Shown here: one piece after another, positions 1 through 64,000 of the stretch
How the letters are laid out: each line of letters begins with the position of its first letter
How positions within the stretch are numbered: position 1 is the stretch's first letter
Source: a virus
IMG/VR virus record: IMGVR_UViG_3300049929_000026
Location: 73,619-137,618 of that record
Direction: 5' to 3' (one strand)
Length of the DNA: 64,000 nucleotides
The notes under the pieces: generated by a model
The model's database searches: none
What the model was told of the DNA's origin: nothing
Seen by the model: the letters and a program-made list of their open reading frames with translations, nothing else
Program-made: the position numbers and the translations under genes

Positions 1-140
1 TTGCCGAATAGTAGTGCCATGTGCGTACCTCAGCCCTGACGGGCTGTTCACCGATTAGCGAGTGGTGAACTCGTGCTGGCCGTTGTCGGGTGGCCGGTAT
101 CCCGTGCACGCCGGAATGGCGTGTGAGTTTTGGTTTGGCG

Positions 141-368
141 TCAGTTCGCCGCGATATCGGCGATCAGCGTGGTGACGGCCGTCGCTGCAGTAGCGTTCGG
201 CGTTCCGCCTGCGTCGACTGGCAAGATTGCCAGAACGAAATCGCGATTCGCAGTGCTCAGCGCACGGCGCGCTGCTTCAGCGAGGCGCTCGCAGGTCTTC
301 GTGTCCGTAGCGGTCAGCAATGCCAGAACGGCGTTAAGCTGCGACTTCGATGTAGCGGTGAGCGCCAT
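141..368 (-). CDS. small hypothetical protein, head/structural region
   Basis: ATG with upstream GGA; co-oriented downstream of portal; Ala/Thr-rich. Confidence 0.5.
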   Translation of the reverse strand: MALTATSKSQLNAVLALLTATDTKTCERLAEAARRALSTANRDFVLAILPVDAGGTPNATAATAVTTLIADIAAN

Positions 369-681
369 TGACTTGTTTTCCTACGGAAGTTTTTGGTGAC
401 GAATGCGCCGAAGGCGAGCTAGCCTTTGCTGATGAGAAAACCGAAAGACATGAGTGCCATCGATTGTCTCAATGAACGCCCACTGCTGGCTTATGCGATA
501 AGCGGCGCAGGCATTGTAACTGCCAGCGAAGTGCTCAGTCGCGAGTCAGCGCTTGACTGGATCAAGTGTGAGAGAGCGATTGAGCGCGAGTCAGCGCGCT
601 GTAACTTCCGCAAGCCAAACAAGATGACATTGCTGGCGGTGGAATATCGCGTCGCGAGAGTTCACGTGCTCAAGGCGTGAG

Positions 682-1119
682 TTACGCCGACTTCTCTCCG
701 AAGCCAGTCACGTACAATTCGACTGCCGCACCGGCGCTTGTGCTTGAGCCGGCGACGTAAACCAATCGGAAGCCTTCGCCTGGATGCCCACCGAGGAACG
801 TCGCGGCGGACAGTCCGACAGCGGGGGCGGCGTCCGTGCCTGCGTTCGCAGCGACGATCGTTGTCGAGTCCGCCATTGAGCACTTGAGCGAATACCTCAC
901 TGCTGCGCCGCCTGCTGCGATCTGTACGAAGTGACACCAGTCGGCCCACACGTTCGCGGCGACCAAGCGTTGTAGGTAGATATCGAGCACTCCACCCGTC
1001 GCGCCGACAAGCAGCGCGTCGATTCGCAAAGAGGTGAAGCGACCGAGCCCACGCAGTCCAGCACCGACAACGGTGCTGGCGGCGGCCGGGCTCGTATCTG
1101 TGACGTGGAAAACTTGCAT
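682..1119 (-). CDS. hypothetical protein, possibly virion-associated
   Basis: Start re-set to MQVFHV just after the stop of the kinase ORF; beta-rich composition; downstream of portal. Confidence 0.5.
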   Translation of the reverse strand: MQVFHVTDTSPAAASTVVGAGLRGLGRFTSLRIDALLVGATGGVLDIYLQRLVAANVWADWCHFVQIAAGGAAVRYSLKCSMADSTTIVAANAGTDAAPAVGLSAATFLGGHPGEGFRLVYVAGSSTSAGAAVELYVTGFGEKSA

Positions 1120-1123
1120 GGGT

Positions 1124-1597
1124 TCAGCTATTCGCTTCCAAAATCTTCGCACCCCGACGCCGAAGCTCCGGAGCGATCTCACGCCAGACGGTCACGCAGC
1201 CCTTAGCCATGGTGGCTTGCCCGGCAGTGCGCTCGACAACAGGCGTATCGAGATGAATGATCAGATCGGCAGGGACGCCGTTCGGGTTACGAAGCAACCA
1301 CTTCCGCAGCGCTCGCCCCATCGCAACGTTCTCGCAGATCCAAGGCCCCGGAGCGTCGAGCCAAGAGGATGCTCGGAGGGAACCCTCCGACCACTCGGTA
1401 CCGACCAGCTCTTCGCCGTCGTGCACCTTGTAACCCTGGAGTTCAAGCTTGCCGGCTAGGGTTGTTTTGCCCGACCGCGGCGCTCCGGCTATCACGATTC
1501 GCTCGTGTCGCTGGTGGCGCAACAGGCTGGCCAGGCCGTTCAGTGCCAGTCTGTGGTGCAAATAGAGCTGCTGCAGCTGCTCGCTCGGCTGCGGCAT
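1124..1597 (-). CDS. P-loop NTPase / nucleotide kinase-like protein
   Basis: Walker A IVIAGAPRSGKTTLA; start uncertain; 5' end overlaps portal 3' end. Confidence 0.65.
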   Translation of the reverse strand: MPQPSEQLQQLYLHHRLALNGLASLLRHQRHERIVIAGAPRSGKTTLAGKLELQGYKVHDGEELVGTEWSEGSLRASSWLDAPGPWICENVAMGRALRKWLLRNPNGVPADLIIHLDTPVVERTAGQATMAKGCVTVWREIAPELRRRGAKILEANS

Positions 1598-3035
1598 CGA
1601 CTGCGGGATCGGTGGTTCCAGCTTCAATCTCCGTCTGGACCTTTGCCTTCGTGGCTTGGTCCATGTCGGGCAAGAGGCCCTCGGCGAGCTTGTTGAACAT
1701 CTGCACGCGGAAGGTCCGGCTGGGGATGCTCCCAAACGTCTGGACCTTCACCATGGTATCAACGAGACCGATCAGGTCGGCGGAGGCGAAGTCGTCCAAG
1801 CCCTCGACTGACCACTTGAACCTGTCGCCACGAAGGGCTTCGAGCATGTCGTAAACGCGCTCGATCGTCTCTTTGACGACCCGCGCATATGCAAGCAGGA
1901 TCACGCGGGTGGACTGTGCGTCCTCGCTCTTGCTCTCAGCGGTGCGCCCAATGGCTGCAGCGTTGTTCTCGACGCCAAGTGCCATCTGGTGGGCAAGACG
2001 AAAAATCTCGTCCTTCTGTGACGCGATGTTTACGTCGAGCGCCGAAAAATGCGCGGATGGTGGCGCTTGCCAGCCTGCTTTTTCTTCAGTCCCTAGAACA
2101 ATTCCGCGGCCAGCTCCGACGGTCTCTTTCACGAACTCCTCGGGCGAAGTTACGTTGTAGACCATCATCGCGTAGCACGATGTGGCTAGGCTCCAGCTCT
2201 GCGCGTTTGAGGCGCGGAAGTGCGAGAGCTGTGGCGTCTTCAATCGGCTTGCGGCCCAAAGCCCACGCGGGAGGTCGATGCAGACTAGCGGGACCCGGCC
2301 GAAACCGTGATCGCGCGTGCCAACGAGTGGAACGACCGTTTCAGGCGGTGGCGGGCGGTCTCGCTCATAGGTCAGGGCGTAGCTGTCGACACGGTCTGGT
2401 AGGTAGTGTTCCCACGTAACAGTGACTTGGTTTCGCTTTGCCGATAGGCCGGCGCGTCGCGCGTCGCAGCTATGAACAATTGCCCACGCAAGGCGGCCCT
2501 GGTCGTCCGACTCCCAGTCAAGGACTTGATTGAACGATAGCGGGCGAAGCCAGCACTCACCTAGTTTTAGGTTATCGAACTCTGCGCGATTGGCCGGTGG
2601 CGTTTGGCCTTCGAGCGGAACTGGTTGTTCGACCGACAGCCACGAAGTGCGGTGGACCATCGCATCGGTCAGGCGGTCCTTGAAGAAGGCGTCGAGATCA
2701 GTTCCGGCCCGATCGCAGTCCTCGCGAAATGCCGAGTAGAAGTCCCCAGGGTCCGGGTTGACTTCTTGCGTCTTGTCGTCCCGCGCGACGACATTCGGCT
2801 TGCTCGTGAATAGCAACGCCGCAAAGTAGTCGATGATCGCGCCGAGGTAGTTGCGGTAGAAGGCCGTACGCTTCCGGAGCTCGTAGCGAGGCCCCGTTTC
2901 TTGCTCCCACTGCGGCAAAAAACGGGTTACCCGCTGCTCAAACAGCTCATCGCCCTCATACAGCGCCTCCAGATCGCGCATCCGCTCGATATTGCACGAG
3001 GGGTGGCGTTGGTTAAGGTCTTGGATGGTGGGCAT
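1443..3035 (-). CDS. phage portal protein
   Basis: 530 aa directly downstream of terminase; portal-like motifs (YELRKRTAFYRNY, HGFGRVPLV, AESKSED). Confidence 0.8.
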   Translation of the reverse strand: MPTIQDLNQRHPSCNIERMRDLEALYEGDELFEQRVTRFLPQWEQETGPRYELRKRTAFYRNYLGAIIDYFAALLFTSKPNVVARDDKTQEVNPDPGDFYSAFREDCDRAGTDLDAFFKDRLTDAMVHRTSWLSVEQPVPLEGQTPPANRAEFDNLKLGECWLRPLSFNQVLDWESDDQGRLAWAIVHSCDARRAGLSAKRNQVTVTWEHYLPDRVDSYALTYERDRPPPPETVVPLVGTRDHGFGRVPLVCIDLPRGLWAASRLKTPQLSHFRASNAQSWSLATSCYAMMVYNVTSPEEFVKETVGAGRGIVLGTEEKAGWQAPPSAHFSALDVNIASQKDEIFRLAHQMALGVENNAAAIGRTAESKSEDAQSTRVILLAYARVVKETIERVYDMLEALRGDRFKWSVEGLDDFASADLIGLVDTMVKVQTFGSIPSRTFRVQMFNKLAEGLLPDMDQATKAKVQTEIEAGTTDPAVDAAAERAAAAALFAPQTGTERPGQPVAPPATRANRDSRSAAVGQNNPSRQA

Positions 3036-3038
3036 CGA

Positions 3039-4367
3039 TCATTGCAGCATTGCGTAACTCGCCGTGCGGCCGAGCATGAGGGCACTCAGTGCCCACACGA
3101 GAGCGTCCATCCGGTCTGGGCTCTTTGAGGCGAGAGCTGGGTCCCAGCTCACCATCTGGTCTTCGAGTTTTGGGAAACATCCAATGTGGTGGACCTTCCC
3201 CTGCTCATAGAGTGCAGCGATCGGCTCTGCTCGAATGGCCTTACCGCGGCTAGCATGGACCTTGGAGACGGGAATGTTTGACGCCGCGGTGCGTAGATTG
3301 GCTTCGACCAAATCACCACCGTTGTTGACCTCAGCCACCACACGGTCCGCCTTGTGTCTCTTGTAGATGGCGACTACCTGCTGCGCCCATTGGTTCGGGG
3401 TCGCCATGGAAAGCGACCCGTCTTCAATGACGTAGGCGTGCTTGTCGTGCCCAAGTCCAACGCAGATGATGCCGGTCTCGTCGCTATCTTCGTTTACGCT
3501 GACCGCTGGATCAACCGCGACTACGACGCGCCGGAACTCAGGAGCGTCCTTTGGCGCAACACGCAATTGCTCAATACGCCCGCGCTTCCAAAGCGCTCCC
3601 GGGGCGTCGTCTAAAACCTCTCCGTCAAGCTCCTGACGGCCTAGCCGGGTGCCCTCATACTTGCGCACGATCTGCGCAAGGAAGGTGGGAGCTAGGTTCG
3701 CCTGGTTGTCGCGCGTTCGACCGCGCGTCACCACAACGTCTGTGCCCTCACGCGAAAGCAACGAACGGATGATATCCGTCGGGCGAGGGGTAGTCGCGAC
3801 GACTGCTCGGGGGCGGCGGCCCAGCCGTAGACCCAGCATTGCCTGGTCCCAAGCCTCTGGGTACCGCCAAGCCGCGAGTTCGTCCGCTACGAAAAAATCA
3901 TGTTGTGGCCCACGGAACCGGTCGGGCTCATCCGCCGAGAACAGCGTCGCGCGGGCGCCAGTGCTGGGCCATGTCAGCCGGCGTTTGCTCGGCTCATAGA
4001 CGGGCCGGTTCCAAGGCGGAGACTTGGCCAAGAAGCCACTCTCGCCTTCGATCAAGATGTCGCGGACGTCAGCCGACGTCGCACCGGCGATCCCGATCCG
4101 GCCAGCCCGCTTGGCAGCGACCTCTTCCTGAACGCATTCGACGATCGATCGTGTCTTGCCGAATCCGCGACCAGCGAGGATCAGCCAGATGAACCAGTTG
4201 TCCCCGCCTGGGGTGAACTGTCCGGGCCGGCCCCAAAACCGCCACTCATGGACAAGGGCTTGGCTCTCAGCCTCCGTCAGGCTTTTGAGGATCCGATCCC
4301 GCTCCAGTTGCGGAAGCTGCGCCAGCGACGAGGCCAGCGAGACGTTCGAGAAGTTGGCTTCGGGCAT
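3039..4367 (-). CDS. terL: terminase large subunit
   Basis: Walker A LAGRGFGKT, RFRGPQ, Walker B VADELA, TTP motif, nuclease VDPA...SDETG and SPDRMDA. Confidence 0.95.
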   Translation of the reverse strand: MPEANFSNVSLASSLAQLPQLERDRILKSLTEAESQALVHEWRFWGRPGQFTPGGDNWFIWLILAGRGFGKTRSIVECVQEEVAAKRAGRIGIAGATSADVRDILIEGESGFLAKSPPWNRPVYEPSKRRLTWPSTGARATLFSADEPDRFRGPQHDFFVADELAAWRYPEAWDQAMLGLRLGRRPRAVVATTPRPTDIIRSLLSREGTDVVVTRGRTRDNQANLAPTFLAQIVRKYEGTRLGRQELDGEVLDDAPGALWKRGRIEQLRVAPKDAPEFRRVVVAVDPAVSVNEDSDETGIICVGLGHDKHAYVIEDGSLSMATPNQWAQQVVAIYKRHKADRVVAEVNNGGDLVEANLRTAASNIPVSKVHASRGKAIRAEPIAALYEQGKVHHIGCFPKLEDQMVSWDPALASKSPDRMDALVWALSALMLGRTASYAMLQ

Positions 4368-4803
4368 CGATCGGGATCGGATCTCCGTCGGGTCCGCTCA
4401 GTTCCTGCTTGGTGGGCGCGTCGAAGCCGAGCGTCTTGGCGCGGCGCTGCTCGATCCGCACCAGACGGTCAACCGCGTCGAAATCCCCCGTCACCACGGA
4501 AGGCCAAATCCCCTTCATGGCGGTATCCAGGCGTTCCAGGCTGATGGCCTTTTGCTGCTCAACGAACCCGTCAGCGGTGCTTCTTGTTCTAGCTAGAACG
4601 GCGTCTAGGTCGCGCTGAACGGTGGCCAATCCAACCTTCAGGTGCCCGGCTATCTCCCGGACGGTCCACCCCGCAACCCGGAGCTTGGTCGTCTGCTCCC
4701 GACGTTGCTCGATGGCCATCTCCGCGGCCTTCTGCTTCGTCGTTCGCTTCTTGCGGGGCTTTTTGGCTGGCTTCTTCGGCCTTGGGTCTTGTTCCGTGTC
4801 CAT
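4267..4803 (-). CDS. terS: terminase small subunit
   Basis: HTH (GWTVREIAGHLKVGLATVQRDL), C-terminal ELSGPDGDPI motif, immediately upstream of terL. Confidence 0.75.
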   Translation of the reverse strand: MDTEQDPRPKKPAKKPRKKRTTKQKAAEMAIEQRREQTTKLRVAGWTVREIAGHLKVGLATVQRDLDAVLARTRSTADGFVEQQKAISLERLDTAMKGIWPSVVTGDFDAVDRLVRIEQRRAKTLGFDAPTKQELSGPDGDPIPIDARSQLLERLAGLVAGAASATGAGSDPQKPDGG

Positions 4804-4932
4804 GGGTGTTCCACGTTTAGCGGCTAGCCCTGGACGATCGATACGGTTTATTGAGTCGCAGACGATGTCTGCGTCCAGTCAGCCGTGCTCATCCCGTGGC
4901 TTAAACGATGATGAAAGAATCAACGCCGCGCC

Positions 4933-5400
4933 TTAGTTTCTGAGCGCTTCGTTCACCGCTACCCGCACGCTGGCCCGCCTCGCGAGCTTCCGCAGCGCAT
5001 CAAACTCAACCTGGCGAATCCGCTCCCGGCTGACGCCGCCGATTTCGCCGATCTGCTCGAGCGTCATCTCGACGCCTGGCTTCACTCGATAGGCCATGAT
5101 GGCTTTCCAATCGATTCCGCCGGCTCGGGATGGTATGCAGCCCAATCCGAGGTGCGCGGTTGATCCGCAGCGGCGGCAGTACATCGGCGCTTTCTCGGGC
5201 GTTCGTGCCGGTATTGCCTGCAAGGACGGAGGCGATGCTGGGCGGCTTTTGCCCGCCTTCTGCTCGGCTGCTTGCCGAGAGCGCTCCCGCCTCAATTCCC
5301 TGCCTGACTTCTTCACCGAGTCGCCCGGTCCTCGGCATCGTTCCGGCGCATCTGCCGGGCAATCCCGAATTCCCCAATCTTCGCCTTGAGCGTGGGCCAT
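4933..5400 (-). CDS. sigma-70 region-4 HTH protein with Zn-knuckle
   Basis: MTLEQIGEIGGVSRERIRQVEFDALRKL matches sigma region 4.2; CRRCGSTAHLGLGC; start uncertain. Confidence 0.7.
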   Translation of the reverse strand: MAHAQGEDWGIRDCPADAPERCRGPGDSVKKSGRELRRERSRQAAEQKAGKSRPASPPSLQAIPARTPEKAPMYCRRCGSTAHLGLGCIPSRAGGIDWKAIMAYRVKPGVEMTLEQIGEIGGVSRERIRQVEFDALRKLARRASVRVAVNEALRN

Positions 5401-5912
5401 CCCATCGCTGGGGTGGGTTCTGGGCGGTGCTGGCCGGGGGTGTGTTGGTCGGCGTAGAGGGTTCGTTGGCGGCGCTGTTGCGGCTTCTGTGGGCTCATGC
5501 TCGTGGCTTGAGGGGTGAGGCAGGGTGGGTAGGGGTGGTCAGGTGACCGCTTGGCCTGGCGCTTGCTTATGCCGTCCCTCATGAGGGAAACAACGAAGGC
5601 TCGACCGTTGGCTGATTTCTACACGCAGCACCTGGGGACTCCGACGGCTGGAGCAGGGACTGCGGAGCATCTGACCTACGTCCGCATGCGGCGCGTCCAG
5701 ATGGCGTCAGGAGCTTGGGGCTGGGCTCAGCGCTCGGTGCCTGGACAGAACCGGCGAAGCGCTGGGGCTGGGGTGCGGCAGCTCCGATAGCTGGGGGCGC
5801 CCAGGTGATTGGGGCTTCCTGTCGCCGTACCGAGTTCCCGATGCGCATCCCCAGGAAGAGCGGGGCTCCGTGCGACCCGCTTTCTATAGACGTGCAGCAA
5901 AACCGTGGGCGA

Positions 5913-6362
5913 TCACGTCCCAGTTGCGTCTCGATCAAGCTCCGCCATCTGGGCTATGAATGTGGCGGTAAGCTTCTGTTTCTGTTCGAGAATCCGAATG
6001 CGTGAACCATGGTCATTCACTCGGCGGCGGAGGTCCTTGCATTCCAGGCCGATTTCGATCGTGTTCTTCTCCAGGTCGTCGATCGCTTTGAGCGTCTCTT
6101 GTGGCAACAGATCCTCCAGTGCGCGCTTGCTCACGTAGAGGGCGCGCCCCACGCGCTTAGCGTAAGTGGTGGCGTTCCTGCGCTCAAGCGACCGTAGGAG
6201 GCGGTAGACGTACTTGCGGCGCGTCGCGCGCGTCATGCTGGCGAGCTTCGGGTGGCTGGGCTCGAGGATTTTGGCGAGCTCCACGAGCAGGAACCATCGG
6301 TCGCGGCGGGGCCTCACGGGTCGAGTCCTGGCAACGGGATATCGCCGCGCGCTTCGAGCCAT
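5913..6362 (-). CDS. hypothetical basic, probably DNA-binding protein (paralog of 6823..7245)
   Basis: Shares RPRRxRW...ERRxxxxYxKRxG motif and C-terminal coiled coil with 6823..7245. Confidence 0.6.
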   Translation of the reverse strand: MARSARRYPVARTRPVRPRRDRWFLLVELAKILEPSHPKLASMTRATRRKYVYRLLRSLERRNATTYAKRVGRALYVSKRALEDLLPQETLKAIDDLEKNTIEIGLECKDLRRRVNDHGSRIRILEQKQKLTATFIAQMAELDRDATGT

Positions 6363-6826
6363 CGGCGGCGGATATCCACCTCACTCAGATCGGGGCGCCG
6401 GGCCAGCCAACGCGGGAGCGTCAGGTCGGTCTTGTTGCTATTGCAGGGCTGGCAGGCCGGAGCGAGATTCCCCTCATCGTGTCGACCGCCGCGCACGAAG
6501 GCGACGATGTGGTCGAGCACGAGCAGATCGGCCCGTGTTCCACAATACAAGCAGGAGTAGCCGTGAAGGCGTTCAAGACGCCAGCGCAGTCCGACTGGGT
6601 GAGGCGAGCGACGGGCCGCGATTGCGCTAAGCGGCTGCCGCAGTGATTCCGTGATCGTCAGGTCCTCATCCGGCGCCTGGCCCCACCGGCCGAATGCACG
6701 TTCCTTGGCCAGCCGAAGCGCTCCCAAGCCACCACCATCCGCATCCAAGCTCGACTCGAAAATTAGACGCTTGAAAGCCTCCTCGAACCGCTCCCCGTCA
6801 TAGGCGGTACCGCGTCGGCGCGTCAC
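6314..6826 (-). CDS. HNH endonuclease
   Basis: CLYCG...LDHIVAFVRGGRHDEGNLAPACQPCNSNK. Confidence 0.9.
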   Translation of the reverse strand: MTRRRGTAYDGERFEEAFKRLIFESSLDADGGGLGALRLAKERAFGRWGQAPDEDLTITESLRQPLSAIAARRSPHPVGLRWRLERLHGYSCLYCGTRADLLVLDHIVAFVRGGRHDEGNLAPACQPCNSNKTDLTLPRWLARRPDLSEVDIRRRWLEARGDIPLPGLDP

Positions 6827-7245
6827 GGCAGCAACTTCCGTTCGATTTCCGCGAGGCGTAGCGCCTGGCCACGGATGAGCGCTCCCTGCGCCTTTATCGT
6901 CGCTCTCAGCCTTTTTAGTTCCGCCTCCAGAAACTCCACCCCCGGATCGCGCTGCCCGTGTTCTTTGGCGCTAGCCAACAGCGGCAGGCAGACCCTTTTG
7001 ACGAAGATGTCTCCACCGGCTCGCTTCGTGTATGCCGCCGAATCGCGACGCTCAGCGCTGCCAACGAGCCGGCGAACCGCTTCGCGTTGGCGTTTCCTGT
7101 CCTTGTCGGCGATCTTCGTCCAGAACGCCGGGTGGTGTTCAGGTAACGCACCGAGAACCTCCGGCATGGAGAGCCAGCGTTGGCGACGAGGTCTCATCCT
7201 GGCCAGCTCGGTAGCAACGAGTCGACGCCATCGGGGCATTTGCAT
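6823..7245 (-). CDS. hypothetical basic protein (paralog of 5913..6362)
   Basis: Paralogy as above; stop/start overlap with the HNH gene. Confidence 0.6.
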   Translation of the reverse strand: MQMPRWRRLVATELARMRPRRQRWLSMPEVLGALPEHHPAFWTKIADKDRKRQREAVRRLVGSAERRDSAAYTKRAGGDIFVKRVCLPLLASAKEHGQRDPGVEFLEAELKRLRATIKAQGALIRGQALRLAEIERKLLP

Positions 7246-7546
7246 CTTCCCGGACGCTTATGGCACTCGGCGCAGAGATCTAACTCCGCATGCTCGGCGA
7301 AAGCCTCGTCCCCCACCGCCATCCGTATCTGTTGCTCTATCAGAGCTCGACCGCGAGCCTTCACATCGATCGCGTCACGGAGCCTCTCGTTGATTACGGC
7401 TCGATTGGATTTCTGGCGTTTGGTCGGTTGAGTACTCGGGGCATCGGATGCAGCGAGTACTCGTTCGGCGGCGGCTGGGGTGAGCCACCGCCTTATTTGA
7501 CCTCGTTCGGCGTCACTTAGGCGCGCCTTCCCGGTCTCCCCCCCCC

Positions 7547-8005
7547 TCACGACTCACTCACCGGAAAACAGATGTCGCGCTTCCAGAGCTCGAAAGCGTA
7601 CAAGGCGTCCGACTTCTGCAGCCGCCCGGCCGAAGTCGCCTGCCAGTTCTGCCCGTCGTCGATCACGCAGGTCAGGCACAAGAGCTCGCCGCGCTTGGCC
7701 CGCTCGAGCAGGACTTCGAGGTGCTGGATGATGACCGCCGAGTACTCTGACCGGCTGGTGTCGATGGCGCGGAGGTTTGTGGGCGCTCGGCCGGACTCTC
7801 TGACCTCGACCGGCTGTCCCAGGACGTCCGTGGCGGCTAGGTCCGGCGGCTCGGTCTCGCGCGCTACCAGCTCGGTCGGCGTCTCACCGCAGATCACGCA
7901 CGGAAACTCGAATCCCGGCACCTGCCCGATGCTTTTCTCCTCGCAGCCCGGCTTCCGGTGCTTCTCGCAGCGCCAGTTCCGGCGGACGAGCTTGATCTCG
8001 GTCAT
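7547..8005 (-). CDS. hypothetical Zn-finger protein
   Basis: CEKHRKPGC and CVIC; ATGA coupling with upstream gene. Confidence 0.55.
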   Translation of the reverse strand: MTEIKLVRRNWRCEKHRKPGCEEKSIGQVPGFEFPCVICGETPTELVARETEPPDLAATDVLGQPVEVRESGRAPTNLRAIDTSRSEYSAVIIQHLEVLLERAKRGELLCLTCVIDDGQNWQATSAGRLQKSDALYAFELWKRDICFPVSES

Positions 8006-8937
8006 TCCGCCGCCTGGGCCGCCGCCAGACCGCGTTCCATCGCCTCAGCGAAGGCAGCCTCGCTCATCCGCATCAGCACCCCGCCACGCCGCCCCTGGCC
8101 GCCCTGGCGCGGCTCAGTGGTCAACTGACAACGTGCGCGTCCGGTGCGGTCCTGAAAGCTCCTGAGGCCCGGCACGGCGCGCTTGGTCGCGAACCAGATG
8201 TCGTGCGCCTCGGCGTCCGCGGCGTGCGCTCGGTTCAGCGCCTCCCGAACTAGCTTCGCCCGGCGCGCCTGCTCGGACCGGTTGATCTTCCCCTTCCGGA
8301 CTGGGGCGGGCTCGACGCAGGCGACGAACAGCTGGGCCGCGTCGTCGCAGAGTTCAAAGGCCAGCGCCGCGTAAACTCCGAGCCCCTCGTTGGTGTTCGT
8401 ATTGCTACCCGTCCGAGTTGGGTCGTGTTGGCCCACGCGGCCGTCTGAGCCCTCAACATACCGATCCTTGGCTCCGAAGCCTTGGTCAGCCCGATACTGT
8501 GCTCTAGGGGCGCTGTAGCGCTTGCAGAGGGTGTTCTGGGTGGCGGCCGGCACAAGTCGCCAGGCTGCCATCAGGTGCCGATGCAGCTCGATCTCGCCGA
8601 TTCCGAGTACGCCTACGCCTAGCTGCATATCGGTAAAATGGTGCTTGTAGCTCCCTGCGCCGTCGAGATTGCCGGTCCCCCCAACCGAGCCGCGCTCAAT
8701 TTGAGAGACCACGCCGGCCAGGGTGCCGCTTGCGCCCATCGCGGCGTCACCGCAAAGCAGAAACCACGCGAGTTGGTCGTCGTAAGACCCGTCTCGGGCT
8801 GGCCGAGGTCGGCGGTCTTTTGGAAGCTCGCGCGGCGACTCGACGGCCACGCGCGGCACGAGGGTCAATGTAGGCGCTAGGACAACCGACTCACTGGTTA
8901 CCGGGATCAACTCGGTAACCGCTTGCAATTCGGACAT
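8002..8937 (-). CDS. hypothetical protein (position typical of a late-gene regulator)
   Basis: 311-aa ORF with AGGAG RBS; function inferred from position only. Confidence 0.6.
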   Translation of the reverse strand: MSELQAVTELIPVTSESVVLAPTLTLVPRVAVESPRELPKDRRPRPARDGSYDDQLAWFLLCGDAAMGASGTLAGVVSQIERGSVGGTGNLDGAGSYKHHFTDMQLGVGVLGIGEIELHRHLMAAWRLVPAATQNTLCKRYSAPRAQYRADQGFGAKDRYVEGSDGRVGQHDPTRTGSNTNTNEGLGVYAALAFELCDDAAQLFVACVEPAPVRKGKINRSEQARRAKLVREALNRAHAADAEAHDIWFATKRAVPGLRSFQDRTGRARCQLTTEPRQGGQGRRGGVLMRMSEAAFAEAMERGLAAAQAAE

Positions 8938-8945
8938 ATTTGAGA

Positions 8946-9025
8946 CACTCCTTGGGGGGTCAGGGCGGTTCCAGGAGTGCTGAGACCCCGAGGCGAGCTG
9001 TGGCGGCTGGCTTCGGGGTTTTGTT
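8946..9025 (-). promoter_or_regulatory. two leader hairpins, one pairing with the RBS of 8002..8937
   Basis: CACTCCT 8946-8952 pairs with AGGAGTG 8973-8979; ACCCCGAGGC...GCTTCGGGGT stem at ~8985-9019. Confidence 0.5.
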
Positions 9026-9028
9026 CGT

Positions 9029-9301
9029 TCAACTGCTAAGCAAACTCTCCTGCTCAGCGGCCCGCAGTTGTCTGAGCTGCGCTTCGATCCGCTGAGAATC
9101 CACGGTTGGGACGCCGTCGCGCGCCCAAATGCTCCAGATCCTCTCTGCTTGGCAGAGGCTCTCGCTGTCGCCGGTCGCAGCCATTACGCAGCACCTATCG
9201 ATGACCCAGAGCACGTCGTTCGGCTCTAACCCGCCTATGTCAGAATCAGTGCCAGCTTGCGACATTGTCTTCAGAAACATCCCGCGGATCCTTTCCGTCA
9301 T
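9029..9301 (-). CDS. hypothetical protein
   Basis: 90-aa ORF in operon orientation. Confidence 0.45.
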   Translation of the reverse strand: MTERIRGMFLKTMSQAGTDSDIGGLEPNDVLWVIDRCCVMAATGDSESLCQAERIWSIWARDGVPTVDSQRIEAQLRQLRAAEQESLLSS

Positions 9302-9332
9302 CAGTACAGCGCCTAGTACAACGCCTTCCCGA

Positions 9333-9348
9333 CTCTCAACACCTGACT
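9333..9348 (-). repeat. solitary half CRISPR repeat (3' 16 nt AGTCAGGTGTTGAGAG)
   Basis: Exact match to the 3' 16 nt of both array repeats, same orientation. Confidence 0.8.
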
Positions 9349-9383
9349 CTTTTTCTCTTCGTCAGCGGTGGTCACGTGACAAC

Positions 9384-9412
9384 ACGTTACACTGCCTTGC
9401 GGCGGTTTGCCA
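9384..9412 (-). promoter_or_regulatory. putative sigma-70 promoter TGGCAA-N17-TAACGT abutting the palindrome at 9368
   Basis: 17-bp spacing counted; lies 35 nt upstream of the half repeat. Confidence 0.5.
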
Positions 9413-9439
9413 CTGTGAGGCGCTGGCGAGCGCCACAAA

Positions 9440-10014
9440 TCAAGCGGCTTTTGCTTTTCCAACCTGCTTCTGCAGCCGGGCGTTCTCCCGCTTCAGCGCC
9501 GTCACCTCCTTCGTGAGCGCCGCCACCTCGGTCTTTAGCCGGGCATTTTCCAGCTCTAAGCTGCCCTGCCGCTGGACGGCCCGGGTTGACGGAGCCAATG
9601 GGGCTTTCTTCTCGATCACGCCGTTGACGATACGTCGCACCTCCTTGGGGCTCGGCGCGCAGTGGTTTGCGTTGATGAACTGATCGAGCGACGCCTCGAC
9701 GAGCTGAACATTCGCCGTGTCAGCGGTGGCGCCTGGCGCCAGAAGGGCATGGCAAGACTCCACTCCAAGCGCCCGCACGCGATCCACGCCGTAGATCTCG
9801 ATCGCCTGGATCACGTTCCCATAACGGTTGAGCCCCATCGCGTTTGGGAACTCCCGCTGCAGGAAGTCACTGAACATCGGCGTCTCTGGCGTCTTCCAGA
9901 TGCCCTGCGTCTCTACTGCTCGAAGCTCGAGGAAGAGATCAACTCCGCTCTCCAGCCAGTTAGCTAGGAGCGTACGGATTTTGGATACGGCTTGTTCATA
10001 TGCTTGATTGCTCA
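9440..10014 (-). CDS. hypothetical protein with C-terminal coiled coil (possible DNA-binding regulator)
   Basis: Start MSNQAY with GGAG RBS directly after the last array repeat; WKTPETPMFSDFLQREF motif. Confidence 0.65.
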
Positions 10015-10025
10015 TTTTAACTCCA

Positions 10026-10132
10026 CTCTCAACACCTGACTTTTCTCTGATCCGTTCCGAGAGCTGGATTCGCACAGCTGAGGACGGGTGCCCAACCTCT
10101 CAACACCTGACTTCTCTCTGATCCGTTCCGAG
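10026..10132 (-). CRISPR. mini CRISPR array: two 36-bp repeats, one 35-bp spacer
   Basis: Repeats 10026-10061 and 10097-10132 (CTCGGAACGGATCAGAGA[A/G]AAGTCAGGTGTTGAGAG on minus, 1 mismatch); spacer 10062-10096; 54 nt downstream of the Cas12-like gene. Confidence 0.85.
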
Positions 10133-10186
10133 CGGTCATCAAGACCGCCAGCAAATTCGCGCTCTTGCCGTCCGCTTTGCGAGCGG

Positions 10187-11812
10187 TCACTCCGCGGCCC
10201 CTGCTTCTGGGGCCAGAGAATCCGAACCGCTCGCAGTCTTGACGCCCTTCTTCCCGAGTCCGCGCTTCTTCGCGCCGGCCTCCTGCATCTTCGCTAGCGC
10301 GTGTTTCTTGCCCACATCGAGTAGATGATTCGCGCATGCGATACCATCCACCGATGCCTTCAATTGGCATTGCTCGCAACGAAACCAGGCCGGCACTCGC
10401 ACAACCCGTTTCCAGACCTCGCCGTCGATGCGTTTGAACTCAACGACGTTGTCGCGGTGCTCAACGTTCGCTTCCGATGTGTGCGAGCAAGCCGGACATC
10501 GCTGCGAGACGAAGCGCGCGTTCTTGTAGTGCGTCCGGATCCCCACCTTGGTGAGCGCCCGATCGATCGTCTGCTGGCTTTCGTAGTAAGGCCACTGATG
10601 GATCAGTCGCTTCAGCTCGCTGTGGGCCTGTCCCTCGGTCTGCTTCTCGAAGTTCTCCCGGATCCCGGTCATGTTCTCCATAAACACGTCGCTAACTCCA
10701 TGAAGCGTGCACCAGCGAGCGAAGTCCGCCGCGCGCTGCCGGATCCGGTCCTTGACTCGCCGCGCTTCTCGATCGCCGATGGCAGTCAGCGGGAGTTCGC
10801 GACGCTTCACGCCGCGTCCGCGGGACCCGCTGCCATGGGCACGCATTCCCTTTGCGATGCGGCGTCTCTGCGCGGCATATTGCTCACGCATCGCGATGAT
10901 GTCAGTCCCCGGATCTTCCCACGTTGTGCCGTCCTCGGACATCGCCAGCATGAACACGTTGATCCCGAAGTTGCAGGCTACCGCATTGCCTGCCTTGTAG
11001 CCTTCGGCTCGGTGCTGAGACCACGAGATGAGCGCGAACCATTTACGCTTTCGCTCGTCGAACTTGATCCCGACCTTTCCAAGCTTGATCGACGCCTTCT
11101 CTTCGAGTTCGAACAGAGCTCGGTCCCTAGCCGCGCGCGCTGCCTTCATTACCTTGTCAGTGGCGTCTTTCGGGAGCGGTTTCTTGGCGGATCGCTCGAG
11201 CTCCACCACGCCTGCTCGGTTGCCCGCTCCACCCACCAGTTGCCTCCAAAGAACCACGGCGTTGCCGCCGCAAGGTGCAACAACGAGAGACGTTGCACCT
11301 TTGCCGGTGCCAAAGAAAGGGAAGGTGAGCCGGGCATCGTCAGGTGTCCCTGAGACTTCGCAGTTGCGTCCCTCCGAGAAGAAGGACTTGCCGGACCCTT
11401 CGAACGTCGGCACGCCCGCGCGACCAGCCAGCAGATCCTTGAGATGCTGCCCAGCGAAGCGCGAAAGTATGTGGTCCGAGGTTTCGCTACACAGAACGTC
11501 CCCGGGCGGGACGTGAGCCGCTGCGTAGTCTTTGCCTGACTTCTTCAGCATGTACGCGCATCGTCGCTCCATGCCGCGAGCCCAATGGAATCGCAGCCGC
11601 TTACGGACATCGTTCTGCCAGGTCGTGCTTGGTTTCTGCTTCTCCGATATCGCCTCGAGTTGGGAAATGGCGCCAGGGTATACGTCACGTAGCGAGAGAT
11701 TCAGCGCCATCGGCAGTGTCTCGCGAAGGGCTCGCATTCGCGCTCCGAGTTCGCTCCAGCTACCATTTGCTGGCTTGACGATCTCAACCTTGAGCGTCCC
11801 TGCCAGCTTCAT
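10187..11812 (-). CDS. TnpB/Cas12f-like type V effector, RuvC-I catalytic Asp replaced by Asn
   Basis: 541 aa; RuvC-I VACNFGIN, bridge helix, RuvC-II VFMENM, SQRCPAC...FRCEQC Zn finger, RuvC-III VDGIACAN; GGAGGA RBS; adjacent array. Confidence 0.85.
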   Translation of the reverse strand: MKLAGTLKVEIVKPANGSWSELGARMRALRETLPMALNLSLRDVYPGAISQLEAISEKQKPSTTWQNDVRKRLRFHWARGMERRCAYMLKKSGKDYAAAHVPPGDVLCSETSDHILSRFAGQHLKDLLAGRAGVPTFEGSGKSFFSEGRNCEVSGTPDDARLTFPFFGTGKGATSLVVAPCGGNAVVLWRQLVGGAGNRAGVVELERSAKKPLPKDATDKVMKAARAARDRALFELEEKASIKLGKVGIKFDERKRKWFALISWSQHRAEGYKAGNAVACNFGINVFMLAMSEDGTTWEDPGTDIIAMREQYAAQRRRIAKGMRAHGSGSRGRGVKRRELPLTAIGDREARRVKDRIRQRAADFARWCTLHGVSDVFMENMTGIRENFEKQTEGQAHSELKRLIHQWPYYESQQTIDRALTKVGIRTHYKNARFVSQRCPACSHTSEANVEHRDNVVEFKRIDGEVWKRVVRVPAWFRCEQCQLKASVDGIACANHLLDVGKKHALAKMQEAGAKKRGLGKKGVKTASGSDSLAPEAGAAE

Positions 11813-11829
11813 TGAAAATCCTCCAAGTG

Positions 11830-12075
11830 ATTCAAGGCAACCATCGACCGGCTAGTCAGGTGTTGACCATGCGACAAGCGCGTGGTCCTGCGGCCGAAGC
11901 CACTCAGCGAGTACGAAGACTCGCTATCTCGACGGTAGATCGCCGGTATTACCGGTCGTTGGCTGCCTTCAATCACTGTTCCAAAATAGAACCGACTCAT
12001 GTAGACCTGCTCCTGTCCGTTTACGCGGACCATGCCCGCGGTCGTGTGATAGCGACGCGCGGGCAACTTCAATCG
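11830..12075 (-). ncRNA. putative tracrRNA/scaffold with anti-repeat at 11854-11866; boundaries approximate
   Basis: Minus-strand TCAACACCTGACT is the exact complement of repeat AGTCAGGTGTTGA; overlaps a doubtful 89-aa ORF. Confidence 0.55.
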
Positions 12076-12316
12076 CACCCCCCGGGCTGGCTGTCAAGTG
12101 ACCACCAAAGCCCGGCGCCTCTCGTTCCTGCTTGTCGCTACTGACGTGATTCCAGTGATTACGCGTCTTTGCGGCGTCCCGGTCGCTCTCCGGGCGCCCC
12201 GGAGTTGCCTGGGCGCAATGTTCGCTTTAGCCTAAACAACAGGTCCAAGCACGTCGGCGCAAGCCGAAGGACGCCTCCGCCACGGGGTAACGCTGCCTAG
12301 CCCGGTAGGGCACGCA

Positions 12317-12895
12317 ATGTTCAACTTAGACAAATTCGCCAATGCGGTGCTGCTCGTGTTGAACGAGAGTCCGTCGCCGCCTGGGTTGACGGTGCTTCTG
12401 AAGGTGCTGTTTCGGTCGGACTTCGCACACTATCAGGAGCATTTGCGTTCGATCACCGGAGTGGAGTACGTGGCACTCGAGCGCGGACCTGTTCCCCACG
12501 ACTACCGCTCGCTTCTTCAGAAGCTAGCAAGCCGGGGCGACGTTGTGGCCGAACGTGTCGACGTTGCCTCGGGCTACAAGCCCATGGAGTGCTACCGCGC
12601 GCTCCGCCGTCCGGATCTCGCGGCCTTCGATCCGAGCGAACTTGCGGTGCTACGCGCGGTCATTGCGGCGGACGCGGGCAAAACGGGAAAGCAGCTGAGC
12701 GACGAGACACATGCCGAACTCCCTTGGCGGGCTGTCTGGCGCGACGGGGAAGGCGAATCCGCCCAGATCCCCTATGCCCTCTCTCGCTGGGAAGAGAACC
12801 GTTGCAATGCGGCGGACCTCACTCAAGCCGCAAACGAGCTGCAGCGAACCGATGTGCAGGCGGTGATTGCGCAACTTGTTCGACCAACTGGCTAG
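12317..12895 (+). CDS. Panacea (DUF4065/SocA-like) antitoxin-domain protein
   Basis: LTVLLKVLFRSDFAHY...SITGVEYVALERGPVP...KQLSDETHAELPW. Confidence 0.8.
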   Translation: MFNLDKFANAVLLVLNESPSPPGLTVLLKVLFRSDFAHYQEHLRSITGVEYVALERGPVPHDYRSLLQKLASRGDVVAERVDVASGYKPMECYRALRRPDLAAFDPSELAVLRAVIAADAGKTGKQLSDETHAELPWRAVWRDGEGESAQIPYALSRWEENRCNAADLTQAANELQRTDVQAVIAQLVRPTG

Positions 12896-12979
12896 CCAGC
12901 AGCCGTGCCGAGACACATGCCACTGGTGCGGCGCTCCGTGCCGTTCGAATCGGATGTTGCCGCGCTGCGAATGCGATAT

Positions 12980-13270
12980 GCGGCGACCCGGCGATTGCCG
13001 AGGCGCACCTGCCGCTGATTCACTTGGTGTTCTCGAATTTCAAGGCGTGGCTGCAAGGGACTCACCATTCTGTTTCTCCGAAGCATTTGCAGGCCTATGC
13101 CAACGAATACGTGTTCCGGTTCAATCGGCGGTTCTACCCGCTCAACGGGTTCCGATCGCTGTTGGGGCTCGGCGCGCTGCGCGAGGCGCCGACGTACGAT
13201 GAGCTGTACTCGGATGCGTGCGTACATCCCGTCGCAGTTGGTCCGTGGGAGCTAACCGGATGAGCATGGA
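12980..13270 (+). mobile_element. IS1595-family transposase 3' remnant with probable right end
   Basis: LPLIHLVFSNFKAWLQGTHHSVSPKHLQAYANEYVFRFNRR is the IS1595 DDE C-terminus; N-terminal part absent. Confidence 0.8.
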
Positions 13271-13386
13271 AATAACATCGGTCTGCGGCTTGCCGTTGTC
13301 ACCGGCAGAGTCAGCGCGGACTTCGAGCTCCACGGGGAGCAGCATGAGACGCTACAGGATACGCTGCCGAGAAAAGTGAGAAGGAA

Positions 13387-13620
13387 ATGCTAGCTTCAGG
13401 ATTCCTATTAATCGTGTTCGGATTCTTCTGCCTGATCTTCATGACGATCGAAAAGGTCGGCAGGAACGCTAGACGTCGCCTGATGCTTGCCGAGCACGAG
13501 CGGCGGAAGGCAATGCTCTATCTGGAACATGGCCGACAAGTCCGTGCCTTGTACGAGAGCCACCGAAAGCGCGCGCCGGAAAAGTTCCACGCTCCGCCAT
13601 ATGACGTGGAAGAATCATGA
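13387..13620 (+). CDS. small single-TM membrane protein
   Basis: AAGGA RBS; hydrophobic N-terminal 20 aa. Confidence 0.55.
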   Translation: MLASGFLLIVFGFFCLIFMTIEKVGRNARRRLMLAEHERRKAMLYLEHGRQVRALYESHRKRAPEKFHAPPYDVEES

Positions 13621-13776
13621 GCCGCGCGCGACGTCAGCAGAAGCGCCGTGCCCGCGCTTGGCAGCTCGAGGTGAGGGACACCGTGTACGGGTGGCGCGCC
13701 GCGTGGTTGATGGGTGATCGAGAGCGCTTCAAGGTGCATTGCTACTCGCGGGTTGAAAGGCGGTTCGATCGAGTGG

Positions 13777-14346
13777 TCACGTGACCACCTTGATCCCGTT
13801 CGTCGCCGCTTGCGATCTGTCTATCGGCAGCCGCCCATGGCACGAGTTTTCTCCGGGCCTTGGGAAGTTCAACGCCGCAAACTCGCCGAAATACTCGCGA
13901 GCCGCCGCGTCGTATGCCCGGGCAGCGTCCTCCTCATCCGTGAAGTACCCAAGGTGTTTTGGGACGTGTGTTTTCTGGTAGTACTGGCCGCCAGAGATCA
14001 TGGCTCGCCATTTCTTGCCGCGCTTGTACCAAGCAACACCTTTGAATCTAGACGTGCCAGTTGTACGAGCGCGCATATTGAAGTGATTTTTGGCAGTCGT
14101 CGTCGCTCGCAGATTTGTGCGGCGATTATTCAGCCCATCGCCGTCTCGGTGATCTACCTCCTCTGCGTCGGACAGGATCACTCGATGCATTAGCAACAGC
14201 TTCTGTTCACCGTTTTCGCAATGAAGCCTGCGGGCGTACCAAGTGTTCCGATGCTGCCAAGCGTGCCAAGTCTTTCCCGCAAAGAGGTGCGCGTCAGCCT
14301 CGTCTACGATCGCCTTCATTCCGTTGCTAAGAATGATCTCCGTCAT
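13777..14346 (-). CDS. HNH-AP2 homing endonuclease-like protein
   Basis: VDHRDGDGLNNRRTNLR (HNH) plus SRFKGV...HLGYFTDEEDAARAYDAAAREYFGEFAALNFP (AP2). Confidence 0.92.
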   Translation of the reverse strand: MTEIILSNGMKAIVDEADAHLFAGKTWHAWQHRNTWYARRLHCENGEQKLLLMHRVILSDAEEVDHRDGDGLNNRRTNLRATTTAKNHFNMRARTTGTSRFKGVAWYKRGKKWRAMISGGQYYQKTHVPKHLGYFTDEEDAARAYDAAAREYFGEFAALNFPRPGENSCHGRLPIDRSQAATNGIKVVT

Positions 14347-14383
14347 GAATTGTTAGTATACGACAGCGGTGGTCAACTGACCA

Positions 14384-17194
14384 CTAAGCGGACCGACGAA
14401 TCGACTTCTTGTCGAGGTATGCCTGCGCGATTTTCTTCATTCGGTCCAGGTCGACTTCTTGAGGCAGATCGTTGCCGACTTTCAGATCTCGTACGCCTTC
14501 AAGCTGCGCGCGCTTGATTCCCAAAATGTCGCTGATCACCGGATCGGATCCCTCGTCGGCGAGTAGGAAATAGGAGAACACGGGAAGCAGCTGGCCATCG
14601 CGGTGAATCCTGGTGTCGTTCTGCTCATGGATCCCAGGGCTATAGTCGAGCTCAGCGGACACGACGTTATTGCAGACGTGCTGAAGCCCGTCGAGCCCCT
14701 CACCGGAACGCAGGCTCATGATCAGGATCTTGGTTTCGCCTGCGATAAAGCGCCGCTTGGACTCCTCCTTCTCTTTGACCGATTCGAGTCCCGTGTAGAA
14801 AGCGGGAGCGAAGTCCTTCAGCTTATCGCGCAGCACGTCATACACGGCGTGATGCCACGCGAAGCACACAACTGACTCGCCGCCCTCCACCAGCATCCTC
14901 AGGAACTCCGCCACATACGGCGCCTTCGCCAGCCCCGTAGATTGGCGCAACAGATTGTCGAGCTTGCCTGCGGCCTGCATGCGCGCACCCTTCGACATCT
15001 CACCCTTCGCGAGAATCGTGCGCGCCAAAGCCGTGGCTTGACCATCGACAGCATCGAGCACCTTTTGATCGAAATCGATGTAGTGCGGGATCCGCGTAAG
15101 CGCGGGCAACTGACGTCCGACGTCTTCCTTCGTGCGCCGAATCATCAATCCGGAATCGCGCAGGTACGAGCCCATCGCCTCAGGTGATTTGAGTTTCAGT
15201 TTGCCGGGCTTGTCGGCGTCTCCGGTGCAGTGCTCCTGCTTGAATTCGCTGAGCAGTCCGAGCGCGCCAGGGCGAATGAATTCCATCACGTTCCAGAGCT
15301 CGCCGCCGAGATTTAGAAATGGAGTTCCGGAGAGGCCGATTCGGAACTGAACCCGGCGGGATATTTTCATCGCGGCCTTGCCCTTATTGGTGTCCTCGCC
15401 ATTTCTAAATTCGTGAACCTCGTCATAGACGACGCTCCCTAACTTCACGAGTTGTGCCTGTCCGGCGAGCTTTTCGTTTCCAGAGAGATAGTCGCCCCAT
15501 CCTGGGATCTTCGAATAGCTCGTGATGATCACATCAGGCAGAACGCCGCCGCATTGTTTCGCGATGTCATATGGACGCGTTCCTCTCAAAATGTGCGTCG
15601 ACATGCGCGGCAAGAACTTGCGAAGCTCCGCTTGCCACTGCGATGGCAGGGCAGTCTTCGTCACCACGAGCGCGGGGCGTGTTCGCGGGTCGGTCAAAGC
15701 ACAGGCGGCAGAGATCGTGTTGTGCGTCGCGAGATACCCGTCTGTCAGATATAGATGACGTTTTGAGCTGACCCGGATACATTGGACTGGTTTAATCCCC
15801 GCAGGTTCGACTGTTTTGATAGCGCGGGCCATCAACGGCATACGCCATCGCTCAGCCTTGCGTTTGAGAGCGAATGGGCAAATCGGTATACGGATATGTA
15901 CCGTATATGAGAGACGCCCCTGACGGCGCTCCCCAAGATGTTCGTAATTAGTGTGTCGGCTGTACAACGACGCGAACCCACCTAATGTACCAACAAGATC
16001 TTGTACGCCCTCCGCCAATGGCAAAGAGGTCGATGTGAACGTGACGGTACCGCTCGTTCCACATGTGCCATCCGTGTCCATCAGCCCCTTGAGTAGAGCC
16101 AAACGATCGCTCACTGCGGCGCACAGGTACTCATGCGGGATAGTCTTTTCCCACGAGCGCTTCCCAGCCAGCCCTAACGCGCGCAACGCTTCTATCAGCG
16201 CGTTTTTTTGTCCACCGCGATTCCCGCTGGTAATGTTGTAGTCGAAATTGGACCCGCAAACGGGATGTAGCCATAGCCCGGGCGGAAGCGCAGATATCAC
16301 ATGATCAAGAATTTCTTGATCAGCAGATGATATTGCAACTCCTGCCTGCTTTAGATGCCCATCTCCCAAGAGAACCCCGAGCAGATACGCTGGTATCGGC
16401 AATGGGGGCGCCGGGGCAAACGTGACCGGCTTGGATATTGGCAGGAAGTACTTCGAGTTGACCCTCCCTTTGCCCATGTCGGTATTCAAGGACTTGCGGA
16501 TCTCTGAGAGCGGCAATGTCCTGCTCTTACCGGTATATCGGTCTTGCGCAGTGTGGACGGTCCATAGATGCTCATCGCAGCATTCTGCGGATGCTCCGTC
16601 GGCTGTTGTAACACGAAACACGGGGCGATCTCCTTGTGGAAATATCGCTTCGACGAATGCCGTGCCGCCGTCCGGATCGCTGATTTCATCGCCCACGGCG
16701 AGCTCGCCCATTTTCCTCCAACCATATGGAGTGAGAACCACTGCGTCTAATGGCTGAGCCTTGCCCAGGCCCATCTGGTCGCCGATGAGCACCCCACCTG
16801 TCCGCAGCGCGAGCTCCGCTGCCACCTTCTGGTAGTCGCGTGGCGGCAACGCGAGTTTGAATTCTTGCGGTTTACGCGCTGGGTCCCCGATAATTTGGTG
16901 GACCGCAAATTCCGCTTCGCGGTGTTCATTCGCGCGTCGCGCAAGCCGGATCTCGCTCTCCTTATCGACGTAGTCGAACGGGAACCGTGATTGAAACCAC
17001 TCGATGTCCCGTGACACCTCAGGCGTGTCCATGATGCAGATGATCTCGCGCGTCTTTCCCGCTTGGTATCGCGGCTTCGACATTCGCGGGAACACGCGAC
17101 GCATGCGCAATAACACGTGTGGATCGCACTCAATGATCCAAGAACCATGGTGGTACTTTAGCGTCCCGTAGGTTTTGATCTCTTCTTTGCTCAC
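14384..17194 (-). CDS. SNF2-family helicase containing an intein
   Basis: DQMGLGK|T Walker A split by intein, DEVH, LSGTP, MIRRTK, GEGLDGL, RIHRDGQ. Confidence 0.93.
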   Translation of the reverse strand: MSKEEIKTYGTLKYHHGSWIIECDPHVLLRMRRVFPRMSKPRYQAGKTREIICIMDTPEVSRDIEWFQSRFPFDYVDKESEIRLARRANEHREAEFAVHQIIGDPARKPQEFKLALPPRDYQKVAAELALRTGGVLIGDQMGLGKAQPLDAVVLTPYGWRKMGELAVGDEISDPDGGTAFVEAIFPQGDRPVFRVTTADGASAECCDEHLWTVHTAQDRYTGKSRTLPLSEIRKSLNTDMGKGRVNSKYFLPISKPVTFAPAPPLPIPAYLLGVLLGDGHLKQAGVAISSADQEILDHVISALPPGLWLHPVCGSNFDYNITSGNRGGQKNALIEALRALGLAGKRSWEKTIPHEYLCAAVSDRLALLKGLMDTDGTCGTSGTVTFTSTSLPLAEGVQDLVGTLGGFASLYSRHTNYEHLGERRQGRLSYTVHIRIPICPFALKRKAERWRMPLMARAIKTVEPAGIKPVQCIRVSSKRHLYLTDGYLATHNTISAACALTDPRTRPALVVTKTALPSQWQAELRKFLPRMSTHILRGTRPYDIAKQCGGVLPDVIITSYSKIPGWGDYLSGNEKLAGQAQLVKLGSVVYDEVHEFRNGEDTNKGKAAMKISRRVQFRIGLSGTPFLNLGGELWNVMEFIRPGALGLLSEFKQEHCTGDADKPGKLKLKSPEAMGSYLRDSGLMIRRTKEDVGRQLPALTRIPHYIDFDQKVLDAVDGQATALARTILAKGEMSKGARMQAAGKLDNLLRQSTGLAKAPYVAEFLRMLVEGGESVVCFAWHHAVYDVLRDKLKDFAPAFYTGLESVKEKEESKRRFIAGETKILIMSLRSGEGLDGLQHVCNNVVSAELDYSPGIHEQNDTRIHRDGQLLPVFSYFLLADEGSDPVISDILGIKRAQLEGVRDLKVGNDLPQEVDLDRMKKIAQAYLDKKSIRRSA
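15719..16759 (-). mobile_element. 347-aa class 3-type intein with LAGLIDADG endonuclease
   Basis: Starts AQPLD, ends ATHN before Thr; EHLW, VQCI, ATHN (WCT signature); LLGVLLGDG and LKGLMDTDG motifs. Confidence 0.9.
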
Positions 17195-17556
17195 ACGATA
17201 CCCGGAAGGATGACGGCCGCCCGCAACGGCTTTCCGTTCAGCTCGAGCGGCACTCTGGCCAGCGTACTTTTGGTAGTAACGAGTACGAGCGCTGAGATCC
17301 GCTCGTGCTTGGCATAACGCTCAAGCTGCCGAATCACGGCGCCGACCCCGCCCGCTACCTTTACTTCAATGCCAACGGCGCCGACAAGGAAGTCGATGCG
17401 GTCCTTTGGCGAAAGCGTGACCTCCCGCAGGTGCTCGACCCCCTCGCGCTTCAGCAGAGCCTCGATCGCCGCCTGCACGCGATACTCCTCACCGAGTCCG
17501 CGCAGCGACCGCTCGAACAGTAGGCAGAGTTCGTGAGCTGCCGGTGCCGCACTCAC
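17191..17556 (-). CDS. PD-(D/E)xK nuclease-like protein
   Basis: RIDFLVGAVGIEVK motif; coupled to the SNF2 gene. Confidence 0.65.
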   Translation of the reverse strand: MSAAPAAHELCLLFERSLRGLGEEYRVQAAIEALLKREGVEHLREVTLSPKDRIDFLVGAVGIEVKVAGGVGAVIRQLERYAKHERISALVLVTTKSTLARVPLELNGKPLRAAVILPGIV

Positions 17557-18149
17557 TTCGCGTTCCCATTTCCATCACACGCCGGGCACTTGGCACAATG
17601 GGCGTGGTTCACCGCCAATATTTCCGCGTCGAGTGCCGCATAGGCCTCGCTCAGTTCTTTCACCGCCGCGAAGACGCGATGACGCGCCTGCATCAGCCGC
17701 CAATCGCGGCCGTGAATCTGCTCCTGGAGCTCGTCGCTAAACTTAATCGGTGGGCCGAAACGCTCCATCTAGATCCCTTTCTCAAAAGTTCGCTTCACCA
17801 TCCGCCAGCGCCGCATCCTCAGAATCTCCACTCCGCCCAGCGTGGCCCGCGCGGCCGTATGCAGGCCCAACAGCTCGGCCAGGTGGTGCTGGACGTCGTC
17901 CTCCGGGGTCTCGGGTTTCAGGCGGCCATGACGTGCCCAGGGTGGGTTGCCGCCTCCGAGTGGCCTGGGGCCCGGCACTTCAACGATCCACATTGATGTT
18001 CCTCCGCTTCGCTTCCTCGATCACCTCAAGCGCAGCGGCCTCGTATTCGTCGCGTCGACGCTGAGGGAGAGAGCGCCACAGGTCGTAGCTCGGCTCGCGT
18101 TCAATCTCACCGGCGCGGAGCTGTCGGAACAAGTGCTCACCGAGAGTCA

Positions 18150-18500
18150 TCAATCTGTGAACTCCCAGGCAATTTCGTCCTCGCGCCGCGCCGTGCGCCG
18201 CCGTTCTTCCCGCGCTTTGTCGGCCGCGTCTTCAGCCACCCTGAAGGCCAGCCAACTCGCGTGTTCCTCCGTCTTCTCGGCTTCGTACGGGGCGCGGATC
18301 TCAGCTTCAAGATCGGCGAATGCTTGCGCCAGTCTAACACCTGATTCGGCGGAGAGCACGTTGGTCCATTCGCCAGTCGCGACCCAGAGCCTGACGTGCT
18401 GCGGCGTGTGAATATCATCCCAATCCAACCCGAACGAGAGGTGCTTCCAGGCGCGAGCCCGGTGCCGTTGTTCAACTGAAGTGGTCAATTGACCGCCTAT
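18150..18500 (-). CDS. hypothetical protein
   Basis: In-operon ORF; start uncertain. Confidence 0.4.
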   Translation of the reverse strand: MGGQLTTSVEQRHRARAWKHLSFGLDWDDIHTPQHVRLWVATGEWTNVLSAESGVRLAQAFADLEAEIRAPYEAEKTEEHASWLAFRVAEDAADKAREERRRTARREDEIAWEFTD

Positions 18501-18750
18501 TTCTCCACCCGACACTGTGGGCAGTCGCACACAGTGTCAATCTCGACCGCTGCGGATGCCGCGCGAAGGCCGATTTGATAACCGCTCTGGAAGGCAACGC
18601 GCTCGGGCTCTCGGCCAGCGGCGTCTCGCTCGCGCAATGCACGGCGAAGTTCCGAGCACATCTCACGCGCGGCAAGCAGCCTTCGGCGATAACCTGCAGC
18701 GCCGAGAGCGCACGCCGTGCCGTAGAGGACGAAGAACCAATCAGCCGCGG

Positions 18751-19032
18751 TCAAAACGCCACCGGTACCACTAGTGTCCGCTTTAGCGGCAAATACTGGA
18801 TGTGCTCGTCGTTGCTCAGTCCCGTAAAAGTCGCAGCCAAAAGGACAGGACCGTCGATATATATCTTACTGACGCAGTCGGCCCACTGAGTTGGCGGAGC
18901 GAGGTTCACGATCCTGATGTTCAGAAAACTGAGTGACGCGCCTGGGCCAAGGAACGAGTACGCCACGCTGGTCACTGCCATCGCAGGGACGAACAGCGCT
19001 CCAAGCCTGAGAAAGTCGCGGCGGGTAGTCAT
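18751..19032 (-). CDS. small protein with twin-arginine (Tat)-like signal
   Basis: MTTRRDFLRLGALFVPAMA; ATGA overlap with upstream gene. Confidence 0.55.
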   Translation of the reverse strand: MTTRRDFLRLGALFVPAMAVTSVAYSFLGPGASLSFLNIRIVNLAPPTQWADCVSKIYIDGPVLLAATFTGLSNDEHIQYLPLKRTLVVPVAF

Positions 19033-19430
19033 TCGTTTTTCCAGTCCAGTTTGGTCCATCGCCAAGTGCCATCCGGCAGCAGCACGCCCTCTGCCCTTGC
19101 GCCTGACGCCGTGACGAACTTCCCGGTCGTGACCGGTACGCCTGGTAGCACGTGGAGCTTCGGTCCGAGTGGCGATCCGTGCTTCACCCAGTCGGCATGC
19201 GCGGCTTCATAGTCGGCTCGCAATGCTCGCATCTCTTCGGCGGAGCGGTCGATGTAGTCGCCATTCTCGTCGCAGTACCAATCCTCCGGAGGCATCGGCT
19301 CTCGTTCGTAGAACTCGCAGAGGGTGTTGCCGCTGTCGGTGTCGATCTCAAACTTCGGCAGGAATGCTTCGCCCGTTTCGGGGTGAGGCTGCTTCGGTAG
19401 GTGCCGATCAATCATGGACTGGATGCTCAT
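19029..19430 (-). CDS. hypothetical protein
   Basis: Coupled stop/start overlaps on both sides. Confidence 0.6.
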   Translation of the reverse strand: MSIQSMIDRHLPKQPHPETGEAFLPKFEIDTDSGNTLCEFYEREPMPPEDWYCDENGDYIDRSAEEMRALRADYEAAHADWVKHGSPLGPKLHVLPGVPVTTGKFVTASGARAEGVLLPDGTWRWTKLDWKNE

Positions 19431-20206
19431 TTTGTCGCCTCGACAGGTATCGATTTCGCCATCCGCATCGCCCTAACAGCCGCATCGGCGTGGCCGGCTG
19501 CCCACTGCCGAAGCGGCTCCTCATCCCATACGAACGTTGCCTGCGTCAGCAATAGGTAGGCGTTGGCGAACGCTGCCGCCCAAACAGCTCGCTCGGTCTC
19601 ACCATCTCGTAGGTCCGGTGTCCCGCGGCGCTCCGCATCTCGAATGGCATCAGCGAGCGCAGCCGTCATCTCGTTTTTGTTGAACCCGTCCCATGCCCGC
19701 ATGAGACATGTCGCGCGCTCGTACCATGTTGGCGAGTTGGGATTGCTCATTCGTTGATCTTCCCGATCCGCACGCCATATTTGCTCCAGTCGAGCTTCAC
19801 GAGTCTCCGCACGCCATCGTGGTTTTCCACGACCGTATAGCCAGGAGGCGGAGTGAGCTCGAACTTGCCGGCTACTAGTTTCGCCGTCCAGCCAGCTACA
19901 CCTGACGCCTGGTCGTATTGTGCCGCGACCTGCGCCTCCGTGATTACGCCAAACTCCGGGCGCATCGTCATTCGGTCCCCGCATCTGGTTCGCGATCGTA
20001 CTTGCTCGGCCCGGGATCGGCGATTGGAACGGCTACTCCCGCGCGATCAAAACCGACCGCGTGACGAACTTCGGCGAGCCGCTCTTCAACGCTCACCTGC
20101 CACTCTTCGAATGCCTGAAGTGCGTCATCCACCTCGACCCTATAGAAGTCCATTTGGTTGGCTTTCGCTCGTTCGCTAGCCAGCCGGTGGGCTCGTTCGC
20201 TGATTT

Positions 20207-21127
20207 TCACGGCTCATCCTCTCCACTGCACTCCCAGGGGTGCGCCCTCGCCAGCTCTCGACTCGAAGCTGTGCTTCTCGGCCTCTCCCTCGCGTCAGCG
20301 CGGAGCATGCGGGCGCGGGCTTCGGCTTGTCCGCGCTGATTGTCGGTAAGGCGTCGAACATCGTCCTCGCTCAGCCCGTATTCACGGTGCGCACAGTAGG
20401 CGCAGCAGTCGAGCGGGCCAGGAGCCGTTGGGCTTGAGCAATCTCGGCAGGTCGGCGAATCAAGCCGCGCTTCCTTCAAAAGGCCACCGACAACACCGGC
20501 TAGCGTCGACCCTTCGCCCCACGCCTTGTCCGCGTCAGCCTGCGTGTGGATTGGTGTGATGTCAGCCCCTTCCTGGATCGGCACGGTGCTCCAGTCGATA
20601 TCGGAAGCGAACGTGACCTGCACATAACCGGCACGGTCGCTCCACCACTCACCCAGATACACTGGGCGCCCATCAATCGTTCTTGACAGCACGGCCTGGT
20701 GATTCAATGCACAATAGCCAGCTGCCATGACTCCCGCCGGCAGCGTCTCCGGCAACACCGCAGGCTGGGATCCATAGAACTTAGGGCTACGCGCAACGGT
20801 CGGAGCGGCGTTCGACTTGATCACCGCTGCGACGTTGCATGCAATCGCTCCCGGAGAATCGCCCGCGCAGATTGCGACTCGAATTTTTGATCCCGATGGT
20901 GTAAGCGGCGTGTCAATCCAGCCGAATCGGTTTCCTCGGTGTTGTGCCTCATGATGACCATCGTGCCCTGTGCTACGGCAACAGCGCTCGCCATCTAGCG
21001 TGCTCCGGCAGCCAGCAATGGCCTCGCCATCGCCGATGCGCAGCTCTTTGTTGACGTCGGACGTATCCATTGCCTCGATACGGCGCCCGCCAACGTAGAG
21101 CTCGAAGTTTCTTGGGTTGATGCTCAT
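20207..21127 (-). CDS. Cys/His-rich hypothetical protein (paralog of 22488..23648)
   Basis: Shares two blocks with 22488..23648. Confidence 0.65.
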   Translation of the reverse strand: MSINPRNFELYVGGRRIEAMDTSDVNKELRIGDGEAIAGCRSTLDGERCCRSTGHDGHHEAQHRGNRFGWIDTPLTPSGSKIRVAICAGDSPGAIACNVAAVIKSNAAPTVARSPKFYGSQPAVLPETLPAGVMAAGYCALNHQAVLSRTIDGRPVYLGEWWSDRAGYVQVTFASDIDWSTVPIQEGADITPIHTQADADKAWGEGSTLAGVVGGLLKEARLDSPTCRDCSSPTAPGPLDCCAYCAHREYGLSEDDVRRLTDNQRGQAEARARMLRADARERPRSTASSRELARAHPWECSGEDEP

Positions 21128-22128
21128 CGAAGACTCCTAGGTATGCGCACGCCGTACGCCGAGTAAATGATCTTCATCGTGTCAGTTATGCTACGACATG
21201 CAGGCCTGTCCGCGAGGCCCGCACACCGCACAAGATGCCGCCGTAATTCTTTACGCCAGCGAGCTCCGCCCTTCTTCTGCCGGCGTGTATGGCGCGACAG
21301 CTGGTCTAACAGCTTTTGCATTGCCCCCATGTCTTCTGCGGTGAATTGAACGGGGACCGTGAAGGTGATTGGCTTCGCCGAAAGAATCCCGTACTTCCCG
21401 AGCGGCTTTAGGCCTTCAGTTCCGATTTGGAAATTCGCGGCCGGAATGCGCTCGCCGTTGAAGTAGAGCGCCATGTCGCCCGGTTGATAGATGCTCATCG
21501 TCGGGTCTCGTTGACTTGGATGCCTATCTGATGTCGCAGCTTTAGCCATCCGGCTGGCGGCCTAAGTACCCAATCAGCGCCGTCGATCTCCACGTCCCAA
21601 CCGGGCGGCGGCATGATGCGCATCTGGTTTTGGACCAACTGCACCGCCCATCCTGCGACACCGGTCCGGCGAACAAGGAAAGCCTCAACCAGTGACGGGT
21701 AAGCGAAGCCCGCTGGGGGCGCTGCGGCGCCAGGCTTGGGATTTTCGCAGACGCGCGGGTGATTGCGTTCAAAGTCCCCGAAGATGCTCGCCATGCTTGT
21801 GCGGATCAATTCTTCGCGCTCGGCGCGCTCTGCGATTTCTCCGTCGGCTAAGCCGCCGCTTTTCCCGCATGCCGCATCGAGCAAGTCACCTATGGTCTTC
21901 ATGCGCACGTCTCCAGCACGATTCGGATCGTTCCAGGCGGGACGTCCGTCGCACGTCGGGTTACGATCTCATGCGCGACGCAGATTGGAAGGCCGTCATG
22001 CACAGCGGTTTCGATCATGTAGGCGACGTGTGCAGCGGAACCGCCGGTGTCGTAGTAGGGACTGCGCTGAATTGGACGAGCCGTCCGCCAGAGTGTGAAG
22101 CGGTGCCATTGCTTTCGCAGCCAGCGAA

Positions 22129-22491
22129 TCACGTGGCCTCCGAGGCGGTGAGTTGCGCAGCCGCCAAGCGCTGGCGCCGGCTGCTGTCTCCGCCGTTGTC
22201 AGGCCGCGCCGCAGCGACCTGCCTGAGCATACTGCCTCGCTCCTCGTCACTGGCGGCCTTCACAAGCCGGCAGTGCGTGGCTTTCGCTGTCGTCTCTGGC
22301 CATCCTGCGGGCAGGACGTCGTTCCCCCGCTGGTCGCAAGCCAGCATCTCTCCCGATGGTGCATGTAGGATGTGATCACCTGCGCGGAAGGTCTGAAACA
22401 GGGCTGCGGCTTCGCAGTTTCGGAGGTCCTCTAAGGCGCTCTCTAGCCGGTGCTCAAGTAGTTCACGGTCAGTGAGTGGCTCGATGCTCAT
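22129..22491 (-). CDS. hypothetical protein
   Basis: Start MSIEPL overlapping the upstream stop. Confidence 0.5.
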   Translation of the reverse strand: MSIEPLTDRELLEHRLESALEDLRNCEAAALFQTFRAGDHILHAPSGEMLACDQRGNDVLPAGWPETTAKATHCRLVKAASDEERGSMLRQVAAARPDNGGDSSRRQRLAAAQLTASEAT

Positions 22492-23648
22492 GAATCGGCT
22501 CCAGGTACAGACCACGCTTCCCACGGATGGGGGAGCGCCGCTTCGCGAGACGACTTCGTTGCTCTTGGCTTCTCGGCTGCCAGCGCTGCCTCATTGCGGG
22601 CGCGGGCTGCAACCTGTCCCGGCTTCTCGTCTGTTCGCTGGCGCGCCATCTCGTCGATATTCTCATCCTCTCCGTCTCGATTGAAGCAGTAGGCGCACCA
22701 TGCCGATTTTGTCGCTGGGCTACTACAGCCACGGCAGGGCACTCCCTTCGTCGGCTTGTCCTCAACCTTGGTGACCGTGAAGCCGATCTCTCCACTGCCG
22801 GCTGGTCGAAGTACCCGCACGAACGCAGCGCCGCGAAAGAATGCTTCCCTGTATGGATTAGAGAACGTTTTGCCGAATTGAGCGACGAGTTCGTCATAGC
22901 TGTAGAACGTCAGGATGTCCGCTGCCTGCGTGGTGCGCACACCTTGCGCCGAATAGTCTGGCAGGCTTGGCAGCGCGGGTAGAGCCAGCGCCATCGGTGG
23001 ATATCGGGGCGACACGGGAACAGGGATGCCTCCCAGGGTAATTCGATCGGCGAGATATTCCCTCGAGGGGACGTCGCTCGGTTTGACAGCAACGCCCATC
23101 AGTCTCGCGCCCTCAGCAGGTGCCGCGCCGATTTGCTTGGACAACGGCGGAACGGCATCCAGGTCTGGGCGAACGGCGCGAATGCACGCAGCGAAGCTGT
23201 CCGCGATCGTTTTCGGCGTGTCGCCCGCGCGGATCGCAACCATGATCTGACTCCCACTCGGGGTGCGAGTGTCGCTCCAGCCGAGCCGATTGCCTGTCGA
23301 TTGGGACTCGTGCTGGCCAGCGTGGCCGGCGTCGTGACAGCACAGCGACCCGTCGTCATGCCGACTCGGACAGGCGCGCTGCTTCGCACTCGGGACCAGC
23401 ACAGTACCCCAGTCCACGCTTTCGGCATCAGCTCCCCATGTGTGCGCTGGAGTGTGCGCTCCTGGAGCCCCTGACTCCGTTGTACAGTTCAGGATGTCGA
23501 ACGTCGCAACGTGATCATAGCGGCCCTGCCCCGTTGCGTGGGCGCGCGCCGGCTCAAGCAGCCTATAGCGGCCCCTGTACATGCTCCCAGCCGGCAGCAC
23601 GCCAGGGAGAACCTTGGGGCGCGTTCCGTAAAATCTTTCTTGGGCCAT
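22488..23648 (-). CDS. Cys/His-rich hypothetical protein (paralog of 20207..21127)
   Basis: AAGGA RBS; shared CC-xx-GH-xG-xH-E, TPSGS and C-terminal CxxC...HPWE blocks. Confidence 0.65.
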   Translation of the reverse strand: MAQERFYGTRPKVLPGVLPAGSMYRGRYRLLEPARAHATGQGRYDHVATFDILNCTTESGAPGAHTPAHTWGADAESVDWGTVLVPSAKQRACPSRHDDGSLCCHDAGHAGQHESQSTGNRLGWSDTRTPSGSQIMVAIRAGDTPKTIADSFAACIRAVRPDLDAVPPLSKQIGAAPAEGARLMGVAVKPSDVPSREYLADRITLGGIPVPVSPRYPPMALALPALPSLPDYSAQGVRTTQAADILTFYSYDELVAQFGKTFSNPYREAFFRGAAFVRVLRPAGSGEIGFTVTKVEDKPTKGVPCRGCSSPATKSAWCAYCFNRDGEDENIDEMARQRTDEKPGQVAARARNEAALAAEKPRATKSSREAALPHPWEAWSVPGADS

Positions 23649-24055
23649 GTTCTATTCCTTCTTGCTCCACAGCGCGTCACTGGTCTTGGATGCTTCGACG
23701 CGAATATGGCAGCCGTTGGAGCAGACGGCGGACATATTCGGCATTCCAGCCGTGAACCCGACGGCTCCGCTGGTTAGCCATTTTATGTTGATGTCGTCCA
23801 TTTGGTTCAACTTTCTTTTGTTTCAGGGGAGAGGTTCGCCTGCAATCGTCTCGTCTGTGTAGGTGAAGCGCTGCCCACAAGAGACGCAGCGGTCATCACG
23901 AGTGAGCCACATCGTCTTCTGGTCTCGGCGCACCAGCAGCAGCCCATCGGGACAGGCCGGGCACCGCGCCTTATAGGCGCTTTCCGATGACCACTTGCTG
24001 AGCGAGGCGTGAGAGACCCGGATCGGTTCTCGGTCGATGTTGGTTGGGAGCGGCA

Positions 24056-25498
24056 TCAGAATAGACTCCTCTGCGCCGGCTCGTCGCCGGTCAAGCGCGC
24101 TGGGTCGGCGTCCGTCGATGTCGGCCGATAGCCACCGCCAATCACCCAAGCAATGCGTTTGCGCGCAACGCGAACGAATGGCTCGCCCTTTGAGTTATTC
24201 AACTCGATCCCAAAATATCGGAAGCCCTCCAGAACAGCCGCCACGCCACCGCTCCCTGAGCCGCAGAATGGATCAAGCACGATGCCATGCCGTACTGGCG
24301 TGACCAGTCTCGTCAGATAGCGCAACAGGGCCACAGGCTTCGGTGTTGGATGCGGGTTCTTGCCGTCAAGCCCCGCGTTCTTCTCCGCCTTGCTGGCCTT
24401 CGTCTCGAACCGAAAACGAGCTACGTCATCCAATTCAGTCCATTCGGACTGGTGAAAAAACCGCGAAGCCGTGCCGGAGTCTCCGTAGGTTGCGCTTGTG
24501 ATGGTCCGCGGAAAGGCGCCCCCGTAGCCGCCATCGGTCGAACGCTCCGTCCCCGCGGGCATCAGGACTGATGCCCGGTCGCCGCTCTGCATGTCCAGCT
24601 CACGCACAGGGCACCCGTCCTGACAGTCGTATTCCGCGACGACTTCCTCTGCGTGTCGGACCTGCGACACCGCTGCGCCTGTAAACGCACTGGGCTCCGT
24701 GTCTCGATTCGGCGTGTCCCAAGTTGGATTGGCTTTTACAGTCTTTGTGCCTACGGGTCGACAGCCCGGGGCGTGAGTCAGTAGCGTGTTCGCTGGCCAT
24801 CGGCCACCGGCGTGAACGTCATTCGCTCCGCTCAAATCTGAGCTGTTCTTCCAACTCGCGTCCATGGATCCGCCACGCGCTTTGACAGCTTTCACCTGCG
24901 CCTCATGCGCGGCCAGATCGGCTGGCGATGCATGAGCGATGCGGCTGTCGTCGATGTTCAGGCCACCTGTGCCCCACTTGGCATGGTTCGCCGTCGTGGT
25001 GCCTTCGGGCTTCTTGCGCGCCACGATGATCGGCTCGAAGGAAGGCTTGAGTCCAGTCCCGATCCCGCCGCCAAAATTGCGGCTCTTGGGCATTCCAGAG
25101 GCGTAGTGCCAAGCGAGTCCGTCGCGGATCTCGAATCCGGCGTCTTCGATCGCGCAGCCGATACGGTGTGCTGTTCTCGACCCACCGAACGCAAGCAGGT
25201 ACGCGCCTGGCTTCAATACACGCAACACGGCCGCCCATGTCTCCGGTCGAAATGCGATGTCTCCGCCGTCCCAGACACGCCCCATGAAACCCTTGGAACC
25301 GATGGCGTGCCGGCCAAACGGCGACTCTGGATTGTTCGTGCGCGCGGATCCGCCGCGACTCGCGCTCGTCAGATGATAAGGCGGATCACACACACACGAA
25401 TCGCATGAACTATCTGGAAGAAGCGGGAGCACGTCGAGCATCGATCCATGCTCGATCGCCCAACGTTCCGCACCACTGAGAACCTTTTTCCAGCCCAT
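24056..25498 (-). CDS. amino (N6-A/N4-C) DNA methyltransferase, beta class
   Basis: CDPPY, HPTPKP, LDPFCGSGS. Confidence 0.93.
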   Translation of the reverse strand: MGWKKVLSGAERWAIEHGSMLDVLPLLPDSSCDSCVCDPPYHLTSASRGGSARTNNPESPFGRHAIGSKGFMGRVWDGGDIAFRPETWAAVLRVLKPGAYLLAFGGSRTAHRIGCAIEDAGFEIRDGLAWHYASGMPKSRNFGGGIGTGLKPSFEPIIVARKKPEGTTTANHAKWGTGGLNIDDSRIAHASPADLAAHEAQVKAVKARGGSMDASWKNSSDLSGANDVHAGGRWPANTLLTHAPGCRPVGTKTVKANPTWDTPNRDTEPSAFTGAAVSQVRHAEEVVAEYDCQDGCPVRELDMQSGDRASVLMPAGTERSTDGGYGGAFPRTITSATYGDSGTASRFFHQSEWTELDDVARFRFETKASKAEKNAGLDGKNPHPTPKPVALLRYLTRLVTPVRHGIVLDPFCGSGSGGVAAVLEGFRYFGIELNNSKGEPFVRVARKRIAWVIGGGYRPTSTDADPARLTGDEPAQRSLF

Positions 25499-26433
25499 CA
25501 GCCTACCGCCTTCTCAGCGGTCACTTGACCACTATGCAGCCCTAGTTCCTCATCAAGCCAGCGTAAGAAGTCTCGCGGTGTCCGCTCCAGCGCGACCTTC
25601 CGCACCTCGCCAAGAATCTGCAGCCGGTACTCCGCGCGCTCGGACTGCAGCCGAGTGGCGCGCGTCACCTGGGCGTCGGGGGCGGGTACGTTCTGGCCGG
25701 CTTTGAGCGCCTTGTTGGTTGCAGCTCGGGCACGGTCCCCGGCAAGGCAGGTGTTGCAGCGGCGCCCAGGCTTCCTGTCCTGCTTCCTGCCGCACCATGG
25801 GCAGCAGCCCTCGCTGGTCATCTTGGCCCGGTGGCGAGCCTGCGCCAGCCGGCAGTAAGCGTTCCACGCTAGCCGCCCGGCTTCCTTTTGGTCGTAGGCC
25901 TCGACGTACAGAAACTGGCGCTCGCCAGCCTCGCCTCGGTGCTCCACCGCCGTGCAGCTGAGCACGCTGCCCTTGGCGTCGAGTTCGAGCCGCCACCAGC
26001 GGAGAACCCGGCTCACGTAGACCTGGACAGGCTCAGGGACGACGCGCAGCACCGGCGCTGGCTCCGCGTGCTCTGGCGCGATGGGGTAGGCCTTCAGGTT
26101 CGGGTTCGGCTTTCCGATCCGCTCCAACTTTCGCTTCGCTTTGCAGTCGTCGCATGACGCTGTGTATCCGCGCTTTTCTTTCTCGCGGAGGACAACACCG
26201 AAATCCACGAAGCGTTCGCCGCATGCACAGATGCACCGCCAGCGGGCGTTACCGTCACCGTTCGGCTCTCTGGCTTCAACCATGCAGCCAGCAACGGTGG
26301 TGCCCGACATGTCGACCAGATTGGCGCGCCTGGTGGTAGGGATGGTCTCCGGGTCTTTCTTCACCGTTGGCTTGCCGTGGCAGCCCCCTGGGCACAGGAC
26401 GGAGGCAGGTTCGAAGCCGTGTTCGCATCTCAT
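25498..26433 (-). CDS. Zn-finger-rich protein
   Basis: DMSGTTVAG...RWRCICACG motif of the type seen N-terminal in phage HNH/AP2 proteins; several CxxC. Confidence 0.65.
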   Translation of the reverse strand: MRCEHGFEPASVLCPGGCHGKPTVKKDPETIPTTRRANLVDMSGTTVAGCMVEAREPNGDGNARWRCICACGERFVDFGVVLREKEKRGYTASCDDCKAKRKLERIGKPNPNLKAYPIAPEHAEPAPVLRVVPEPVQVYVSRVLRWWRLELDAKGSVLSCTAVEHRGEAGERQFLYVEAYDQKEAGRLAWNAYCRLAQARHRAKMTSEGCCPWCGRKQDRKPGRRCNTCLAGDRARAATNKALKAGQNVPAPDAQVTRATRLQSERAEYRLQILGEVRKVALERTPRDFLRWLDEELGLHSGQVTAEKAVG

Positions 26434-26870
26434 CGCGCGTTGCCCTTCTCGAGCTTCGCTAGCCGCTTTGCCTCGCGCAGGGCTTTCCCGTTCGCCTTAG
26501 AGCATGGCTTACAACAGAGTACCTGACCTGCGCGCGCCGCTGACATCAGCATCGTGCCGTCGACAATCTGCGGGTGCCCACACGACATCACGCAATGAAA
26601 ACGCGAGTTCGCTGTCGCATCCGCCGCCATCCTGTCAACAGCGCAGCCTGCGACCGTTTTCCCCGCGAGGTCGAGTGTCCGTGACGGTTTCTGAATGCCG
26701 AGCGAAGCATTCGACGTATGGGCGCGTGCGGTCGCTGCGGACTGCTCTGGATTCGCTGATTCGCCCTGGAGAGCTCGGATCGCTTCTGGGTTGCAGAACG
26801 GGCAGGGGGTCGATGCTCCTTCGAGCCTCCAGCCGTGGCGGCAGTTCAGTATTTTCGGCGATGCGCTCAC
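26430..26870 (-). CDS. Zn-finger protein, paralog of the N-terminus of 25498..26433
   Basis: DLAGKTVAGCAV...RFHCVMSCGH; start approximate. Confidence 0.55.
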   Translation of the reverse strand: MSASPKILNCRHGWRLEGASTPCPFCNPEAIRALQGESANPEQSAATARAHTSNASLGIQKPSRTLDLAGKTVAGCAVDRMAADATANSRFHCVMSCGHPQIVDGTMLMSAARAGQVLCCKPCSKANGKALREAKRLAKLEKGNAR

Positions 26871-26914
26871 GGTCGGGAGTCTTTCATGGTGGCTAGGGCG
26901 GTCAACTGACAACT

Positions 26915-27754
26915 TTACAAGGTACGAAATCGATCTTTGACCTCGGCAACGAAGTTGTTGAACTCGCGCGTCGCGGTCAGGTCGGGCTGCCAAGCAAGCC
27001 CTTGCTCAATGAGGTTGTAGGTGGCCTTGATCGTCGCCCCTGGGATGGGCGCCCCACTCGCGTCTCGGTCGCGCCCGAACAGCCACAGCGTGTCCGAGAT
27101 TGCTACCAGGCTAGCGATGTCGTGGGCAACCACGAAGATGGTGTTTCGCTCGTCAAGGTTCGCCACCTGTACGATGAGCTCGCAGACTTTGTCCTTCATC
27201 AGCGGGTCGAGCCCTGTGAACGGCTCGTCCATCACCACGAAGTGCTCGGAGCAGAGCAGCTCCTGGATGATGCTCACGCGCTGTCGCTGCCCGCCGGAAA
27301 GCTGCGCCGGGTAGAGGGCGGCCTTGTCCGTCAGTCCGAAGCGTTCGAGATACTCGCTCACCTTGGCTGGGCGCCCCGCCTTGGGTTGGTGCTCAAGAGC
27401 GACCAGCAGATTGCCGCGCACCGTGCGGTGCTCGAAGAGCGGATAGTTCTGAGCCACCATTCCCACGACGCCGGCGCGCACCGGCTTTTGAACGCGCTTG
27501 CCGCTCTCCTCTACCTCGACGGAAACCGTCCCCGTCGTCGGCTGCTGCAGCCCGCACAGGATCCGGCTGAACAAAGTCTTGCCCACCCCGCTCGGTCCCA
27601 AGATCCCAACGATCTGACCCTGGCAAACGCCGGGGCGCACGATGTCGCGCACTTCGGCCGTAATCGGTTTGAGGATGGTCGTGTCGCCGAGCTTCAGCGA
27701 GACGTTGCTGACGCTGACCAGTACCTCTTTTCGCTCATAGGGTAGAGGGATCAC
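26915..27754 (-). CDS. ABC transporter ATP-binding subunit (TauB/SsuB-like)
   Basis: GPSGVGKT, LSGGQRQR, MDEPFTGLD, VAHD. Confidence 0.95.
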   Translation of the reverse strand: MIPLPYERKEVLVSVSNVSLKLGDTTILKPITAEVRDIVRPGVCQGQIVGILGPSGVGKTLFSRILCGLQQPTTGTVSVEVEESGKRVQKPVRAGVVGMVAQNYPLFEHRTVRGNLLVALEHQPKAGRPAKVSEYLERFGLTDKAALYPAQLSGGQRQRVSIIQELLCSEHFVVMDEPFTGLDPLMKDKVCELIVQVANLDERNTIFVVAHDIASLVAISDTLWLFGRDRDASGAPIPGATIKATYNLIEQGLAWQPDLTATREFNNFVAEVKDRFRTL

Positions 27755-28536
27755 GATCGCTCCAGCGTCAGTCGCGAATATGGGCACACGAATCCCTGCA
27801 GCATAGAGATCGCAGCGTCCTGAAGCGTCCCGACGACGGAGACGACAAGCAGGGCAGCGAACACCGCGTCGAGCTGGAAGTGTTTCCCATAGTCGATCAT
27901 CAGCACGCCGACGCCGCCGCCGGATCGCACGAGCCCCTCGACCATCGTCAACATTGCCCAGCCCATTGCAGCGTTCTGCCGCGTCACCTCGAAAGCATCC
28001 GACGCCCTGCCCAAGATGACGACCTCCCAGACAGCCCGCCAGTCGCCCATGCGCAGCGAGCGTGCCTGATCAAACGCCGACCTCGGGATCGAGGCCACGA
28101 TAGAAGCCATCGACGTAACCTGAAACACGGTCATCCCGAAGGTGAGCAGCGCGATCTTCAGTGGGTCACCGCCACCGAACGCGATGGTGAAGACCACGAT
28201 GAGCCCAGGCAGGCTCAGAAAACGGGCTTTCCCCACGACGACAGCCAGCGGGCGCAGCGCGGCGACGACCGTCAGGTAGGACAACGCGAGCGAGATCAGT
28301 GTCGACAGCAGTAGAGCTTCGAGGTTCACCCGCATGCTATGGAACACGAGCTCATAGAGCAGCCCATCGTCCCGACACAGCCGGGCGAGCGCGGACAAGA
28401 TCTGAAGCGGCGAAGGGAGCAGGATCGCTGAGCCGAGGGTCCAGGCGGCGAGAGCGAATAGCGCCCAGGCTGCCCAGATCATCGTCAGCGCGGTCCCCGT
28501 CACCGATCGATTCGGTCTCAGGGCATCGAGCATCAC
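27751..28536 (-). CDS. ABC transporter permease (TauC/SsuC-like)
   Basis: About 6 TM segments, LLPSP, EAA-like DQARSLRMG loop. Confidence 0.9.
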   Translation of the reverse strand: MMLDALRPNRSVTGTALTMIWAAWALFALAAWTLGSAILLPSPLQILSALARLCRDDGLLYELVFHSMRVNLEALLLSTLISLALSYLTVVAALRPLAVVVGKARFLSLPGLIVVFTIAFGGGDPLKIALLTFGMTVFQVTSMASIVASIPRSAFDQARSLRMGDWRAVWEVVILGRASDAFEVTRQNAAMGWAMLTMVEGLVRSGGGVGVLMIDYGKHFQLDAVFAALLVVSVVGTLQDAAISMLQGFVCPYSRLTLERS

Positions 28537-30362
28537 GTACCGAGCACAATCTCGACCCGGCGATTCAGCGCTCGGCTTGCCTCATCATTCGCGCTGCCAG
28601 GAAGGGGCTTGGTGTCCCCGAAGCCGTCGACCGCAACGAAGCGGCGCGCCGGGAAGTGCGAGGTCGACTGGTTCATCAGCCATGCCTTCACCGCTTCGGC
28701 CCGAGCCTTTGACAGCACGAGATTGTTCGCCGGATCGCCGGTGTTGTCCGTGTGTCCGTCGATCTCCACGGAGAGTTCATCCGCAATGAGCAGGCCGTCA
28801 CGGAGCTCACGAAGCTGCTTCATGGAATCCGGCGTGAACGAGGCCTTGCCGGTTTCGAAGTTGATGCTCCACGAACGCTTCGACACCACGTTTTTGATGT
28901 CGGTTTCGACCTGATAGACCGGCATGTCGGCCGTGGTCTTCGACTCGGAAGTCCTCGCCACGTCCTGCACGAACGACGTGTTCAGAACCTCGGAAACAGC
29001 CGGGTAGCTCGGGACGAGCTTCGGATATTGCTGGTGAACGATGTCGCCGAATACCGTGTAGGTCGCGGCGAACACATTGGCCGAGCCCGGCGCGAGCCCG
29101 AAGAGTTGCAGCGTGTCCTGCAGGTTGTTGATCGCCGAGCCGCCGAGCTCCACCATGACCCCGGTCTTGTCCGCCTCGGTCGCGCCCTTGTAGTACTTCA
29201 GCCAATACTCGGGCGACTCCTCCTTGTTGTAGACGAGCCACGATGCCTTGGCAGCGCGCTGCTGAGCTTCCGGAAAGCTCTTGATCTGATCGGCCGCCTC
29301 GTAGACCGCGGAGAGGAAGCCGTCGATCTCCTTGCGGTTGTCCTCGTCCCACTTCTTGATCCCGATCATGACAGCGGGCATCTGGCTTCGATATTCCTTA
29401 GTGGAGACGATCTTGACGAGCCCGCCCTTCTTCATGGCTACGTTCACGTCTACCGGCGTCCAGGATGATACGGCGTTGACGCACACATGCTTGGTCTCGC
29501 CGTTCCGCTTTCCGTCGATGACCACCGGGCGGTCCTCGCACACGCCATTGATGTACGCCTCGCCTGCCTTCACGAAATCATCTGCCGCGTAGAAGTTGAT
29601 CGCCGACGGGTCCCAGGTCTTCTCGTTCGGGTTGACCTTGATCTGGTTGTCACTTGCCCACTTCATCGGGATGTTCCAGTCGCCGCTGCGGAGCGCGACG
29701 GATAGCAAGCAACCTCGCGCGGCCTTCGGATTCGTAAGCCATTCGGCAGGTCCCTGGAGCTTGTCCTCGCCGCGGGAGTACCCGAACGCCGCGATGATCT
29801 CGCCATGGTATTGGGGCCCGAGTTTCAGCTTGTCGATCAGGCTGTTGATGTTGGCGAGGATCACTGCCGTGCCGTCACCCATGTCGGTCATGAAATGGTA
29901 GCCCTCGGTCGGCTGCGCCTCGCCCTTGGCGAGCGCCGTAGCGAAGTCCACGAGCGACGTCTGCATCTTCCCGTCGTCGTCCTCACGAATGAGCTTCAGG
30001 TTCACCCCGTGCTTCTCCATGAGGCTGCCTCGGGTCGTCAGCGGTCCGCCGTTGGCGTACGGCAGAGCGAACTGCGCGTTCCACGCCATATGGGCGGAGC
30101 GGATCTGAGGCGCCGCTACGACCGTCACGGCTTCGCTCGGTTGTGGTAGCGGCTTCACGTTTGCCGCATGCACAGCTTCGGGTGCTGACGGCAGATCGGG
30201 CAGGGCAGCTACTTGCGGAACGGCAGCGACTACCGATTCATTCGGCCCGAGCGCGTAGCCGTGGTCGTGCGCCCATTTGAGACCAAATACACCGGCGACG
30301 ATTGCACCGATAAGACCGATCATAACGAGTCGGTCTTTCTTCATTCTGAATTGAGTTGCCAT
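28533..30362 (-). CDS. membrane-anchored substrate-binding protein fused to OmpA-like peptidoglycan-binding domain
   Basis: N-terminal TM; SBP-type middle; C-terminal INFETG...IDGHTDNTG...LSKARAEAV...NRRVEI. Confidence 0.9.
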   Translation of the reverse strand: MATQFRMKKDRLVMIGLIGAIVAGVFGLKWAHDHGYALGPNESVVAAVPQVAALPDLPSAPEAVHAANVKPLPQPSEAVTVVAAPQIRSAHMAWNAQFALPYANGGPLTTRGSLMEKHGVNLKLIREDDDGKMQTSLVDFATALAKGEAQPTEGYHFMTDMGDGTAVILANINSLIDKLKLGPQYHGEIIAAFGYSRGEDKLQGPAEWLTNPKAARGCLLSVALRSGDWNIPMKWASDNQIKVNPNEKTWDPSAINFYAADDFVKAGEAYINGVCEDRPVVIDGKRNGETKHVCVNAVSSWTPVDVNVAMKKGGLVKIVSTKEYRSQMPAVMIGIKKWDEDNRKEIDGFLSAVYEAADQIKSFPEAQQRAAKASWLVYNKEESPEYWLKYYKGATEADKTGVMVELGGSAINNLQDTLQLFGLAPGSANVFAATYTVFGDIVHQQYPKLVPSYPAVSEVLNTSFVQDVARTSESKTTADMPVYQVETDIKNVVSKRSWSINFETGKASFTPDSMKQLRELRDGLLIADELSVEIDGHTDNTGDPANNLVLSKARAEAVKAWLMNQSTSHFPARRFVAVDGFGDTKPLPGSANDEASRALNRRVEIVLGT

Positions 30363-30394
30363 TCTATTTTCCTTACCTTGTGTTGGTTGGGCGC

Positions 30395-31417
30395 TCAGAG
30401 CTTGTCGAACAAATTGCCGAACGACTGGGTTTTCTTTTCGGCGGCCGGAACAGCGTCGTCTTCGTCTGGCTGCAACGATGAATCCGAGCCGATACGGAAC
30501 TTGGTTTTACCGGTACCGCCTTCGAGCAGATTGCTCGCGCGCTTGTCCCAGGCTTCGAGCTTGGCCATTGCATCCAAGTCCGCAACCCCGTTCTCGAGAT
30601 CCATCGTGTTGATGAAGTCCCGAGAGTCCTCCATGAATTGGTCGATCTCGCCGAGCTTGTTGAAGTAGTCGTTCTGCGTGCTGCTGAGCGCGAGATCGAA
30701 TGCCTCGCGGTCCTTGTCAGCCTGAAGGATTGCCTTCGAAGCAGCCATCGCTCGGTAGCTCGCGCGAATCGTGGCTCGCTTCTCGGTCTCGTCTTCGACG
30801 GTGTCCTCGATGTCGGCGATCATGTACTTGGACGCTTCCTGCACCTTCTCCATGAGAGCGATGTGGGCCTTCACCTTGTTGCGCACCCCTTGATAGGTGA
30901 GCGTCGTTTTCTCCAGTCGACCGGCCTTCCGTGCCTGTAGCGAAAACTGCGTCTTCATGCCCTGCTCAGCACCGTGATCTCGCGCCTGCTTGGCGAGGTT
31001 CATACTGCGCTCATAGTCGGCCGTTTTGGTCGCGATGAGCTGGTCCAGCTTCCGAAGCTGAGCGCGAAGCTCGCCCAGCGCATCGGCGATGCCCGCGTAC
31101 TTCTTCTTGAGCTCCTCGACGTAGCCCTTGAGAATCGAAATCGGGTCGATATCGATCACGACCTGCGTCAGAGCCCGCGTCGCCATCTTGTAGCCCATCC
31201 AGAACAACCGATGCAGGTCCTTGCTGACGACAACCCACCCGACGATCGCAACGGCAGCGGCGAGAGCCGACGTGTAGAGCAGGTTTTCAAGCACCCGCTC
31301 GAGCAATGGCAAAATCAGGTCGACGCTCTTCAGCGCGAAGAATCCGCCCACTCCGATCCCGAGCCACGCGACCCAGTTCTCAGGGCGCTGCCAGGGTTTC
31401 TTTTGAGCTTCTTCCAT
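30395..31417 (-). CDS. 2-TM coiled-coil protein (PspA-like)
   Basis: Two TM helices, then IDPISIL and a long coiled coil. Confidence 0.7.
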   Translation of the reverse strand: MEEAQKKPWQRPENWVAWLGIGVGGFFALKSVDLILPLLERVLENLLYTSALAAAVAIVGWVVVSKDLHRLFWMGYKMATRALTQVVIDIDPISILKGYVEELKKKYAGIADALGELRAQLRKLDQLIATKTADYERSMNLAKQARDHGAEQGMKTQFSLQARKAGRLEKTTLTYQGVRNKVKAHIALMEKVQEASKYMIADIEDTVEDETEKRATIRASYRAMAASKAILQADKDREAFDLALSSTQNDYFNKLGEIDQFMEDSRDFINTMDLENGVADLDAMAKLEAWDKRASNLLEGGTGKTKFRIGSDSSLQPDEDDAVPAAEKKTQSFGNLFDKL

Positions 31418-32083
31418 TTAGAGGGCCTTCCCGTGTTCGGCTACTTGGGCCTTTTGCTGGTCGATGTGAGTCCGCGCCGCGTCGTATTGGAGCTTGAAAC
31501 GCTGCTGAACGAGATCGAGTTTGTGCTGCGCCTCGGCGAGCGCTGACAGGTCTCCGGCACGCTTGTCGTTCAGGCCAATGACCTGCTGCTCCAGGCTCGC
31601 GATCTGCGCCTTCGCAGCCGCGATCTGCGTGTCGTAGTCCTGCACGGCGTTGCGCTTGCTGCCGACGCGCGCGTTGAACTGGTCCTGTAGTTCCTTGGAG
31701 AAGACGCGGCTCTTCTCCTCCAGCGCCCCGATGTAGACGTCGTACTCGGACAGAACAGCCGAGATTGGCGTGCCTTTGGCGGCGAATATCTTGAGCGCAG
31801 TCTGAAAGCGCAGGGCTTCGACGGGGATCGCCGCTTCCAGCGTCGAGAGTAGCGATTGGAGCTCGGGGATCAGCTGCACGTTTGCGACCTTCAGCGCTTC
31901 TTGCAGAGCCGCCTTGGCCGACTCGTCATACTTGGCGATCCGCTCGGCATCGTCATTGGGCGCGGCTGCCGGCGCTGGCGCTACAGCCGTCACAACGGGC
32001 ACGGACGCCGCTCCAGTCTCCGCGACCTCTACGCTCTCGGCTAGACCGAGCGACGCCATGCCTTTTTTTAGGTTTTCGAACAT
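31418..32083 (-). CDS. coiled-coil protein, first gene of the ABC/OmpA operon
   Basis: AAGGA RBS; heptad-rich; abuts the next gene. Confidence 0.7.
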   Translation of the reverse strand: MFENLKKGMASLGLAESVEVAETGAASVPVVTAVAPAPAAAPNDDAERIAKYDESAKAALQEALKVANVQLIPELQSLLSTLEAAIPVEALRFQTALKIFAAKGTPISAVLSEYDVYIGALEEKSRVFSKELQDQFNARVGSKRNAVQDYDTQIAAAKAQIASLEQQVIGLNDKRAGDLSALAEAQHKLDLVQQRFKLQYDAARTHIDQQKAQVAEHGKAL

Positions 32084-32868
32084 GCTTTTTCCTTCGCTAA
32101 ATCAAGGACCATCTCGACACACGGCGCTCCGTATTCGGCAAACCCAGTGCGCACTGTCAGGTTCGGCGATGGCTGGAACGTCGCGCGGCCATGCGTGTGC
32201 CCGCAAAGCACCTCGATCTCACGGTCTTGGTTCTTGCGCGCCCATTCGAGAAGAGCATCGCCGAGCGCCTTGTTTGTGAACCACGGCAGCCAGTTCGCGT
32301 CGCTCTGTTTGCCGTTATAGACGCTCGACTCCGCGAACGGCGGGACGTGCGTCGCGAAGATGATGCGCTTCGCTGTGGTGCGCGAGAGAGTCTCCAGCGT
32401 CTTTTGGTGGAAGTGGTCGCCGATCATGCGCAGCGCTGGGATCAACGTTCCTGACTGCACGCACTCACGAAGGTCTTGAATCTCCGACCAATCGTTCAGC
32501 TGAACGCTGCTAGTTTCGGGTGACCCAAACCGAGCGTCGTACCAGCCATCTACCCCGCAGAGATCTGCATCGGGAGTAAGGTGGAATACCGCACCGGAAT
32601 CCAGATACGAGCAGCCGAATGCCTTTCGGACCGAGCGCGCAACGCTGGCAAACTCGCCGCCGTAGAAGTCGTGGTTGCCGAGTACGAAACAAACTGGCTT
32701 TCGGTAGTTGCGCTGAAAGACTTCGAGCAATCGAATGACCGTGCGCGCCGTACCTATGTCTCCAGTGATGACGCAGGCATCCGACACGCCGGCCGTCTTC
32801 GACGCAAGGTCGATTGTTTTACCGTGCCCTGCATGATCGAAATGTGGATCGGTTATCCAGGCGAGCCT
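32068..32868 (-). CDS. calcineurin-like metallophosphoesterase
   Basis: TDPH, TGD, LGNHD, THVPP, CGHTH. Confidence 0.92.
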   Translation of the reverse strand, partial: RLAWITDPHFDHAGHGKTIDLASKTAGVSDACVITGDIGTARTVIRLLEVFQRNYRKPVCFVLGNHDFYGGEFASVARSVRKAFGCSYLDSGAVFHLTPDADLCGVDGWYDARFGSPETSSVQLNDWSEIQDLRECVQSGTLIPALRMIGDHFHQKTLETLSRTTAKRIIFATHVPPFAESSVYNGKQSDANWLPWFTNKALGDALLEWARKNQDREIEVLCGHTHGRATFQPSPNLTVRTGFAEYGAPCVEMVLDLAKEKACSKT

Positions 32869-33006
32869 CATGGTGTGGTGGTCTCACCAGGTTGAGGAGC
32901 CAGGTAGCCTCTAGCGAGAGCCCAATCCAAAGGCACCGGGCCTAGTGCCGTAGGCAGGCAGCTCGCGCAGAGACCGAGCCCAACGCGCGGCGCCAATCTG
33001 GAAGCA

Positions 33007-33110
33007 GTGACACGTGTCATGGCGCTGCGCCGTGACTTCTCGGATCGCCGGCGAGCTCTTGAGCAGCTGCACCTCCCCGACGGCTCTGCCCGAGCCGTTT
33101 GATATTATTT
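33007..33110 (-). ncRNA. putative TnpB omegaRNA 3' part / IS right end
   Basis: GAGAAGTCACGGCGCAGCGCCATGACACGTGTCAC stem ending in TCAC at ~33007, overlapping the tnpB 3' end. Confidence 0.5.
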
Positions 33111-34210
33111 GCGGCGTTGACGTCGCGGTCCTCGACCAATCCGCAGTGCGGACAATCGTGAACGCGCGTGCCGAGGTCCTTTCGAACCACCGTATCGCAG
33201 CCGCTACACCTTTGCGATGTCCCACGTGGATCCACTTCGAAGAAATCTCGCCCGGCGCTTTCAGCCTTGGCTTTGAGGATCGTAGTGAACTGAGACCACG
33301 AGGCATCAAGAACTTGTTTTGCGAGGCGACCACGAGCGAGGCCGGCCACGTTGAGTTTTTCTACGGCGATCGAATCGAAGCGCTGCGCGAGTCCGAGCGC
33401 GACCTTGTGCTGGAAATCGAGGCGCGTCCGGCGGATCTTGTCGTACCGCTTCGCGAGAAGCTCGACGGCTTTACGGCGACGACGCGATCCGCGTTTCCGA
33501 CGCGCAACACGTCGCTGAGCGATAACGATCTCTCGCTGGGCGGTCTCGAAGAAGCGCGGATTAGCGACCATCTCCCCGTTACTGAGCGCAGCGAACGTCG
33601 CGATCCCGACATCGATCCCAACGCTCTGCCCCGTCGAAGCCGCTGGCTTCGACGGCACATTGTCGCACGCAAATGCGATATACCAGTGCCCATCACCAGA
33701 GAGAGTGACCGACGCGGTCTTGATGCGGCCCTCGATCGGTCGGTGGATCCTGATCTTGACATTACCGATGCCGTGGATGCGCACACGTTTCCCGCCCGCA
33801 CAAAGCACCGCCCCACCCTTGCCGGCTTGAGGAAAGGTGAATGTACGGTAGCGGCCGGGTCCCTTGAATCGCGGGAACCCCGCCTTTTTCTTAGCCTTTA
33901 CCCTTCGAAAAAACGCGCGATAGGACTTCTCCAGTCTTTTGAGGACGTCCTGAAGCACTTGCGCGTAAATATTCGCGAACTCCGGACGCATCGCCTTGAC
34001 CTCCGGTAGGTCGCCCATCTGCGAATAACAAGTGACCTTTACTCCTGCTCGGTACGCCGCGATGCGTTCTTGCAGGCTCGCGTTGTAAAGCTCACGCAGC
34101 AACTCGAGCGTGCCCCGCATCGTCGCCTCTTGAGCGCGAGTTGGATAAAGGCGATAGCGGAAAACACGAATCACGTGGTACCTATTCTGAGCCCGTTGAA
34201 AGCGGGCCAC
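33017..34210 (-). CDS. tnpB: IS200/IS605-family TnpB with intact RuvC; no tnpA in window
   Basis: FRYRLYPT HTH, GIDVG, AVEKL, TSQRCSGC...CPHC, DRDVNAANNI; hairpin at 34211-34243 may be the left end. Confidence 0.95.
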   Translation of the reverse strand: MARFQRAQNRYHVIRVFRYRLYPTRAQEATMRGTLELLRELYNASLQERIAAYRAGVKVTCYSQMGDLPEVKAMRPEFANIYAQVLQDVLKRLEKSYRAFFRRVKAKKKAGFPRFKGPGRYRTFTFPQAGKGGAVLCAGGKRVRIHGIGNVKIRIHRPIEGRIKTASVTLSGDGHWYIAFACDNVPSKPAASTGQSVGIDVGIATFAALSNGEMVANPRFFETAQREIVIAQRRVARRKRGSRRRRKAVELLAKRYDKIRRTRLDFQHKVALGLAQRFDSIAVEKLNVAGLARGRLAKQVLDASWSQFTTILKAKAESAGRDFFEVDPRGTSQRCSGCDTVVRKDLGTRVHDCPHCGLVEDRDVNAANNIKRLGQSRRGGAAAQELAGDPRSHGAAP

Positions 34211-34298
34211 GCATCCAGGTCGTGTAGCAGCGACGCTGGATGCTCTTCATTTGTAGCATGGACGGTGGTCAGTTGACCACGGTGAATAAAAACGGTCT

Positions 34299-35319
34299 TC
34301 ATGCTGCGCTTATTTTCCCTGCTTCAATGAGGATCCGGATGACGTGCCCGGCGACTTCCGCTTGTTGCGGGCTGCACGAATTGCCGAGCGCGGCGATCCG
34401 ATCACGGGCTCGGTCCATTCGACTGGAAACCCCATGAACCATTCGCAGAACGCTGGGGACAGGTGACCGCCAGCCTCCCGTGGCAAATTGCGTCCGCCTT
34501 TCGTTTGCTTCGGCGCAGGCTCGCGCTCGTCTCTCGAGCAGAGAGTCGGAAGCATCTCCTGCGACAACAATTCCTGAAGCGATGGCCCGCCCTGCGCGTT
34601 CTTCCCGCGTGAGGCCTTCCCGCGTGTCGCCGAACTCGCGGTTAGCGTCGGAAGCAGCCTGCGCGCTTCCTCCTGAACCATGCCCTGAAGCGTTGGGGAC
34701 TTCACGCCCCGCCTCCGACCGTAGGTTGCGCGACTCGTTGTAAGCGTCGGAAGAAAGACTTTGTTTCGCGAGCGATTGAAGCGAGTGGCGAGTTGGTCCG
34801 GGTTTTGCCCCCCCCCGATTCGATCCGTAGGTTTGCGCGGTCAAGGTGGGCAACAAGGAGGATTCGTCCGCGTCGGTGCGGAGCTCCGCAATCGCTTGCT
34901 GCAATCGGGACCGGTAACGACGCATAACCGCGCCGTTCCATTTCGCTGCGCACAGCGTCGACCCATCGAGAAGCACCCGAAGCAACGTTCTCGATGACGA
35001 GCCATTCGGGTTGAAGCTCGCTAACGACTCGGGCGCACTCGTAGAAAAGGCGGCTCTTAGGACCGTCGAGGCCAGCTCGCTTGCCAACGGAACTGAGGTC
35101 CTGACAGGGACTTCCAAAGCAGATGATATCGACGGGGGCGAGGTTGCTGCTTCCGACTTCGAGGACGTCATTGAACCTTTCAGCGTTCGGCCAGTGAGCG
35201 GCGAGCACCGCGCGGCAATGAGGCTCGAGTTCGACCTGCCAGATAGTTTCGCATCCGAGTGCTCGCTCCAGGCCCAGCTCGAGTCCGCCTATCCCGCTGC
35301 ATAGCGAACCGAGCTTCAC
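34299..35319 (-). pseudogene. C5-cytosine DNA methyltransferase (alpha chain), frameshifted near 34755
   Basis: CSGIGG, GSPCQDLS, ENV, PHRRGR in one frame; motif X IAALGNS in the next frame. Confidence 0.8.
34310..35171 (-). pseudogene. overprinted alternative-frame MTase subunit carrying motif IX, frameshifted at the same site
   Basis: Four LPTL repeats spread across two frames; C-terminal HLSPAFCEWFMGFPVEWT. Confidence 0.65.
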
Positions 35320-35792
35320 GCTGCCTCTCCGCCCTGCTCATGCCGTACAGCCTCAAGGGCCTGCTCCAAAGTCCGGCAACGCTCCGCACCTGGCAGCTCG
35401 CTGGAAGCGTTCCATGGCTGGTGAATCAGCACCCCGCGCCCACCGCGATTCACGAACTCTTCGATATTGTGCGGACCGTCGTCGATCATCACGTCGCCAC
35501 GGACCAAGTACTTTCGCTTGGCGAAGATGACGTCGTACTTCGAAAACCCGAAGTGCCTCTCCAGCCACCGAAGGCGCTCGAAAGTCCACAGGCGTGCGGC
35601 TGAGTAGGGGCTCGTCACGACGCTGGCGTACTCGTCAAACGGCGCCTGCCTATCCTCGAGCCCGAGCGCCTTTGTCAGGTCCCATTCCGTGAGCTGTTCG
35701 CGCTTATACTGCGGCCCAGCCCAACGCAGAAGCGCGCCGGCAAAGTCAGCGAGGATGCCGTCGACGTCGAGTAAAACAGTGGGCTTGTTCAT
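35316..35792 (-). CDS. HAD-family 5'(3')-deoxyribonucleotidase-like protein
   Basis: LLDVDGILADF, WLERHF, MIDD, PWN. Confidence 0.85.
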   Translation of the reverse strand: MNKPTVLLDVDGILADFAGALLRWAGPQYKREQLTEWDLTKALGLEDRQAPFDEYASVVTSPYSAARLWTFERLRWLERHFGFSKYDVIFAKRKYLVRGDVMIDDGPHNIEEFVNRGGRGVLIHQPWNASSELPGAERCRTLEQALEAVRHEQGGEAA

Positions 35793-35798
35793 CTATTG

Positions 35799-36134
35799 TC
35801 AACCAGTCTTAGCGGTTGCACTGCGCAACGTCGCAAGTACGCCAGCCAAGGCCCCAGGCCCGTTGTCGCGGTCATAAAGCCATTCACCGACGAGTTTACC
35901 TGGCTGGTTGCGATCGTTCTCCTGTCGCTCAGGATCAAAGAATCCGATCTTCATGACGCGACCCTTCAAGTAGTCAAACCGACGTTGCTCACGGAGCAAG
36001 GATGCCGCTTCGGCTTCATCCATCAAATCAGGCGTGAAGTGCAGTAACCCCAGCCCTTGCGGCCGGGCGCGGTTGTATAGCGCGGCCAATACGGTTGCTT
36101 CGTTCAGATCCGCGATGTCGATCAAGTCGCTCAT
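35799..36134 (-). CDS. conserved-looking phage hypothetical protein
   Basis: VLAALYN...FDYLKGRVMK...YDRDNGPG. Confidence 0.6.
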   Translation of the reverse strand: MSDLIDIADLNEATVLAALYNRARPQGLGLLHFTPDLMDEAEAASLLREQRRFDYLKGRVMKIGFFDPERQENDRNQPGKLVGEWLYDRDNGPGALAGVLATLRSATAKTG

Positions 36135-36670
36135 TTTGATGGCTCCTCTCCGGTGTAAATTTCGAGAATGCAAAAACCTTTGGACTTCAGCGGCGACTTT
36201 TCCCAGGACATATGAATGTCCGCGTGCGTCTCGTCGTCATCGACCAGGTAGCCAAGCCGCTTTTCACCGACGAGCAGCCTGTCGATCGCCATTTTTGCCC
36301 AGTCGCTGTGCCTGTCGGGAGCGCGACTTGAGAACCGGATGCACCGGATCATCGGTCGCCCGCGCAATGGCGTCGGCCGAATTGTACCGCGCACCTGCTT
36401 CAGCAGCACGACGAACAGATTCGTCTTCATCTTCGCGAGCGCCCAGCCGGGCTGATGGCGCGTGCTGTTCGTCGTCGGGCAGAGATCGATGGGAAGCGCG
36501 AAGCGGCGAACCAGCGCTCCTACTGGTGCCACGCGCCGGCTCTTGATTGGATTTTCTGGCGGAAGCTTCAGGACGGCATCCGCCGCCGCCAGCGCCTCTG
36601 CCGCATTGAACGGCGGCGAAGGCACCTTCGGCTTGCGAGCCTTCTTCGCTGGCTTTGCGGCTGCGGTCAA
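36131..36670 (-). CDS. RusA-like Holliday junction resolvase (tentative)
   Basis: PTTN...PDRHSDWAKMAIDRL...YLVDDD acidic pattern; TTG start inside the palindrome. Confidence 0.55.
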   Translation of the reverse strand: MTAAAKPAKKARKPKVPSPPFNAAEALAAADAVLKLPPENPIKSRRVAPVGALVRRFALPIDLCPTTNSTRHQPGWALAKMKTNLFVVLLKQVRGTIRPTPLRGRPMIRCIRFSSRAPDRHSDWAKMAIDRLLVGEKRLGYLVDDDETHADIHMSWEKSPLKSKGFCILEIYTGEEPSK

Positions 36671-37434
36671 GTGACCACCGACTGCGGTGCCCAATCCACC
36701 GACCCGCCGTAACGGCGGCGACTCCTCAGCACCGATTCGACAACAGCAGCCACGGCACCTTCTACGGTAGAGGCTTGATTGCTCTGGCCATAGACCGCGT
36801 CCTGACCACAGTCCCAAGAGTTCTCGCCCTTGCCAGGAAAAGGAATACCGGCCGGAATTTTCACGTCCGCGCCCACGATTCGCCTGACGAACCATCGCGG
36901 GCGTTTCCATGAGCGTTCCTCAATCTTCACCGTCGCGTCGTAGCTACCCTCTGGCATCGCGATCTTGACGGCCTGCTCACTCAAGACACGCGACGAGTAC
37001 TTGGCCTTGCCGAGCACGAAGTCGTCGATGTGAAAGGATCCACTCCGCCAATAAGGCACCGTCGAGCTCCAGCTCGAGCTGTCCCGCCAAACGCTCCACC
37101 AAATCGCCCAATCGTGGACGCTCCAGCTGATTTCACGGTCCTCGCAGCCGGCATTTCGGAGCAACCAGCGAGCGAGCGCCGCGACCGGGCGGAAGCTATC
37201 GATCGAGAAGTAGAGTGTGAGTAGCGGCACCGAGAAGCGAAAGCCGAAGCCCAGGCCCTCGTCTTGGCGTGCGGCAAAGCGGAAGCCCAAGTCGATGCGC
37301 CCGAGCAACCACTCCCAGTTGATCGAGCCGCCCAGAATGCGAAGCCAAGCGCGACCATGGCGCAACGGCGAACCAGTGCGCCCGGCTGGCTTGTCGTTTA
37401 GGTTCTGCCAGTGGAAGTGTACGCTATCGGACAT
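36667..37434 (-). CDS. hypothetical Trp-rich protein
   Basis: 255-aa in-operon ORF; ends VVT* within the palindrome. Confidence 0.65.
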   Translation of the reverse strand: MSDSVHFHWQNLNDKPAGRTGSPLRHGRAWLRILGGSINWEWLLGRIDLGFRFAARQDEGLGFGFRFSVPLLTLYFSIDSFRPVAALARWLLRNAGCEDREISWSVHDWAIWWSVWRDSSSWSSTVPYWRSGSFHIDDFVLGKAKYSSRVLSEQAVKIAMPEGSYDATVKIEERSWKRPRWFVRRIVGADVKIPAGIPFPGKGENSWDCGQDAVYGQSNQASTVEGAVAAVVESVLRSRRRYGGSVDWAPQSVVT

Positions 37435-37436
37435 GG

Positions 37437-37943
37437 TTAGTGCGCCCGCGTCTCTTCACTCTCGCCCGCGCCAGACTGCGCCAGGTATTCGTCGAGCGCA
37501 GCCTCGCTGTCGGCGTCACCGGCGGGCTCATCATCTTCGCCCGATTCAGCGTCGAGCTTTGGAACTCCGCCATCGAACAGATTGCCTTGACGCTCGTCTT
37601 CGACGGCTCCGCGCTCGTCAGCAGTCAGCGCGCGCTCGTCCACAATCTCGCCGTTGTCGCAGCGCATCGTCAGCATGATGCCGCGACGCTCGTCCCGCTC
37701 GTGATAGCATTGGATTTCGATCGTGGCCTTCTTGGTCTTCTCGGCCTCCTTCAATGGTTTCTGCTCACGCTTCAGAATATCTAGCTCCTCCTTGAACACA
37801 GCGTTGCTCGCTGACTGCCTTTCCTTGATTGCATCGATCTCCAGGTCGATCTGCATGTTGCGCTTTCGGCCAGCTGCTAGCTCCTCATCGCTCAGGTCGA
37901 TTTGGATCTCGTGCCCAAACGTCTCTCGTGTTTCATCGGTCAT
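37437..37943 (-). CDS. hypothetical acidic protein
   Basis: GAGG RBS; coiled coil. Confidence 0.65.
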   Translation of the reverse strand: MTDETRETFGHEIQIDLSDEELAAGRKRNMQIDLEIDAIKERQSASNAVFKEELDILKREQKPLKEAEKTKKATIEIQCYHERDERRGIMLTMRCDNGEIVDERALTADERGAVEDERQGNLFDGGVPKLDAESGEDDEPAGDADSEAALDEYLAQSGAGESEETRAH

Positions 37944-38221
37944 GGTGGTGTTCTTCCTCTGTATCTCGGGTGGTCACGTGACAACGGTGGAGGCTATACG
38001 TAAGTGCCTCCGTCCTGCTAGCTCGCATTTGCGTTTTTCAAGTCGTGCAATCGCGGCATCGAGAGCGCGCTGAGCAACCCGGTAGCGGTCCCGCGCCGCC
38101 CAACGTTTCCAACCGTTGCGTGGTTCGTACGTCGAGATCAGCGCTTGCTCGGCGCGATCGAATTCTTGCTCGGCGAGACGCAGGGCGCGCATCTCTGGGG
38201 TGAGTTGGGCGAGCATTCCGA

Positions 38222-39664
38222 TCACGCAGGATCTCTCCAATCGTCCCCGTAGACGTTTGCCTCTACCCGCGGGAATAGCTCGCGACCCAGCGGGTAGAAG
38301 GCTGTGAACCGCCCATCAAACTGAAGTTCATGGTGCGAGGCGCCGGAGTTGCGCCCCTTAACGACGTTCAGGTCGGCAAGGTGGTCGGGTTGCTCGTGCT
38401 TCTCTTTGAAGGCGTCATCGCGATGGATCATCAGGATGACGTCCGCGTCGAACTCGAGCGCGCCAGACTCGCGCAGCGCCGACATACCCGGCGGTTTCGG
38501 CCGAGTCTTCTGCTCTGGCCTGTTCAGTGACGAGAGCCCGATCATGGCGCAGTTGAACTCCCCCGCGATCTTCTTCAGCTCCTTGCTGATCAGGCCGATC
38601 TCCGTCGCCCGGTTTTTGTTAGGCACGTCCGCGCCCATGAGCTGGATATAGTCAACGCAGACCAGACCGAGCTCGGTGTCTTCGCCATGATCCTCGCGAA
38701 GTTTTGCGAGGTGGCGACGCAGCGCGCGACGCATACGGAACGGCGTGAGGTCTCGTCCCTCATCCATTATCATCGCGACATCGCTTGCAGCTTTCGCCTG
38801 CGCGACCAGCGACTCCCACTGGTTCGGTTGCATGCGTCCAATGCGGACGTTTGCGAATGGCACTTCCGCTTTGCGCGACAGCCCTCGCATCGTCAGCTGC
38901 TTATACTTCATCTCCAGCGTGAAGAAGACGACACCGACGCGGGCCCCATTCTTGGTACGCAAAACAGCGACGTTCTCGGCAGTCTGTTTTACCAGACTGG
39001 TTTTGCCGATGCCGGGATAGCCGCCGACGATCCAAAAGTCGCCGCCAGCAAGTCCGCCGACGTGGTTATCAAGTTCCTCGAAGCCAGTTGGATAGCCAGA
39101 CATCGTCGCGCCTGTGCGCGCCGACTCAGCGATGTCCTTGTAGGTCTGGCGCGCGGCCTCGCCGTAGGTAGCCCAAGTGATCTCCTTGTCGCGCGCGTCA
39201 CGCGCAGCGAGGGCGACGTCCTTCTCAACGCTCTCAAGCCACTCCGAAATATTGCCTACGTCACCGTAACCGTAAGCGGCCGACCGTTGACACACAGCAA
39301 TCATGACGCGCTGTTTCGCTTTCTCTTTCACGCGGATCGCGTGTTGTTCAACATGGGCTACCGCTGGGGTCGCGACTACAATCTGTGCAAGGTACGGAGT
39401 CCCACCAACTTGGTCTAGCCGGTTGTTGTCCCGTAGCCACCCAGATACCTGGACGGAGTCGATCGTTCTCTGCGAATCCTGTAGCCCATAGATCGCTTCC
39501 AGAATTCGCCTGTTGGCGTCCGCATACATGTCCTCGGGCGCGAGGATGTCTCGCACCGTATCTATCTGTGCCGGATCAAGCATGCATGCCGAAAGCACAG
39601 CGGCCTCAGCGTCCAAATCTGCCGGTGGAACGCGCCCTGGTTGCGGCTCTAGTTGGTCGCTCAT
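38222..39664 (-). CDS. dnaB: replicative DNA helicase
   Basis: PPADLDAEAAVL, GYPGIGKT, FTLEM, VDYIQLM, LRESGALEFDAD, KGRNS. Confidence 0.95.
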   Translation of the reverse strand: MSDQLEPQPGRVPPADLDAEAAVLSACMLDPAQIDTVRDILAPEDMYADANRRILEAIYGLQDSQRTIDSVQVSGWLRDNNRLDQVGGTPYLAQIVVATPAVAHVEQHAIRVKEKAKQRVMIAVCQRSAAYGYGDVGNISEWLESVEKDVALAARDARDKEITWATYGEAARQTYKDIAESARTGATMSGYPTGFEELDNHVGGLAGGDFWIVGGYPGIGKTSLVKQTAENVAVLRTKNGARVGVVFFTLEMKYKQLTMRGLSRKAEVPFANVRIGRMQPNQWESLVAQAKAASDVAMIMDEGRDLTPFRMRRALRRHLAKLREDHGEDTELGLVCVDYIQLMGADVPNKNRATEIGLISKELKKIAGEFNCAMIGLSSLNRPEQKTRPKPPGMSALRESGALEFDADVILMIHRDDAFKEKHEQPDHLADLNVVKGRNSGASHHELQFDGRFTAFYPLGRELFPRVEANVYGDDWRDPA

Positions 39665-40458
39665 CGAGCCTCCGAGTCAGTCCAGAGGTCGATCACTTTG
39701 CCTTTGTTGTTGCCGGCCTCGACCAGGCGGCGAACGACGGCGCTACCGTAGCGGTCGATGAACTTTGGCAGCCGCATGCCGGTCGTCGCGTAAGTGACCC
39801 GTCCAGTGTCGTACCGGGCAGCGATCACCTCAGCCACGGCATCGTCCGCACCGGCGCGCTTCGATTCCCACCCGAGGTCGTCGAGCACCAGGAACTGCGC
39901 GGAGCGTGCCTCGGTGACGAGTTCGGCTTCGCCCGATCCGAACGCCGTCTCGAGAGAGGCCTTGGCGAGCTCAAACGCCCGCACCCAGGTGCAGCTCCAC
40001 TTGATCTCTCCAGTGTCCCAGAGCGCGTTCATGTCGGCCGGTCTCAGCGGGTGCATGCGACGTAGGGCAGCGATGCCGGCCACGGACTTCCCGACGCCGG
40101 TCGGACCACACACCAGGCGTCCGCCTTCCCGGAACGGGTCGTACGTCGTTGCCTCTGGGCGCAGGGAAGGGGCCACCATGGCGGCGAGCTCGGGCACCGG
40201 ACGTAGCGCCAGGGCGCTAGGACCGCCCAGGAGCGCGTCCCGCATGTACCGGTCGACCCGGCGCCCCAGATCCGCCGCGACGCCAGCAGCAGTCGCCTCG
40301 TCGAAGCGTTGCTTGAATCCGGTGACCTTGAGTTCGTCCGCCAGCCGGAGAAGGTCCCAGCCAGCAAAGCGCGCGCGGCGTGCGAACAGCCTGACGTCGT
40401 CCACGAGGCCGGCTTCGCGGCAAGCAAACTCGGTGACGGTCATCTCTCTTTGGCTCAT
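39661..40458 (-). CDS. DnaC/IstB-like helicase loader ATPase
   Basis: GPTGVGKS, LVLDDLGWE, RYGSAVVRRL. Confidence 0.88.
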   Translation of the reverse strand: MSQREMTVTEFACREAGLVDDVRLFARRARFAGWDLLRLADELKVTGFKQRFDEATAAGVAADLGRRVDRYMRDALLGGPSALALRPVPELAAMVAPSLRPEATTYDPFREGGRLVCGPTGVGKSVAGIAALRRMHPLRPADMNALWDTGEIKWSCTWVRAFELAKASLETAFGSGEAELVTEARSAQFLVLDDLGWESKRAGADDAVAEVIAARYDTGRVTYATTGMRLPKFIDRYGSAVVRRLVEAGNNKGKVIDLWTDSEAR

Positions 40459-41543
40459 GAGCGCTTCTCCACGGTGGGCTTCCAGTCGCCCCCTTCGGCC
40501 TGCGGTTCACGGGACAGCCCAGCTTTGCGAGGCAGGGCAGTCAGCGCGCAGAACTTGTCGACCTGCGCTTCGTCCCGAAGGATTGTGGTCAGCGTCTGGT
40601 AGCTCTGGTTCTCCACCATGTAGGTCGCGAACCTCGAACGGCTCACGGCGAGCACCAGCCGTTCAATCGCAACGCCAGCCGCAATCAGCTTGAGGATGAC
40701 GAGAGACCTCGGGTCGCCGCTCGTCTTCGGCTTGCCGTCACGTCCCCACGTCTGTTCGAACGCCGTGAAGATGGGCTGTAGCTCGGGCCAATCCCGTGTT
40801 TCGCCGAACTTGTTGGCGAACAGCCCCGGATTGCTCAGCGTCTTCTCGGCCATCGTTCGAACGTCACGTTCGGGACGTTCCGCGCTCGCGCGTCCGAGAT
40901 CCTGACAAGTCTCCGGATTATTTTGATCATTTGATCGGGATCTGGATCCGGGATCCGGGAGATCTTGAGAAGATCCTGAAAGCTCAGATCGGGCGACGTT
41001 CGGGGAACGTTCGAACGAATCGTTCGGCGACGTTCGGGGAACGTTCGGGGATTCCGTTCGAACGTCGTTCGAGGCGTTCGAGGCGTTCGGGGTCTCCGTT
41101 CGAACGGTCCGTTCGGGCTGAGCTGAACCGTTCTTCGAACGTCGCGCTTCAGCCGAAGCCTTCCCGGCGACGCGCGCAGCCTCCGTGCGTGAGCTGGTTA
41201 GGTCGGCACCGGTATTCGATTGCGCTACGGGTGCCAAGAACGGCGGGCCGTAGTCGGCGAAGTCGTGGATCATCCAGCCGCCTTCCACTTCCACCCAGAT
41301 CCCCGAGTCATGCATGGGCTTGCCTGCGTCGAGGAGTTCGCGAACCAACGCGGCGGCTCCGCGGGGGGAGCGCCGAGCCATGCCCGCGAGCATGCAGGAT
41401 GGGACGAATCCGGGGCGCTTCCGAAGGTTTCGATCCTCTCGCGCCCAGCACAGAGCAACGATACCCAGCCGGAAAGCGTCACCCGAGAGGGAGCCCCATT
41501 TGGCGCTCTGCGGGAGCGCATCATCGAGCTTTGCCCAACTCAC
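40455..41543 (-). CDS. phage replication initiator
   Basis: MSWAKLDD...GWMIHDFADY N-terminal domain; internal iterons; upstream of DnaC/DnaB. Confidence 0.8.
   Translation of the reverse strand: MSWAKLDDALPQSAKWGSLSGDAFRLGIVALCWAREDRNLRKRPGFVPSCMLAGMARRSPRGAAALVRELLDAGKPMHDSGIWVEVEGGWMIHDFADYGPPFLAPVAQSNTGADLTSSRTEAARVAGKASAEARRSKNGSAQPERTVRTETPNASNASNDVRTESPNVPRTSPNDSFERSPNVARSELSGSSQDLPDPGSRSRSNDQNNPETCQDLGRASAERPERDVRTMAEKTLSNPGLFANKFGETRDWPELQPIFTAFEQTWGRDGKPKTSGDPRSLVILKLIAAGVAIERLVLAVSRSRFATYMVENQSYQTLTTILRDEAQVDKFCALTALPRKAGLSREPQAEGGDWKPTVEKRS
40850..41145. repeat. iteron cluster / probable replication origin
   Basis: More than 12 CGTTCG/CGAACG units (e.g. CGTTCGAACG, GACGTTCGGGGAACGTTCG twice) around a GATC-rich tract. 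Confidence 0.75.
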
Positions 41544-41555
41544 TTAGTGACTCCA

Positions 41556-41600
41556 GTGGTCACGTGACAACCATTGTCACAGCGTCGAAAAGTGTAGCGA
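41556..41600 (-). promoter_or_regulatory. putative replication promoter (TGT-GACAAT) abutting a palindrome copy
   Basis: Extended -10-like element 1 nt from GTTGTCACGTGACCAC; second copy at 41706. Confidence 0.5.
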
Positions 41601-41748
41601 AATCGACTCGTCACTGGTATTTACCTTCTGTGCCGCTGAAGACGGCGCTTGGCCGCGCGCTCGAGTCGAACCGAGCAGCGCGGCCGTTTTCATTTATCAG
41701 ATCGCGTTGTCAGCTGACAACCGTTCCGATCCAAAATCGCCACGGGCG

Positions 41749-42276
41749 TCAATGCCGCCCCGAAATCTGCTGAAGCAGGTCAGCAACCCGGTGCCGGGCG
41801 TCGCCGTCCGGCAGCTCCATGTCGTAAATCTCGGCACCGTTCTTGCCGATTCGGATCCAGATGCTCAGCCCGGCGACCGAGACAAAGCAAGACCGACGGT
41901 CCATCATTTCGGCGTGGAGCCAATCGTCGACCACCACCTCGTCGAAACGGCCGGCGGCGGCTGTCTCCCCGCGGTCCTCGATGGCGAGCGTCCCTTCGGT
42001 CTGGAATCGCCACTTGGCACCCGGGTGGCGGGCGAGATCACGGGAGCGGGCTGCGCGGTCTAAGGCAGGTTTCGGGTTTGGAGAAGGCAACCGACCGGCT
42101 AGTTCGAGGCAGCGCGGGCAGGTCGGGTGGGTTCCTAGTGGTGCAACCGACAGTGGCGCAGCGCGAGGCTTTGGTCGACGGGGCGCCTGTCCGACATAAA
42201 GGTGTGTTCGGTGCTTCCCGCAGACCGTGTAGTGACCGGATGAGGTGAGGTGGGTGGTGGTTCCGGCGCGGTTCAA
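41749..42276 (-). CDS. hypothetical protein
   Basis: GAGGTG RBS before TTG; H-x-C...CPRC. Confidence 0.5.
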   Translation of the reverse strand: MNRAGTTTHLTSSGHYTVCGKHRTHLYVGQAPRRPKPRAAPLSVAPLGTHPTCPRCLELAGRLPSPNPKPALDRAARSRDLARHPGAKWRFQTEGTLAIEDRGETAAAGRFDEVVVDDWLHAEMMDRRSCFVSVAGLSIWIRIGKNGAEIYDMELPDGDARHRVADLLQQISGRH

Positions 42277-43083
42277 GTAGTCACCTCATCGGTCCGAACG
42301 CCTTGGTAGGTTTCAATCTCCGCCGATTCGAAATATCGGCGCAGGGCATTGCACTGCACGCGCGGGCGCTCCGGGTCTTTTACCTTTCACGCGCGGCTCG
42401 CCGGGAAGCAATGGCGGGTGCACCTCCATGTGCGCTTCGTACGTCTCTCCACAGTACAGACAGTGCCCCTCTTTCCATGTTCGCTCGTGCGTTTCGATTA
42501 GCGATGCCGCGCGCTTGGCTTCGATCACGATCCGCTTGAGGCGAGCCTTGTATTCGCCGAGCTTGGCGGGCTTGGGCTCGTCTTCAATCTGCTCGGCCTC
42601 CTCGCGAATCTGCGTGACCTTGTCGTAGAGCAAGGTCATCACCTCGGCACGTGAGAGCTGGGTGACCGAGCTCACGGCCGCTCCGACTTCGAGCGCGAAG
42701 GCACCAGCCCCGCCATCCAATTTGCCGTCGCCTCGACCGTTCCGCTCGCAAGGAGCTGCTCCCGGTACTCGCCCGGTACCAATGCCTCGCTCTCATTGGT
42801 GAGTTCGGTAAACGCGCCTTCTGGAAAGGTATCCGGGGGCAGACGCCCCATTCGCGACAACGAATCTTCCAGATCCGATAAAGCCTCCGGGGCGTCAGCC
42901 TGGAACTGGGCTATCACCTCAGAAAGCGGTGCAAATTTGGGGAGCACGTCCTCCACCATCGCCAGTACGCCATCAATGCGAAGAGCGAGGCCTTTCACGT
43001 GGGAGTGAACGAGTTGCAGCTTGGCTTCGGCGGCCTCGGCTCGCTTCTTCCAGGCTTTTGACTCGTCGCACCCGCAAACTGGT

Positions 43084-43521
43084 TCAGTCACGGGAGCACC
43101 ACTCTGGCAGTAGGTCATTGCGGATCAACTTAGCGACGCTCGTGCGCTCAGCGTTTGATACGTAGGCGTACGACGCAGAGTCGCCCAGCAGTGCGATGAA
43201 CCCGAGCCCGGGCAGTGCATCCTTCACATCCTCGGCAAGCTGCCGAATCATGTATGAGTCGACGCCATCTGGAGAGAAGCGCGGCGCGCGACCTAGCCAG
43301 CCTTCAAGCAGTGCCGAGAAGGCATCCGCGAGCGCTGGCATCGTGAGCGATGTTTTGAACGCCACGTTGTCGTACGTCTGGTTGCCGAAGTCGAAAGCGA
43401 CCAGTGTAAACGGGTATCGGGTTATCTTGCCCTTGTAGAGCTTACGGAAGGTGTCGGCGCATCGCTGCTCGAGCACGAGACGAACCTGCGTTTGTGTGTT
43501 TGATTCAGGTTCAGTGGTCAT
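43084..43521 (-). CDS. hypothetical protein
   Basis: Start MTTEPE inside palindrome 43514. Confidence 0.55.
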   Translation of the reverse strand: MTTEPESNTQTQVRLVLEQRCADTFRKLYKGKITRYPFTLVAFDFGNQTYDNVAFKTSLTMPALADAFSALLEGWLGRAPRFSPDGVDSYMIRQLAEDVKDALPGLGFIALLGDSASYAYVSNAERTSVAKLIRNDLLPEWCSRD

Positions 43522-44085
43522 TTGACAACCTTCGAGCATTCGTAGCAGGTCCTGGTGTTCAGGAAGTGGCTCACGCCGCACGGACACTTCCTTTCCTGGG
43601 TAACGCTGCCCACGAAGCCGTGGGCGGTCTGGAGATAGAGCGGACGCAGGGTATCGGTGATGATTTCCGTGATCCTCGGCAATGGGCGTCTCGCCTTGCG
43701 CACGCCTCGCTTGGCCTTGCTCGGTGGCTTGTCTTGCACCTCGAAGGCCATGTCCTTGTTCGAGTAGCGGATACCCATCACGTGACCACCTTAGGCCACA
43801 GTGCCATCAGCTCGGTAGCAAGCTTGGCCCATTCGCTTGCGGCATCAAGGTCGTTCGACGCTGCCCAGCCTTGGGGGTTCGCCCCGCTGATCATGTCGTG
43901 AAGGTCTTCGATGTGCTGCGCCGCAAAGAAGCACCCAGCGCACGAACCGATGTGCTTGTTCTGACCATATGCTTTGGTGTGGAGCTCAAGCAGCCGCTCC
44001 ACCACGCGATCGAAAGCCTCCCGGGCGCCGGTGTCGTCCGCCAGTAGGGCGCGCCTCACGACTTCGATTGCCTGTCCGGTAGCGC

Positions 44086-44364
44086 TCATCGGTTGCCTTT
44101 CAGAAATGATTCTTCGCGTTCGCAGTCCGCCCTGACCACGTCGACGTTATCCAGCGCGAACGAAAGCGCATCGAGCACCTTGGCCGGCCCGAGCTGCGGA
44201 TAGCGTTTGGCGAGTTTCTCGAACGAGGCGCCCGCTTGGTAGAGCGCGTAGATGCGGCGCACCGGAACGCGGGAGCCGACCACGTACGGGCTTCCTCCAA
44301 GCACGTTGGCGTCGACCCTGACGTGCGGGTGGGGAACGAGGGCAATGGGAAGTGGTTGGTTCAT
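44086..44364 (-). CDS. DUF433 (antitoxin-like) protein
   Basis: VDANVLGGSPYVVGSRVPV...YPQLGPAKVLDALSF. Confidence 0.85.
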   Translation of the reverse strand: MNQPLPIALVPHPHVRVDANVLGGSPYVVGSRVPVRRIYALYQAGASFEKLAKRYPQLGPAKVLDALSFALDNVDVVRADCEREESFLKGNR

Positions 44365-45429
44365 TGAAAGGCCTCCGACTGCTGACGTTGGAACGTGGCC
44401 TTTGCCACTTCGGTCATGCTCGAAAGCTTCGAGCCTAGCTTCTTCTTGAAGTCGTCCCACGGTGGCAGGTGCTTCCCGAACAAACACCACGCGAGATAGA
44501 GCAGATTTGGCAGGAGCATCGCCTCATCACGAACGACCGTGTTTAGTATCTGAAGTGCGAGGAATATCTGGAAGTTCCTCGTCCAGAGCGGGAGGCGAAA
44601 ACCGAACAGGAAAACGAGGAACTCGTTAGCGACGAACATGCCGGCAACCGTTGCGACGTGGAATAGCAGGTTGCCGATGGTCGGTATACGAAGGATGTGA
44701 TCGATCACTGTGTCACCATCCAGCGTGTTGCCATCGAACAGGAGCGACGGCGCGGGCGCACGTCGCGCAGCACGAACGACTCGCGCAATCGGCGAGCGAA
44801 GAACTCCGCTCGGCGCACAGCTCGAGACATGCAGGCCCAACGGGAGAAGGTATCGAGGTAGCGCTGCAACTCTTCGCCAAACTCGCGAACCAGGCGCTGG
44901 GTCTCGGTTTCCTGCGCAATAGAGTGCGAATGGCTGAAGTTGGCGCTGGTCCAGCTGCTATCGTGGGACAGCACTCCACTTGTGCCGTAGACCGTTACAC
45001 CATGGCTAGTCGTGATGGTTATCGTCCATATGGGCGATGTGGAGACGGTGGTTGTGTAGTCGGGAGTCAAGTGACCACTCCGTTGGAGACCCCCTGGAGG
45101 ATCATGGTTTGGCACCCGTCATTAGCAAATAACCAGCACACACGAGCTTCGGTTCACCGTCCGCATCGAGTGCCTTGTGGCAGTAGAATTCGTCCCGCTC
45201 GGCCATGCATTTGACAGCGTTCATGAGCGTTGATGGACACTGGTTCGGTACCGTCCCTAGCCGGAACGCGCAGTCGTCGCAGCGTTTCCGCGCACCGGCG
45301 TCCGCCAGTGACTCGGCCCCGTCGCAGAGACGTGCAAGCTCGCGCCCGAGCTCCGCGCCTTCGGGGCTTGGAATGTTCCGAATAGCCGGCGCGCCCGGTG
45401 CGGGCGGCTCGCTGTATGGCCAGGGAGCG

Positions 45430-46185
45430 CTAAGCACGACGGCGCCCCGATGATGCGTTCCGCGCGACTTCTAGTTCTCGATCGAATTGAGAAGGGAGTA
45501 GCTCGCACTCCATTCCGTTCCAGTTGAAGTTGGTTTCTCCGCGGAGGTGCGCTTGCACAAGCTCCGGATCCGATGCGGGTCGTTTCGACCGCCAGTGGGA
45601 CCGTACCCAGTTGCGTAGCGCAGTTCGCCGACTCCTGCCCTCCGGCAAGTCTCGGAGCTTGAATGCTTCCCGCGCCCCAACGGGGTCGGTGGGAATGGTC
45701 GCTGATAATTGTCCCGGCGCCGCTCTGAATCGAACCCTCCACTCATATCGATCCGCCAGCATATTTGCGATCAAATCGATCATCAGAGGCTCCTCGCTGC
45801 GCCCCCTGGCGCGAGTGAGCTCATGCCCATCAAGCATGCTGAAGACGCTTCGTCCTCTGGCGACAGCCGGCGAGTGAATGGCTTCCACAATCTTGCCGCG
45901 CACGACATCTGCGACTGCAACCTCGAGAGTCCTGCCGGGGTAGAATCGCTTCGCCCCCAGCGCGCGGGCTTGCGCTTTGCTTATCTCACGGATCAACGTC
46001 AGCTCATTCGAGCTAGAGTTAAATTGGCGATAGCAGATTCGGTGCGCCCAGTCCTGTTCGGACGCATCGTAGTGCAGCGGCATCGTGCTGCCCGGCATCT
46101 GGACGATCGCGCCGTCCCAAAGCGTCGAGCGGGGAAGGCTCAGAATAGAATCTATTCGCTCGACCTGATCATCAATGTCGCTCAT
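45430..46185 (-). CDS. hypothetical protein
   Basis: GAGG RBS; VRSHWR...VQAHLRG motif. Confidence 0.6.
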   Translation of the reverse strand: MSDIDDQVERIDSILSLPRSTLWDGAIVQMPGSTMPLHYDASEQDWAHRICYRQFNSSSNELTLIREISKAQARALGAKRFYPGRTLEVAVADVVRGKIVEAIHSPAVARGRSVFSMLDGHELTRARGRSEEPLMIDLIANMLADRYEWRVRFRAAPGQLSATIPTDPVGAREAFKLRDLPEGRSRRTALRNWVRSHWRSKRPASDPELVQAHLRGETNFNWNGMECELLPSQFDRELEVARNASSGRRRA

Positions 46186-46853
46186 TGTTGTTCCTCACAA
46201 TTGCTCACCATGAGCTCGTAACAAGCGCCGCCCCATGCGTGCCCGCAAGGGAGTGTTTCGGCGAAGACCGCAAGCTGCTCACGGCTGAACTTGGCCTTAC
46301 AGAATTCACAGAAGCTCCCGCCGATGATCTTCTGTGGAGGCAAGGCGCGCGGCGCCGGCGGGGCCGGGTCGTGCTTGTGGGCCTCGTGCCACTCGTAGGC
46401 AGCGCGATTGCCCCGGAGCGTTATTTGCGTCTTCACGCCCGAAGCGCGACCAACCTCGGAAGCTAGCCACCCGGCGCAATATCGGAGCAAGCCATCGTCT
46501 TCGTTGCGAATCAGTTCATGGACCGAGATCGTGCGAACCAGGCGCTGCATAGCGCCCATGGCTGACCACTCGAACCAGCAAACGACCTCGTCGCGGTCGA
46601 AACCCTTCCAGTCGAGTCCGAGCCAAAGTTCCGGCGGGCCGCCATCAATCACGAGTTTGGCGCGCAGGAACGCGAGCGGCTCGTGACTGCGGAAGCGCTG
46701 CCAGTCCGCCATCCCGTGATGGGCCGCGAGCATCTCCATGGCGAGGTATTCGAGTGACCGCCGCCGCTTGCGCTCGAATTCGGCGTCTTCTGTTTGCCGC
46801 TTTTCGAGAGGGGTCATCGGAAACGCTCCGCTGCAGAAGCTGCACTTCGCCAC
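46182..46853 (-). CDS. hypothetical Zn-ribbon protein
   Basis: CSFC and CEFC...CGH. Confidence 0.5.
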   Translation of the reverse strand: MAKCSFCSGAFPMTPLEKRQTEDAEFERKRRRSLEYLAMEMLAAHHGMADWQRFRSHEPLAFLRAKLVIDGGPPELWLGLDWKGFDRDEVVCWFEWSAMGAMQRLVRTISVHELIRNEDDGLLRYCAGWLASEVGRASGVKTQITLRGNRAAYEWHEAHKHDPAPPAPRALPPQKIIGGSFCEFCKAKFSREQLAVFAETLPCGHAWGGACYELMVSNCEEQQ

Positions 46854-47164
46854 GCAGCCAGCCCGCGATCGGTCAGGCGGTACAGTCGCCGTTGGACGCC
46901 GATGTAGCTCGGTGTGACTGGCTCCGAGCGGCTCGCTACCAACCCCTCTTCCTCCATCCGACCAAGCGTGACGTACACCGCTCCGCGCTTCAGCCGACCG
47001 CCGGATCTGCGGACTAAATCAAGCCCATACGACTCATGGCTGCTTGCCAGCAGCTCCAGCACCACGGAAGTTTGCAGCCGATACGCCACTCGCTCGCAAT
47101 ACACGAATACGCCGACCACGAAGCCGACGAGCACAAGACCGGCTACTGCGCCGATGAAACTCAT
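46814..47164 (-). CDS. PadR-like winged-helix protein with N-terminal TM
   Basis: SYGLDL...GAVYVTLGRMEEEGLV...RRLYRLTDRG. Confidence 0.8.
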   Translation of the reverse strand: MSFIGAVAGLVLVGFVVGVFVYCERVAYRLQTSVVLELLASSHESYGLDLVRRSGGRLKRGAVYVTLGRMEEEGLVASRSEPVTPSYIGVQRRLYRLTDRGLAAWRSAASAAERFR

Positions 47165-47538
47165 TTGCGCACCATCTTCGAGATGATTTTAACCGGTATG
47201 CCCTGCTTTACGGCTTGGATGATCATGTCGAGAGTCCCTCTACTGACGCCATCCCAAAATGCGAGGCATAGATCGGCGCCAGCTTTGGCCATCTCTGCAT
47301 TGCGAATAGGGCCGGCCGCTTTGCCGTTTTTTAGCCAGTCAGCTGGGTGTGCCTCGACGGTCACGTCATCAAGAAGGTTGAGAGCCCAGACGCGGGCAAT
47401 CTCATCGGCGCCGGTCGGGCACGCGCCGTGAACCAGCGTGAATTTATCCTCGCGGTCGAACACTTCATCGAGCTCTCGGTCGACGGCAAATTCGTCTGTC
47501 CAATCCCTGCAACCGGTGACGATAACTCGGGAGGTCAC
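47161..47538 (-). CDS. SLOG-family (DUF2493/YspA-like) protein
   Basis: VTGCRDW, VHGACPTGAD, AAGPIRNAEM, FWDGVSRGT. Confidence 0.85.
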   Translation of the reverse strand: MTSRVIVTGCRDWTDEFAVDRELDEVFDREDKFTLVHGACPTGADEIARVWALNLLDDVTVEAHPADWLKNGKAAGPIRNAEMAKAGADLCLAFWDGVSRGTLDMIIQAVKQGIPVKIISKMVRK

Positions 47539-48001
47539 TTGACCCGTCCAATCAGCCCATTCGCCCTGGCTCGAGAGAGGCGGTTACGGGTGCGGCGGTC
47601 ACCGGTGGCCTCGTCGGAGGCAAGCGTATCGCGCCACCGTAGCCATCGGGCCAGTCGCTTACGCAGCACGGCGAAGCCGACCCCACCATGGTAGCGGCAA
47701 AGGCCCTCGTCTTCCGGTCCGCACAACGGTATCGCATCGCACAACGAGCAGCCGGACGGGAATCCTTTAGCGTCCAAGCCCGTTGCGAGATCGTTGCGCT
47801 TCACGAAGATCAAGCGCATTGCCGCCATGCGGTACGCCACGGGAGCGCTGTTCACATGGCGGACGACGGCCTTGCGAACTGGCTCGCTTTCAAATGGCTC
47901 ATCCTCGGATCCATATCCTGAGCTGATGCCGTCGTACTCCCACTCAAGCCGATATTGAACGCGCACAACGCGCCGAATAGCTCCCAATTTGCCGAGAACG
48001 G

Positions 48002-48514
48002 TCATTGGTATCCTCCCCACGTCTTGAGCGTGGCCGTCTTCGGTAGGTACAACGGATGTCCAGGGTGCCCGCCCTGTGTTTGCTTCAGGCAAAACAACCG
48101 GTCATTCTGAAAGAGCGTCTGCACATCGCGAGCGCGATCCCGTGCCATCGGATGCGAGCCCCATGCGCAGACGATCGGGCAAGCTGGGAGTGTAATCAGC
48201 GCCGAATCGTTGTCGGCCCCCACCGGGTTTGAGAACTTGCAGAGCAACTTGGAGTCCGTCTCGCGGACGGCGAACAAGTTGACGACAATCAGATCGGTGT
48301 GGCCCCAGTCCTGGGCGAATCCGATACAGCGGCGTACGGTCGGGTCATTCACGAATGCACTGGCGGTGCTTGGGTTGAGCATGCAAAACACGATTGGGTT
48401 CACGGGTGGGCTCTCGACGCTCCCGGCGAAACAGCGGCGCAGCTTGTACCGGTACCGCCGGTCATCGCTGAAGTCGGCGCGGCTGGTGCGCGTCAGGTCG
48501 TACTCGGTGATCAT
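48002..48514 (-). CDS. DUF1643-like protein
   Basis: YRYKLRR, MLNPSTA, DPTVRRC, VNLFA, CAWG, HPLY. Confidence 0.85.
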   Translation of the reverse strand: MITEYDLTRTSRADFSDDRRYRYKLRRCFAGSVESPPVNPIVFCMLNPSTASAFVNDPTVRRCIGFAQDWGHTDLIVVNLFAVRETDSKLLCKFSNPVGADNDSALITLPACPIVCAWGSHPMARDRARDVQTLFQNDRLFCLKQTQGGHPGHPLYLPKTATLKTWGGYQ

Positions 48515-48937
48515 TTGCCACCTCCCGGAAACGCATGGTCCGCCGGCTCGCGGCTGGCCTTCCGCTCGCCACAGCCGGCACAGCCGGCACAGCGTGGGCA
48601 GCAGGCGGCGCCGATGCCCTCGACGGCCATGGCGCCTTTGCCCTTGCAGGCTGGGCAGGTGTGGTTTCGTTCCGAGCTACCGAGCGCGCCTGAGCTCAGA
48701 GCGCGCGCGTTGACCGGGAGTTCGACCCGCAGGCAGTCGCAGAAAGCGGAATCGGTGGTGTGCCTGCTCCACGCGCGCAGACACATACGGAGCCGGTGAT
48801 CGTTCACGACGCCCGCCCGTCTGCTCGACCGAGCAGGTAAGCGTTCGCCGCCAACACCAGGCCGCAAATCACGTCGGCCATGTGCGAGCCGGGGACGAGC
48901 AAACCGATGGCGGAGATAACGAGCCATGGCCATTGGT

Positions 48938-49249
48938 TCATCGGGTCTGCTCCTGGATAGCGATGGCGAGATCAAACAGCTCAAGGACATCAAAGCGCGT
49001 TCGGCCAGGAGCATCGTTCCAGTCACCGATACCGGTGCTGATGCCGGCCACCTTTCGGAGCAAGCAAACAGCCTCGTTAGCGGCGTCGAATTCGATGACA
49101 GCGAGACATGCTCCAGCTGCGCACCAGCAAACGGCGCACCGACTGTCGGATGGCACAGACTCGCCGTCTTGGTCGATAGCAGCGGCGCCCTGGCACCACC
49201 CGGACTCCACCTTGGCTCGTGCCGCTTTGAGGATTTCGAGAGCAGTCAC
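48938..49249 (-). CDS. hypothetical protein (paralog of 52762..53091)
   Basis: GWCQG...CWC..G...WNDxPxRT...VLELFD. Confidence 0.65.
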   Translation of the reverse strand: MTALEILKAARAKVESGWCQGAAAIDQDGESVPSDSRCAVCWCAAGACLAVIEFDAANEAVCLLRKVAGISTGIGDWNDAPGRTRFDVLELFDLAIAIQEQTR

Positions 49250-49998
49250 TTGCCACCTCCCGCTTCCGGCCACTCTTTGGCTGCGCCTATTCCCGCGATG
49301 AACAGCGCCGGAAGCTCACTGACAGACAGCTCACGCATCGGCATGATCACAATCCGCCACTCGCGCGAGTCGTCCTCCAGAACCACCGGCTCGAGCTGAC
49401 TCGAATAGCCGATCGCGATTTGCTCTGGCCGGAGTTGGCCTAGCGCCCGCTTGAGCAGATTGCGGTCGACAGCAACGCCGGGCGCGACCTGCCCAGGTTT
49501 CGGCTCCGGCCGATTCGTTTTGTCGCCCTCGCAGCCAATGCAGCCGCCCAGGGAACCGTTACCCGAACAATCCGGGCAGTCCTTCTTGTGCCCACATTCG
49601 CCGCACTCGACCTGCCCATGTCCGGCACATCGCTCGCACTTGGTCGGCTCCGGGGCGGCCCCGTTGCACCTTCGGCAAACGACCGACAGTTCGGCGGTTG
49701 CGTCCGCAAGGAAGGCGTCGACGCTGGCCCTGGGCGCAATCAGCCGATGGGGCGGCCCCATGGTCAAGTAGGCCGCCACCTGGGGCGACACGTCGGCTGG
49801 CGTCACGAGTCCCGGCTCCGCGCCCTTGAGCGCCAGGATGGCCGTCCCGTCAGTGGCACAGGACCAAGTGTCGCCGTCGATCTCCAACAGGAACGGGCGC
49901 ATCATCCATTCGGACCGATATGCGTCCGGCTGAGGAGCGCAGGAGCGAAGCCACTCCAGGCGAGTGGTGACGTGGGGAAGCGACGGCTGGGCGCTCAT
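49246..49998 (-). CDS. beta-clamp-like fragment with DnaJ-type Zn finger
   Basis: ATDG; CxxCxGxG repeats; C-terminal EPVVL...IVIMPMR resembling the DnaN end. Confidence 0.55.
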   Translation of the reverse strand: MSAQPSLPHVTTRLEWLRSCAPQPDAYRSEWMMRPFLLEIDGDTWSCATDGTAILALKGAEPGLVTPADVSPQVAAYLTMGPPHRLIAPRASVDAFLADATAELSVVCRRCNGAAPEPTKCERCAGHGQVECGECGHKKDCPDCSGNGSLGGCIGCEGDKTNRPEPKPGQVAPGVAVDRNLLKRALGQLRPEQIAIGYSSQLEPVVLEDDSREWRIVIMPMRELSVSELPALFIAGIGAAKEWPEAGGGK

Positions 49999-50121
49999 GA
50001 CGCCCCTCCGGTGGAGAGCGTGAGGGCGGTGGCTAGGTCGGAGGAATCGACGCCTTGTCCCTCAGACGCCTCGCCCGCCATCTGCATGGCGGGCCCGCCT
50101 GGCTCCGTTCCAACGAATTGC

Positions 50122-50307
50122 CGTTCCCACAAACGTTCCCACAAATGGGGGCCACCTGACGCATTTCCTCGCGCTTCGTCGCGTTGTTCATCGATAAAAA
50201 CGCCAATGATCCCCGACACGCCGCTGGGTTGAGGTGCTGCTGGAGAGACCACTAAACCTCGGTAAAACACATCGTTCCCACAAACGATTTGGGCTCGTTC
50301 CCACAAA
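50122..50307 (+). repeat. four direct repeats CGTTCCCACAAA, probable integrase arm sites (attP)
   Basis: Exact copies at 50122, 50134, 50273, 50296. Confidence 0.75.
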
Positions 50308-50326
50308 TGGCTTTTCGTAGACTCTC

Positions 50327-50410
50327 GCTCAGGTGGCGGAACTGGCAGACGCACCGCCTTGAGGTGGCGGCGCCGTAACTGGCGTGGAGGTTCAAATCCT
50401 CTCCTGAGCA
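50327..50410 (+). tRNA. tRNA-Leu(GAG)
   Basis: GCTCAGG/CCTGAGC acceptor stem, CCGCC-TTGAGGT-GGCGG anticodon arm, long variable arm, GGTTCAAATCC T-loop; no encoded CCA. Confidence 0.95.
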
Positions 50411-50449
50411 CTGCCCCGGCGGTCCACTGACGACCGCTGGGGCGACGAA

Positions 50450-51619
50450 CTACTCCGTCGGCCCATCGGCAGGCCTGCCTTGCAGCTGTGGCGGACCCGG
50501 CGCAGGCGGCAGCTTGGCCACCCGATCGGACTCGAGCAGGTCCACCGCCGCCCGCTTCGACGGCTTCACGTACCGTGCCGTGGTCGACATCAGCTTGTGC
50601 CCCGCCATGTGCTGGGCCCCCGCAATGTTCTTCGTGTTCTCCAGCCAGTGGGTGATCCGCGCCGACCGCAGGTGGGCTCCCGCAAACAGGTCGGCCCGGT
50701 GCTTGGGCAGGGCATCCAGGACCGCTTTCTTCAGCTGCCCCCGGTAGTCGTGATGGCCGAAAATCACCCCCTGCTTGGGACACACGCTGTCCAGTGCCGC
50801 CCGCGCCGCCCCCGTCAGCGGAACCTCGCGCTGATAGCGGCTCTTGTCGATGACGACCTCGATCACAATCTCCTGCCGCCCCTTGCCGTAGTGCTCCGGT
50901 ACGCTCAGCAAGTCGAGCGTCTCGGGTCGCAAGCTGGTCTCGTAGGCCACGATGAACCGTGCCTGCACCGGGAACGGAGCCACCTTCTTGGACTCGCTCC
51001 ACTCGGGCAGCTTCGCCAAGATCGCCCGCACCTCGTCCGGGCTGATCTCGATGGCCGCCGATCGGCGACGCTTCTCGAAGCGAGTCCCGGGCACCCGCTT
51101 GGGGATCCCTTCGATCGCCATCTTGGTCGGCAGGTACCCCTGGCCCGGCCGAGCCGCCCCGTCGGGGCCGAAGTCGTACAGCCACGCCGCGAACGAGCGT
51201 AGCGCCGAGAGCTCCTTCCTGACCGTGACCGCCAGCACGGCTCTGAGCCGGAGGTTCCGGTACTCGACCGCCGTCTGGTCGTTGAGGTCGTGAAGCCCCT
51301 TGAAAAAGTTCAGCCAGTGGCTCTCGGCGTAGCCCTTCCAGGTCTTGATCGTCGAGAAGTCGTGGGTCGCGGTGAGGAAATAAAGCCATTGTTCGATCAG
51401 GCCTTCAAGAGCTTCGACGTGCTTGGTTGGCTTGGGCTGGGGCTTTGCGACTCGCGAGACGACCTCGGCGTAGAGTCGCGCCGCTTCACGCGGAGCCAGC
51501 TCGGGATCGCTGGTTTCGGTGTTGATGTCGTACTTCTTGCCGGCCCACGTGAAGCGGACCCAGAAGGAGTGGCCTTCTTTGCGTTGCTTGCACTTCCAAC
51601 CGCTTGCTGGTCTACCCAT
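50450..51619 (-). CDS. int: tyrosine integrase
   Basis: N-terminal arm-binding domain; SLRPET, AHLRS, AGH...TTARY. Confidence 0.9.
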   Translation of the reverse strand: MGRPASGWKCKQRKEGHSFWVRFTWAGKKYDINTETSDPELAPREAARLYAEVVSRVAKPQPKPTKHVEALEGLIEQWLYFLTATHDFSTIKTWKGYAESHWLNFFKGLHDLNDQTAVEYRNLRLRAVLAVTVRKELSALRSFAAWLYDFGPDGAARPGQGYLPTKMAIEGIPKRVPGTRFEKRRRSAAIEISPDEVRAILAKLPEWSESKKVAPFPVQARFIVAYETSLRPETLDLLSVPEHYGKGRQEIVIEVVIDKSRYQREVPLTGAARAALDSVCPKQGVIFGHHDYRGQLKKAVLDALPKHRADLFAGAHLRSARITHWLENTKNIAGAQHMAGHKLMSTTARYVKPSKRAAVDLLESDRVAKLPPAPGPPQLQGRPADGPTE

Positions 51620-51765
51620 TGCTCGATTTCCTCGATTCGGAAAAGGAGCCGCCGACCAATGCGAACCGGCGTCAAGCTTGGACGCACATGAGCGTCAAAC
51701 GTGCGGGCGCCAATACGGAGGCGGGTCGCTGCTTCTTCGCGCGTGACGAGAGCGACACTGCTCAC
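51397..51765 (-). CDS. excisionase-like HTH protein
   Basis: VTREEAATRLRIG...VRIGRRLLFRIEEIEQWV; upstream of and overlapping int. Confidence 0.75.
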   Translation of the reverse strand: MSSVALVTREEAATRLRIGARTFDAHVRPSLTPVRIGRRLLFRIEEIEQWVDQQAVGSASNAKKATPSGSASRGPARSTTSTPKPAIPSWLRVKRRDSTPRSSRESQSPSPSQPSTSKLLKA

Positions 51766-52052
51766 TTGCCCACCTTGCAATCTTCTGGATACGGATTTTC
51801 CGTCGCAGGCTCGTTCTCGGCGTGGCCGCCCCGGGCATCTAACTTGCCGGCCCGGTAGCCACTCTCCCAAGCCCGGTGCGCCGCCTTTGCTTCGATATCC
51901 GCCAGCGCCTGAGCCACTCGCTTCATGCGCTCGTCACCCGCGCCGACTCCACCGCCTTCGTCAATCCAGCGCTGCTCGTGGGGGCGGGGCCTATCACTCC
52001 ACACGCATGCGAAGGCAAGGGACCGATGATGCTTTAGGACGGGGGCGCTCAT

Positions 52053-52466
52053 CTACAGTCCCCCATCTTTCGCTCGGAAGTCAGGTAGCGGGTCTCGGTC
52101 GAGCGGGGAGTAGAAATGCAGGCAGTGTTTCGCGAAGTTGTAGTGCTCGTGACGAGCTGGGAGCACCATGACAGCCTTCCGATCAACACCAACGAAGGTG
52201 TCTTTCACGCGCTGCATGTCAAAGTAGTTCGGGTCCCGATCGCGACGGCTGAACGACACATGAAGCCAGAGAGCATCGTCGATGAACTCGACTTCGACGG
52301 CTACCTTCAACCCGTCAGTGCTGAGCATCCAGCGGCAATTGTAATAGTCGTTCTCTGCTCCCCATGGGAGCCATCCGGCGGGGACGATGCGAGGGAACAC
52401 CTCCGCAAACATATCAACGATCCGTTTCTGCTCGGCCTCGGAACACGAGTTAGCGAAGCGCTTCAA
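52053..52466 (-). CDS. conserved-looking phage hypothetical protein
   Basis: WLHVSFSRRDRDP...VKDTF...HCLHF motif. Confidence 0.65.
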   Translation of the reverse strand: MKRFANSCSEAEQKRIVDMFAEVFPRIVPAGWLPWGAENDYYNCRWMLSTDGLKVAVEVEFIDDALWLHVSFSRRDRDPNYFDMQRVKDTFVGVDRKAVMVLPARHEHYNFAKHCLHFYSPLDRDPLPDFRAKDGGL

Positions 52467-52761
52467 GCGACCCTCCTGATCCGAGCAAGGTTGTAGAGCC
52501 CGATCACCTGCCGCCCCAGCTCCGTCTCAGGCGTTAGTCCTTCGAGCGCCTCACCCAACCGTTCCCACCACATCGCTTCGAGCTCGGGCGGTGCAAACCC
52601 GAGACTATCCTTCACCGAGCGCACAGCGAGCCAGTGCTCGTCGGACTCTGGGATGACCACTGAGAGGTTCTCGCAAAGGTCGAGGAGGACGGTGCACGCT
52701 CCGCGCTCCCGATCGATCAAGCGGCCCGCGGCTCGCGCCGCTGGCTCCCCAGATGCTCGGA

Positions 52762-53091
52762 TCACGGAGCCCTCTCTTCCTGAGCGATTGCGCGATCGAA
52801 CAGCTCCAGCACCTCTGTTTGGGTGCGGGCTGGCTCGTCGTTCCAAAACGAAAGCAAGCTAGGTGGGTTCAGCGCCCTAACCAGAGCGGCGAGGGCACGG
52901 TCACCTGTCGCATCGTCTCCGACTGCTGAGGCGTAGATACCTCCGATGGAGCACCAACAGCAGGCTTCCGGCTTGTCTATCCTCACGACCCGGCCCTCAG
53001 AATCGCGGGCAGACGCGCCTTGGCACCAGCCGATCGCGATCTTCGCGCGCGCCCCGCGCAGAACTTCGATCGTCGAGAAATGGCTCATCAC
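52762..53091 (-). CDS. hypothetical protein (paralog of 48938..49249)
   Basis: Same GWCQG/WND motifs. Confidence 0.65.
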   Translation of the reverse strand: MMSHFSTIEVLRGARAKIAIGWCQGASARDSEGRVVRIDKPEACCWCSIGGIYASAVGDDATGDRALAALVRALNPPSLLSFWNDEPARTQTEVLELFDRAIAQEERAP

Positions 53092-53908
53092 GCCTCCGCC
53101 TTAGGCAAGCTCTCAAACCATTCGCGAGAGCAGAAGATCGCGCGGGCCCCGTGATCCACCACTGCGTGAACGATGCCCTCCTCCGGATTGCGAGAGGGAT
53201 ACGGGAAATGGCTCTTGTGCACCGCGACGCGGTATCCGGCGGCCAATGCCTTCGCCAGTTCTCCGACGACCGGGGTCACTTGCCGCCTCCGCAATCAATC
53301 GAGCAGCCGACGTAGTCGCAGTGATACGCGACCGGCGCGCCTTCGTCTGTGAAGGTCGAGCAGGACATGGCATTGCCCGTTGACGCTCGGCAATCACTGA
53401 AGCGGGGGTGAATAGCGTGCGCGCGCTCGAAGTCGGTCTCATTTGAGAGAGCGAGCTTGAACTGGAGCGAGTCGACGCTGGCATCACTCGCAGCCAGGGT
53501 CAGCGGCGCCGGCGCGACATTGGGCGGAGCGTCGGCGCGCTGAGAATGGTTGCGTGAACAGAAGACGCCGAGGGCAAACGCCGCCCCGGCAAGTAGGGCG
53601 GCTACTACGCCCAGATTCGTCGGGCTTATCGGTGCACCACAAACGGTTTTCATTTCTGAACCTCGACGCCCTTCTCGCAGCTCAGGTCGATGCCGTAGTG
53701 GTGACCGTTGACGGTAACCCCGAAGCAGACCGCCCAGAGCAGCACGATACAAACGAGCAAGCCGAGGCATCCGCCGTCGCTTGATGAGTCGGTCATTTTC
53801 CGAACGCTCCAAGCGCAACGGCTGCCGCCAGCACAGAGACCGTGAAGAGGTTGAACAGCGCTAGTTGCACCGCGATGCGCTGCCAGTAGCGGGCCTGCTC
53901 ATCTGGTG

Positions 53909-54490
53909 TCACAGGCGTCTCCGAACCTGCGCGAGCAGAGCCACTCGCTTCTGCGCACCATCCCAGAGTCCAGTACACCCGCGACCGGCGAGCATGTGCC
54001 AAAGGCCTAGCTCCGATTTGCATTCGGCAAGCGCACCGAGCTGCAACGCGCGGGCCGCTCGGGCTTGGACGAGCAAGTCGTCGGATCCCCAAACGTCGGC
54101 GTTGTGGGCATTGCGGTGAATTTGATAGGTACCCCAGGCGCGGTGGCGGATAGTGCCGTCCTTGTCTTTGTAGGCGTCGCCCTGGTGCTCGCTATATTCC
54201 GAGCGCGCAACGGCAGCGGATAGCCCCGACTCCATCACGGCTTGGGTGACTAGCCTCGCCGCACACTCCCGATCGTGCTTGCACGCCGTGTCGACCGCCA
54301 CGCCGAATTCTTGCGCGTCGACGAGCTCAACCTTCTTGGAGCCGAAGCGCGGGACTAGAGCCGCGACGCGATCGGCGAGCGTCGGCACGTCAGCCATAGC
54401 GATGGCGCTGAAGGCCATCGACAACGCAATCACCACCAGTACGATAACCGCGGCCCACGCGAGTTTGACCTCGAGCTTTACTAGATCCAT
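53909..54490 (-). CDS. membrane-anchored lysozyme/lytic transglycosylase-like protein
   Basis: N-terminal TM; VMESGL and AWGTYQI motifs. Confidence 0.55.
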   Translation of the reverse strand: MDLVKLEVKLAWAAVIVLVVIALSMAFSAIAMADVPTLADRVAALVPRFGSKKVELVDAQEFGVAVDTACKHDRECAARLVTQAVMESGLSAAVARSEYSEHQGDAYKDKDGTIRHRAWGTYQIHRNAHNADVWGSDDLLVQARAARALQLGALAECKSELGLWHMLAGRGCTGLWDGAQKRVALLAQVRRRL

Positions 54491-54600
54491 TCCAAAACTC
54501 CCTTCAATAAGTTCGGCAATTGCCGACAAAAGTGCAGCGCGCTTCCCTTGAACATCCGCTCAGCTGGTTTCCGAGCGGTCAAGTGACCACGCTGACGACA

Positions 54601-55044
54601 ATGGCGAAGAGCACGACGCGAAACCCCGACGGAAACCCCGCAAACGAATACGCAATCGCGATCGGCTTGGCCGTTGCCAAGCGTATCGAATTGATCTGCA
54701 GCTCGCGCGAGATCCCCTTCTCCGACGTCGAGAGCCACATCGGAGTGGCCAAGGGGACCATATCCGGGATCGTTGCTGGTAGACGCGGGAGCGCCACGAC
54801 GGGCGCTCTGCTTGTGCATATTGCTGACGCCCTCGATGTGGAGGTTGGCTGGCTGATAACAGGTCGTGGCTCCGAACATGCTTTCTCTCGAAAAGGCTTT
54901 ACGCTCTGCGGCGTTTCGTGGGAGTCGCGACTTTGGCCGCCGGCTCTTCTGCGGCTGGCACAGCCGCTAGTGAGTCCGTCAAGACTGCAGCCAAGGTCTC
55001 GTAAGAAGAGGCCACCGCAGCGAGTTCGCCGGCGGACGCCATAG
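54601..55044 (+). CDS. XRE-family HTH regulator, antisense to the operon
   Basis: FSDVESHIGVAKGTISGIVAG...IADALDVEVGWLITGRG; palindrome 10 nt upstream. Confidence 0.75.
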   Translation: MAKSTTRNPDGNPANEYAIAIGLAVAKRIELICSSREIPFSDVESHIGVAKGTISGIVAGRRGSATTGALLVHIADALDVEVGWLITGRGSEHAFSRKGFTLCGVSWESRLWPPALLRLAQPLVSPSRLQPRSRKKRPPQRVRRRTP

Positions 55045-55376
55045 CCTGGCGCGCCTGGGATCCGATCATTGCCGCGCGCTCGTGAAGTGCGGCTGAAGAC
55101 CTGGACGTCGGCAACGTCGAGTCTAGCCCGTCGAGGATGGTGCAAACCGCGCGAAGGTCCGTGCAGATCTTTGCCAGGCGCTCGAAGCTCGTGCCTGCCA
55201 GGTGCTCAATGGTCGTTTGTGGAACTCGAATCATGCTTGAACCCATCAGTGAACTCCTACTGAGACGTGATTCCAGATCCAGCCGCCCGCGTGTTCGCAG
55301 CCGAGACCAGCTGCGCCGCCGATCAAGGCGATCATCGCGATGAAAATCAGCCAGTCCGTGCCGCTTGGGCCATACA

Positions 55377-55991
55377 TCAGGCGGCCCGTTTGACGGGTTG
55401 ATCTACTTCTTGCGCTTCGCTTCCCGGCGTTGCTGCGCCAGCGCTGCTAGCCGCTGCCGACGGTTCATGCCCTGGAATTGCTTGAATTGCGTTTCCGTGA
55501 GCTTCACCGTGTAGCCGGCTTGCTCCGCGTCCGAGACCATCTCGAATGTCGCTATCGCCCCGCTTCGTGGATCCATTGTCTTCTTGCTCCTGGTGCTGAT
55601 GGCTCGCGTGGTCACTCACGCCCCGGGCGTTACCCAGGATTGCCGCATGACGCTGTTCCTCCGAGAGAATCGCGGACAACGCCGCGTCCAAACCCTGGTG
55701 CGCGATCACCTGGTCAAGCAAGTGCAGGAATGCTTCGAGCGCGACCATGCGCACCTCCGCGCGCTCAATGCTGCCCATGGCTCTCTTGGTTACGCCGACC
55801 CGAGAACCGATCTCGGCCTGAGAAACCCCAGCCGCTTCGCGCAGGCGCAGCAAGCGAAGGGAAGTTTGCCGCCTTGAGCGCAAGGCTTGCGTGCCTAGCT
55901 TGACCGGTGCAGGCGGTACAACAGCATGAGCAATCCTATTCGGGTCGCCGATTTGACCCAAGTCCAGCCCCGATCCACATCGTCGGATCAC
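55377..55991 (-). CDS. XRE HTH protein downstream of cro (cII position)
   Basis: LREAAGVSQAEIGSRVGVTKRAMGSIER; start uncertain. Confidence 0.6.
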   Translation of the reverse strand: MIRRCGSGLDLGQIGDPNRIAHAVVPPAPVKLGTQALRSRRQTSLRLLRLREAAGVSQAEIGSRVGVTKRAMGSIERAEVRMVALEAFLHLLDQVIAHQGLDAALSAILSEEQRHAAILGNARGVSDHASHQHQEQEDNGSTKRGDSDIRDGLGRGASRLHGEAHGNAIQAIPGHEPSAAASSAGAATPGSEAQEVDQPVKRAA

Positions 55992-56251
55992 GCGGACCTC
56001 AGTTTCGCTCGGCCAATCTCGATTTCTTCGAGCTCGGCCTTGGTGAGCCAATCCGTTTCCGAGACTTCCCCTTTCGTCAATTGCGAAATTAGGATTCGTT
56101 TCACGACGCCAGGTTGGGCATCGCCGTGTAGCCACCGCCACACTTGTGATGTGTCGCAATCCAATAGCGTTGCTAGGTCGCCATTGCTCACGTCGTTCGC
56201 TTTCGCCCACGCGGGCAGCTTTTTCAGGGCTGAGGACTTGAATTTTATCAT
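55988..56251 (-). CDS. Cro-like repressor
   Basis: SNGDLATLLDCDTSQVWRWLHGDAQPG...LTKGEVSETDW; divergent from the cI-like gene. Confidence 0.8.
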   Translation of the reverse strand: MIKFKSSALKKLPAWAKANDVSNGDLATLLDCDTSQVWRWLHGDAQPGVVKRILISQLTKGEVSETDWLTKAELEEIEIGRAKLRSA

Positions 56252-56272
56252 GAGTAACGCCCGCGGGCGCGA

Positions 56273-56325
56273 TGAGTATGATCATACGCATTGGGCGAGG
56301 CAAGCGCTAATTGCGAGCGCTCACA
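56273..56325 (-). promoter_or_regulatory. leftward early promoter TTGCCT-N17-CATACT with operators
   Basis: Operators 56273-56290 and 56311-56325 match 57275-57292 and 57228-57242. Confidence 0.7.
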
Positions 56326-56347
56326 AACCAGCGCTAAAGTCCCGGCC

Positions 56348-56848
56348 GTGGCACGAGATTTAACGACTGAGCAGCGGGTTCGCTTGGCAAAGGCAATCCG
56401 AGATGAGGTGGCCCCGCGTGTGCTCGGCCCAAGATTTACCAAGCTCGACCAGAGCGCAATCAGCAAGGCGCTGCATGTGCTCCCGTCGACACTCAACCGC
56501 TTGCTGAGCAAGAACCCGCCCGTAGGTGGGTCGCTGCATCTGGTGGAGGTTGTGGCGAGCTACTTGAATATGCCGAAGGAACAGATCCTGGACGGCGTTG
56601 CAAAAGAGTCGCCCGTCCCGCGCCTGCGCGATCTCCCAGGCTATAAGGATGCGCGGCTGAACGCGGACCGAAGGATCAAGGACGAGAGAATTGGCATCAA
56701 TGACGCTGCGCTCGAGCGCGCCGGAGATGTGCGCGTTACGCCCACACCTGGATCAGTAAATGCGAACATGCTGATCGGCTTAGCGTCGGCACTTTCCAGT
56801 GTAGGTCACGATTCGGCTTCGAAGATCCGCGTCGGACGGATCAAATAA
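56348..56848 (+). CDS. cI-like HTH repressor (no S24 peptidase domain)
   Basis: DQSAISKALHVLPSTLNRLL HTH; divergent from cro; start approximate. Confidence 0.7.
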   Translation: MARDLTTEQRVRLAKAIRDEVAPRVLGPRFTKLDQSAISKALHVLPSTLNRLLSKNPPVGGSLHLVEVVASYLNMPKEQILDGVAKESPVPRLRDLPGYKDARLNADRRIKDERIGINDAALERAGDVRVTPTPGSVNANMLIGLASALSSVGHDSASKIRVGRIK

Positions 56849-56929
56849 GTCACACGAGGCCAACTTGCACATTGAAATCTCTACCCCGTTGGAGCACGTT
56901 CCGCCGTCCTGCTTGGAGGCGAAAATCGG

Positions 56930-57202
56930 ATGGGGTTACCGGAACGAATTGATGCGGACGCGAGAGAGGTTGCGTCGGAGCTACAGCTAGAGATCGTCGA
57001 GGTCCGAGGCGTGCCGTGGTGTGTAGGATCGGTCGGAGACACCATCCTTTGCCGCTGGAGCGCCGTGGAGTCCGTGCGGCAGGCCAGGATCTGGGAAGGG
57101 ATCTCGCAGTGCCTGCTCGGACGGCTCGGCCTCGAGTGGACAGCTGATCAGGCGCGCAACTTGGGGCACTGGCTCCGAGTTGCAGCGTCATCGACGCCCT
57201 GA
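56930..57202 (+). CDS. degenerate ImmA/IrrE-like small protein
   Basis: GGAGG RBS; position after repressor; RQARIWEGISQCLL where HExxH is expected. Confidence 0.4.
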   Translation: MGLPERIDADAREVASELQLEIVEVRGVPWCVGSVGDTILCRWSAVESVRQARIWEGISQCLLGRLGLEWTADQARNLGHWLRVAASSTP

Positions 57203-57227
57203 GTAAATCGCACGTTTTCGCGTACGT

Positions 57228-57296
57228 TGTGAGCGTACGCAAAAATAGTTGCGATTTCTATTTGCGCGCAGAGTTGCGTATGCGCATACTCACAGC
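57228..57296 (+). promoter_or_regulatory. rightward early promoter TTGCGC-N17-CATACT with operators
   Basis: -35 at 57262-57267, -10 at 57285-57290; ATG at 57297. Confidence 0.7.
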
Positions 57297-57566
57297 ATGT
57301 CGACGCGAACAGACCGCCGCCCCAACCGCCTCGCCCTCAAGTCGCTCCGCCTCCGCCTCGCTGTCCTGAACGAGGAACTGGCGACCTGCACCACCCTCGC
57401 CATGGGGCAGTGCGTGATGGGCGCAATCCAGGACACCCAGCGCCAGATCCGTGGGTTTGAGGCGCCGCTGCCGATTACGGCTGCCCCGAAGGCCACCGAG
57501 TGGTCCGACGAAGATCGCTTCTACCGTCGCGACGTGCCGGGCGCCCTACTCGAAGGGGCCGAATGA
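57297..57566 (+). CDS. early hypothetical protein, probably leaderless
   Basis: ATG begins 7 nt after the -10; no RBS. Confidence 0.6.
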   Translation: MSTRTDRRPNRLALKSLRLRLAVLNEELATCTTLAMGQCVMGAIQDTQRQIRGFEAPLPITAAPKATEWSDEDRFYRRDVPGALLEGAE

Positions 57567-59040
57567 CCGCCGCCGCAAAAGCAAAGCCCGAGCGCTCCTT
57601 TGAGGACATCTTCGGCGCGTTGACTCAGTGGCTCCGTGCGCCGAGCAAGTCACGCGAGCAGCGCACCGAGACGATCTCGATCGGGTTGATCGTGAAACTC
57701 TACGAGGCGGGGACCCTGCAAGCCACGGGGCGCGGACGCGACGCTGATACCGCGTTCGAGGATGCTCTCGAACAGGTCGGTGCGCTGTGATCTGCTCCTG
57801 CGGCGCCTCAGTCAGGTTCACGCCCGCAACCGTGCGTGGTGTGACGGTGTTCGAAGAATCATACCTGCTGTTCGTCGACTGCGTGAAATGCGACTCGACT
57901 TGCAACGTCACTCTCTGGGAGTCCGAGGAGCAGGCGCTTTACGTGGAGCCGAGAGGCGTTCGAGAGGCAATCGCGGCTGAGTAGGTCGCGACTCCGCGCG
58001 ACGGCAGATTGGACCGACGATAGCCAAGTCGATCCGACTGCCGTCACGCGGGTTCACGCACCCGAGGGACGCAATCACGGAGGGATTCCCAGTCACGAAT
58101 CGGAGCCAAAAATGAACCGCAAAACAACCATACGCCTGACCATGACTCTCGAATGCATCGAGGAAGCAACCCCGAGCAGCGGACCTTTTCGGACTGCACG
58201 CCGGGTGATCGAAACGAGCGGAGAAACAGTCGCAGAACTCGTGAGCCCAGGGGTGCGCAAAGCGGCGGTAGCGCCAGTGATCCCACTGAAGCGCGTGGTA
58301 AACGGGCGATGAGCCTCCATCACTCTGCGCTGGCATCGCGCTATATCATCACCCCATCGAACCAGCGTCCCGCGGACACGGCGTTCGGCTACTTCGTCAA
58401 GTTCTACGGCCCGAAGCGTAATGGTGCGGTGTCTCTGTTCTGGACGAGTTCGCGGGAGTCCGCAGAGCGCTTCGCGGCTGGCAGGACCTGCTACGGGCGT
58501 CCGGCTGTAGTGCAGCGGCGCGAGGAGTGGGCTGCTGGGCGCTCGATCGGCTTCTCTGCGCACCAGGCGGTGGTCAAGTGACCGCTTTGCGGTACACGTT
58601 CGTCCGCAAGGTCGGCAGCCGCTACGGTGAGTTACACCGTGAGCGCGCCGGATTCGTGAAGATCGTTGCGCGCGCCTACCTAAACAGCGAGGGGTGGTTG
58701 TCGGTTGGCGATGGCTCTTGGCGGACGCCGGGTAGCTTCCGCGTCCAAACCGAAGAGCCGCCGGCGCTCGTCGTTCCTGTTCCGGTACTCGATCGCGTGG
58801 TGGCCGAAGCAATGCAGCACGCGCGGCGCCTGCTCGGTGAGCGCTTTCATGCGCAAGCGCCGGCCAACCCCCGTGACCACGTCACCAGCTCAGGTCGCGA
58901 CATGCACCAGGAATCGCCGTGATCCGCCTGTGTGTCTGGCTGCTCGACCGCTTTGACGCCCGCCTAATGCGTCGCGAAATAAAGAAGCCTCGCGGCTGAT
59001 CGAACGTCAATCCACCTACCTATGAACCAAAAGGGGACCC

Positions 59041-59421
59041 ATGAAAACATCGAACCAAGCCATTCACAATCTCGTCAACACGTTCGTTACCGATCTGCAG
59101 AACCTCTTCATTGCAGACATCATCCAGTCGCTCGCGGCTCTCGCTGGTGCCGGTAACGCGGCAACCACGCAGAAGCTGCCTAAGGAGGCGAAACCAGCGG
59201 CCCGGGCCAAGGGCGCGAAGCGCTCGCCCGATGAACTGGAAGCCTTGGGAAAGCGCCTGCACGCATACGTCTCGAAACACCAGGGCCAGCGCATCGAGCA
59301 GATCGCAGTCGGTATGGGCGTCACGACCAAAGAGCTCACCCTCAGCGTCAAGAAGCTCGTCGCCGAGAAGCGGCTGGTGACCAAAGGCGCCAAGCGGGCA
59401 ACAAGCTATACAGCCCGTTAG
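59041..59421 (+). CDS. basic nucleoid-associated-type DNA-binding protein
   Basis: GAKRSPDEL...GQRIEQIA...TKEL...KKLV...TKGAKRATSY; recalled from Polyangiaceae proteins. Confidence 0.65.
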   Translation: MKTSNQAIHNLVNTFVTDLQNLFIADIIQSLAALAGAGNAATTQKLPKEAKPAARAKGAKRSPDELEALGKRLHAYVSKHQGQRIEQIAVGMGVTTKELTLSVKKLVAEKRLVTKGAKRATSYTAR

Positions 59422-59431
59422 AGGAACAGCC

Positions 59432-59722
59432 GTGGAAAACATCTTCGAGCAAGCGGCAAGAGCACGGAAGGTGCGGGCCTTTGTGCGGCACTTCGACCGT
59501 CGAATCCGCAGCACCGGAAAGCATCCGTTCGTGGATGCTGCCGAGTTTGCGATGAGACTCCGCGATTCGATCGGTGTCGAGGAGTGGAAGCATCACGCAA
59601 TTCAGGCCGGTCAGCGTCCGCCAAGCCCTGACACGATCGCGGCCGTCATCAGTGTGTATGAAGAACGATCGGAGTCCTTCAAAGAAGAGCCGATACGGCT
59701 CCAATCGGGAGCGGTACACTGA
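59432..59722 (+). CDS. hypothetical protein
   Basis: GAGG RBS; in operon. Confidence 0.55.
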   Translation: MENIFEQAARARKVRAFVRHFDRRIRSTGKHPFVDAAEFAMRLRDSIGVEEWKHHAIQAGQRPPSPDTIAAVISVYEERSESFKEEPIRLQSGAVH

Positions 59723-60394
59723 TGGCGATCCTAGAAACGATCGAGTTCACTGGCGGATCAGTAACGATCCCACGAACTGCCGAATCGCTCAGCGAAAGCG
59801 CTAGCGAGTGGATGGCATTGGCAGCAATCCATTTCGCCGAAGCTGAGGCGCAACGCGAGGCAGGGGACCTCGACAAGGCGATCGAACAAACGTGCTTCGC
59901 CGAAACGAAACTGGCGACGGCGCGCATGCGTTTGATAGAAGCTCGCGAGCTGGAAGCGATGGTTCGCGGCTCATGAGCGATGTCGTCCACCTGTTTCCGA
60001 GTCTCGCTGTAGCCAGTGATTGCACTGGATGCGGTGAGGCTCACTGCGAGCTCGGGGCGTTGTGCAAACCGTGCCGCGTCAAGCAGGCATCGGTGGATGT
60101 CAGCTTCGTTCACGCCGAGATCGCTCGGGCAATCCAGGAGCTGCGACGCTTCGAGGCAAAGGGCGCCCCGCTATCCGGGCCGCTCGCCTACGCGCTCGAG
60201 GCGATGCGGCGCGCCTACGACGGCTCCGATCCGCTCGTGAGAATCAGTGGTCGTGGGTACGTTGAACTGGTCAGCGGAGAGCTTTGGGCATTCCCGGAAG
60301 CTGGGCTCAGCATTGGGCCCTTCGCGAATGAGGAAGCCGCGCAGGATGCGCTGACCGAATACGCGGCAGCGCAGCACGCTAGGAAGGTGGTCAC

Positions 60395-60613
60395 GTGACC
60401 ATCGGTAAATGTCCGGAGTGCAAAGCTACCGTCGACTGGACAAGGACAGCGAACGGTAACAAGATCGCGATCAACCTATTAGCGGTGAGGGTCGCGATGA
60501 CCATTAGCCCCAAAGGGAGCGAAGAGGGTGAGGTGATCGTCTTGCGGCAAGCGCGTACAGTCCACTTCGACACGTGTACGAAGAAACCGGCATCACAAAG
60601 GACCGGTCAGTAA
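60395..60613 (+). CDS. Zn-ribbon hypothetical protein
   Basis: CPEC...W-RTANG...HFDTC. Confidence 0.6.
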   Translation: MTIGKCPECKATVDWTRTANGNKIAINLLAVRVAMTISPKGSEEGEVIVLRQARTVHFDTCTKKPASQRTGQ

Positions 60614-60712
60614 ACGGCTGAAGCGACAGATTGAGGACGAGCGCCGCCCCCCCTCGGTAGCCACCTCGATCTGTCACTTCAACCGTTCACAATAAGGGAG
60701 ACAGTAAACATC

Positions 60713-61966
60713 ATGGCTGAATTCAAGATTCCATTCGGACGCGCTCAGGGCGAGACGCTCACCGAGACTGACCCGGCAAACATTACTTGGGCGATCGTTG
60801 CGATCGAGAAGAAGCTGGCCGAAGACCCAAATAATCAGTTCGCTGGGCGCAATCGAGCATGGATCGCTGCGGCGAAGGCTGAGCTCGCCCGTCGAGCGAG
60901 CGGGGGGACTCAGCTCGCCAAATCGCCAGCAGCCAGCACTCCAGCGGCCATCCAGCGCCAGCCGCCGCCGATGCTCGGCGCGTCGATGAACGACCCAGCT
61001 GCAGTGAGTGCTCACCTAGCGAAGCTGAGCGAGAGCTATCACCTGGTGTCGACTGCATCGACCGTTGACTGTTTGCCTCCGGGCTGCGGCGTGGCCATCT
61101 CCTACGTGACAGTGAATCCCAGCACGGACAAGAGCGGTCCGGGCGAGGTTTACTCATTGGGCGGCGGGAAGGTCGGACTGTCCGGAGTTACGATCTCAAA
61201 AATCGGCAATGCCGCCGGCGCAGATTGGGATCCGGACAAGAGCGGCCGACTCGATAACGGCAGCGATCCACATTATTGCCACTACCGAGCCGTCGGCTAC
61301 GTTCGGAACTTCGACGGAAGCAAGCGCACGATAGACGGCGAAGTGGAGATCGATGCTCGTGAAGGCTCTCCGCAATTGGATGAAATCACCGCCAAAGCGA
61401 AGGGCGGAAACCGGGATCCAAAGTCTCAAATTCTTGAGTTGCGCAAATTCATTCTGCGCCACGCGGAGAGCAAAGCAAAGAACCGCGCCATCGCATATGG
61501 ATGCGGGCTGAAGCGCAGCTACAACCCGGAGGAGCTGAAGAAGCCGTTCGCCGTGTGCCGGCTCATGTTCACCGGGCAGTCGGATGATCCAGCCGAGCGT
61601 AAGATGTTCGCGGAGAAGACTGCGGACGCAATGATCGGTGGCATGGCGAGCATGTACGGCAAGCCTCCGCCTCAACCGGCTCCCGCTCCGCACATGTCAC
61701 AGCCGCCGCCGCAACGCCTCGACACCACGAACGTTCCGCAGTTTACAGGGCATGCTCCGCCACCAGTAGGGCCTGCCCTGCAGGAGGTCGACAACTTCGA
61801 CGACTACGACTTCGGTGGCGGGGAGGATGCTCCAGCGTCAGAGCCGAAGCCGCAAGGGAAAGCGGCAGTAGCGACACCTACGCCGGGGTCACGTGCGCAG
61901 GCAGCAGCCGCTGCGCCGTCTGCGCCGGGCAAACCGAACTACGCTGAAGGCGAAACGGATCTGTGA
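60713..61966 (+). CDS. putative recombination / ssDNA-annealing protein
   Basis: IPFG N-terminal motif, AESKAKNRAI core, acidic tail; upstream of sbcDC; function inferred from context. Confidence 0.55.
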   Translation: MAEFKIPFGRAQGETLTETDPANITWAIVAIEKKLAEDPNNQFAGRNRAWIAAAKAELARRASGGTQLAKSPAASTPAAIQRQPPPMLGASMNDPAAVSAHLAKLSESYHLVSTASTVDCLPPGCGVAISYVTVNPSTDKSGPGEVYSLGGGKVGLSGVTISKIGNAAGADWDPDKSGRLDNGSDPHYCHYRAVGYVRNFDGSKRTIDGEVEIDAREGSPQLDEITAKAKGGNRDPKSQILELRKFILRHAESKAKNRAIAYGCGLKRSYNPEELKKPFAVCRLMFTGQSDDPAERKMFAEKTADAMIGGMASMYGKPPPQPAPAPHMSQPPPQRLDTTNVPQFTGHAPPPVGPALQEVDNFDDYDFGGGEDAPASEPKPQGKAAVATPTPGSRAQAAAAAPSAPGKPNYAEGETDL

Positions 61967-63126
61967 TGACCCGCGTCATGGCCTCGGGCGACCATCATTT
62001 CGATGATGAGTCGCGGTTCGCTGAGTGCATCCGGGTGCATCGCTGGATGGTCCAGGAGGCGCGCGGCCGGTCGGTGAATTTATTTCTTTCGGGAGGCGAC
62101 ATCTTCGAGAGAGGTTCGTCGCCTACCGAGCGCGAAGCCGTCGCTGATTGGTTGACCGCCATGGCCACGGTTTGCCCCGTGGTGATCTCGAAAGGCAACC
62201 ACGATCGCCCTTTAGACGCCGGATTCATGCGTCGCCTACGCACCAAGCATCCGATCATTGTAGAAGAGGCCGCTGGGGTGCATGTGGTCGCTGGCGTAGC
62301 GGTGGCGGCCGTGGCCTGGCCCGACCGTTCTCGTCTGCTCGCGCAAGCTGGCAGTCAGAGCGCGGCCGACGATGCTATGCGCATGGCGCTGCAGGCTGTC
62401 CTGCGCGGCCTAGGGGACCAGCTGGCGCAACACGACGCCCCGCGGGTGCTACTCGGGCACTTCATGTGTGACGGCGCAGAAACGAGCACCGGGCAGCCTC
62501 TGCTCGGCCAGCCTATCCGCGTCGGTCTGGATGACTTGGCGCTCGCGCGCGCACACCTGATTCTGATGGCGCACATCCATATGTACCAAATTTGGTCGTG
62601 CAACGGCGCCCCGGCGCTCTACACGGGTTCACCATTCCGAACGACGTTCGGGCAGCTCGAAACCAAGTCGGTGACTCTCGCCGAATTCGACGGGCAGACG
62701 CTGGTGGATCTCCAGCAGCTTGAGACGCCGGCTACGCGCATGGTGCAGCTCGAAGAGGAGTGGTTGGACCCGGACGGCACCGGTGATCGCTGGGTGCGCG
62801 TGGATGACGGTGCGGGATCCGTAGGAGTCCGTGACGCTGAGGTTCGGCTCCGTCTCTACATGCCGAGTGACAAGCGCGAGGCGGCAAGAGCCGCGGCCGA
62901 ACAGGTCGAAGCGGAGCTGCTGAAGCAGGGCGCCGTGTCCGTGAAGCGAGAAGACCAAGTCATCACCGAGAAGCGCGCGCGCGCGCCCGAGGTTTCCCAG
63001 GCCATCACCGCGGCGGACAAGCTCGAAGCGTACTGGAAGGCCAAGGGGTACGACCCAGGCGAGCGCCGCCCGTCGATCATCGGGAAAGCGCAACAGCTCG
63101 ACGAGAGGTATTTCCGTGCGACTTGA
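61963..63126 (+). CDS. sbcD: SbcD/Mre11-like nuclease
   Basis: GDHH, GGDIFE, KGNHD, LGH, AHIH, YTGSP. Confidence 0.9.
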   Translation: MMTRVMASGDHHFDDESRFAECIRVHRWMVQEARGRSVNLFLSGGDIFERGSSPTEREAVADWLTAMATVCPVVISKGNHDRPLDAGFMRRLRTKHPIIVEEAAGVHVVAGVAVAAVAWPDRSRLLAQAGSQSAADDAMRMALQAVLRGLGDQLAQHDAPRVLLGHFMCDGAETSTGQPLLGQPIRVGLDDLALARAHLILMAHIHMYQIWSCNGAPALYTGSPFRTTFGQLETKSVTLAEFDGQTLVDLQQLETPATRMVQLEEEWLDPDGTGDRWVRVDDGAGSVGVRDAEVRLRLYMPSDKREAARAAAEQVEAELLKQGAVSVKREDQVITEKRARAPEVSQAITAADKLEAYWKAKGYDPGERRPSIIGKAQQLDERYFRAT

Positions 63127-64000
63127 GAAAGCGATCTTCCACAACATCGGCCCGTTCGACCACGCCGAAATAGATCTCGAATCCCTCGGCCCAGACGCGA
63201 AGCTTGTAGCGCTCTGCGGTGTGAACGGGGCAGGGAAGACATTCACGCTCCAGGCCGCGATCGCTGGCGCCGCCTACCGCAAGATGCCGACCCAGGGCAC
63301 GCTCGTTGCTCGCGCCAAGGCCAGGGACTCCTACGTTGAATCGACGCTGGTGAATGGGCAGCGCTGGGTGGTGCGCCACGCTCTCGACGCCGTGACCCGA
63401 AAAGGGGAGGCGACGGTCAAAGACGCCTTGGGTGCGGAGGCTTACAAGGGCACCAGCGTGAAGCTGTTCGATGCCTGGTCGGCCAAGCACTTCACCGCGC
63501 AAGACGTGCTGTTCGCGACAAGCTTTGCCGTGCAGAAGTCCGGCGGCTTCATCGAACTCGAGTCAGCGGACCGCATCTCGGTGATCTTGAAGGTCGTTGG
63601 CGTTTCGCGCATCGAGCGCATGGCCGAGGGCGCGCGCAAAGAGGCGGCGGCGGCCCGGCAAGCCTTCGAAAAGGTCGAGGCTCGCCTGAACGACGAGCGG
63701 GCGCGCTGCGGCGACGTTGAGGCGCTTGAATTGGCGCTCGCCGAAGCCCAAGCGCTGGCGGAAACGTGGGACGGCCAGGTGATACAGAACCGGGCGACGC
63801 TCGACGCTGCGCGCGAGGAGGCTCTGCGGATCGTCGCGCTCGTCAAGGAAATCGAGGCAGCAACGAAGCGGCGCACGGAACTGCTCCAAGAACTGGACGC
63901 CGCCCGCGCGCTCCAAACAGACCTAGAGAAGCGAATCGCGGCCTGCCGCGCAATCATCGCCGACAGGGACCAAATCCGGGGCGCCGCCGGGCGAATTACG
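63116..64000 (+). CDS. sbcC: SbcC/Rad50-like ATPase, truncated by window end (not in ORF track)
   Basis: GTG start; MRLEKAIFHNIGPF...LCGVNGAGKT followed by coiled coil. Confidence 0.9.
   Translation, partial: MRLEKAIFHNIGPFDHAEIDLESLGPDAKLVALCGVNGAGKTFTLQAAIAGAAYRKMPTQGTLVARAKARDSYVESTLVNGQRWVVRHALDAVTRKGEATVKDALGAEAYKGTSVKLFDAWSAKHFTAQDVLFATSFAVQKSGGFIELESADRISVILKVVGVSRIERMAEGARKEAAAARQAFEKVEARLNDERARCGDVEALELALAEAQALAETWDGQVIQNRATLDAAREEALRIVALVKEIEAATKRRTELLQELDAARALQTDLEKRIAACRAIIADRDQIRGAAGRIT

Follow-up and report, generated by a model that had tools for sequence, protein, structure and literature searches.

An exact copy of the 3' end of the CRISPR repeat of a soil phage stands by itself, one conserved gene beyond the array, and the explanation that we favour, at a rough probability of 0.45, is that it makes up with the sequence next to it a functional truncated repeat–guide unit (a 'delocalised' crRNA) like the att-crRNA of Cas12k systems. 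The unit lies in a window of 64,000 nucleotides (the whole stretch of DNA analysed, positions 73,619 to 137,618 of the IMG/VR record IMGVR_UViG_3300049929_000026), together with an array, an effector gene, the region for a tracr-like RNA, and two further genes, here called A and B:

9029–9301, minus strand: gene B, an ORFan of 90 aa, the leader of which is the candidate guide
9303–9332, minus strand: candidate guide TCGGGAAGGCGTTGTACTAGGCGCTGTACT, the 30 nt after the half repeat, also the 5' leader of gene B
9326–9303, minus strand: tandem 12-mer AGGCGTTGTACT/AGGCGCTGTACT, inside the candidate guide
9333–9348, minus strand: stand-alone half repeat AGTCAGGTGTTGAGAG, the exact 3' 16 nt of the CRISPR repeat
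9349–9368, minus strand: site of the lost 5' repeat half, purine-rich, its likeness to the repeat not significant
9440–10015, minus strand: gene A (191 aa), conserved partner of the effector, between the array and the lone unit
10026–10132, minus strand: mini-array (repeat 1, 10132–10097; 35-nt spacer, 10096–10062; repeat 2, 10061–10026)
10187–11812, minus strand: effector of 541 aa, Cas12f/TnpB-like, with Asn replacing the RuvC-I Asp
11854–11866, minus strand: anti-repeat TCAACACCTGACT in the tracr-like RNA, the complement of half-repeat nt 1–13
11906–11925, minus strand: scaffold hairpin AGCGAG-loop-CTCGCT of the tracr-like RNA, conserved

For the lone unit we infer transcription, pairing, loading, DNA binding and the length of the guide in the following way. 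It would be transcribed on the minus strand, by read-through of a tracr–effector–array–gene A operon in preference to a promoter of its own. In the resulting RNA, the stretch AGUCAGGUGUUGA would pair with the anti-repeat in the tracr-like RNA, whose gene is upstream of that for the effector, the crRNA:tracr duplex would be loaded into the 541-aa protein, and the next 17–20 nt (UCGGGAAGGCGUUGUAC...) would guide DNA binding without cleavage.

The half repeat and its predicted partners

How much of the repeat has been kept? The original prediction had spoken of a half repeat consisting of the exact 3' 16 nt, and this is what is found: identity is 16/16 at 9348–9333, and the sequence 5' of it is not repeat-like (the adjoining 20 nt are at a background level of identity, 35%, and the adjoining 28 nt show no significant similarity to it, with shuffling p = 0.11 and 0.23). 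The half repeat begins 693 nt past repeat 2, measured from start to start (~680 bp beyond the array had been proposed); the corresponding spacing from repeat 1 to repeat 2 is 71 nt. It is a single half repeat, and no second repeat was found to bound the guide. Exact copies of the 16-mer in the window number three (at 9333, 10026 and 10097), and there are no others in the 137,618-bp record. With up to three mismatches four copies are observed against 0.41 expected, a number that none of 100 shuffles reaches; with up to four mismatches there are 10, compared with 9.1 in shuffles, the exact ones again being the known three. The 10-mer GTCAGGTGTT is present four times (0.1 in shuffles).

The point at which the repeat breaks off bears on its possible function. 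The 5' edge of the 16-mer is also the edge of the 13-nt perfect complement between repeat and anti-repeat, and the half repeat is made up of this tracr-pairing stretch (13 nt perfectly complementary to the anti-repeat at 11866–11854) and 3 linker nt, which bears out the earlier suggestion that only the tracr-pairing part has been kept. The loss of a 5' half with retention of the 3' half argues for use, because in a crRNA with the handle before the spacer the 3' half of a terminal repeat would help only if the sequence downstream of it were a guide. Duplex energy was rejected as evidence of pairing: the value for the half repeat with the tracr region (-26.8 to -28.3 kcal/mol) falls within the range for shuffled tracr (mean -23.7, sd 2.5, best -31.9), and the case for pairing is therefore made by exact complementarity, together with the covariation described below.

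The effector is predicted from its sequence to be Cas12f-like and nuclease-dead. Its nearest solved relatives are Cas12f chains (E = 9e-30 for the profile of the effector family against them); in an alignment with the Cas12f chain 8j12, its N281 takes the position of the Asp in GIDLG, and the RuvC-I Asp has been lost throughout, none of the 26 family members having Asp at this column. Type V-F effectors combine a RuvC and zinc-finger fold with an intact catalytic triad, and here the triad is broken by N281, where the RuvC-I Asp would be. With an effector predicted not to cut, a guide that is permanent or matches its own DNA would be harmless, and a dead effector has no need of self/non-self discrimination.

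The candidate guide and its upstream region

The most likely guide portion is the first 17–20 nt after the half repeat (9332–9313). The tandem 12-mer that had been reported at 9303–9326 is indeed present: its two parts match at 11 of 12 positions, such a tandem arises in one of 5000 shuffles of the 138-nt intergenic stretch, and there are four tandems of this kind in the whole record.

What might such a guide recognize? The only perfect match known for it is its own template, i.e. the leader of gene B. In the record, from which 14% of the phage is missing, the best non-self match to its first 20 nt is 16/20, and within 6000–14500, including the sequences upstream of the tracr and the effector, the seed has only a 9/10 match, which is at chance level. 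In viral_contigs, neither the guide nor spacer 1 had an exact 20-mer match (0 and 0). A 17-mer allowed up to one mismatch gave 30 matches in 24 of 401 genomes (from the phylum that includes the genome of the related locus L017), compared with 46 for the reversed control, which puts them at chance level, and no exact match. When the guides of all loci were compared with all the DNA in the comparison, the matches were to intra-array duplicates only, and the arrays of L004 and L014 matched nothing in phage records apart from E = 0.2 matches to a GAC-rich spacer. A 17/20 match of spacer 1 at 45107 was set aside as weak; it falls within a minus-strand ORF, at the 3' end and not the start.

Three features of the sequence upstream of the half repeat need to be considered in relation to transcription:

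9384–9412, minus strand: TGGCAA-N17-TAACGT, proposed promoter (TGGCAA, 9412–9407; TAACGT, 9389–9384)
9367–9384, unstranded: palindrome copy with core GTCACGTGAC at 9371–9380 (consensus about GGTGGTCAnnTGACCACC)
9419–9434, minus strand: short GC hairpin GGCGCT-CGCC-AGCGCC, directly after the gene A stop

The letters and the 17-nt spacing of the promoter-like element are as originally described, but its standing as a promoter is at chance level: TGGCAA and TAACGT agree with the sigma-70 hexamers at 3/6 and 3/6 positions, and a sigma-70 consensus scan of 8800–12400 returned no promoter-like sites. A reading of TGGCAA...CGCA as a sigma-54 site was rejected, as the sigma-54 consensus has a GG-to-GC spacing that is longer by 1 nt. 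The supposed operator fared in a similar way. A palindrome copy is present upstream of the half repeat, but its link to a start site was not upheld. With up to one mismatch the palindrome occurs 15 times in the window (2.45 ± 1.67 expected) and 26 times in the record, and 21 of the 35 looser copies are outside ORFs (as defined by a rough GC3-filtered ORF set); because the motif is mostly found at gene junctions, we do not tie it to a start site here.

The hairpin after gene A contains CGCTCGC, which is 7 nt of a 12-nt leader motif that precedes arrays in the effector family. At up to one mismatch the full motif is found only in the window (after the effector), L017, L004 and L014, the stretch after gene A sharing just these 7 nt of it, and the similarity of the sequence before the lone unit to a true array leader is marginal (p = 0.058). 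As a candidate terminator, the hairpin (9434–9419) was rejected for having no T tract, and a scan of the sequence between gene A and the half-repeat unit revealed no terminator-like site. The predicted RNA fold of 9445–9275 is nothing special (z = -0.08). The genes from ~12100 down to ~5900 are all on the minus strand. Given these co-directional genes, the lack of a terminator after gene A in the scan and a promoter at chance level, transcription from a dedicated promoter is no more likely than read-through out of the operon upstream, and may be less so; the proposal that the unit is independently regulated is not supported.

Related loci and alternative readings

Truncated units occur elsewhere in the effector family. 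In those that lack the 5' half (in the window, L004, L017, L008 and L018), identity is 84–100% from the paired region to the repeat end and 25–35% in the sequence 5' of it. The comparison demanded a 9-nt seed within the paired stretch, so that independent evidence comes from the flanking positions alone. Classed by threshold, truncated units account for 1/3 of those in the window, 4/15 in L004, 2/7 in L017, 13/30 in L008, 11/28 in L018 and 1/5 in L005. Among truncated units, retention of the pairing half is family-wide, and repeat and anti-repeat covary: GTTGA is found with TCAAC in the window, GTTC with GAAC in L004, GTTT with AAAC in L017, GGAATGGTGTTG with CAACACCATTCC in L008, and GGAATGGAATTG with CAATTCCATTCC in L018. 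All nine repeat types observed in the family end in AG, and fused scaffold–guide units are present in L007 and L013.

The main alternative is that the lone unit is a recent and functionless relic, either of a former array behind gene A or of a recombination breakpoint within a repeat, and we consider this unlikely, though by no means negligible. A homologue of gene A comes after the effector in all 10 of the loci that reach past the effector, and in L007, L008, L012, L014 and L018 an array follows gene A; to judge from this gene order, the place of the lone unit is homologous to the array position in these relatives, a point that speaks for a working unit as well as for a relic. The arrays of the family also change by duplication: guides are duplicated within L008, L018 and L012, and in G001, a phage of a 35%-identical relative, there is a duplicated unit 12 kb off the main array. 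Half repeats can moreover arise as noise, since two half units of L017 start 18 nt apart, leaving a 3-nt 'guide' that cannot work. The searches that found no target, promoter or downstream repeat fit a relic, and so does a 5' half with no residual similarity, which is what a breakpoint would leave. However, such a breakpoint would have fallen precisely at the edge of the tracr-paired stretch, the truncated units of four other loci share this boundary, and identity of 16/16 stands beside identity of ~35%, with no intermediate decay. The check suggested earlier, whether related phages show just a decayed terminal repeat, gives a mixed result: relatives do have arrays at this position, but decay in their degenerate units is uneven and spares the functional half. 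Even as a relic, the unit would document the erosion of arrays from the 5' side of repeats in this ~540-aa effector family.

Searches for close relatives found no match in the phages collection, and none in viral_contigs by single-protein scan. Two related effectors are 76% (P0002, longest contig 4,387 bp) and 71% (P0003, 5,405 bp) identical to that of the window. Among the relatives compared there is no counterpart of gene B or of the guide, and no dispersed repeats were found in G002. The same DNA was met with in one other (soil) sample, in which the contig is identical over 9154–9687, leaving no variation to be read between the two.

Might the half repeat act in the messenger in which it lies? 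The tracr-like RNA could pair with a handle in the messenger, and a host RNase or the bound effector would cut or occlude the 5' end, coupling the output of genes A and B to the level of the tracr and effector without any DNA targeting. Some placements are suggestive of such an RNA-level leader element: repeat 2 stops 10 nt short of the gene A ATG, and the GGAG ribosome-binding site of that gene begins 1 nt past the repeat; for the half repeat, the distance to the start of gene B is 31 nt with the first ATG and 52 nt with an alternative ATG at 9280 (from which the product would be of 83 aa, with a better ribosome-binding site); a half unit of L005 abuts the effector ATG; and G001, 4 kb off its array, has a near-full solitary repeat that stops 8 nt short of the start codon (ATG) of a long ORF. 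However, compact co-directional phage genomes put the next gene after any terminal repeat anyway, and the distance from the last half unit to the gene A ATG (67 nt in L004, 43 nt in L017) shows that overlap with the ribosome site is not conserved; we think it improbable that the half repeat works in this manner.

There is a precedent for messengers entering a CRISPR pathway in the account of Jiao et al. (PMC8224270), in which natural tracrRNAs, by pairing, turn messengers with repeat-like stretches into non-canonical crRNAs. By analogy, a messenger stretch complementary to the anti-repeat could become a guide here, the handle lying in the leader of gene B; those crRNAs, as described there, depend on fortuitous partial matches and Cas9, whereas the handle in the window, in a type V system, reproduces the end of the repeat exactly and is hard-wired, and its guide is putative. 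We give a similarly small chance to an extension of this idea, that genes may be wired to the non-cutting Cas12f through tracr-pairing handles in messenger leaders. The messenger would then itself be the guide, and the complex would sit on the gene's own template, so that single phage genes would each template their own RNA-guided feedback switch. The full repeat before gene A, the half repeat before gene B and the solitary repeat of G001 are cases that fit, and such a feedback loop is conceivable in view of the double role of the guide as leader of gene B (an ORFan with no family, and no homologue except itself). The position next to an ORFan gene thus provides a hypothesis testable with reporters, that single phage genes are under CRISPR-type control through their own leaders.

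The remaining explanations can be dealt with more briefly. Two of them, solitary-repeat RNAs of the CreA/CreR and Racr kinds, had been put forward as alternatives in the original prediction. A crRNA-like regulator of the former type would bind a promoter that it matches in part, either that of the effector operon or that of a toxin gene, and repress it; this is very unlikely here. CreR, CreA, scaRNA and the V-A solitary repeat units are described as regulatory mini-arrays or crRNA-like RNAs, for which a degenerate stand-alone repeat beside the cas locus is the usual form (bioRxiv 10.1101/2023.03.03.530964; 10.1101/2023.03.10.532045); the lone unit resembles them in this form and in the possibility of a regulatory guide, and with an effector unable to cut, any match would repress. 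However, CreR and CreA act through partial matches to cas or toxin promoters, and no such match above chance was found for the lone unit, its seed matches in 6000–14500 and the rest of the record being at chance level; it also has one repeat, not the two of a mini-array. The main text of the survey (bioRxiv 10.1101/2023.03.03.530964) has 0 occurrences of V-F or Cas12f. We see hardly any likelihood that the lone repeat RNA is a decoy of the Racr type, titrating a related effector that belongs to the host or to a rival phage: solitary repeat units of phages are described as acting so (PMC10651486), and it has been proposed that host CRISPR is derailed by dead effectors that phages encode together with a tracr (PMC10910872), but such decoys normally come without a cognate effector, and here the repeat is the phage's own, with cognate effector, tracr and array within 2.5 kb. 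It is just as hard to credit that the 3' half of the repeat is a DNA-level site for a protein such as the gene A product (always adjacent, and weakly linked, by a feature score of 0.91 and a structure TM of 0.48, to helical DNA binders of the DUF3102/ParB type), with the 'arrays' as iterated sites, since unique 35-nt spacers, an anti-repeat that co-varies within a conserved structured RNA and a Cas12f-like protein fit CRISPR, and the motif is non-palindromic.

Comparison with known systems

The term 'delocalised crRNA' is in use for such units, reportedly in Saito et al. 2021. In the description by Hsieh & Peters (bioRxiv 10.1101/2021.02.06.429022), the truncated unit of Cas12k (type V-K) comprises a partial repeat with the tracrRNA-pairing region only and a ~17-nt spacer, for which there is a perfect or near-perfect protospacer beside a PAM, in association with Tn7-like genes. 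As in that system, we find a tracr-dependent type V effector that is naturally nuclease-inactive (here by prediction), and a lone unit that retains only the tracr-pairing part of the repeat and lies 3' of a regular array, on the minus strand as is the array, the normal array being kept too. The systems differ in that the effector here is Cas12f-like and its carrier a phage, with no match to an rve (DDE) transposase in the 137.6-kb record (the control was positive in 6 of 14 genomes). No protospacer match was found for the lone unit in the record, viral_contigs or the 401 genomes. A conserved protein gene stands between the unit and the array, and an ORFan gene adjoins it.

A second comparison is with the single guide RNAs of dCas12f–sigmaE systems, and with the cluster of CRISPR-array-associated dCas12f proteins noted briefly in the same account (Hoffmann, Wiegand et al., PMC13472631). 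These too are RuvC-inactive relatives of Cas12f, with RNA-guided DNA binding without cutting to be expected, and their guide formats range from arrays to fused scaffold–guide RNAs like those of L007 and L013. The dCas12f proteins in the main-text description, however, are of ~365 aa, have C-terminal truncations and a sigma factor or HTH partner, and come mostly from Bacteroidota, whereas the ~540-aa family keeps the zinc finger and the RuvC-II and RuvC-III residues, lacks only the RuvC-I Asp, and has gene A as its constant partner. Neither this family nor its half-repeat units are described in the main texts of the literature searched, the supplements to which could hold relevant loci.

The truncated, tracr-pairing one-guide unit probably represents a known kind, one that has been described for other CRISPR systems that do not cut. 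If it is functional, the minimal handle of the ~540-aa family would be 13 paired nt and 3 more, which would be useful in testing or reprogramming the protein. The format of a handle with a short guide would then not be confined to Cas12k transposons, and a minimal guide may prove to be a general solution among nuclease-dead, tracr-dependent type V systems, including this Cas12f-like family of phages.

The CRISPR locus and its effector

Between roughly 12100 and 5900 the genes of the window all lie on the minus strand; the window forms the last part (64 kb) of a virus record of 137,618 bp (completeness about 86%). The window's DNA was also found in two soil-metagenome DNA runs, the second sample's copy being identical over 9154-9687, with no sequence variation there between the samples. 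The features of the locus are as follows.

11925-11906 (-), conserved hairpin of the tracr-like region, first in locus order
11866-11854 (-), anti-repeat of the tracr-like region, TCAACACCTGACT
11812-10187 (-), effector ORF, 541 aa
10132-10097 (-), repeat 1, followed by a 35-nt spacer
10061-10026 (-), repeat 2
10015-9440 (-), gene A, 191 aa
intergenic stretch of 138 nt between gene A and gene B, holding the lone unit (half repeat, then candidate guide)
9301-9029 (-), gene B, 90 aa

The tracr region is adjoined by a divergent SocA/Panacea-domain (antitoxin-like) gene (12317-12895, +; Pfam E = 3.5e-13). Farther out, the CRISPR locus is flanked by a 189-aa ORF (13777-14346, -), about 2 kb above, and by an HNH endonuclease gene (6314-6826, -; Pfam E = 8e-11), about 3 kb below.

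Taken singly, the effector protein matches the Cas12f TNB and OrfB_IS605 models below the curated cut-offs of both; a profile built from 26 relatives gave E = 9e-30 against Cas12f chains of solved structure. In the alignment, N281 of the effector falls opposite the Asp in the GIDLG motif of chain 8j12, and this RuvC-I Asp is found in none of the 26 relatives (alignment A1), which mostly have Asn and otherwise His, Arg, Val or Tyr; the Glu of RuvC-II and the Asp of RuvC-III, by contrast, persist in most of them. Absence of the RuvC-I Asp from the family, taken with the Cas12f profile match, shows these effectors to be Cas12f-like RNA-guided DNA binders that probably do not cut. The tripeptide AAE forms the C-terminus of 11 of the 26 family members, and also that of the gene A product of L017 (the locus of a related effector, as are the other L numbers).

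Because a gene A homologue follows the effector in 10/10 loci that extend beyond it (L006 and L007 being near-duplicates), gene A is an unrecognised core partner of the dead Cas12f-like effector family. The sole leads for this protein of about 190 aa are weak DUF3102/ParB-type helical DNA-binder folds and a C-terminal coiled coil.

Gene A homologues in loci of related effectors
L004, 6391-6912
L017, 2889-3461
L008, 5404-5949
L018, 7156-7674
L013, 7503-8033
L012, 2226-2738
L014, 7575-8099
L007, 6156-6713
L005, 2098-2355

The half repeat and its surroundings

The original prediction placed the exact 3' 16 nt of the repeat beyond the array, and 9348-9333 (-) is indeed identical to the 3' end of both repeats. 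There are three exact copies of this 16-mer in the window and no further copy in the whole 137,618-bp record; at ≤3 mismatches the window has four matches, against 0.41 expected (0/100 shuffles reached four), the fourth, with three mismatches, arises from the anti-repeat stretch, whose complement on the plus strand it is. The first 13 of the 16 nt are the perfect complement of the anti-repeat, which lies 41 nt upstream of the effector ATG, so the lone unit does keep the tracr-pairing part; the final 3 nt join the paired part to the guide. The lone copy ceases to match the repeat at exactly the point at which complementarity to the anti-repeat also ends, and in the 20-28 nt 5' of the 16-mer residual likeness to the repeat is no better than in shuffled sequence (p = 0.11 and 0.23). 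Shuffled tracr sequences gave duplex energies in the same range as the real one, so the case for pairing is built on the exact complement and on what the relatives show.

The 30 nt after the half repeat read as they had been given, and the tandem 12-mer noticed in the guide is present (11/12 identical) and is not due to chance, since one in 5000 shuffles of the intergenic stretch yields one. The whole record holds four tandems of this kind; the 12-mer itself occurs nowhere else in it.

The half repeat, candidate guide sequence, tandem and palindrome that had been observed thus stand, but the promoter and the operator role are unsupported, so that the reading as a half-repeat crRNA is supported for its tracr-pairing half and not for independent control. 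Each proposed promoter hexamer agrees with the sigma-70 consensus at only 3/6 positions, and scans of 8800-12400 turned up nothing promoter-like, nor any terminator-like site in the gap separating gene A from the lone unit. The palindrome copy at 9371-9380 does exist, as a member of a family far more frequent than expected (15 window copies of the core at ≤1 mismatch against 2.45 expected, and 26 in the whole record), but the label of operator over a start site is unsupported, because the palindromes sit mostly at gene junctions: of 35 looser copies, 21 fall beyond the ORFs of a rough set, and in several cases a copy overlaps a stop and a start codon (GTGA). The consensus is approximately GGTGGTCA(C/A)(G/T)TGACCACC, with a 10-nt core, and the family may represent a 'stoperator'-type protein-binding site or a REP-like RNA hairpin (7-bp stem).

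Palindrome copies in the window
5538, 9371, 12093, 13776, 25520, 36666, 37973, 41559, 43777, 45066, 47534, 54578, 58573, 60390

Just upstream of one palindrome copy, inside the 3' end of a minus-strand ORF (45102-45437), spacer 1 of the array matches 45107-45126 (+) at 17 of its first 20 nt (13 of the first 14); about 0.01 chance matches were estimated per query, several queries having been tried.

Arrays and truncated units in relatives

The comparison set comprised twelve loci at 33-55% identity from profile scans; the nearest two relatives, at 76% and 71% identity, were not among them. Arrays lie between effector and gene A in the window, L004, L017 and L008, and after gene A in L007, L008, L012, L014 and L018 (some loci having both positions); thus, the lone unit stands where relatives have a second array. 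A 12-nt motif, CGCTCGCAAAGC (≤1 mismatch), occurs immediately past the upstream gene's stop codon and about 50-55 nt ahead of the array's first repeat in the window (10185-10174, -), L017 (2347), L004 (5389) and L014 (8152), and may be a leader signal of arrays. The window, L004, L017, L008 and L018 share a conserved scaffold hairpin with an anti-repeat after it; across these loci anti-repeat and repeat co-vary. L007 (4420-4690 and 6730-7540) and L013 (5690-5990) have repeated units, each of about 70 nt, in which tracr-type scaffold hairpins run straight into the repeat end and on to a short guide: natural single-guide-like arrays, with bare half-repeat units in between.

Units with the 3' part only are common, accounting for 4/15 in L004 (including units between anti-repeat and effector ATG), 2/7 in L017, 13/30 in L008, 11/28 in L018 and 1/5 in L005; L012 (0/9) and L014 (0/12) have none. 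In a per-position profile covering five loci (the window, L004, L017, L008 and L018), identity in truncated units was 25-35% on the 5' side of the tracr-paired stretch against 84-100% from that stretch to the repeat end; a 9-nt seed within the paired part had been demanded, so the free evidence is that of the flanking positions. Arrays grow by segmental duplication, since the same guide occurs at least twice within or between the arrays of one locus (L008 2767/5202 and 4906/6130; L018 8416/8556; L012 3020/3080/3146 and 3068/3134). No adaptation genes were found among the ORFs examined. Dispersed repeat copies were absent from one relative's phage record (G002); in another (G001, that of L014), repeats are scattered 4-12 kb from the main array.

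27977-28064 (+), mini-array 12 kb away, reusing a main-array spacer
20372-20335 (-), solitary full repeat, then AGGAGG and a 15-codon ORF
~20120-20085 (-), tracr-like full-length anti-repeat with terminator hairpin
~19990-19955 (-), near-full repeat ending 8 nt ahead of a long ORF's ATG

What the lone unit may be

In this effector family the handle precedes the spacer, and therefore the 3' half of a repeat serves the sequence downstream; keeping the 3' half while losing the 5' half makes sense only if that sequence is used. Our tentative reading (probability about 0.45) is that the lone unit encodes a truncated crRNA with one guide, for use by the phage's dead Cas12f-like system. Less probable, but the chief rival, is that it is a functionless relic, left over from an array or from a recent breakpoint inside a repeat: such a breakpoint would likewise leave the 16-mer intact, duplication of arrays gives rise to junk copies, and some relatives' half units cannot function (such as an L017 pair starting 18 nt apart). 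A relic would also accord with the target search, which found no match to the guide in the record, local promoters, viral contigs or 401 genomes of one phylum (in the last of these, a reversed control gave more matches than the guide).

Much less probable is that the handle serves to flag messengers for the complex of tracr and effector, acting on RNA only. The gene A ribosome-binding site begins 1 nt after repeat 2, the candidate guide doubles as the leader of gene B (an ORFan with coding-like GC3), and cases in G001 and L005 are similar; but terminal repeats adjoining genes are expected in a compact genome, and L004 and L017 indicate that ribosome-site overlap is not a conserved trait, for which reasons a self-templated messenger handle is not our main reading. 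In a bolder version, the self-templated guide may direct the dead effector to the DNA of the very gene that it comes from.

The alternatives offered in the original prediction each fail at their own definition: CreR/CreA regulators are defined by a promoter match, which the guide lacks among the local promoters searched, and a Racr decoy is rejected because the cognate effector is encoded in the same phage. The truncated crRNA that we favour does not belong with the att-crRNA of type V-K systems (the truncated repeat-guide of Cas12k), in that the effector is Cas12f-like, the searches made gave no attachment-site match, and no DDE transposase was found in the 137,618-bp record; by analogy, however, the lone unit would work like such an att-crRNA.

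Follow-up and report, generated by a model that had tools for sequence, protein, structure and literature searches.

Comparative analysis of the 64,000-nt stretch of viral DNA studied here (the window, which is part of a 137,618-base IMG/VR virus record) revealed that a 13-mer on the minus strand, TCAACACCTGACT at 11854..11866, is very likely the anti-repeat of a tracrRNA from a miniature CRISPR system of type V (Cas12f-like) carried by a phage. Judged from sequence comparison, the assignment to a tracrRNA appears well supported, and the Cas12f-like family concerned appears to be rare and uncharacterised.

Organization of the locus

Read along the minus strand, the window locus consists of the anti-repeat, 41 nt, the effector ATG and gene, a 54-nt leader, repeat 1, a spacer, repeat 2, a gene of 191 aa and a half repeat. 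The anti-repeat is embedded in a conserved tracrRNA-like core (11832..11968, minus strand), which is defined by a covariance-model match, the z-score of its minimum free energy (MFE) and helix covariation in five loci. The effector gene (10187..11812, minus strand, with the ATG at 11812) encodes a Cas12f-like protein of 541 aa, identified by profile and fold matches. It is followed by the leader, which runs from the effector stop codon to repeat 1 (10133..10186, minus strand) and begins with the conserved motif CGCTCGCAAAG. Both this motif and the leader length of ~55 nt recur in the homologous loci L007 and L015, and the motif also precedes the arrays of L004, L002 and L003.

The sole canonical spacer of the locus (10062..10096, 35 nt, minus strand) lies between two 36-nt CRISPR repeats on the same strand: repeat 1 (10097..10132, CTCGGAACGG...GTTGAGAG), assigned to repeat family D1, and repeat 2 (10026..10061), which is 97% identical to repeat 1 and stops 10 nt before the ATG of the partner gene (9440..10015, minus strand, 191 aa). 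Downstream of the partner gene, a stand-alone half repeat (9332..9348, minus strand) retains the 3' 16-17 nt of the repeat, including the complete tracr-pairing part, and is followed after ~32 nt by a 90-aa ORF with its ATG at 9301.

The complement of the anti-repeat, AGTCAGGTGTTGA, has four exact copies in the window: one on the plus strand at 11854-11866, of which the minus-strand reading from 11866 to 11854 gives TCAACACCTGACT, and three on the minus strand, at 10100-10112, 10029-10041 and 9336-9348. The anti-repeat is thereby an exact complement of all three repeat copies and its pairing partner in the repeat spans positions -16 to -4, counted from the spacer. The segment common to the three copies, AGTCAGGTGTTGAGAG(T), comprises 16-17 nt and holds the entire 13-mer. 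The original prediction, made from the letters of the window, had given the coordinates, the exact complementarity, the distance of 41 nt to the ATG and the position within the segment shared by all repeat copies, and was correct in each. In the whole 137,618-base record, the same four sites are the sole matches to AGTCAGGTGTTGA at up to one mismatch, and a control with the reversed pattern gave one match. All four exact sites fall within 2.5 kb, with an arithmetic expectation of ~0.002 exact occurrences in 64 kb on both strands.

A near-palindrome, TGTCAAGTGACCACC (GGTGGTCACTTGACA on the minus strand), is located at 12092..12106, ~125 nt upstream of the tracr core. The palindrome with TTGACA that had been placed near 12090 is thus real, its minus-strand reading containing that motif. 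A second copy of the near-palindrome is found at 9367-9381, just upstream of the half repeat. The copy at 12092-12106 may represent a promoter or an operator. A promoter scan detected no sigma-70-like promoter in 9200-12400, and a terminator scan detected none flanking the tracr element and none between it and the effector gene in the window locus.

Predicted structure of the tracrRNA-like scaffold

The element at 11835-11965, read on the minus strand, folds with an MFE of -59.6 kcal/mol (z-score of -4.64), a stability that no shuffle out of 200 equalled. In the predicted fold, four hairpins are enclosed by a long closing stem, and the anti-repeat is placed in a single-stranded junction; it is unpaired at 11 of its 13 nt in the MFE structure of the tracr element itself. 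A covariance model (R1) was built from the sequences of the window locus and L007 only, with the anti-repeat left unpaired. It gave full-length matches at the anti-repeat sites of L016 (E-value of 1.9e-9), L011/L012 (4.4e-6) and L015 (4.6e-6). The window locus itself scores 149.9 bits, which is the one true match both in the window and in the whole record.

In the alignment of the five sequences, which was fitted to a model structure derived from two of them (the window locus and L007), 97.1% of the 136 base-pair cells pair, and half of the pairs (14 of 28) have compensatory changes. In 500 shuffles, none of the five pairing measures was ever reached, and sliding the partners by 1-3 columns lowers pairing to 29-47%. 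The closing stem alone has compensatory changes in 8 of its 12 pairs, and eight G-U cells favour the minus strand. Altogether, the scaffold is carried by five loci, in addition to a variant in L002. A search of 8000-14000 against Rfam yielded no family match except a chance snoRNA match at an E-value of 0.99.

The original prediction had taken the ~250 nt between the palindrome and the RBS as a tracrRNA or scaffold rather than as an 89-aa ORF. Its nature as a scaffold was borne out, but its length was not: the conserved core comprises ~137 nt (11832-11968), and the stretch from 11969 to the palindrome shows no conservation in L007 or L015. The same structured RNA is found upstream of the effector in five loci. 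By contrast, the 89-aa ORF has no conserved reading frame, because the window locus and L007 differ within the element by indels of 1, 2, 1 and 5 nt that break any shared frame; with no Pfam match either, it was ruled out as a gene. Each of the five loci does have an open frame that spans the element, which is uninformative in such GC-rich DNA. A search for RNA runs containing the locus (9300-12150) listed none, and the transcription, the RNA ends and the processing of the scaffold are predictions.

A candidate second anti-repeat, in which the loop of hairpin 1 (GATCTAC in the window locus and L007, GGTCCAC in L015) would pair with the 5' part of the repeat, was rejected, as L011 and L016 have no such complementarity.

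Covariation of the anti-repeat and the repeat across homologous loci

Twelve family loci were compared, which represent nine distinct places besides the window locus (L002/L013, L003, L004, L007, L008, L009/L010, L011/L012, L015 and L016). The closest effector homologues (P0002-P0004, 57-76% identity) stand outside this locus comparison; the effectors of L007 and L015 share 55% and 45% identity, respectively. In the window locus, the anti-repeat TCAACACCTGACT faces the repeat 3' part AGTCAGGTGTTGA at 41 nt from the ATG. The corresponding pairs are GAACACCTGACG and CGTCAGGTGTTC in L007, at 220 nt from the ATG, AAACACCTGACC and GGTCAGGTGTTT in L015, at 40 nt, CAACACCATTCC and GGAATGGTGTTG in L011, at about 866 nt, and CAATTCCATTCC and GGAATGGAATTG in L016, at about 979 nt. 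The covariation across homologous loci that the original prediction had proposed to look for is present in these five loci, both in the helices of the scaffold and in the anti-repeat/repeat pair.

In each of the five loci, the anti-repeat is the best same-strand duplex partner of the repeat 3' end, with energies of -19.4 to -24.2 kcal/mol. Each locus has exactly one perfect antisense copy, compared to 3 sense copies at up to two mismatches in the window locus, 15 in L007, 7 in L015, 32 in L011 and 30 in L016; L007 has one further antisense match with two mismatches, which falls inside a coding region. The anti-repeats comprise 12-13 nt, and the paired part stops 3-4 nt before the spacer in every locus. 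All five are perfect Watson-Crick complements with no G-U pair. Complementarity this perfect does not on its own discriminate between the pairing of RNAs and a protein-binding site copied in inverted orientation. L004 (9.4 kb) and L008 (2.4 kb) yielded no anti-repeat.

The distance from the anti-repeat to the ATG varies from 40 and 41 nt through 220 nt to about 866 and 979 nt; therefore, proximity to the RBS is not a conserved feature. Moreover, arrays or half repeats stand between the anti-repeat and the ATG in L007, L011 and L016. The variable spacing argues against the suggestion that processing of the duplex could be coupled to translation of the effector, although such coupling is possible in the window locus and L015, where the element abuts the RBS.

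Co-folding of the tracr element with the repeat and spacer, another check that had been proposed, gave a divided result. Using RNAcofold, the duplex was formed in L007 and L015, only by opening the closing stem; in the window locus, L011 and L016 the tracr element was kept closed and no duplex appeared. We attribute the recovery of the duplex in only two of the five loci to the algorithm, which disallows an intermolecular helix inside a closed multiloop.

Alternative explanations of the inverted 13-mers

The perfect complementarity would also be expected of an inverted DNA site. The 13-16-mer might be a protein operator or a centromere-like site, for example one bound by a ParB-like or HTH partner, with the covariation reflecting a shared binding specificity. 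Consistent with such a site, the motif is located just upstream of three consecutive genes in the window locus, and the partner weakly resembles the DNA-binding domains of ParB/Spo0J/Noc (Spo0J/ParB, Z-score of 6.8, with an RMSD of 3.2 over 108 residues). However, this likeness falls under the significance guide of the tool, and the inverted copy always occupies the same place within a structured RNA with co-varying helices. In addition, the direct copies are organised into repeat-spacer arrays whose spacers of ~35 nt are unique, unlike the iterated repeats of a centromere, and the adjacent protein is a Cas12f homologue. We thus regard a protein-binding site as improbable. The structured element could instead be a cis-acting regulator in the 5'-UTR, such as an attenuator or a translational operator, whose complementarity to the repeat serves autoregulation. 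Its position 40-41 nt before the ATG in the window locus and L015, with no terminator in between, would suit this role. The element is nevertheless 220, ~866 and ~979 nt upstream in L007, L011 and L016, behind half repeats or whole arrays, its counterpart in L002 lies downstream of the array, and parts of it are fused to each repeat unit in L003, L009 and L010, as a guide scaffold would be; we give regulation in cis little credence.

A transposable element with a TnpB-like gene, for which the inverted 13-mers would serve as terminal inverted repeats, is very improbable. The gene is indeed related to TnpB and flanked by inverted copies, but there is no second element, the gene occurs once per record, and three direct copies stand on one side, with arrays of up to 30 or more copies in the homologues; in addition, no transposase is conserved beside the gene, whereas the partner is. 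A chance match is refuted by the comparative data, and its probability is negligible. At up to two mismatches, the window contains five matches to AGTCAGGTGTTGA against a shuffle mean of 0.89, a count still reached in one of 100 shuffles. The four exact copies nevertheless fall in one locus, and the same relation recurs with different sequences in four other loci. The original prediction had likewise judged chance unlikely. The anti-repeat of a tracrRNA remains the preferred reading of the 13-mer.

The effector is a Cas12f-like protein with an altered RuvC-I site

The effector is Cas12f-like by both sequence and fold. Its sequence (P0001) matches the guided_TnpB family NF040570 with an E-value of 1.5e-21 and 77.1 bits, which is below the cut-off of 100, and also matches the Cas12f1-like TNB domain. 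A profile of 26 homologues searched against the PDB hit AsCas12f (PDB 8j12) at an E-value of 9e-30, followed by other Cas12f structures. The AlphaFold model has a mean pLDDT of 84.4, and every one of the 15 Foldseek matches listed among ranks 1-16 is a Cas12f chain, with a best E-value of 6.9e-21. The gene is present as a single copy in the virus record.

The HMMER alignment to AsCas12f placed an Asn of the family opposite the catalytic Asp of the “IDLG” motif, whereas the RuvC-II Glu and the RuvC-III Asp match their counterparts. In the effector of the window, Asn281 stands in place of the RuvC-I Asp, and Glu379, Asp489 and the four zinc-finger Cys residues are kept. Among the first 26 homologues, the RuvC-I position is occupied by Asn in 21, His in three, Arg in one and Val in one, and in none by Asp; the RuvC-II Glu is conserved in 23 of them and the RuvC-III Asp in 25, while the four zinc-finger Cys residues are present in all 26. 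After 24 representatives had been added, Asp was still missing from each of the 49 sequences in which the RuvC-I position is filled (40 Asn, five His, two Val, one Arg and one Ile), one truncated sequence with a gap being excluded. The region of the Asn codon is identical in contigs of a second soil study (10880-11165, 0 differences), so that an assembly error in a single data set does not account for Asn281. Two DNA runs have contigs that cover the locus, and these contain the identical sequence only. The family also has a conserved insertion of 12 residues after RuvC-II, which includes Glu389 and might rebuild an active site.

An exhaustive profile search among 1.84 billion representatives returned 32 clusters at 50% identity with E-values of at most 1.2e-84, the next match being at 1.2e-55. 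The effector family is small and rare.

A conserved partner gene accompanies the effector

The 191-aa partner gene is found downstream of the effector in all ten distinct family loci, the window locus included, and is absent from six distant TnpB loci. The partner is helical in its N-terminal domain and forms a coiled coil at its C-terminus, and its AF2 model has a mean pLDDT of 87.6. Searches of Pfam and PHROG gave no family beyond coiled-coil noise, and Foldseek gave no match at an E-value of 0.001 or better. In addition to the Spo0J/ParB comparison described above, an Atlas search with the partner returned further weak ParB/Spo0J/Noc leads. We treat this model-based likeness to ParB as a lead only. 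Complex prediction for the effector and the partner scored 0.00 and 0.00, which speaks neither for nor against binding. A literature search retrieved no publication that joins Cas12f, ParB, a coiled coil and nuclease inactivity.

Predicted guide-RNA variants within the family

The homologous loci differ in the layout of the guide-RNA components. L007 and L015 possess true repeat-spacer arrays directly after the effector gene, with a period of ~72 nt, 15 and 7 repeat cores, respectively, and unique spacers of ~35 nt; a homologue of the partner follows each array. In L011, L016, L008 and L007, full repeats occur together with short repeats reduced to the tracr-pairing 3' part, at spacings of 33-52 nt. 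The third repeat copy of the window locus (9332..9348) belongs to this short-repeat class.

In L002, an anti-repeat of 18 nt, perfectly complementary to the 5' part of its repeat, is located downstream of the array, where it adjoins the same GCGAGG...CCTCGC hairpin as in the scaffold and precedes a terminator-like hairpin. The same GCGAGG...CCTCGC hairpin recurs in L003 and L009/L010, which have repeated units of ~60 nt: in each unit the hairpin is enclosed between TTGCAC and GTGCAA, and variable sequence follows. The covariance model R1 matches these units partially, in several copies. From their sequences, the units of L003 and L009/L010 appear to be a fusion of scaffold and repeat that resembles a single-guide RNA. 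A motif scan of viral contigs for further loci gave 0 matches.

Comparison with known type V systems

Cas12f enzymes use tracrRNAs. The system described here resembles type V-F (Cas12f/Cas14) in its compact effector of 541 aa with a TnpB-like RuvC, a zinc finger and a WED/REC/RuvC fold, and in its adjacent array, which in the window locus has two full repeats, one spacer and one half repeat. Comparative evidence suggests that it also shares a separate tracrRNA that pairs with the repeat via an anti-repeat; tracrRNAs with anti-repeats are described for type V-F1 Cas12f systems in passages of PMC13472631. However, there are several differences. The RuvC Asp-Glu-Asp triad is not intact, since the RuvC-I Asp is absent family-wide; a conserved partner gene and many half repeats are present; and the tracr element is upstream of the effector, in the window locus directly before the RBS. 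Moreover, V-F1 loci have adaptation genes (cas1, cas2 and cas4), whereas neither Cas1 nor Cas2 was found in the 137.6-kb record of the window, which is 86% complete, by a search that did detect its positive controls.

The family has probably been catalogued already, apparently as V-U24. The passages of Altae-Tran et al. (2023, PMC10691335) on V-U24 describe a noncanonical RuvC-I, an association with CRISPR and an associated HTH-domain protein. Compared by description only, the RuvC-I site and the arrays fit; the partner is conserved, and its HTH nature is suggested by weak matches. The same passages give no tracrRNA. In our literature search, no characterisation of V-U24 was found in print and the name was not found outside PMC10691335.

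Another related system is dCas12f-sigmaE, which passages of PMC13472631 describe as C-terminally truncated, rpoE-linked, present in Bacteroidetes and using single guide RNAs, and for which the authors found no tracrRNA. Its structure (PDB 9n9c) matches the effector at an E-value of 4e-11 by sequence and 1.2e-11 by fold. Both systems derive from Cas12f, and the effectors of dCas12f-sigmaE are, according to these passages, predicted or shown to be non-cutting. Its short guides and its arrays of scaffold-plus-guide units, as described there, resemble those of L003 and L010. By contrast, the effector here is of full length with RuvC-II and RuvC-III, and is accompanied by a predicted dual RNA and a partner of 191 aa. 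No sigma-factor domain was found by Pfam in the locus genes scanned. PMC13472631 also mentions dead Cas12f proteins of Bacteroidetes that are associated with CRISPR, form a cluster of their own and have guides directed at efflux promoters.

Cas12m and Cas12k are among the fold matches of the effector as well, much weaker than Cas12f. Cas12m is not known to use a tracrRNA, and Cas12k acts together with Tn7-like genes; neither agrees with the conserved gene neighbourhood seen here. Passages of PMC10691335 present Cas12m (type V-M) and Cas12k (type V-K) as type V effectors that bind DNA without cutting. Compared to IS200/IS605 TnpB, which is mobile and multi-copy, has an omega RNA overlapping the 3' end of tnpB and lacks an array, the effector gene here is single-copy and has arrays and a separate upstream scaffold. 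Cas12r of Thermus phages was also considered and set aside, as it is an active interference system (10.64898/2026.04.20.719267) and does not belong to the family studied here.

Proposed mechanism

We propose that one or a few minus-strand transcripts would supply the tracr element, the mini-array and the mRNAs of effector and partner, and that the anti-repeat would pair with each repeat or half repeat. The resulting tracr:crRNA duplexes may be loaded onto the effector, probably a dimer by analogy to Cas12f, with the guide placed 3' of the repeat, an arrangement shared with other type V systems. The complex would then bind a DNA target with no canonical cut and silence or mark it, possibly together with the 191-aa partner. 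The family-wide replacement of the RuvC-I Asp makes binding without canonical cleavage the likelier outcome; with the loss of cleavage deduced from one residue, we lean only slightly towards a function limited to binding.

A more elaborate picture, which we offer as speculative and rather doubtful as a whole, is an RNA-guided device for silencing or marking DNA in conflicts between mobile elements. It would combine a phage-borne effector with an altered RuvC-I site, a tracrRNA in the 5' leader, guides from full repeats and from minimal half repeats of 16-19 nt dispersed ahead of nearby genes, and a dedicated ParB-like, coiled-coil partner that these guides would direct to the DNA, with every stage of the guide RNA, from dual to fused, represented within one family.

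The anti-repeat would identify the RNA component lacking so far from this rare type V family. Together, the predicted boundaries of the tracr element, the register of the repeat and the orientation of the guide allow the design of a single-guide RNA and make direct tests feasible. DNA cutting by a RuvC-I site with Asn for Asp and the role of the conserved partner thereby become testable. In addition, the dual-RNA, half-repeat and fused single-guide layouts, found side by side, may represent natural intermediates of the transitions proposed in passages of PMC10691335 and PMC13472631.

Spacers and candidate targets

The spacer of the window locus finds no protospacer when searched against its own genome, apart from a partial match of 13 nt (E-value of 0.04). 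No protospacer was found for it among viral contigs, searched with an exact stretch of 24 nt, or among phage records, and plasmids gave matches at an E-value of 4 only. The L007 array has no match among phages, and the L016 array has only weak matches in its own genome, with E-values of at least 0.009.

Spacer 1 of L015 matches another contig of the same bin at 31 of 35 nt, with an E-value of 2.3e-6 for the 30-nt core. The matched site is located inside a gene of 1120 aa that has a podophage Gp77 domain and a PHROG minor-tail match. At the sequence level, this match points to other phages or rival mobile elements as possible targets. The four mismatches all fall within the first nine positions of the spacer.

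Altered RuvC-I site and C-termini of the effectors

The RuvC-I Asp, which is replaced by Asn281 in the Cas12f-like effector P0001 of the window, is also absent in 37 of the 38 closest relatives outside the effector family (P0052-P0089, E 1e-55 to 1e-39), where the MAFFT alignment has His (21), Asn (11) or Arg (5) at this site. The altered residue of these relatives sits in a motif resembling A-[VI]-[HN]-R-G. In addition, a profile search with the effector family retrieved 172 representatives at E ≤ 1e-30. As the nearest out-of-family relatives mostly lack the RuvC-I Asp too, the alignment suggests that the altered site may be the mark of a clade much larger than the effector family.

At the other end of the protein, 11 of the 26 effectors in alignment A1 terminate with the tripeptide AAE; the C-terminus of P0001 corresponds to window ~10190-10198. 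The same tripeptide terminates the partner, encoded downstream of the effector, in the homologous locus L015, and AA terminates the partners of the window locus, L010 and L003. This AAE/AA ending may represent a docking or degradation signal common to effector and partner.

Guide arrays and flanking motifs

Two homologous loci harbor arrays of ~60-nt units, at 6028-6860 and 3727-3963 of L010 and at 3672-3950 of L003. Each unit consists of a scaffold hairpin and the 3' end of the repeat, followed by variable sequence. These represent natural single-guide arrays; elsewhere, the same protein family uses a tracrRNA plus crRNA. A third locus, L011, possesses full repeats of two kinds, one in the upstream array (2080-2800) and the other in the downstream arrays (4860-6340). 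The two kinds are identical in the 3' part that pairs with the tracrRNA, whereas their 5' parts differ (CTTGAAACGCTTGATCAG... versus AGCGAAACGGACGCGAAG...), and at least one spacer is present in duplicate between the upstream and downstream arrays.

The motif (G)CGCTCGCA(A/G)A is conserved in six loci, either directly 3' of the effector stop codon or ~55 nt ahead of the first repeat: at 10176-10186 of the window (minus strand), ~5388-5400 of L007, ~2346-2358 of L015, ~6150 of L004, ~2800 of L002 and ~6205 of L003. It could serve as an array leader, a promoter or a processing signal. Besides, the near-palindrome GGTGGTCAC[G/T]TGACA occurs twice in the window, at 12092-12106, ~125 nt upstream of the tracrRNA-like core, and at 9367-9381, immediately upstream of the stand-alone half repeat; these two copies may be operators or promoters bracketing the locus.

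Spacer matches and neighbouring genes

Spacer 1 of the L015 array (L015 2437-2471) matches 31 of 35 nt at 5550-5584 of L020 (G001:C137), another contig from the same bin. The matched site lies within a phage tail-like gene of 1120 aa that has a Gp77 domain and a PHROG minor-tail match. All four mismatches are confined to spacer positions 3-9, and the PAM-side 10 nt read CGTAGCCTGC. The own-genome search with the only spacer of the window locus gave a sole partial self-match, 13 nt exact over spacer positions 4-16, at window 24609-24621 (genome 98227-98239; E 0.04), which is probably due to chance.

Among the neighbouring genes, one encodes a 936-aa SNF2-family helicase (14384-17194, minus strand) in which residues 364-416 form an inserted LAGLIDADG-like domain, an insertion that resembles an intein or a homing endonuclease. 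Immediately upstream of the locus, on the opposite strand, are a SocA/Panacea antitoxin-domain protein (12317-12895, plus strand; E 3.5e-13) and a partial IS1595/ISXO2-like transposase domain (12589-13263, plus strand; E 5.5e-13).
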